Source of the DNA: Aquificaceae bacterium
GTDB taxonomy: Bacteria > Aquificota > Aquificia > Aquificales > Aquificaceae
Assembly (NCBI GenBank): GCA_039630345.1
Contig: JBCNVD010000005.1
Location: forward strand, 1 to 23,421
Length of the DNA: 23,421 bases
Direction: 5' to 3'
The notes under the pieces were generated by a model, which had not been told where the DNA came from, ran no database searches, and worked only from the letters and a program-made list of their open reading frames with translations. The position numbers were made by a program, and so were the translations under genes. Shown here in pieces: positions 1 to 23,421 of the stretch. Position 1 is the stretch's first letter; each line of letters starts with the position of its first letter.

Positions 1-394
1 CATATGCGGCATACTTGATAAGAGCCTGGTTTAATCTCTCGCCAAGCTCTTTTATGCCTTTAAAGTAAAAGAAAGCGCTTGCTAACATAAGAAGATAAGT
101 AACTATCATGGAAAAGCCAAGAGAAGTTATCTTAAACTCCCCACTCATTACCGCTGATGCGATAGAACCCGCAAAGAGGGTAAAACCTACTATCGCTGTC
201 ACTACACCTATTCCAATAGATATTAGCAAGTTGTAGAAGATATTTTTTGCATCAAGTGCGTTAGAGATTACGAAAATTCCATAAAGGAAAGCCAGATAAC
301 CAAGCAAAGCAAGCGGAGGAAGTATAAAGCCAAGTATTAAGCTTGCTATTAAACCCCATGCTGCAATTAGTTTTGCGTTTTTGATGTTTTGCAT
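1..394 (-). CDS. DUF996-like integral membrane protein (3' end runs off the window)
   Basis: Not in the ORF track. Manual translation from ATG at 394 (AAGGAGGG RBS upstream) gives MQNIKNAKLIAAWGLIASLILGFILPPLALLGYLAFLYGIFVISNALDAKNIFYNLLISIGIG..., open to the window edge with several hydrophobic helices. Family assigned from recalled motif similarity. Confidence 0.6.
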   Translation of the reverse strand, partial: MQNIKNAKLIAAWGLIASLILGFILPPLALLGYLAFLYGIFVISNALDAKNIFYNLLISIGIGVVTAIVGFTLFAGSIASAVMSGEFKITSLGFSMIVTYLLMLASAFFYFKGIKELGERLNQALIKYAAY

Positions 395-423
395 TACACC
401 CTCCTTACCCTCTAATTATAACT

Positions 424-451
424 AAAAATTTTGCGCCCCGAAGGGGCGCGC
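424..451 (-). terminator. Probable intrinsic terminator of the soeABC operon
   Basis: Perfect GC hairpin GCGCCCC-GAA-GGGGCGC (433-449; cUUCGg loop on the minus strand) just after the soeC stop, followed on the minus strand by AAAATTTTT. Confidence 0.7.
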
Positions 452-453
452 TT

Positions 454-1464
454 TTAGTATCTTATTACCGTCTTTTTAGGTTCGGTGTAGCCTTTTCTTA
501 GAGAATAGCCCTGAGGTGGATATATGCCATAGTAGAGGTTTTGAACGTGATTTCCCTCCACGAAAAAGCACCAGCGCTCGAGGAAGCTGCCAGCTACTGT
601 AAAGCCCAGGATGGGGGCTATAAAGATTAGCTCGTGGCGGCTGCTTATGAGGGCGTAGAATGTTAAGAATGTGGGGATTAGAAAAGTGATGATGTAAGAT
701 AGTGGCACTGCGGTGCTTAGGAGCTCTTTGCCTCTTTGGTAATAAAACTCTGTCGTGCAGTAGTTGTTTGTGGTCGAGCCGGTATCTATGACCCGCATGG
801 GTCTGTTGTGTGGCAGGTTAAGAGCTTCGTTTAGAGTTGGGTGTGGGATTGTAAATTGCCTTATGTTGAAAAAGAGCCTGAAGAAAAACCCAAGAGATAG
901 GAAAAGAGCTGTCAGGAAGAAAAACTCGCCTGAGAGCTGAGGGTAAAAGATTGTTGTCAAAACCCCGGTTGCGGGCGCGCCGAGCATTAAATACATATTA
1001 AGGTAGTAAAGCACTGTTAAGGAGCTATTCCATTCGGGGACAAATTTGTTGCTTGCGTATATCATAGCGGTTGAAAAACTGGATAGCCAGCCATTTATCA
1101 GGGTTAAAATCCCAAGAAGATGTTGCAAAAATAGACTCTGGTTTGAGTAGTAACTAAGGGCATATAAAAATAGCAAAAATCCATAGGTGCCACTAAAGAC
1201 CGCTTCGCGAGAGAGCCAGGAAGTATGAAAGCGCTTGATTGCCTTCCACGCGCGAAGTTTATGCCCAAGGTGGAAGCTTGCGCCTATGGCGCCAAGAGCT
1301 ATTAAAACCAGGGATGTTACTAAAGATATTAAAACCGCCTGCCTGGGCAGGGCGGTATTTTTACCAAAGAGACTCAAAAGCTCAAGGAAGTACACGAAGT
1401 TAAATAGCCCTATTGAGATCCCTGCGGTTATGAAAAACCATATTAGCGAAAATGGCGGGTGCAT
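454..1464 (-). CDS. soeC: DmsC-family membrane anchor of sulfite:quinone oxidoreductase (SoeC)
   Basis: MHPPFSLIWF N-terminus, SFHLGH..RAWKA....SWLSRE and ERWCFF...HVQNLYYG motifs; many TM helices; third gene of a Mo-enzyme operon. Confidence 0.85.
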   Translation of the reverse strand: MHPPFSLIWFFITAGISIGLFNFVYFLELLSLFGKNTALPRQAVLISLVTSLVLIALGAIGASFHLGHKLRAWKAIKRFHTSWLSREAVFSGTYGFLLFLYALSYYSNQSLFLQHLLGILTLINGWLSSFSTAMIYASNKFVPEWNSSLTVLYYLNMYLMLGAPATGVLTTIFYPQLSGEFFFLTALFLSLGFFFRLFFNIRQFTIPHPTLNEALNLPHNRPMRVIDTGSTTNNYCTTEFYYQRGKELLSTAVPLSYIITFLIPTFLTFYALISSRHELIFIAPILGFTVAGSFLERWCFFVEGNHVQNLYYGIYPPQGYSLRKGYTEPKKTVIRY

Positions 1465-1468
1465 CTTT

Positions 1469-2164
1469 TTATCCTCCTACATGATGTCTTCTCATGACTT
1501 CTAAAAAGAGGGGGTTTTCATGCTCAAGAATGTGCTCGTCCAGCTTTATGTCTGTTTCGGTGCGTGGAAGGTAGTGGTTAGCAGGGTTTGTGCCCATATC
1601 TGAAAATAGAACAAAACCGTTTCGCCTTTTAATCATTTGATAAACTTCGCTGTTTGGGTCTTCGATATCGCCAAAGAACCTGGCCTTTGCGGGGCATGTA
1701 AGGACGCAGGCAGGTTTTCTATGCTCCGGTGGCAGGGATTCGTCGTATATGCGGTCTATGCAAAGGGTGCATTTTTTCATAACTTTGTCCGCTTCGTCAA
1801 ATTCCCTGCAGCCGTAAGGGCATGACCAGGAGCAGAGCTTGCAACCTATGCAATCGTCGTAATTTACCAGGACTATTCCGTCCTGCTCTCTTTTATAGCT
1901 TGCACCGGTTGGACAAACAGGAACGCAGGGCGCATCCTGACAGTGAAGACAGGACTTTGGAAGATGAAAGACCTGAGTGTGGGGAAATTCTCCTACTTCG
2001 TAGGTCATTATGCGGTTATACCAAACCCCCTGAGGCTCCTTGCCATAGGGATCAAAGTCAGATAATGGTCCAAAAGACGCCTGGGTGTTCCACTCTTTGC
2101 AGTTAGTTGCGCAGGCATGACAGCCCACGCATGTGTTAAGGTCTATCACAAGCGCAAGTTGCAT
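1469..2164 (-). CDS. soeB: 4Fe-4S electron-transfer subunit (SoeB / DmsB family)
   Basis: Four Cys clusters: CVGCHACATNC, CLHCQDAPCVPVC, CIGCKLCSWSC, CTLC...CVLTC. Confidence 0.9.
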   Translation of the reverse strand: MQLALVIDLNTCVGCHACATNCKEWNTQASFGPLSDFDPYGKEPQGVWYNRIMTYEVGEFPHTQVFHLPKSCLHCQDAPCVPVCPTGASYKREQDGIVLVNYDDCIGCKLCSWSCPYGCREFDEADKVMKKCTLCIDRIYDESLPPEHRKPACVLTCPAKARFFGDIEDPNSEVYQMIKRRNGFVLFSDMGTNPANHYLPRTETDIKLDEHILEHENPLFLEVMRRHHVGG

Positions 2165-2179
2165 TTTATAACCTCCTTT

Positions 2180-5023
2180 TCAGGGTTTGTATCTAAGGAG
2201 CTCTGTCCAGCTCTCCTTGATGTGCTCAAGCGGTTTGACCTCAAACTGAGGCCAGGTTTCGGGTGTCTGGTCCTGGGCTTTGTAGACCTTTACTTTCGTA
2301 TCAAACCAGGCCAGATGTCCGGTTATTGGGTCTCCGTAAAAGACCTCTTTGGTGCCAAGTTTTATGCTATGGGGCACTACATGGTTTAGCAAGAATCCAA
2401 GAGAGCCCTCTTGTGCTTCAGGTTTTAATCCCCATGTGCCTTTCATTTTGCCTATTGCATTCCAGGTCCAGACAGAGTTTGGTTCTGTGGTGTTTGTTAG
2501 AAATACCTGGCATTTGACCTTTCCGGTGCGGGATTCTACTATCACCCAGTCAAGATGCTCTATGCCCAGCTCTTTTGCGGTTTTGGGGTTCATATATAGA
2601 TAGTTCCTTGTGGATATCTGTCTTAGCCAGACATTTTGAGAGTCCCAGGAGTGATACATCCATTGAGGGCGCTGGGTGAACGCATAGAGTGGATAGTCCT
2701 TGCCTGAGACTTCTTCCTCAAAAGGTGGATACCAGAAAGGTAGAGGGTCAAAGTACTTTATGAGGCGCTCTCTTAAAATAGGGTCGTTTGGTGGTTGATT
2801 TTTACCTTCCCAAAGTCCAAGTCCTGCGAGCCTGAATTTTTGCAAAGGCTCAAGGTAGAAGTTAAATATCATAGGGGCTACTTTTTTAATAAATCCAACG
2901 CCTGAAGCCCATTCCTGGTAGTCTTTGTTTGCTTGGCGATAGTATCTCATGTTTTCTGGCAATTTGTAGTAGAAAAATCCCCTGTTTTTAAGATACATCT
3001 CGAGCTGATTTGGATTTGGTTCACCTACGAAGTGTTTTTCGCCGTTTTTGCCCCTCCAGCCTGCCAAAGCCCCAACGCCCGGCCTTATTTGCCAGTTTAT
3101 TAAAAAGTCTTTGAAATCTTTGTATTTTCTTGAACCATCCTCATTTAGAAATGCAGGGAGCTTTAGTCTATAGCCAAGCTCTACCATTACATCGCCCCAG
3201 CCTTTGACATCATAGCCGTTGGCTTTGGGGTCTACTATAGGATGTCTTATAGCATCCACGGGTCCATCGACTGCTGAAGGCGGTCTATCAAGAAGAGATA
3301 GAGCAAACCACTGCTCCAGGTATGTAGCATCTGGAAAAACCAGGTCAGAATAGGCTACCTGCTCGCTATAAAAAGCATCTATGGTTATGATTTTGGGAAT
3401 GATGTAGTTTCCTGCCTGGTCTGTTGCCGTTAGCGCCTCAAGAATGTAAGGGATGTTTTGAGAGGAGTTCCATGCCATATTTGCCATATAGATCATCAAA
3501 ACCTCGATGGGGTATGGGTCTTTTTGATATGCGGCAGGGATGACATTCTGGATGCATCCGTGAGCAGCCATTGGAAACCACCAGCTATAAGCGTGGTCGA
3601 TTCTTATTGGTCTTCCTCTATCATCTACCAGCAGATCGTCAGGGGTTTGAACATAACCAAGATGGGGTCCAGGGTATGCCTCGCCATATTTAATCTGGTC
3701 TTGAGTTTTTATAACGTAAGGCTTTGGCAGGTCTTCTATGTGTTTTGGATATGGTGGTTTATTTAAAAAGCCTCCGGGCACATCGACGATTCCCAGCATC
3801 ATCATAAGCAGAAACACCGTTCTGGAGCTTTGAAAGCCGTTTGTATGAGAGCCTACACCCCGCATCATGTGGAAAGAGACGGGTCTACCTATGGTGTGTT
3901 TGTGCTTTCTACCCCAAACATCTGTCCACTCAATTGGCAAAATAGTGGGATGATAAAGGGCTATGGTGCCTATTTCTTTCGCAATGCGCTCTATATCTTT
4001 TGCGTCTATGCCGGTTATTTTTGAAACCTGCTCTGGAGAATACTCTCTTACCAGCCTCTCTGCGAAGATATCAAAGGCTGGTCTAACTCTGTAGCCTTCA
4101 GGGGTTTCAAACTCACCTATGAACGCAGGGTCTAGTTCATCTGGCACTATTCTGTCTGCGGGCCTGAATGTCCCTGACTTTTTATCAAATACCTGCGCCC
4201 TTCCCTCAGAGTCTTTGTAAAATAGACCATCTTTTGGTGTAGAAGGTGCCTTTATAACAAGCCAGGGGGCATTTGTGTACTCTTTTAGAAATTCCCAGTT
4301 TACCAGGTTGTATTTAAATAAAACATGCATCAATCCCATAAAGAAAGCGCCGTCTGTGCCGGGCTTTATCGCTACCCATTCATCCGCAACGGCTCCATAG
4401 CCCCAGCGAACCGGGTTAACCACTACAAACTTTCCGCCTTTTCTTTTCATTTCCTGAATGCCGAGCTTAAAAGGATTAGAGGAGTGATCTTCCGCAACGC
4501 CTATGAGCATAAAGTATTTAGTGTTTTCAAAGTCGGCTTCGCCGAATTCCCAGAAAGAACCCCCAATTGAGTAAAGACCCGCTGCGGCAATATTCACAGA
4601 ACAAAATCCACCATGAGCTGCCCAGTTGACTGTTCCAAGCTGGGAAGAAAACCAGCTATTTATTTGCTGCATCTGGTCGCGACCTGTAAAAAACGCTATT
4701 TTATGAGGGCCTTTCTTTCTTGCCTCTTCTATCCAGCTGGCTGCTATTTCAAGGGCTTCTTCCCACTCTATTTCTTTAAATTCACCAGAACCTCTTGGAC
4801 CTATGCGCAAGAGGGGCTTTTTGAGTCTTGCAGGGCTATACTCTTTCATAATTCCAGAAGAGCCCTTTGCACACAGAACCCCTCTGTTTGTTGGGTGAAG
4901 GTCGTTTCCTTTGATATAGGTAACTTTGTTATTTCGAACATAAACTTCTATACCGCACCTGCAGGCACACATATAGCAGGTGCTATAAGCTTTTCTATCA
5001 TAAAAGCTACCGCCTATTTCCAT
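2180..5023 (-). CDS. soeA: Molybdopterin (Mo-bisPGD) catalytic subunit, SoeA-type sulfite dehydrogenase
   Basis: N-terminal TCYMCACRCG..LC 4Fe-4S motif, FFTGRDQ, AAHGGFCSVN, MYHSWDSQN; no Tat leader (cytoplasm-facing); AAGGAGG RBS. Confidence 0.88.
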   Translation of the reverse strand: MEIGGSFYDRKAYSTCYMCACRCGIEVYVRNNKVTYIKGNDLHPTNRGVLCAKGSSGIMKEYSPARLKKPLLRIGPRGSGEFKEIEWEEALEIAASWIEEARKKGPHKIAFFTGRDQMQQINSWFSSQLGTVNWAAHGGFCSVNIAAAGLYSIGGSFWEFGEADFENTKYFMLIGVAEDHSSNPFKLGIQEMKRKGGKFVVVNPVRWGYGAVADEWVAIKPGTDGAFFMGLMHVLFKYNLVNWEFLKEYTNAPWLVIKAPSTPKDGLFYKDSEGRAQVFDKKSGTFRPADRIVPDELDPAFIGEFETPEGYRVRPAFDIFAERLVREYSPEQVSKITGIDAKDIERIAKEIGTIALYHPTILPIEWTDVWGRKHKHTIGRPVSFHMMRGVGSHTNGFQSSRTVFLLMMMLGIVDVPGGFLNKPPYPKHIEDLPKPYVIKTQDQIKYGEAYPGPHLGYVQTPDDLLVDDRGRPIRIDHAYSWWFPMAAHGCIQNVIPAAYQKDPYPIEVLMIYMANMAWNSSQNIPYILEALTATDQAGNYIIPKIITIDAFYSEQVAYSDLVFPDATYLEQWFALSLLDRPPSAVDGPVDAIRHPIVDPKANGYDVKGWGDVMVELGYRLKLPAFLNEDGSRKYKDFKDFLINWQIRPGVGALAGWRGKNGEKHFVGEPNPNQLEMYLKNRGFFYYKLPENMRYYRQANKDYQEWASGVGFIKKVAPMIFNFYLEPLQKFRLAGLGLWEGKNQPPNDPILRERLIKYFDPLPFWYPPFEEEVSGKDYPLYAFTQRPQWMYHSWDSQNVWLRQISTRNYLYMNPKTAKELGIEHLDWVIVESRTGKVKCQVFLTNTTEPNSVWTWNAIGKMKGTWGLKPEAQEGSLGFLLNHVVPHSIKLGTKEVFYGDPITGHLAWFDTKVKVYKAQDQTPETWPQFEVKPLEHIKESWTELLRYKP

Positions 5024-5209
5024 CCTGTGACCTCCTTAATGAATATCAACTTATACACCTTTAAACCATTCGTAATTTGAAGTTTTTATAACATTATAAC
5101 TTTTTTTTATCAGAGCTATAAATGGCGGTTATGCTATAAAAATGCAAGCCGATTTCAACTTTACAGGAACAACATAAGATTACCTGTTGAAAAGTAGCGC
5201 TTTTTGAAA

Positions 5210-5238
5210 TTGACACAGAGTTGCAATTGTATTATCCT
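5210..5238 (+). promoter_or_regulatory. Sigma-70-type promoter of the porin operon
   Basis: TTGACA (5210-5215), 17 bp spacer, TATCCT (5233-5238); AAGGAGGT RBS follows at 5247-5254. Confidence 0.7.
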
Positions 5239-5258
5239 TATTTACCAAGGAGGTGGTA

Positions 5259-6656
5259 ATGAAAAAGGCGATTCTTTTGCTTGCTCTTTTAGCAGGTGGA
5301 AGCTATGCCCAAGCAACCGACGAGCGAATAAGGTCTCTAGAGGAGCAAATCAAGATGCTCCAGCAAGAGGTGGAGCGCCTCAAACAGGAACAAAGAAGGC
5401 TGGACGAGACAAAAAGAGACACGGAAGCCATAAAAGAGGAGCTTCGTCAGCTAAAGCTCGATGTTGCGCTACCCAAACTTGAGATTAAGTCCTATTCTGG
5501 ATTAGGACCATCCGCATCAAAGGTTCACTTCACTCAAAGAGGGGTCTCAATAGGCGGATATGGAGAGATTTACCTCTATAGGAGAAACAGCGTAGACGCA
5601 AGAGGCGGGGCAAAGGCAATATCAAACCTTCAGCGCATAATTTTGTATCTTGGCTATAGCTTTGACGAAAAGCTCAAGTTTAATTCAGAGCTTGAATTAG
5701 AGCATGCATCGACCCTTGCAGACCACGGAACAGGAGGGGCTTACTTTAAAGCTGAGCTTGCATACATTGACTATAGCTACAGACCAGAGCTTGGCTTCAG
5801 AGCTGGACTTTTGCTTATGCCGGTTGGCATAATCAATGAAATTCATGAACCTCCAACATTTCCCTCCGCAGAGCGACCCTTCTTTGAAAGAAGAATCGCT
5901 TTAAGCACCTGGGAGGAGATGGGTGCAGGAGTTTACGGAACCGTTGGACCTGTTGATTATAGACTGTATGTCATTAACGGCCTTATGCTAAGAGGGGGAG
6001 GGGGATATAGCGTAGAAGAGCCTATTAAAAACTTCCGTCAAAGGGGCGCAAGGGCAGTTGCTGAAAAACTTGGTTTTACTGGAAGGGTAGATGTTGACCT
6101 TCCGTTTGGACTGATGGCTGGTGGTTCCTTTGTTGTTTCTGATGTGCAATCCAAAGGAGGAAACGACTCTCAGCTAAGACTTCGCAGAGGCACCAAAGTA
6201 GGCAGTGTCAGCATGCTATTTCCGCATCTCTGGTATCAGGATAAGGGATGGGATGTGAGGTTTGTTGGTGCTTTTATATCTGTCAGTGACCCGCTTCAGC
6301 TCTCAAGAGACCTATTTGGAAACAACATCCAGAGCGGTAGCAGAAACATCAACAACATAATACCCAAAGAGCAAAGAGGGTTTTATTTGCAAGTAGCTTA
6401 TGATATTTTCAGGCTTTTAAATATCAGCAACCAGGAGCTTTATCTTTTTGGCATATACGAAGACTTTGACACTCACGCCAAGGTGCCTGCAGGCTTTAGC
6501 AAACCACCGGGGCATAAGCTAAAGGTTTACAATGCAGGAATTTCCTATAAACCCCACCCGCTTATAGCTCTTAAAACTGACTATGCAAGACTTAACTATA
6601 GCGCGCCAAGGCGCGACGAGGATGAATATAGACTCATGATAGGTTTTATGTTTTAA
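5259..6656 (+). CDS. Outer-membrane beta-barrel porin (porin O/P-like) with N-terminal coiled coil
   Basis: Start moved to ATG 5259 for RBS spacing. Signal peptide MKKAILLLALLAGGSYA, heptad coiled coil, GGYGE...RIILYLGYSF...FNSELELEH...HEPPTF motifs, C-terminal aromatic (IGFMF). Confidence 0.75.
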   Translation: MKKAILLLALLAGGSYAQATDERIRSLEEQIKMLQQEVERLKQEQRRLDETKRDTEAIKEELRQLKLDVALPKLEIKSYSGLGPSASKVHFTQRGVSIGGYGEIYLYRRNSVDARGGAKAISNLQRIILYLGYSFDEKLKFNSELELEHASTLADHGTGGAYFKAELAYIDYSYRPELGFRAGLLLMPVGIINEIHEPPTFPSAERPFFERRIALSTWEEMGAGVYGTVGPVDYRLYVINGLMLRGGGGYSVEEPIKNFRQRGARAVAEKLGFTGRVDVDLPFGLMAGGSFVVSDVQSKGGNDSQLRLRRGTKVGSVSMLFPHLWYQDKGWDVRFVGAFISVSDPLQLSRDLFGNNIQSGSRNINNIIPKEQRGFYLQVAYDIFRLLNISNQELYLFGIYEDFDTHAKVPAGFSKPPGHKLKVYNAGISYKPHPLIALKTDYARLNYSAPRRDEDEYRLMIGFMF

Positions 6657-6662
6657 ATCACC

Positions 6663-7223
6663 ATGAAGATAGTATTTTTATTGCTTGCACTCTTCTTTGA
6701 GCTTGCGCTTGCCCACGGTGGCGGCGCAGGCAAAGTAAAAGAGATAAAAAGACCTGAGCAGGCTCTTTCCCAGATTTATCCAAACAGCACTCTCGAGGTG
6801 CAAAACTTTACGCTAACTTACGAGCAAATTCAGGAAGTTCAAAGACTTTCGGGTATGAAACTCGATAGCAGATTAGTATCCTGGTATTTGGTAAAAAAAG
6901 GGGGGCAAATTATAGCCTATGCTTTTGTTGACATACATAGAGTAAGGACTCAGCCGGAGGTGATACTTTACTGCATAAAACCAGATGGCAGGATTGATGT
7001 GGTGGAGGTCCTGGCTTTTTATGAACCCCCTGAGTATGCACCTGAAGACAAATGGCTTGCACTGTTTGTAAACAAACAGCTAGAGCGAGATAACCTGCGT
7101 CTTCGCAAAGACATTCCAAACATTACAGGTTCTACCCTCACAGCAAGGGCTATAACAGACAATGCAAGAAAAGTGCTGGCTCTCTGGCAGGTTTTATTTT
7201 CTCAAAGAACTTCCCAGCAATGA
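6663..7223 (+). CDS. Exported FMN-binding domain protein (predicted covalent flavinylation substrate)
   Basis: Signal peptide ending ALA; ITGSTLTARAI resembles the [S/T]GA[S/T] ApbE flavinylation motif (codons 7125-7136). Confidence 0.75.
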   Translation: MKIVFLLLALFFELALAHGGGAGKVKEIKRPEQALSQIYPNSTLEVQNFTLTYEQIQEVQRLSGMKLDSRLVSWYLVKKGGQIIAYAFVDIHRVRTQPEVILYCIKPDGRIDVVEVLAFYEPPEYAPEDKWLALFVNKQLERDNLRLRKDIPNITGSTLTARAITDNARKVLALWQVLFSQRTSQQ

Positions 7224-8140
7224 GATTTTTTATAAGTGCAAAAATAAAGCAAAACCCTGTTTTGTATGTGTCAGTAATTGCCTTTATCGTCTTTAGCTTT
7301 TTGCACTGGCTTTTTTCCTGGTTTTATTTCTATTCCAAGTATGGCTTTAGTAAAGAGAGTTTGATGATTTATTACTGTTTAGACCCGATAGAGCCTCAAA
7401 GACCATCGCTTGCTCAGCTTTCAGAGGATATGCATGTTGGACTTTTTATACATTTTATGTTGATTATAGTTCTTCTTTCGATTCTTGCTACTGTTTCTGG
7501 CTTAAAGTTTGCGGTTTTTATCTCGATTCTTGTTTCTTTTCTTGCAGGTTTTTATGTTCTTTCTGATGTTATTATATACTTTTTCTGTTCAAAAGCCGTT
7601 ATGTTAAAGCTTTTTTCTTTTATTCTGTATCAGATAGTTCTGATATTTTCAATACTTCTGACCGGCTTTAAGCTCCATTTTGGAAATTCAAAGCCACCCA
7701 AGACAGGGTTTCTCAGGTTGATAGTTGGGATATTCGCTGGCTTCTCTTTTATCTTTTTGTTAGTTAGTGCGATGAACTTCTTTCTAAAGATGGGATTTAG
7801 CGTTCAAGGTATAAAAAATTACTACCTTGGCAACAGCGAGCTACTGATAAAGCCAAAGACAATAGACGGCGTTATGAAGGTTGCCTATCCTCATGTTGTT
7901 GCAATGGCTGTTTATTCTCTTGGCCTTTCTCACTTGCTTGCTTTTACAAAAATTCATACATCAGCCGCAGTTTTTTTGGGAGTTTTCACTTTTGTTTTTT
8001 CTTCTGTTGATAATATTTCCAGTATTTTGATTTTGTTAGATGCTGGCTTTGTCTATCTTAAGTTAGTTTCCTTTGCTCTTTTTCAGGTATTTGCGCTATT
8101 TGGCTCTTTTATTTTGATGTTTTCTACCCTCCGAGCATAA
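7220..8140 (+). CDS. Polytopic inner-membrane protein of two homologous halves, unknown function
   Basis: About 8 hydrophobic segments; ATGA coupling to the upstream gene; halves share GFS.....YY...P.......H pattern. Confidence 0.7.
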   Translation: MRFFISAKIKQNPVLYVSVIAFIVFSFLHWLFSWFYFYSKYGFSKESLMIYYCLDPIEPQRPSLAQLSEDMHVGLFIHFMLIIVLLSILATVSGLKFAVFISILVSFLAGFYVLSDVIIYFFCSKAVMLKLFSFILYQIVLIFSILLTGFKLHFGNSKPPKTGFLRLIVGIFAGFSFIFLLVSAMNFFLKMGFSVQGIKNYYLGNSELLIKPKTIDGVMKVAYPHVVAMAVYSLGLSHLLAFTKIHTSAAVFLGVFTFVFSSVDNISSILILLDAGFVYLKLVSFALFQVFALFGSFILMFSTLRA

Positions 8141-9113
8141 ACATTTCCAGTCTTTTCTGGTTTTTGTTTTGTGAGCGTTCAAGAGAGTATTTGTCGGCTC
8201 TTTTTTCCCAGAAGTTTTTAATTGAGTTTAAAAGCTGAGTATCGCTTGCGCCAAGGCGCATAAGAGTTTTAATATCAAGTCCTTCAGATGCATAAAGACA
8301 TCTAAATAGCTTTCCGTCCGCACTCAGTCTTATTCTGTCACAGTCCATACAAAAAGGCTTTGTGATAGAGGATATGAATTCAACTTGTTGACCGTTGATA
8401 AGGTATGAATAGCTAACCTCTCCTGCTTTTCTCTCTTTATGTGGCAAAACTTCAAACTGGTTTTTGAATTCCTCTATGAGCTCCTGTGAGCTAACTACAA
8501 GTTCCTCGCTCCAGCCGTTTAATGTCCCAACATCCATAAACTCTATAAACCTGATTACAACGCCCCAGTTTTTGAAAAATTTGATAAAATCGGCGGCTTC
8601 TTGACTATTTATACCTCTTATTAAGCATACGTTTATCTTTACAGGTTTTAAACCAAGTTCAACGGCTCTTGATATTGCGCTTAACAGATATGAGAGTTTT
8701 ATATCCCTCCCTGATAGTTTTTTTAAAACATCCTCTCTCAACGAGTGCAGGCTAAAGGTCACTCTTGTGAGTCCTGAGTTTTTTAAGACGCTTGCTTTTT
8801 CTAAAAAACCAGTGCCGTTTGTGGTTAGTGTAATCTCTTTTAAGTTCAGAGAGGAGAGCTTTTCCACAAGGAGCTCTAGGTTTTTCCTAAGCAGTGGTTC
8901 ACCGCCTGTTAGTTTGACTTTACTAACGCCAAGAGATTTAAGAACTCTTACGACTCTTTCTATCTCTTCAAAGCTCAAAATCTCTGACTTTTTGAAAAAC
9001 TCGTAATTTTGGCCATCTGGCATGCAAAAACTGCATCTTAGATTGCATCTATCGGTTACGGATAGTCTCAGGGTCTTTAGAGGTCTTGAGAGGGTATCTC
9101 TTAGCTCACCCAA
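8124..9113 (-). CDS. moaA: GTP 3',8-cyclase MoaA
   Basis: Radical SAM CNLRCSFC, LTGGEPLLR, C-terminal CMDCDRIRL...C cluster and terminal GG. Start probably TTG 9113 behind AGGAG (ORF track extends to 9149). Confidence 0.95.
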   Translation of the reverse strand: MGELRDTLSRPLKTLRLSVTDRCNLRCSFCMPDGQNYEFFKKSEILSFEEIERVVRVLKSLGVSKVKLTGGEPLLRKNLELLVEKLSSLNLKEITLTTNGTGFLEKASVLKNSGLTRVTFSLHSLREDVLKKLSGRDIKLSYLLSAISRAVELGLKPVKINVCLIRGINSQEAADFIKFFKNWGVVIRFIEFMDVGTLNGWSEELVVSSQELIEEFKNQFEVLPHKERKAGEVSYSYLINGQQVEFISSITKPFCMDCDRIRLSADGKLFRCLYASEGLDIKTLMRLGASDTQLLNSIKNFWEKRADKYSLERSQNKNQKRLEMFMLGG

Positions 9114-9517
9114 GATTCGCTCCTGTCTCCAAAGATTTCTTTTTTCCATATAGGGGCTTTTAACTTTACTTCGTTGACAACAAATTCACAACCTTTAAAG
9201 CACTCTGCTCTGTGTGAGCCAAAGACCGCAACCATAAAAGACTCCTCTCCTACATTCACCTGCCCTATTCTGTGATGGATAAATACCTCTATAAGGCCAA
9301 AGCGCTCTATAGCCTCGGCTCTTATCTTTGACATAACCTCTATGGCCATCTCTTCGTATGCTTCGTAAAAGAGCATTCTGACATCTCCATCTTCCGGTGC
9401 GCTTCTGGCAATTCCTAAAAAAATCACACTGGCCCCGCACTCTTTGGGGGGTAAATAATGATTATTTAAAGCTCTAACGCCAAACCACTCAATGCCTATA
9501 TAGACCCTTGGCAACAC
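9101..9517 (-). CDS. moaE: Molybdopterin synthase catalytic subunit MoaE
   Basis: GASVIFLGIAR, YEAYEEMA, HRIG, HRAE, APIWKKE motifs; adjacent to moaA. Confidence 0.93.
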   Translation of the reverse strand: MLPRVYIGIEWFGVRALNNHYLPPKECGASVIFLGIARSAPEDGDVRMLFYEAYEEMAIEVMSKIRAEAIERFGLIEVFIHHRIGQVNVGEESFMVAVFGSHRAECFKGCEFVVNEVKLKAPIWKKEIFGDRSESWVS

Positions 9518-9541
9518 TCTTTTAAAGATAATGCTTAAAAC

Positions 9542-9576
9542 AAAAAAGTCTCGCCCCCCGAAGGGGGGCGGTTTTT
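9542..9576. terminator. Bidirectional terminator-like hairpin between divergent moaE and trpD
   Basis: AAAAAA-gtct-CGCCCCCC-GAA-GGGGGGCG-g-TTTTT; perfect 8-bp stem at 9552-9570. Function uncertain given its position. Confidence 0.5.
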
Positions 9577-9585
9577 AATAATAGA

Positions 9586-10599
9586 ATGCAGTCTTTGCTT
9601 AAAAAGCTCTCGCTTGGGGAGAATCTATCCAGAGAGGAGTGCATATTTGCCTTTGAGGCGATTTTAAGCGGTGAGGCGAGCCCTTCGCAGATAGGGGCTT
9701 TTTTGATGGGGCTTTGTGTAAAAGGTGAGACCAAAGAGGAGCTGGTTGCGGGTGTGGAGGTTCTAAGGAGCAAAGCCCTAAAGATTAGTTTGGAAAACCC
9801 CGAAGAGCTCGTTGATAATTGTGGCACCGGTGGAGATATGGCTGGCACTTTTAACATATCAACAGCCAGCGCATTTGTTCTGGCCGGTGGGGGAGTGAGG
9901 ATTGCAAAACACGGAAACAGGTCTGTGTCTTCAAAAAGCGGGAGCGCAGACTTTTTAAAGGCTCTTGGGGCAAAGGTTGAGTTAGGTCCTGAAGAAGTTT
10001 CTAAAATGATAAGTGAGCTTGGAATAGGCTTTCTTTATGCGCCTATTTTCCATCCTGCTATGAAATTAGTTGCGCCAATTAGGAAAGAGCTGGGTTTTCG
10101 CTCTATTTTTAATCTCATAGGACCGCTTTCTAATCCTGCCTTTGTAAAGAGGCAGGTTGTGGGTGTTTATTCAGGAAAGTTATTGCCGCTTTTTGCACAG
10201 ACCCTTCTTTCGCTTGGTTCTTTGAAGGCTTTTGTAGTCTTTGGGAAGGAGGGTCTTGATGAGGTATCTGTGTGCGGAGAGACTGATTTTGCCAGCATCA
10301 GTGCAAATGGTGTGAGCTTTGGGGTTTTTCACCCTTCCGAGGTTGGACTAAAAACCCACAGTATCAAAGACTTGCAGGTAAACTCCCCAGAAGAGAGTGT
10401 GAAGGTGGTTTTATCTGCCTTAAGTGGTGAGAGTTCCCCTGTGCTTGATGCGATAATACTAAATGCCGCCTTTGGGTTTGTGGTTGCGGATTTAGCCAGC
10501 GATTTAAAAAGCGGTGTTGAGATGGCAAAAGAGTCAGTTTTTTCAGGCAAGGCTTTAAAAAAACTAAAAGATTTTGTAGAGCTCTCAAACAGGCTTTGA
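9586..10599 (+). CDS. trpD: Anthranilate phosphoribosyltransferase
   Basis: DNCGTGGD...FNIST, KHGNRSVSSKSGSAD, FNLIGPLSNP, GLDE. Confidence 0.96.
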   Translation: MQSLLKKLSLGENLSREECIFAFEAILSGEASPSQIGAFLMGLCVKGETKEELVAGVEVLRSKALKISLENPEELVDNCGTGGDMAGTFNISTASAFVLAGGGVRIAKHGNRSVSSKSGSADFLKALGAKVELGPEEVSKMISELGIGFLYAPIFHPAMKLVAPIRKELGFRSIFNLIGPLSNPAFVKRQVVGVYSGKLLPLFAQTLLSLGSLKAFVVFGKEGLDEVSVCGETDFASISANGVSFGVFHPSEVGLKTHSIKDLQVNSPEESVKVVLSALSGESSPVLDAIILNAAFGFVVADLASDLKSGVEMAKESVFSGKALKKLKDFVELSNRL

Positions 10600-11300
10600 A
10601 AATAGGTAAAGTTAGCTATTTAAACACTATACCGCTTTTTTATAGCTGGGAAGGGGATTTTGAACTGATTGAAGGCCATCCAAGAGAGCTAACAATTGCC
10701 CTAAGAGAAGGCAGGATACAGGGCGGGATAGTATCCTCTGTTGAGTATCTGATAAACAAAGACAGATACAAACTAATTGGCGATTTTTGTATTGCCAGCA
10801 GGGAAAGAGCCTGCTCTGTGATAATTTGCTCTGATAAGCAAATAGAGACGATAAAGACGCTTTCGCTCAGTGAGCACTCTCTTAGCTCCAACCTTTTGGC
10901 TATTTATTTGCTTAAAGGGGTAGAGGTTTTAAAGCCGGGCAAGAGCGCAGACGCCAGAGTGATTATAGGGGATGAGGCTTTTAAAGCTATTGGGGGTTGC
11001 AGGTATTTTTATGACCTTGTCTCTTTATGGAGGTCAAAAACCGGTCTTGGTTTTGTTTTTGCGCTCTTTATGGTTAGAAAAGATGTAGACAATAAAGAGA
11101 TTAAAAAGCTAGAGCTAAACATACATAACTCTCTTGAGAGGTTTTTCTCCAGTATTCCTAAGCACCTGGAGGCAAAAAGAGATTACTTTACCAGATGCTT
11201 GCATTATAGATTAACAGAGGAGGACTTTATGTCGCTTAAAGTCTTTGAGGATATTTTATCCTCCCAGCTTTATAATTTCCAGAAGGAGGTTTTAGAATGA
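10596..11300 (+). CDS. mqnA: Chorismate dehydratase (futalosine menaquinone pathway)
   Basis: KIGKVSYLNTIPL, SSVEY, VIIGDEA, YDL...W...TGLGFVFALF motifs; TTG start overlaps trpD stop. Confidence 0.85.
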   Translation: MKIGKVSYLNTIPLFYSWEGDFELIEGHPRELTIALREGRIQGGIVSSVEYLINKDRYKLIGDFCIASRERACSVIICSDKQIETIKTLSLSEHSLSSNLLAIYLLKGVEVLKPGKSADARVIIGDEAFKAIGGCRYFYDLVSLWRSKTGLGFVFALFMVRKDVDNKEIKKLELNIHNSLERFFSSIPKHLEAKRDYFTRCLHYRLTEEDFMSLKVFEDILSSQLYNFQKEVLE

Positions 11301-11695
11301 GAAGAGGTATTATTCTAATTTCTGCAGTTGGTATCTCTGCTGGTTTGCTCTCTTGCGCAGCAGGGACTTCAGGCGCTACTTCACAGGGAGCCGGAGTAGG
11401 AGCCGTTGGTGGGGCAGCTGCGGGAGCGTTGATTGATAAGGAAAACCGCTGGCGCGGGGCAGTTATTGGTGGAGCCCTTGGTGCTGTTATTGGTGGGACA
11501 ATCACAGAGATTGCATCAAGGTCAGCCAAAGAAGCTGCTTCTCAAAACAGACCTGTTGAGTATATATCCGAGGATAGAAAACAGAGGGTTGTTTCAGAGC
11601 CTGTTGCAAGCAGGGGAAATTGCAGGATCGTTAAAACAACTTACTATCAGGACGGTAGACCCATAAAGACAGAAGAGAGAGAAGTTTGCAACTAA
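11297..11695 (+). CDS. Glycine-zipper lipoprotein
   Basis: Lipobox LLSC; GAGVGAVGGAAAGA / GAVIGGALGAVIGG glycine zipper; two C-terminal Cys. Confidence 0.8.
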   Translation: MRRGIILISAVGISAGLLSCAAGTSGATSQGAGVGAVGGAAAGALIDKENRWRGAVIGGALGAVIGGTITEIASRSAKEAASQNRPVEYISEDRKQRVVSEPVASRGNCRIVKTTYYQDGRPIKTEEREVCN

Positions 11696-11699
11696 AGCT

Positions 11700-11789
11700 G
11701 GCGAGGTGCCGGAGTGGTCGAACGGGGCGGTCTCGAAAATCGCTGTGGGTCTTTACGGTCCACCGGGGGTTCGAATCCCTCCCTCGCCG
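11700..11789 (+). tRNA. tRNA-Ser(CGA), CCA not encoded
   Basis: Acceptor stem GGCGAGG/CCTCGCC, discriminator G, anticodon arm GCGGT-CTCGAAA-ATCGC, long variable arm, GGTTCGAATCC T-loop. Confidence 0.95.
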
Positions 11790-11798
11790 AATAAATAG

Positions 11799-12389
11799 AT
11801 GCATATTCTTGTTATAGATAATTACGACTCTTTTACCTATAATCTGGTTAATTACCTTGCAGTTCTTGGTGCGAGGGTTTCAGTTGTTTTGAATGACGAA
11901 AAAACAGCTGAAGATATTCAGTCAATGGACATAGACGGGATTTTAATATCGCCGGGGCCTTGCACCCCTGCTCAGTCGGGTATATCCGTTGAGGTTATAA
12001 GAAGGTTTTATAAAACCATACCAATTCTTGGCGTATGTCTTGGTCATCAGGCTATAGGTTATGCCTTTGGTGCGAAGATAGTAAAGTCGAAAAATCTAAT
12101 GCATGGCAAGGGCTCTATGATAACTCACGACTCTCAAGGCATATTCAAAGGTATTAAAAACCCTTTTTATGCAATAAGATACCACTCTCTTGTCATAGAC
12201 GAAAGTACCCTTCCAGAGAGCCTTATAATTCAGGCAAGGTCTGACGATGGCGAGATTATGGCAATTCGTCACCATAGCGCACCCCTTTTTGGTGTTCAGT
12301 TTCACCCAGAATCCGTGCTTTCAGAGTGCGGAATGGAACTTCTTGCAAATTTTCTAAGCGTGGTGGAGGGAAGCGCTTGCGGGTTTTAA
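11799..12389 (+). CDS. trpG: Anthranilate/aminodeoxychorismate synthase glutamine amidotransferase component II
   Basis: IDNYDSFTYNL, SPGP, GVCLGHQ, RYHSL, QFHPES (TrpG/PabA family). Confidence 0.92.
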   Translation: MHILVIDNYDSFTYNLVNYLAVLGARVSVVLNDEKTAEDIQSMDIDGILISPGPCTPAQSGISVEVIRRFYKTIPILGVCLGHQAIGYAFGAKIVKSKNLMHGKGSMITHDSQGIFKGIKNPFYAIRYHSLVIDESTLPESLIIQARSDDGEIMAIRHHSAPLFGVQFHPESVLSECGMELLANFLSVVEGSACGF

Positions 12390-13630
12390 TAGTTGGCAAA
12401 GGCGGTAGAGAGCATGCTCTTGCCTGGAAAATTTCCAAAAGCCCAATCCTGGAAGAGTTATTTTGCCTAAATCCAAATCCGGGTATGCAAAGCCTTTGTA
12501 AGGCTTCAGATGGGGAAGATATAATAAGTTTCTGCAAAAAAAGAGGGATTGACCTGGTTATCATAGGTCCTGAAAATCCAATTGCTGAAGGTCTTGCGGA
12601 CAGACTTTTAGAATCCGGGATTGGAGTTTTTGCTCCCACAAAAAAAGCTTCTAAGTTAGAGGCAAGTAAAGTTTTTGCCAAAAGGCTAATGGAAAGATAT
12701 GGCATCCCAACCGCCAGCTTTGAGGTATTTGAAGACATCCAAAAAGCAAAGAGGTTCATAAAAGACTTTGGTGCGCCTTTGGTCATAAAAGCCGACGGTC
12801 TTGCGGGAGGAAAAGGCGTCTTTGTGTGCAGGGATTTAAATGAGGCTCTTGAGGCAATTAACATCCTGATGTCTCAGGACGCTTTTAAAGGCGCAGGAAA
12901 AAAAGTGGTGATTGAGGAATTTTTAGAGGGAAAGGAAGCCTCTTTTATAGTTTTGGTTAATGGCGAGCGCTTTTTGCAGCTCCCAACTGCCCTTGATTAT
13001 AAGAGACTTCTTGACGGCGATAAAGGTCCAAACACCGGCGGAATGGGCGCTGTTTCCCCAAACCCTTACTTAAACAAAGAGCTTAGATCGCAGGTAATAA
13101 ATAAGATACTTACCCCGCTCCTTGGAGCTCTGAAGTCTGAAGGCATAAACTACCTTGGCTTTCTCTACATCGGTCTTATGCTGACAAAAGATGGCCCCAA
13201 GGTCCTGGAATTTAATGTCCGCCTTGGAGACCCAGAAACTCAGGCTATCCTGCCAAGGCTTGAGGTAGACCTACTTGAGCTTATCCTTAACTTTATGCAG
13301 GGCAGAGACTGCAAGGTTTTGCAAAAACCAGAGGCATGTGCATGTGCGGTTCTTGCAAGCGAAGGCTATCCTCTAAAGGTAAAGGATGGCAGGGAAATTA
13401 AGGGCATAGAGACTCTCTCTCAGGACACTCTCGTCTTTCATGCAGGCACTAAACTCTCTAATGGCAAACTGCACACCTCCGGGGGCAGGGTTCTAAATCT
13501 TTGTATTCTTGATAAAGACATAAGCGCGCTTCGCGCAAAACTATACGGAGAAATCCGAAAAATCTATTTTGAAGGTATGCAATATCGCAAAGATATTGCT
13601 CTTTTTGAAGAGTTTAGCTTTGATGAATAA
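12377..13630 (+). CDS. purD: Phosphoribosylamine-glycine ligase
   Basis: GKGGREHALAW, KADGLAGGKGV, GPNTGGMG, EFNVRLGDPETQ, GGRVL. Start moved to TTG 12377 behind GGAGG. Confidence 0.96.
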   Translation: MRVLIVGKGGREHALAWKISKSPILEELFCLNPNPGMQSLCKASDGEDIISFCKKRGIDLVIIGPENPIAEGLADRLLESGIGVFAPTKKASKLEASKVFAKRLMERYGIPTASFEVFEDIQKAKRFIKDFGAPLVIKADGLAGGKGVFVCRDLNEALEAINILMSQDAFKGAGKKVVIEEFLEGKEASFIVLVNGERFLQLPTALDYKRLLDGDKGPNTGGMGAVSPNPYLNKELRSQVINKILTPLLGALKSEGINYLGFLYIGLMLTKDGPKVLEFNVRLGDPETQAILPRLEVDLLELILNFMQGRDCKVLQKPEACACAVLASEGYPLKVKDGREIKGIETLSQDTLVFHAGTKLSNGKLHTSGGRVLNLCILDKDISALRAKLYGEIRKIYFEGMQYRKDIALFEEFSFDE

Positions 13631-14537
13631 AAATATCCTGGAGCTAAAAAGCGTAAGTAAGAAGTTTTCAACTGGCTTTATAAAAAAAAGAACCACAGTA
13701 GCCCTGTCAAATGTATCTTTTAACATACCCCAGGGCAAAATCTTTGCTCTCGTTGGTGAATCAGGTTCTGGCAAAACAACAACCGCAAAGCTAATATTAA
13801 GACTTGAAAAACCTGATTCCGGCAAGATCACGCTTTTTGAAAAAGATATCTATTCTTACGGCAAGGAATATGCCAGAAAGGTCTCTTTTGTCTTTCAAGA
13901 CCCTCGTTCTTCCCTCAACCCAAGAATGAAAGTATTTGACATAGTTTCAGAACCTGTTAGAATTCAGGGCTTAAACCTCTCGCGTTCAGAGATAGAGAGT
14001 CTTGTTATAAAGTCTTTGGTTGCTTCTGGGCTTGATGATAGTTTCTTAAATAAAAAGCCCACGGCACTATCAGGGGGTCAAAGCCAGAGAGTGGCAATAG
14101 CAAGAGCTCTGATCCTGAATCCTGCATTGCTTGTTGCAGACGAGCCGACTGCTTCTTTGGATGCATCCCACAGAGCAACCATCTTGGAAACTTTCAGAGA
14201 GATAAACTCAAGAGGCACTTCCATAATGCTAATTACCCACGATTTAAAAAGTGCCTTAAAGCTCGCTGATATCGTAGGCATTATGTTTATGGGTCATCTT
14301 GTCGAACTTGGACCTATCGACCAGGTTTTTAAAAGCCCCATGCACCCATATACAATCGAGCTCCTCTCCTCTGCTTTGCAAAAACAGGATCAATCCCAAA
14401 TAATTGAAGAGTCAGATACTTTAACATCCAGCGGCTGTGTTTTTTTCAATAGGTGCAAACAGAGAAAAGACACCTGCAAAGAAGGGGTTAAAGAGGTTTC
14501 TTTAAATGGCAGAAGGATCCTCTGTAACTTATACTGA
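13623..14537 (+). CDS. Dipeptide/oligopeptide ABC transporter ATP-binding protein (DppF/OppF-like)
   Basis: Walker A GESGSGKT, FQDP Q-loop, LSGGQ, Walker B ADEPT, HPYT, Cys-rich C-terminus. Start moved to ATG 13623. Confidence 0.9.
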   Translation: MNKNILELKSVSKKFSTGFIKKRTTVALSNVSFNIPQGKIFALVGESGSGKTTTAKLILRLEKPDSGKITLFEKDIYSYGKEYARKVSFVFQDPRSSLNPRMKVFDIVSEPVRIQGLNLSRSEIESLVIKSLVASGLDDSFLNKKPTALSGGQSQRVAIARALILNPALLVADEPTASLDASHRATILETFREINSRGTSIMLITHDLKSALKLADIVGIMFMGHLVELGPIDQVFKSPMHPYTIELLSSALQKQDQSQIIEESDTLTSSGCVFFNRCKQRKDTCKEGVKEVSLNGRRILCNLY

Positions 14538-15726
14538 CCTTATTTCTATCCTTTTTCTGATACTTCTCTCTGGATTTTTTAGCTCTTCAGAGATAGTGTT
14601 CTTTGGAGCAGACCTGAGGGTTTTAAAACTAAGACTAAAAACTACCTTCTACAGGGCGATATATGCCCTCATTTCAAAACCAACTGAGCTTTTAATGACT
14701 ATCATAATAGGCAACGAGCTTGTAAATGTGCTTATATCTTCTTACACAGCAAGTGTATTGCTAAAAGCTTTAGGAAGTGAAGGAACCGCTCTTGCAGTGG
14801 TTATATCGAGCGCTATCATCTTTCTATTGGGTGAAGTTTTGCCAAAAAATATAGCTTTGCCCGCAAGCACTTATCTATTACCCTTATATTATCCTGTTTT
14901 TCGTCTGTTTCATAAATTATTTTACCCCTTTAGACTTATTGCAAAGGTCGTTACAGAAAAACTCGCAGAACCAAAACTGCAGGCTGAATATTCCCGGGAT
15001 AGCTTTATAGAGCTTGTAAATCTTGGTATAAAGCTCGGTTATTTCAAAAACTCAGTCTACGAACCAGTGCTAAGGGCATCTTCGCTAGGAGAAAAGACCG
15101 TCAGAGAGATCATGACTCCTTTGCCTGATGTTTTTACCCTGCCAGAAAACACCCCAGTAGAAGAGTCCATAAAAGAGCTCATAGAGCGAAAACACTCTCA
15201 CATAGTAATTGGTTCTCAGGACAAAATAATCGGCATTTTAAGAACCAGCGATCTACTTCCGCTTTACGAAAATAGAGGCAAAAAACTGGGTGAACTTGCA
15301 AAAGAAGCTATATTTGTGCCAGAGCTCTTATCGGTCACAGAGCTTTTAAGCACTCTCAGAAAGCAGGGTTCAAAGATTGCACTGGTTGTTGATGAACACG
15401 GTCAACTATCAGGAGTTGTTACATTTCATGATATTCTAATGAGCATCTTCGGTCCAGTGCCGGAAGGCTGGGAGGGTGAATTTGTGAGTCTCTCTGTAGA
15501 CTCTTACATGGTCAAGGGCTGGGCAAACATAGAAGAAGTAGCAAAATCTATAGGATTTGACCTTCCAGAGGATTATGATTATGATACTATAGCAGGTTTT
15601 ATCATGTCAAACCTTGTAAAAGTCCCCGAAGAGGGCGATGAGTTTACCTACGCTCAATTTAAATTCACTGTCAGCAAAATGCACGGCAATAGAATAATAG
15701 ATGTTTTAATCCAGAGACTACAATGA
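14506..15726 (+). CDS. CNNM/HlyC-CorC family transporter (DUF21 + CBS pair + CorC domain)
   Basis: SGFFSSSE, IIGNELVN, GEVLPK, VVDEHG, YDTIAG motifs. Confidence 0.9.
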   Translation: MAEGSSVTYTDLISILFLILLSGFFSSSEIVFFGADLRVLKLRLKTTFYRAIYALISKPTELLMTIIIGNELVNVLISSYTASVLLKALGSEGTALAVVISSAIIFLLGEVLPKNIALPASTYLLPLYYPVFRLFHKLFYPFRLIAKVVTEKLAEPKLQAEYSRDSFIELVNLGIKLGYFKNSVYEPVLRASSLGEKTVREIMTPLPDVFTLPENTPVEESIKELIERKHSHIVIGSQDKIIGILRTSDLLPLYENRGKKLGELAKEAIFVPELLSVTELLSTLRKQGSKIALVVDEHGQLSGVVTFHDILMSIFGPVPEGWEGEFVSLSVDSYMVKGWANIEEVAKSIGFDLPEDYDYDTIAGFIMSNLVKVPEEGDEFTYAQFKFTVSKMHGNRIIDVLIQRLQ

Positions 15727-16760
15727 ACCTTGAGCTAAACCCGGAAATTAAACCTTCTATAAATATCTCTTTATTAAATATCCTTACAAAGACCTCTCAG
15801 GAAGTTGAAGAAGAAATCAAAAAATACTACCCCAGGTGGCAACCTATTAAGTGCCCAAGCTGGTTTTACGAAAATGTAACATATCAAAGCTCTGATATTT
15901 CAAGCGTGGAAAACCAAATAAGACTTGAGCTAAGTGGCAACCGTTTAAAAATCGCAATGGAAATAATTAGCTGGCTTGACCAGAGAGGCTATTTCATAGG
16001 CAACATAAATCAAATTGCCAAAGACTACAACTCTACTTCACAGGAAGTCGAATCCATTCGCAGGTTCATAGCAACGAACATAGAGCCTCTAGGCACCGCC
16101 TCCTTGAACTTTGAAGAATATATAACCATTCAGCTAAATGAGTTCTACCCCGAAGAGCTAGACCTCGTCCAGGAGGTCTTATCCCTCCTGAGATCAGGAG
16201 TTAAAACCAAGCGCGCCCTTCGGGCGCTATCTACCCTTAAACTCACCCCCTTTGAGTCGAGCGCACCGGCTATTGAGAAAAGGCTAGACATAGTCATTCA
16301 CTACGAGCTTGGAGAGTGGTATATCTCTTTAATGGATGAGCTCCTTTTTTTAAACGCCCCACCAAGGTGGAGAGAGTTTTTAAAATACAGAGCGGGCAAG
16401 CTAAGATTCTTAATTCAGGAATTAATAAAATCTCAGGAAGAGTTTTTACTGGGAAAAGGACCTTTAAAACCCCTCAAACTAAAAGATATGGCGAAAACTT
16501 TAAACCTGAGCATATCCTCTCTAAGCAGGCTTGTTTCCAGAAAACTAATCAAAACTCCTGTGGGCTCTTTCTCCCTTAGAGAGCTCTTTTGCAGAGAGAG
16601 CATAGATGGTATAAGCACCAATGCCATCAAAGAGGCTATTTTGAAAGTGTTAAAAACCAATCCGGAAGCAACTGACGAAGTTATAAGCAAACAACTCCAG
16701 AGCCTTGGTCTCAAAATCTCAAGGCGCACGGTTTCAAAATACAGGTCTAAACTAAGATGA
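15723..16760 (+). CDS. rpoN: RNA polymerase sigma-54 factor, compact form
   Basis: LDQRGY, EPLG, LKPLKLKDMA HTH region, KTPVG, RpoN box ISRRTVSKYR. Confidence 0.85.
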   Translation: MNLELNPEIKPSINISLLNILTKTSQEVEEEIKKYYPRWQPIKCPSWFYENVTYQSSDISSVENQIRLELSGNRLKIAMEIISWLDQRGYFIGNINQIAKDYNSTSQEVESIRRFIATNIEPLGTASLNFEEYITIQLNEFYPEELDLVQEVLSLLRSGVKTKRALRALSTLKLTPFESSAPAIEKRLDIVIHYELGEWYISLMDELLFLNAPPRWREFLKYRAGKLRFLIQELIKSQEEFLLGKGPLKPLKLKDMAKTLNLSISSLSRLVSRKLIKTPVGSFSLRELFCRESIDGISTNAIKEAILKVLKTNPEATDEVISKQLQSLGLKISRRTVSKYRSKLR

Positions 16761-17809
16761 ATCAGCTGGTCAGGAATTTACTTGACAAACATGGTCTTGA
16801 CGCTTTTTTGTTTAGCTCCTACGCAAACGTTTTTTATCTTTCCAAGCTCAGGGCATCAAGCGCTTTTTTTATCCTTACCAGAGAAAGCTCATATCTTTTG
16901 ACAGATAGCAGATACATAGATAGAGCAAGAGCTCTTGCGGGTGAATTTGAAGTTATAAAGATATCAACTCAGGTGCACAGGTTTTTAAAGGAATTTTTGA
17001 AAAATAGAGCAAAATCTGTAGGTTTTGAAAGCGACAAACTAACCTGCGAAAGTAAAAAAAGCCTTTCTTCAAGGGCTTTTCGTCTAGTTGGAATAAGCTC
17101 GCCTTTAAGAGAAATCAGGTCTATAAAAACACATCAGGAACTCGAAGTGATAAAAGCTGGCGTTAAAAAAAGCGACGATATATATCTTAGACTGCTAGAT
17201 TTTTTAAAGCCGGGTCTTAGCGAGCTTGAAGTAAGAGCCTTTTTAAATCAGGAATTTTTTAAAGAAGGTGCAACTGGCGAGAGTTTTCCTGCGATAATAG
17301 CTTCTGGAAAATCCTCTGCCATTCCTCACTGGGAAAGTTCTGAAAATAAAATAAATAGTGGCAAACCTCTTTTGTTGGATTTTGGCATGATTTACATGGG
17401 CTATTGCACTGATTTTACTCGCACTATCTATCTCGGAAAAGCTCCTGATGATTTTAAAAAAGTCTATAACGCTGTAAAAGATGCCTACTTTAGAGCAGTT
17501 GAATATGCCAAAGCAGGAGTTTTAGCAAAAGATTTGGATTCAGTTGCGAGAGAGACTCTAAAATCCTATGGACTTGATAAGTTTTTTACTCACAGTCTTG
17601 GTCATGGTGTTGGTATAGAAATCCACGAGTTCCCGCGCATAAGCCAGTATAGTATAGACACTGTTTTAAAACCCGGGATGGTAATAACCATAGAACCCGG
17701 TGTTTACATACCGGGAGAATTTGGAGTAAGACTTGAGAATATGGTCTTAATCTCAGAAAATGGCTCTTATCCGCTTTCAAACATAAGCCTTGATTTAATA
17801 GAGCTCTAA
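16757..17809 (+). CDS. Xaa-Pro aminopeptidase/dipeptidase (M24B)
   Basis: IPH, DFG...YCTDFTRT, HSLGHGVGIEIHEFP, TIEPGVY, GVRLEN metal-binding motifs. Confidence 0.92.
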   Translation: MNQLVRNLLDKHGLDAFLFSSYANVFYLSKLRASSAFFILTRESSYLLTDSRYIDRARALAGEFEVIKISTQVHRFLKEFLKNRAKSVGFESDKLTCESKKSLSSRAFRLVGISSPLREIRSIKTHQELEVIKAGVKKSDDIYLRLLDFLKPGLSELEVRAFLNQEFFKEGATGESFPAIIASGKSSAIPHWESSENKINSGKPLLLDFGMIYMGYCTDFTRTIYLGKAPDDFKKVYNAVKDAYFRAVEYAKAGVLAKDLDSVARETLKSYGLDKFFTHSLGHGVGIEIHEFPRISQYSIDTVLKPGMVITIEPGVYIPGEFGVRLENMVLISENGSYPLSNISLDLIEL

Positions 17810-17828
17810 TTGTAAAATAAACCCTTTA

Positions 17829-17902
<74 letters not shown>

Positions 17903-17920
17903 CTTAAAACCCTCTTAAAT

Positions 17921-18065
17921 CAAAGCCTTGAAAATAGTCCCTTTTAAAAGCCTTGTCTTCCAATGGGATTGTTTGCAAGGCCTTGAGTATCAATGGTCTG
18001 AATAACCCATTAAAACCCATAAAAACCCGTAGTTCCTGGTTCAATCTTTGAGGTATTTTTGAGGT
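17921..18065. repeat. Cluster of short direct repeats downstream of tRNA-fMet
   Basis: AA(A/G)GCCTTG-N5-CAATGG at 17947 and 17977 (partial third copy at 17922); three 10-mers AATAACCCAT/TAAAACCCAT/AAAAACCCGT at 18001-18030; TTTGAGGT at 18047 and 18058. Confidence 0.7.
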
Positions 18066-18101
18066 TTCCAGGTCTTGATACGCAATAGCTTGAAAGGCAT
18101 A

Positions 18102-18192
18102 TTTTAAGGTCTGGATGTTTAGGGTCTTAAAAATGGTTCTGAGCCTTATCCACCAATGTTTTCCTATGTTTCTGGCTTTCCAGACCTTAAAA
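18102..18192. repeat. Perfect 14-bp inverted repeat, 63-bp spacer
   Basis: TTTTAAGGTCTGGA (18102-18115) and TCCAGACCTTAAAA (18179-18192). Confidence 0.8.
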
Positions 18193-18576
18193 ACCGGTCT
18201 CCAAAAACACGGGCTATGGCTAGTTTGAGCCTCTCAGTTCTATTTTCCTTTAGATTGGTCTGACATTCCATAGATCTTTGCTTAAAACCTTAAAGACTAT
18301 TATCTCTTAGTAGGTTGTGAGACTTCACCTGATGAGTGTCTATTTATATTGTATTTACTGTGTTGTGATTGCTGCTTTCTAAGCAAAATATAGCTGCATA
18401 AGAGCGTGCTTTAAAAATTTCCTGACCCTGCCTGCCTTTTTTCTCTCCTCATATATAGGCTTAGGAGCAACCTATCGTAGAACTGTTGACATGCGACCGT
18501 TTTTATGTATATATTTGACATTGTCCAATGGGAGGTGTCAATTATGATTGAAAGTGGCTTTTCTAAAGGAGGTGCT

Positions 18577-18696
18577 ATGCTTAAAGCGGACAAACCAACT
18601 AAAGAAGAAGTTGGCACTTTCGCTATTTTCCTCTCTTTCTTGAGCTCACTCGCGCTTGCCTTCATAGGAGGTAGGCTCGTAGCTGGTGGTAAGTAA
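18577..18696 (+). CDS. 39-aa single-TM small protein
   Basis: Strong AAGGAGGT RBS before ATG 18577; MLKADKPTKEEVGTFAIFLSFLSSLALAFIGGRLVAGGK; upstream TTGACA boxes at 18486 and 18515. Confidence 0.6.
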   Translation: MLKADKPTKEEVGTFAIFLSFLSSLALAFIGGRLVAGGK

Positions 18697-18716
18697 GCTC
18701 TAGTAGGAGGAGGAAC

Positions 18717-19112
18717 ATGATAGAGGCAGAGATTCAAGCAATGCTTGAAGTGATGAGACACGCTGTTTTAGCGGATGGTCAGGTCCATCAGAAAGAAATA
18801 GAAATCCTAAAAAGAGTATCAAAAAGCCTGGGCGTAGAAATAACACCTGAATCAGAGAATAAATCCCTGCATAGTTTAGAAGAAATCTTTTCTAAGATAA
18901 AAAACAAAGAGATGAGAGCGCAGGCTCTGATTATGTCCTTAGAGATAGTCTCTGCCAGTGGAGAAGTTAGAGAAGCCGAGAGGTCGTTTCTTAGAAAAGC
19001 GTGCGAGCTTAGCGGACTAAGCGATGAAGATACGGAAAAATTTATTAAGATTGCAGAAAATATAGCACAGACCAAAGCGGAGCTTTATAGTTTATTGAAC
19101 AAATCTCTCTAA
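18717..19112 (+). CDS. TerB-like family protein
   Basis: AGGAGG RBS; duplicated TerB motifs AVLADGQVHQKEIEIL and IVSASGEVREAERSFL...LSGLS. Confidence 0.75.
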   Translation: MIEAEIQAMLEVMRHAVLADGQVHQKEIEILKRVSKSLGVEITPESENKSLHSLEEIFSKIKNKEMRAQALIMSLEIVSASGEVREAERSFLRKACELSGLSDEDTEKFIKIAENIAQTKAELYSLLNKSL

Positions 19113-19122
19113 GAATAACATA

Positions 19123-19566
19123 TCAGATATACTTTCTAAGTAGCTCCAGTGCAGTTCTTGCGGCTTTTCTATTTAATTCTTTCGAGCTTTCTGGTAATTC
19201 TTCATAATCTACTACATGAGGGTCAGTCTCTTTTGTCCAGCCTTGAGCTCTTCTTTTTTCAAGCCAGAGACTGTGTACACTTCTTGCCAGTTTTTCCAAT
19301 GTTTGTGACGAGTTATCAATCCTCTCCAAGCTGATGCCCGCAAGCTGAAGAAGTTTAGGTATTTCTCTTACAAACATCCTGTCTAGCTCTTTTTCTTCTT
19401 CTGGCAGGTCCTTGTAAGGAACGAGGCTCGGATGTGTCTTTTTCTGATTATCCTTTACTGGCCCATAAGTCCAACCCTGCGCTAACTTCTCCCCCATCCA
19501 TACTTTGTGGAGCTCCTCAGCTATAGCCTCAACGAGCTGTGGGTCTTCCCAGAAATTTTTCATCAT
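19123..19566 (-). CDS. Stand-alone tandem RyR (ryanodine receptor repeat) domain protein
   Basis: IAEELHKVWMGEKLAQGWTYGPVKDNQKKTHPSLVPYKDLPEEEKELDR, plus second copy LARSVHSLWLEKRRAQGW...PHVVDYEELPESSKELNR. Confidence 0.9.
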   Translation of the reverse strand: MMKNFWEDPQLVEAIAEELHKVWMGEKLAQGWTYGPVKDNQKKTHPSLVPYKDLPEEEKELDRMFVREIPKLLQLAGISLERIDNSSQTLEKLARSVHSLWLEKRRAQGWTKETDPHVVDYEELPESSKELNRKAARTALELLRKYI

Positions 19567-21314
19567 GGCTTCGCGTAATCTTTTAATATAGTCAAAAGGT
19601 TTTCTCTTATCGGCTTTTTATTATACTCTTCTTTCTCTTCTTCCTTGATTTTTTGGTAATCGAAGTTACACTTTTTGTAAGCCTTCAGCTTTTCAAAGTC
19701 CCTGAGCAATGTTCTCTCTCTGAGGTATCTTTTGAACTCTAACTCTGCCAGGAGGTCAACGATTTTTTCGTCTTTCAGGGCTTTTTCTATATTTTGTATA
19801 TACTGCAGGGTTAAGTCTTTTTTTCCATTGAAATAGCTATCTATAGCTCTTAGCTTTTCCCAAATGTGGTCTGCGAGATTTCTATTTGAGTTTCTGTAAA
19901 CTTCAGAGAGGTTTTCCCAGAGGTTAATAGCTGGCTTTTCTGAGGACTTCATATCAAGCTCTTCTCTATACTTCTCCTTCCTCAGCTCTGCGTCAACTTC
20001 CCAGAGGCTATCCACAGGTATGTTAAAGAATGCTCTAAGATAGCTAAGATGGCAAAGCTCTGCCATTTTGTCCAGTTCATTCCTGTTTAGAAGAGACGAT
20101 ACCGCGAGACTATACATATTAAAGGAATGCTCTCCCTCTCCCTGCATATAGTGTTGAGAGTATAAACTTATCACCTTTACTCCTTTCTCTGCAGAAAGTT
20201 CTCTTCTCAGTCTTTCTGTTTGTGTATCTTCCTGAGTACACAGGATTATAGCCTGAGGTTTTTCTTCTCCAATTCCAAGGTCCTGAGATGAATTTATAAG
20301 CTCGTATCTTTTCTGTAAAACTTCAAGGTCAAAACCCAGAGCACTAAATAGATTCATACCATCCATTACAAAGCGAGAGTCTACAAATTCCTTTATTTCC
20401 TGTGCCTTAGGTCCTACAAGGGTAAGTCTAAGCCTCTTTTCACCCGGGTAGACCTTATACTTAAAAGCCTGCCAAAGTAGCGCAAGCCCTGCTTCAGAAG
20501 TGCCTATTATTATAATCCACGGCTTCTCCACTCTGTTAACACCTTGGTCAAGAGGCACTCTAAGAAAGAGACTTCTTGCCATTTCCTCATAGAGGTTTAT
20601 GTAAGAAACTTCAACCTTTCCTATCCATCTGGATGTTTTATCATAATGATGTTTTAACGAGTAGTCTACTATGTGAACGAAGGTTTTATAGTCCGCATTT
20701 ATCTGTGATGCAACCGCTTGAGACATGTGGATATTTTTCAGGTCTTCCTCAAAAATAAGAAACATACCTGCAGACCTTCCGACGCCCAGAGCTCTATCAA
20801 GTGATTTTTCAGAAATAAGAACAGAACTGTCAGAGATAAGGTAGGGAATACCAGCGGTTTTACAGTAGGTTATATGAGGGTTTTCCCCGTTTTCTTCAAG
20901 CACTATAACTTTTTTACCACTCTTTTTGAGCGCTTCTATTAAATTAACCGTAGCTTCTGAAAGCCCACACACAATCCAGTGTTCCCTGTAAAAATGGCTT
21001 GCCCAGAAAAGCCTTAGTCTGTCTATAAAAAAGCCAATCAGAGCTCCTGCAGACAGAGCTATGAACAAAGTAGGCGCCAGAGTTTTTGAAATTTTGAGAT
21101 AAATATTATCCGCACCTTCTGGAAGACTTTCTATGGTAAATACCTGTAGTGTGTAGTAAACTATGCTAAGAAAAATGCCAAGAGTGTCTTTAAGTTCCCG
21201 ATTTTCCCTAATCCACAGCAGTAATCCGTAGATGTTTGTTATTAATATGATTACAAATATAAGAAGCCACAATGTAACCCAGTGGTGCTTTGCATAAAGT
21301 AGTATAAATCTCAT
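19563..21314 (-). CDS. 2TM channel-like protein with two RCK/TrkA-N domains and C-terminal RyR-like region
   Basis: TM1, pore-helix-like YYTLQVFTIES, TM2; Rossmann starts HWIVCGLS and IIIIGTSEAG; C-terminal MAELCHLSY...WENLSEVYRNSNRNLADHI...LAELE. Confidence 0.75.
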   Translation of the reverse strand: MRFILLYAKHHWVTLWLLIFVIILITNIYGLLLWIRENRELKDTLGIFLSIVYYTLQVFTIESLPEGADNIYLKISKTLAPTLFIALSAGALIGFFIDRLRLFWASHFYREHWIVCGLSEATVNLIEALKKSGKKVIVLEENGENPHITYCKTAGIPYLISDSSVLISEKSLDRALGVGRSAGMFLIFEEDLKNIHMSQAVASQINADYKTFVHIVDYSLKHHYDKTSRWIGKVEVSYINLYEEMARSLFLRVPLDQGVNRVEKPWIIIIGTSEAGLALLWQAFKYKVYPGEKRLRLTLVGPKAQEIKEFVDSRFVMDGMNLFSALGFDLEVLQKRYELINSSQDLGIGEEKPQAIILCTQEDTQTERLRRELSAEKGVKVISLYSQHYMQGEGEHSFNMYSLAVSSLLNRNELDKMAELCHLSYLRAFFNIPVDSLWEVDAELRKEKYREELDMKSSEKPAINLWENLSEVYRNSNRNLADHIWEKLRAIDSYFNGKKDLTLQYIQNIEKALKDEKIVDLLAELEFKRYLRERTLLRDFEKLKAYKKCNFDYQKIKEEEKEEYNKKPIRENLLTILKDYAKP

Positions 21315-22240
21315 TCTGTGTTCTCTTTAATCCTTTCTTTTATTTGAGATAGAATCTGCACAAATTTTGGTTTAGCTTTATCAAGCTCATGTTTTTGAAT
21401 TACAGAGACAGCCTGATTATAAAGCTCCTTTGCTTTATCATGCATGTTGATGCTTTCATAAAAATCCGCTAAATTCTTAAGACTTTCTATGTAATTTTCA
21501 GCCCACCTTTGTGGGTTTTCTTGGTATAGTTTTTCCACAGTATTCAGAGCTTTATTGTGGAGCTCTTCGGCTATGCTGTAGTTTTCGAGTTCTTTGTGTA
21601 CAATTCCAAGGTTGTTAAGGTTATCTATGTAATATTTAACCCATCTCTGTGGATTTTCTTGATAGAGCTTTTCTAAAATGCTCAAAGCTTTAGTATGAAG
21701 TTCTAATGCTTTTTCATAGTCTTTCAGTTCTCTGTATGCAATCCCAAGATTGTTAAGGCTTTTTATATAATGCTCCGCCCATCTTCGTGGATTTTCCTGC
21801 CATAGTTTTTCTGTAATCTTTAGAGCTCGGCTATGAAACTCTACAGCCTTTTCAAAGTCTTTTAGTTCTCTGTATGCAACCCCGAGCTCGTTAAGGCTAT
21901 TTGTATATCTCTCAACCCATCTTTGTGGATTTTCCTGATAGAGTTTTTCTCTTATACTCAACACTTTCTCATATAACTCTATGGCTTTGTTGTGATTGTT
22001 GAGGTCTACGTATGCATTTCCAAGGTTGATAAGAGTGCCTGTATATCTCTCAACCCATCTTTGTGGATTTTCCTGATAGAGTTTTTCTCTTATACTCAAC
22101 GCTTTCTCATATAACTCTATGGCTTTGTTGTGATTGTTGAGGTCTTTGTATACAAGTCCAAGATTGTTAAGAACGTTTGTGTAACTCTCCGCCCATCTTT
22201 GTGGATTTTCCTGATAGAGTTTTTCTCTTATACTCAACAC
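21311..22240 (-). CDS. Residual open TPR-repeat ORF (C-terminal part of the disrupted gene)
   Basis: Six 46-aa LYQENPQRW...LNNLG..Y repeats; in frame with the upstream fragments; stop overlaps the next ATG. Confidence 0.5.
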   Translation of the reverse strand: MLSIREKLYQENPQRWAESYTNVLNNLGLVYKDLNNHNKAIELYEKALSIREKLYQENPQRWVERYTGTLINLGNAYVDLNNHNKAIELYEKVLSIREKLYQENPQRWVERYTNSLNELGVAYRELKDFEKAVEFHSRALKITEKLWQENPRRWAEHYIKSLNNLGIAYRELKDYEKALELHTKALSILEKLYQENPQRWVKYYIDNLNNLGIVHKELENYSIAEELHNKALNTVEKLYQENPQRWAENYIESLKNLADFYESINMHDKAKELYNQAVSVIQKHELDKAKPKFVQILSQIKERIKENTE

Positions 22241-22345
22241 TTTCTCATATAACTCTATGGCTTTGTTGTGATTGTTGAGGTCTACATATGCAAGTCCAAG
22301 ATTGTTAAGAACGTTTGTGAAATCCTAAGCCCATTTTTGAGAGTC
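21380..22345 (-). repeat. About seven tandem 138-bp TPR-coding repeats
   Basis: GTGG(A/G)TTTTC anchor at 21511, 21649, 21787, 21925, 22063 and 22201, exactly 138 bp apart; the three rightmost anchored units share a near-identical block of about 85 bp. Confidence 0.92.
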
Positions 22346-23421
22346 TTTTATATAAAGACTTTCTATTTCACCTAATAAGCTTTCATAAACTCTTATAGCC
22401 TCATTGGTAAAGTTTATTTTTCTCAAAAAGGTACCAAGTTTTAATCTAAAAGCTATACTATGTTCTACAGCCCAGTTCAAAAGCTCATAAATTAGTTTGT
22501 TTCTTCTCAAGTATAGAATGTATCTGGTGAGCTCTACGTTGTCTTCTATTTTTAACATATCCAGCAGAAGATTTTCATTGCAAAGCACTTTTAAGAATAG
22601 CTCGCTATCTTTTAGTTCATATGCTTGCCAAGGGAGCTCTCTGTGTGCTTTTTGTGTGTCCTTTAAATTTTCTTGCTGGTAGTATTGTATTAGTGCCTTT
22701 CGGTATGTATCTCCAGCTTTAAAAACCTCATACCTGTCCTCTATGGCCCTCTCCGCGTGTGCATGGGCAGGTTTTAGATATCCATTTATGTCTATTAGAT
22801 ATTCGTCTACTGCAAGTAAGAAAGTAGAAAGACTTTTCCTGCTTATTGGCCTTTACAAAGATGTTTCTAACACTTCCAAAAGCTCACTTTCAGAAAGTCC
22901 ATCTCTTGAAACCTGTAAGAGAACGAGAACATCTTTAACAAAATCTCCATAGTCCTTTTCACATCTTTCAAATATCTTCTCAAAAAGGTCGTCTACGGTT
23001 TGAATGCTTAAAAGCTCCTTTATTTTGTCCGTAAAACCTCTGTAATCTCCAAATATTCTTAGTTCTTCAAGTAGTGCCTTCAAAAACAAAACTCCACAGT
23101 GGTGCATTGAGAATAAGCTCCATTTGATTTTCATCCAGCTTTTTGCCATAAGACGAAAGGTAATTTTCCGATATATTCCTGTGCTTGATTCCTATCAAAA
23201 CCTTTAAGCTCAAGGGTCTTCTCGGGTTCTATGTATATCTTCTGAAGCGTGGTGTCAGGAAGATGTCGAACGCCTCTTCGGAAGTTTTGGTGTAAGCCAG
23301 CTTAAGTTTCTCCATGTTTCTGGAAAGAGCCGGTCTACTGCGTCGAAAAGGATGATAACTTTTTTACCTTGCTCTGAAGCGGTGTATAGCAATTCTACAA
23401 ACCTATCTCTCAAAGATTTTT

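Follow-up and report, generated by a model that had tools for sequence, protein, structure and literature searches.

Locus organization

The window, which is the whole stretch of DNA analyzed (23,421 nucleotides), is an entire contig, and its end truncates the sensor gene. Read as open reading frames (ORFs), it contains an operon of three overlapping minus-strand genes for a sensor, a channel-like protein and a small RyR protein. The 3' two-thirds of the sensor gene (21311..23421, NACHT/NPHP3-type STAND-TPR) are present, truncated at the contig end and carrying breaks. The channel-like protein of 583 aa (19563..21314) was described from its ORF, an AlphaFold model and a fold search, and the tandem RyR (Repeat12-type) protein of 147 aa (19123..19566) from its PF02026 matches. 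The sensor stop and channel start share an ATGA overlap (21311..21314), as do the channel stop and RyR-protein start (19563..19566). The three genes, their domains and both overlaps (21314-21311 and 19566-19563 as read on the minus strand), as listed in the initial annotation, are real.

A tRNA-Met (CAT; 17829..17903, plus strand) is the likely edge of an accessory region. The operon had been placed next to a tRNA, and the tRNA-Met exists but is separated from it by 1.2 kb that hold a TerB-like gene (18717..19112, plus strand, convergent on the operon) and a 63-aa ORF. No integrase, att repeat or site, or structured RNA was found between tRNA and operon. The GC content of the channel gene (0.39) and the RyR gene (0.43), set against a range of 0.38-0.45, gives no foreign mark. 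The TerB-like gene was considered as an operon member and rejected as probably outside the unit; it is sporadic (3 of 178 phylum genomes) and in genome G091 lies on a different contig, amid unrelated genes. The listed differences of related strains in the RyR and channel genes comprise 9 synonymous and 12 non-synonymous changes; these 21 rows, from about 800 overall, are too few and too biased a choice for inferring selection.

The small RyR protein

The RyR-RyR reading of the smallest gene was confirmed by two PF02026 stretches (E 1e-32). The first repeat keeps H20, W23, K38, H45 and D62, and H20, W23, H45 and D62 supply the His, Trp, His, Asp pocket of PF02026. In the second repeat H98 and W101 are kept, the loop is short and there is no Asp. 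Compared with the phage protein RyR Tad (51% identity over 49 aa), five of six signal-binding residues are kept, matching H129, W132, K147, H154 and D171, and not K170; the +3/+25/+42 spacing of RyDEP is also present. In phages, RyR proteins either bind 2'/3'cADPR or cleave it, and the RyDEP crystal held linear ADPR (PMC13232231). The gene described here is not phage-encoded, sitting in a bacterial contig amid housekeeping genes. On these residues, the protein probably binds an ADP-ribose-type product. The initial annotation had RyR-RyR contacts modulating the channel; because the residues with which phage RyR proteins bind cADPR-type signals are kept, a role of the RyR domains as nucleotide pockets is the better reading than one in protein-protein contact.

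The channel-like protein

The AlphaFold model (pLDDT 94) has two long N-terminal helices (2-38 and 71-108) flanking a short, pore-helix-like one (44-57), followed by a pair of Rossmann-type domains and then a tail of helices. Two RCK-type domains span about 111-400 and a tandem RyR-like tail about 411-581. The best Foldseek match is full-length GsuK (E 2e-8), and model and fold search both give a 2TM pore with tandem RCK domains. TrkA_N, named earlier as a domain to look for, gave a weak Pfam match below cut-off (E 5e-4), and a Pfam search of the 583-aa protein itself detected no RyR domain. The proposed 2TM-RCK-RCK-RyR channel therefore stands as to its GsuK-like fold, while its tail is a tandem RyR at family level only. 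GsuK is activated by ADP and NAD+, according to the accessible part of its description (PMC3510474).

The His, Trp, His, Asp pocket is missing from the tail of the local channel, with the family His/Trp pocket of the second repeat gone, and its GxGxxG motifs are eroded to GLSEAT and GTSEAG; judged from these residues, both pocket and GxGxxG motifs are lost. Among distant channel rows, for which a first-repeat RyR motif was the selection criterion, the pocket His is kept in 77 of 77, and one GxGxxG motif is intact in 63 of 77 rows, the other in 61 of 78. Each of the three local channels whose pocket is eroded adjoins a RyR gene (they are kin, not independent cases).

The G[YF]G filter is absent from all 81 channel-family rows, and the window channel reads TLQVFTIESL at the filter position. 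We take TVG[YF]G to be the K+ channel selectivity filter motif. A profile of the TM part alone had no match in PDB or Pfam. The stretch QVFTIES, which presumably resembles a bacterial sodium-channel filter, was rejected as such, since the column varies across the family and the PDB and Pfam searches with the TM profile were unsupportive.

The sensor gene and its orthologs

The NTPase-TPR gene, previously taken as an ORF, is not intact. The frame that aligns with the ortholog carries stops at 22855-22853 and 22327-22325, and alignment with orthologs places about three frame changes near 23250, 23168 and 23095. The only open sensor ORF with a start codon is the last 309 codons (21311-22240), containing TPR repeats; the Walker A motif falls past the contig end, as does the N-terminal domain. 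Pfam matches are TPR and, weakly, HTH_NWD1 and NPHP3_hel. Identity to the G097 ortholog is 37% over 513 columns.

The operon copy in the window is probably decaying. It is unlikely that the organism has an intact gene and that misassembly close to the contig end produced the breaks. The final 1.1 kb before that end holds all five lesions, and contigs of related strains carry indels at 23090-23096 and 23168, the sites of frame changes, as such errors might produce; however, two lesions are stop-codon substitutions, the remaining window genes are whole ORFs, and the compared strains are mostly less than 95% alike, and therefore their indels show other alleles, not errors. Because its sensor gene is broken, the window copy is a poor test object.

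Intact orthologs of the sensor are 951-aa DUF4062-NACHT-TPR proteins. An N-terminal effector domain outside the window had been suggested, with DUF4062 as the domain to look for upstream, and DUF4062 is indeed found at residues 3-91 of the full orthologs P0151 and P0153. The arrangement of N-terminal effector, STAND NTPase and TPR sensor is present in these two; the window copy is broken and cut. An ELE motif of the ortholog DUF4062 aligns with the conserved Glu column, and the Glu-containing TxLEI column is kept in full-length rows and may correspond to E108/E1008 of characterized sequences. In the accessible portions of 2026 preprints DUF4062 is described as a TIR-like NADase that hydrolyzes NAD+ to ADPR and is anti-phage in an Avs2 context (10.64898/2026.05.01.722283, 10.64898/2026.09.04.749371). 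The ortholog sensor thus carries a likely NAD-cleaving domain, going by sequence. No Avs1-5 profile matched over full length; the best was a weak partial Avs2 match in one of three orthologs (E 2e-6, 108 of 1499 positions). A search of the rest of the source genome (96% complete), with our own TIR profile, found no TIR or DUF4062 domain. The operon has no Thoeris ThsB-type TIR gene and no PADLOC Ths match; the orthologs carry DUF4062 instead.

Conservation and genomic neighbors

The three genes are a conserved unit. A gene-neighborhood check found their order and tight junctions repeated in two other of 178 phylum genomes (G091 and G097). Of the 178, 3 have the channel and 4 the sensor. The surroundings of the copies differ and include a DHQ-synthase-like gene and TatD-like or MurJ-like genes (names from our reading of the sequences).

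A TIR or DUF4062 neighbor accompanies 27 of 80 distant channel loci, within 1 kb in 20 of them, and the loci so neighbored span 12 phyla. TIR stands beside the channel in 17 of 50 loci, against 0.6-1.4 expected. Co-occurrence of the channel with STAND-TPR genes, as first proposed, extends to only 11 of 80 loci with a STAND gene beside the channel; the recurring partner is the TIR-like domain. Other RyR-tagged partners recur too, RelA-SLOG-RyR for example in 7 of 80 loci, and 44 of 80 had none of six partner domains in the flank examined. Unlike Thoeris ThsB, many TIR neighbors carry a fusion to FGE-sulfatase, CHASE2, HSP70 or WD40. Known defense genes are scarce among immediate neighbors of the channel: PADLOC matched 12 of 185 such proteins, several generically. 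PADLOC has no fitting model for the channel or for the RyR proteins, and scanning genome and metagenome contigs with single-protein patterns yielded zero relatives.

Comparison with known systems

The searched literature, including the accessible parts of PMC7016017 and PMC8195603, contains no description of this three-gene system. Thoeris, especially type X (TIR with the ion-channel effector ThsK; 10.64898/2025.12.03.692087), likewise sets a TIR-like NAD-using enzyme beside a candidate product-responsive membrane effector, but here DUF4062, borne by a NACHT-TPR body, takes the place of ThsB, and Thoeris models are unmatched. The main text of that preprint has no match for RyR, RCK, TrkA or DUF4062. 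As far as the available texts describe them, the DUF4062/NIR proteins PsAvs2, Swarozyc, Vulcan, Vesta and Evangelion share with the present orthologs an N-terminal DUF4062, in which their conserved Glu may have a counterpart, and PsAvs2 is also DUF4062-STAND-TPR; unlike the signaling cassette proposed below, they work by NAD depletion. The available parts of three 2026 preprints on them contain neither RyR nor channel. The sensor body here resembles NPHP3/NWD1, and its Avs2 match is weak. Phage RyDEP and RyR Tad (PMC13232231; 10.64898/2026.06.04.730250) have the PF02026 domain in common with the small RyR protein, which in contrast is host-encoded, tandem, and in an operon with a likely signal maker and a channel. 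The RCK-gated channels GsuK, MthK and Slo (PMC3510474, in its accessible part) share the 2TM-pore-RCK-RCK layout and are the best Foldseek matches, whereas the channel here has a RyR tail, lacks G[YF]G (81 of 81 rows) and is 12-16% identical.

Proposed function and alternatives

Gene order, domain content, residue states, neighbor enrichment and the sensor-gene breaks were observed directly. At about even chances, the operon is a decaying copy of a three-part nucleotide-signaling cassette, composed of an NLR-like NAD+-cleaving sensor, RyR-type pockets for its product and a GsuK-like channel. The TPR repeats would recognize a trigger that is probably a phage protein, with oligomerization of the NACHT domain. 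By analogy with other DUF4062 proteins, the N-terminal DUF4062 would then convert NAD+ to ADP-ribose or a cyclic variant, and the kept residues suggest that this product would be bound by a RyR pocket. In most of the family that pocket belongs to the tail of the channel itself; in the present lineage the channel's pocket is eroded and the separate RyR-RyR protein retains one, so that this protein would serve as a detachable sensing subunit or threshold buffer. The RCK ring would open the pore, probably not K+-selective, and ion flux would add growth arrest to NAD loss. As a counterpoint to a two-effector view, characterized DUF4062 systems, as described in the available texts, kill via NAD depletion alone, with no second effector needed. 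Further points that weigh against the cassette are the 44 of 80 loci lacking all six partner domains, the scarcity of PADLOC matches among neighbors, the TIR fusions that differ from ThsB, the lost pocket and GxGxxG motifs of the local channel, and the absence of a TIR or DUF4062 match elsewhere in the source genome.

A different division of labor, judged unlikely, makes the DUF4062-STAND-TPR protein a self-sufficient, Avs-like NAD-depleting defense gene, the RyR protein a host-side sponge or glycosidase damping a leaky signal, and the channel a means to restore ion balance or a passenger. It agrees with the eroded ligand motifs of the local channel, with phage RyR proteins being sponges or hydrolases, whose His/Asp dyad is kept here, and with PsAvs2, Vulcan and Swarozyc, which work through NAD depletion according to the accessible texts. 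Yet across phyla it is the channel, not the free RyR protein, that constantly accompanies TIR-like genes, the pocket His stands in all 77 motif-chosen distant rows, and translation of the channel is coupled to that of the sensor. Slightly less probable still is a general role in stress or metabolic signaling, linking NAD turnover to membrane potential and not anti-phage. Known defense neighbors are few, many loci lie amid housekeeping or signaling genes, the channel and RyR proteins lack a fitting PADLOC model, and ADP and NAD+ gate GsuK (PMC3510474, accessible part), all of which suits such a role; against it, NACHT-TPR and DUF4062 are defense domains where tested, as far as the available sources go.

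Patchy presence (3-4 of 178 genomes), varied surroundings and sensor decay are typical of accessory defense cassettes and also count against a stress module. The mechanism of the initial annotation, in which a STAND signal leads the RyR-RyR protein to gate the channel through contact between RyR domains, dispensing with a small-molecule messenger, is the least probable, and distinctly improbable. RyR domains do dimerize via helices 1 and 4, and all three of the related local channels with eroded pockets adjoin a RyR gene; but the kept residues are those of the ligand pocket, both local proteins are tandem repeats able to self-pair, and the enriched NAD-cleaving neighbors suggest a nucleotide.

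RyR domains characterized thus far are phage counter-defense proteins and a ligand-binding part of animal calcium channels. As an extension of the signaling cassette, we tentatively propose, at less than even chances, that bacteria and archaea may possess a widespread channel family gated via ryanodine-receptor Repeat12 by ADP-ribose signals that TIR or DUF4062 domains make. This family would be the host receptor mimicked by phage RyR sponges and would offer a simple model of how cADPR acts on animal ryanodine receptors, which is disputed; here the receptor would be split off as a RyR subunit, with DUF4062 a signal maker and not only an NAD sink. If true, a host channel with a phage-RyR-type pocket beside NAD-cleaving enzymes would be the missing receptor side, a small prokaryotic protein would be at hand for asking if channel gating through Repeat12 responds to an ADP-ribose-type messenger, and it would be revealed whether DUF4062 NADases signal. 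The present locus is less important because its sensor is broken; yet its split arrangement, an eroded channel pocket and a free RyR protein, separates sensing from gating.

Gene organization and conservation

An ORF and sequence check bore out the minus-strand genes of the channel (583 aa, 19563..21314) and the RyR protein (147 aa, 19123..19566), and both ATGA overlaps. The initial annotation had described three joined genes; the third, the STAND-TPR sensor gene (21311..23421), is not whole. In the frame that aligns with the ortholog of the related genome G097 (37% identity over 513 columns), stops are located at 22855-22853 and 22327-22325, and from ~23250 to ~23095 the homology shifts through the remaining two frames. 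Related-strain contigs contain indels at 23168 and 23090-23096; DNA 80-99% similar to the window was present in three sequencing runs, all belonging to a single hot-spring study, in keeping with a hot-spring thermophile, probably of the Aquificota. The window spans an entire contig of a 1.16-Mb genome and ends near the Walker B region of the sensor. The missing part was found on no other contig of this genome, which is 96% complete. The gene is more likely a pseudogene than an assembly error, which, as a question apart from the mechanism, is considered unlikely. The TPR units at 21474-22339 have a 138-bp period and 70-79% DNA identity, and many joints in the strain contigs fall there, suggesting repeat shuffling.

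RyR was detected in 1 of 61 genomes, namely that of the window. Full-length matches to the channel profile were present in 3 of 178 phylum genomes (this genome, G091 and G097); the remaining matches were confined to the first RCK region. Sensor, channel and RyR protein follow in the same order with overlapping junctions in both G091 and G097, and the G097 sensor reads open through the 573 codons available. Full-length sensor orthologs (951 aa) consist of DUF4062, then NPHP3_N/AAA_16/NACHT, then TPR. The DUF4062 start lies at contig ends in G091 and in a further relative, G100, so that the DUF4062-sensor link in G091 spans contigs. Neighbor genes differ among these four genomes, the expected pattern of an accessory cassette.

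Channel protein

The channel family is large (1,520 representatives, E up to 0.001); a profile of it resembles TrkA/GsuK over the first RCK and ends in a match to RyR Repeat12. The structure predicted for the 583-aa protein (pLDDT 94, pTM 0.90) best matched full-length GsuK, then TrkA, Slo and CASTOR; with TM-scores about 0.37 these matches are domain-wise only. The channel has the same layout as GsuK, but the GsuK filter is missing, and G[YF]G was absent from 81 of the 81 channel rows examined. Of 112 family rows, 105 retain the His of the second RyR repeat and 93 the Trp. Among 77 distant-locus rows with a tail (one truncated row dropped; loci chosen by the first-repeat motif), the counts were 77 and 70. 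The GW and loop motif after the pocket His is missing in all three local channels (window, G091, G097), the His itself in two of them, and GxGxxG is gone from their RCK1. In a composition-biased FastTree tree the three local channels fall into a single long-branched group together with four database proteins, whose tails likewise lack the loop. The channel relatives P0125, P0135 and P0102 have 2-4 RyR domains per chain and resemble a fusion of the channel with the free RyR protein.

Free RyR protein

Over 49 aa the RyR protein shares 51% identity with gp68 from phage vB_PatP_CB1, a protein described as binding 3'cADPR at 43 nM via H129, W132, K147, H154, K170 and D171 (10.64898/2026.06.04.730250). 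Five of these six residues are retained (H20, W23, K38, H45, D62), with the same spacing as H75, W78, H100 and D117 of phage RyDEP. RyDEP reportedly cleaves cADPR isomers and was crystallized with linear ADPR; of eight homologs assayed, six bound signals and none cleaved them (PMC13232231). The retained residues thus point to binding, not catalysis, and signal binding without catalysis is predicted from sequence for the RyR protein. In the window lineage it is the free RyR protein that retains the putative pocket, and this split from the channel is the one distinctive feature of the window copy.

Neighborhoods of distant channel genes

Of 189 confirmed loci, the best 80 were surveyed, with flanks of 0.2-20 kb. 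Recurring neighbors were identified by Pfam and counted with profiles built on those same domains. Near the channel were found TIR (23 loci), DUF4062 (9), STAND (11), RelA (7), SLOG (10) and another RyR protein (18); 27 of these 80 loci had TIR or DUF4062, 36 any of the six domains, and 44 none. A TIR-like ORF lay <1 kb from the channel at 20 loci of the 80, a STAND gene <1.5 kb at seven. The 27 TIR/DUF4062 loci among the best 80 represent 12 phyla and are scattered on the channel tree. At 50 of the 80, mostly longer and hand-chosen, TIR was near the channel in 17, versus 0.6 expected from genome-wide TIR_2 counts (1.4 if every first-look candidate is counted); although the profiles behind these two figures differ and related loci are not independent of each other, the excess is large. 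The operon interpretation of the initial annotation stood in its layout, common to G091 and G097, and less so in its STAND partner, given the 11 loci. Outside the partner-domain clusters, 12 of 185 immediate neighbors, possibly including spurious ORFs, match PADLOC at 1e-12 (helicase, FtsH and ankyrin protein included), which counts against a classic defense island.

Large RelA/SpoT-TPR-SLOG-RyR fusions occur near the channel in 7 of the best 80 loci (L036:7526-10432, L050:12421-15144, L052, L063, L070, L094, L095), possibly a second RyR-read output that makes alarmones. Proteins of 847 aa with a C-terminal RyR (L034:11691-14234, L035:903-3446; weak AAA match in one) are convergent on the channel gene. 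At L057:1206-19893 a single channel gene has four DUF4062-STAND genes flanking it, whose sensors are WD40 or TPR: many sensors, one channel. NUDIX genes in three loci (L050:11861-12403, L094:13440-13868, L101:2297-2704) could clear ADP-ribose.

Proposed mechanism and known systems

DUF4062 is described as a TIR-like NADase yielding ADPR and nicotinamide that defends within a STAND-TPR protein (10.64898/2026.05.01.722283, 10.64898/2026.09.04.749371), and GsuK as opened by ADP and NAD+ (PMC3510474). In the simplest joint reading, with about an even chance of being right, the sensor would respond to a trigger and make an ADP-ribose-type signal, the RyR pocket would take it up, and the channel would then be gated, presumably in defense. 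Alternatively, the sensor could be self-sufficient and deplete NAD beside a damping sponge, which is unlikely; signaling outside defense is rather improbable, and gating by contact only very improbable.

This ADP-ribose circuit would resemble Thoeris in working scheme, but the unit falls outside Thoeris because ThsB is missing. The sensor matches the NIR-STAND-TPR layout and fits no Avs profile. A full-text literature search found no account of host channels of RyR-RCK type partnered by TIR or DUF4062, though earlier computational mention is possible; the term RyR does not occur in the accessible text of a Thoeris survey (10.64898/2025.12.03.692087) and three DUF4062 preprints. At family level the circuit is attractive and directly testable; the window copy is probably a decaying example.

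Other features of the contig

Of 178 genomes, three carry the TerB-like gene (18717-19112; L124:1447-2895); in G091 it lies among uncharacterized helical membrane-type genes. Downstream of tRNA-Met, ~600 bp without ORF (17904-18500) had no Rfam match and contain a perfect 14-bp inverted repeat (18102-18115 / 18179-18192). A molybdopterin oxidoreductase cluster (454-9517) encodes catalytic, Fe-S and DmsC-type anchor subunits and MoaA/MoaE, with three poorly annotated genes inside it (5253-8140).
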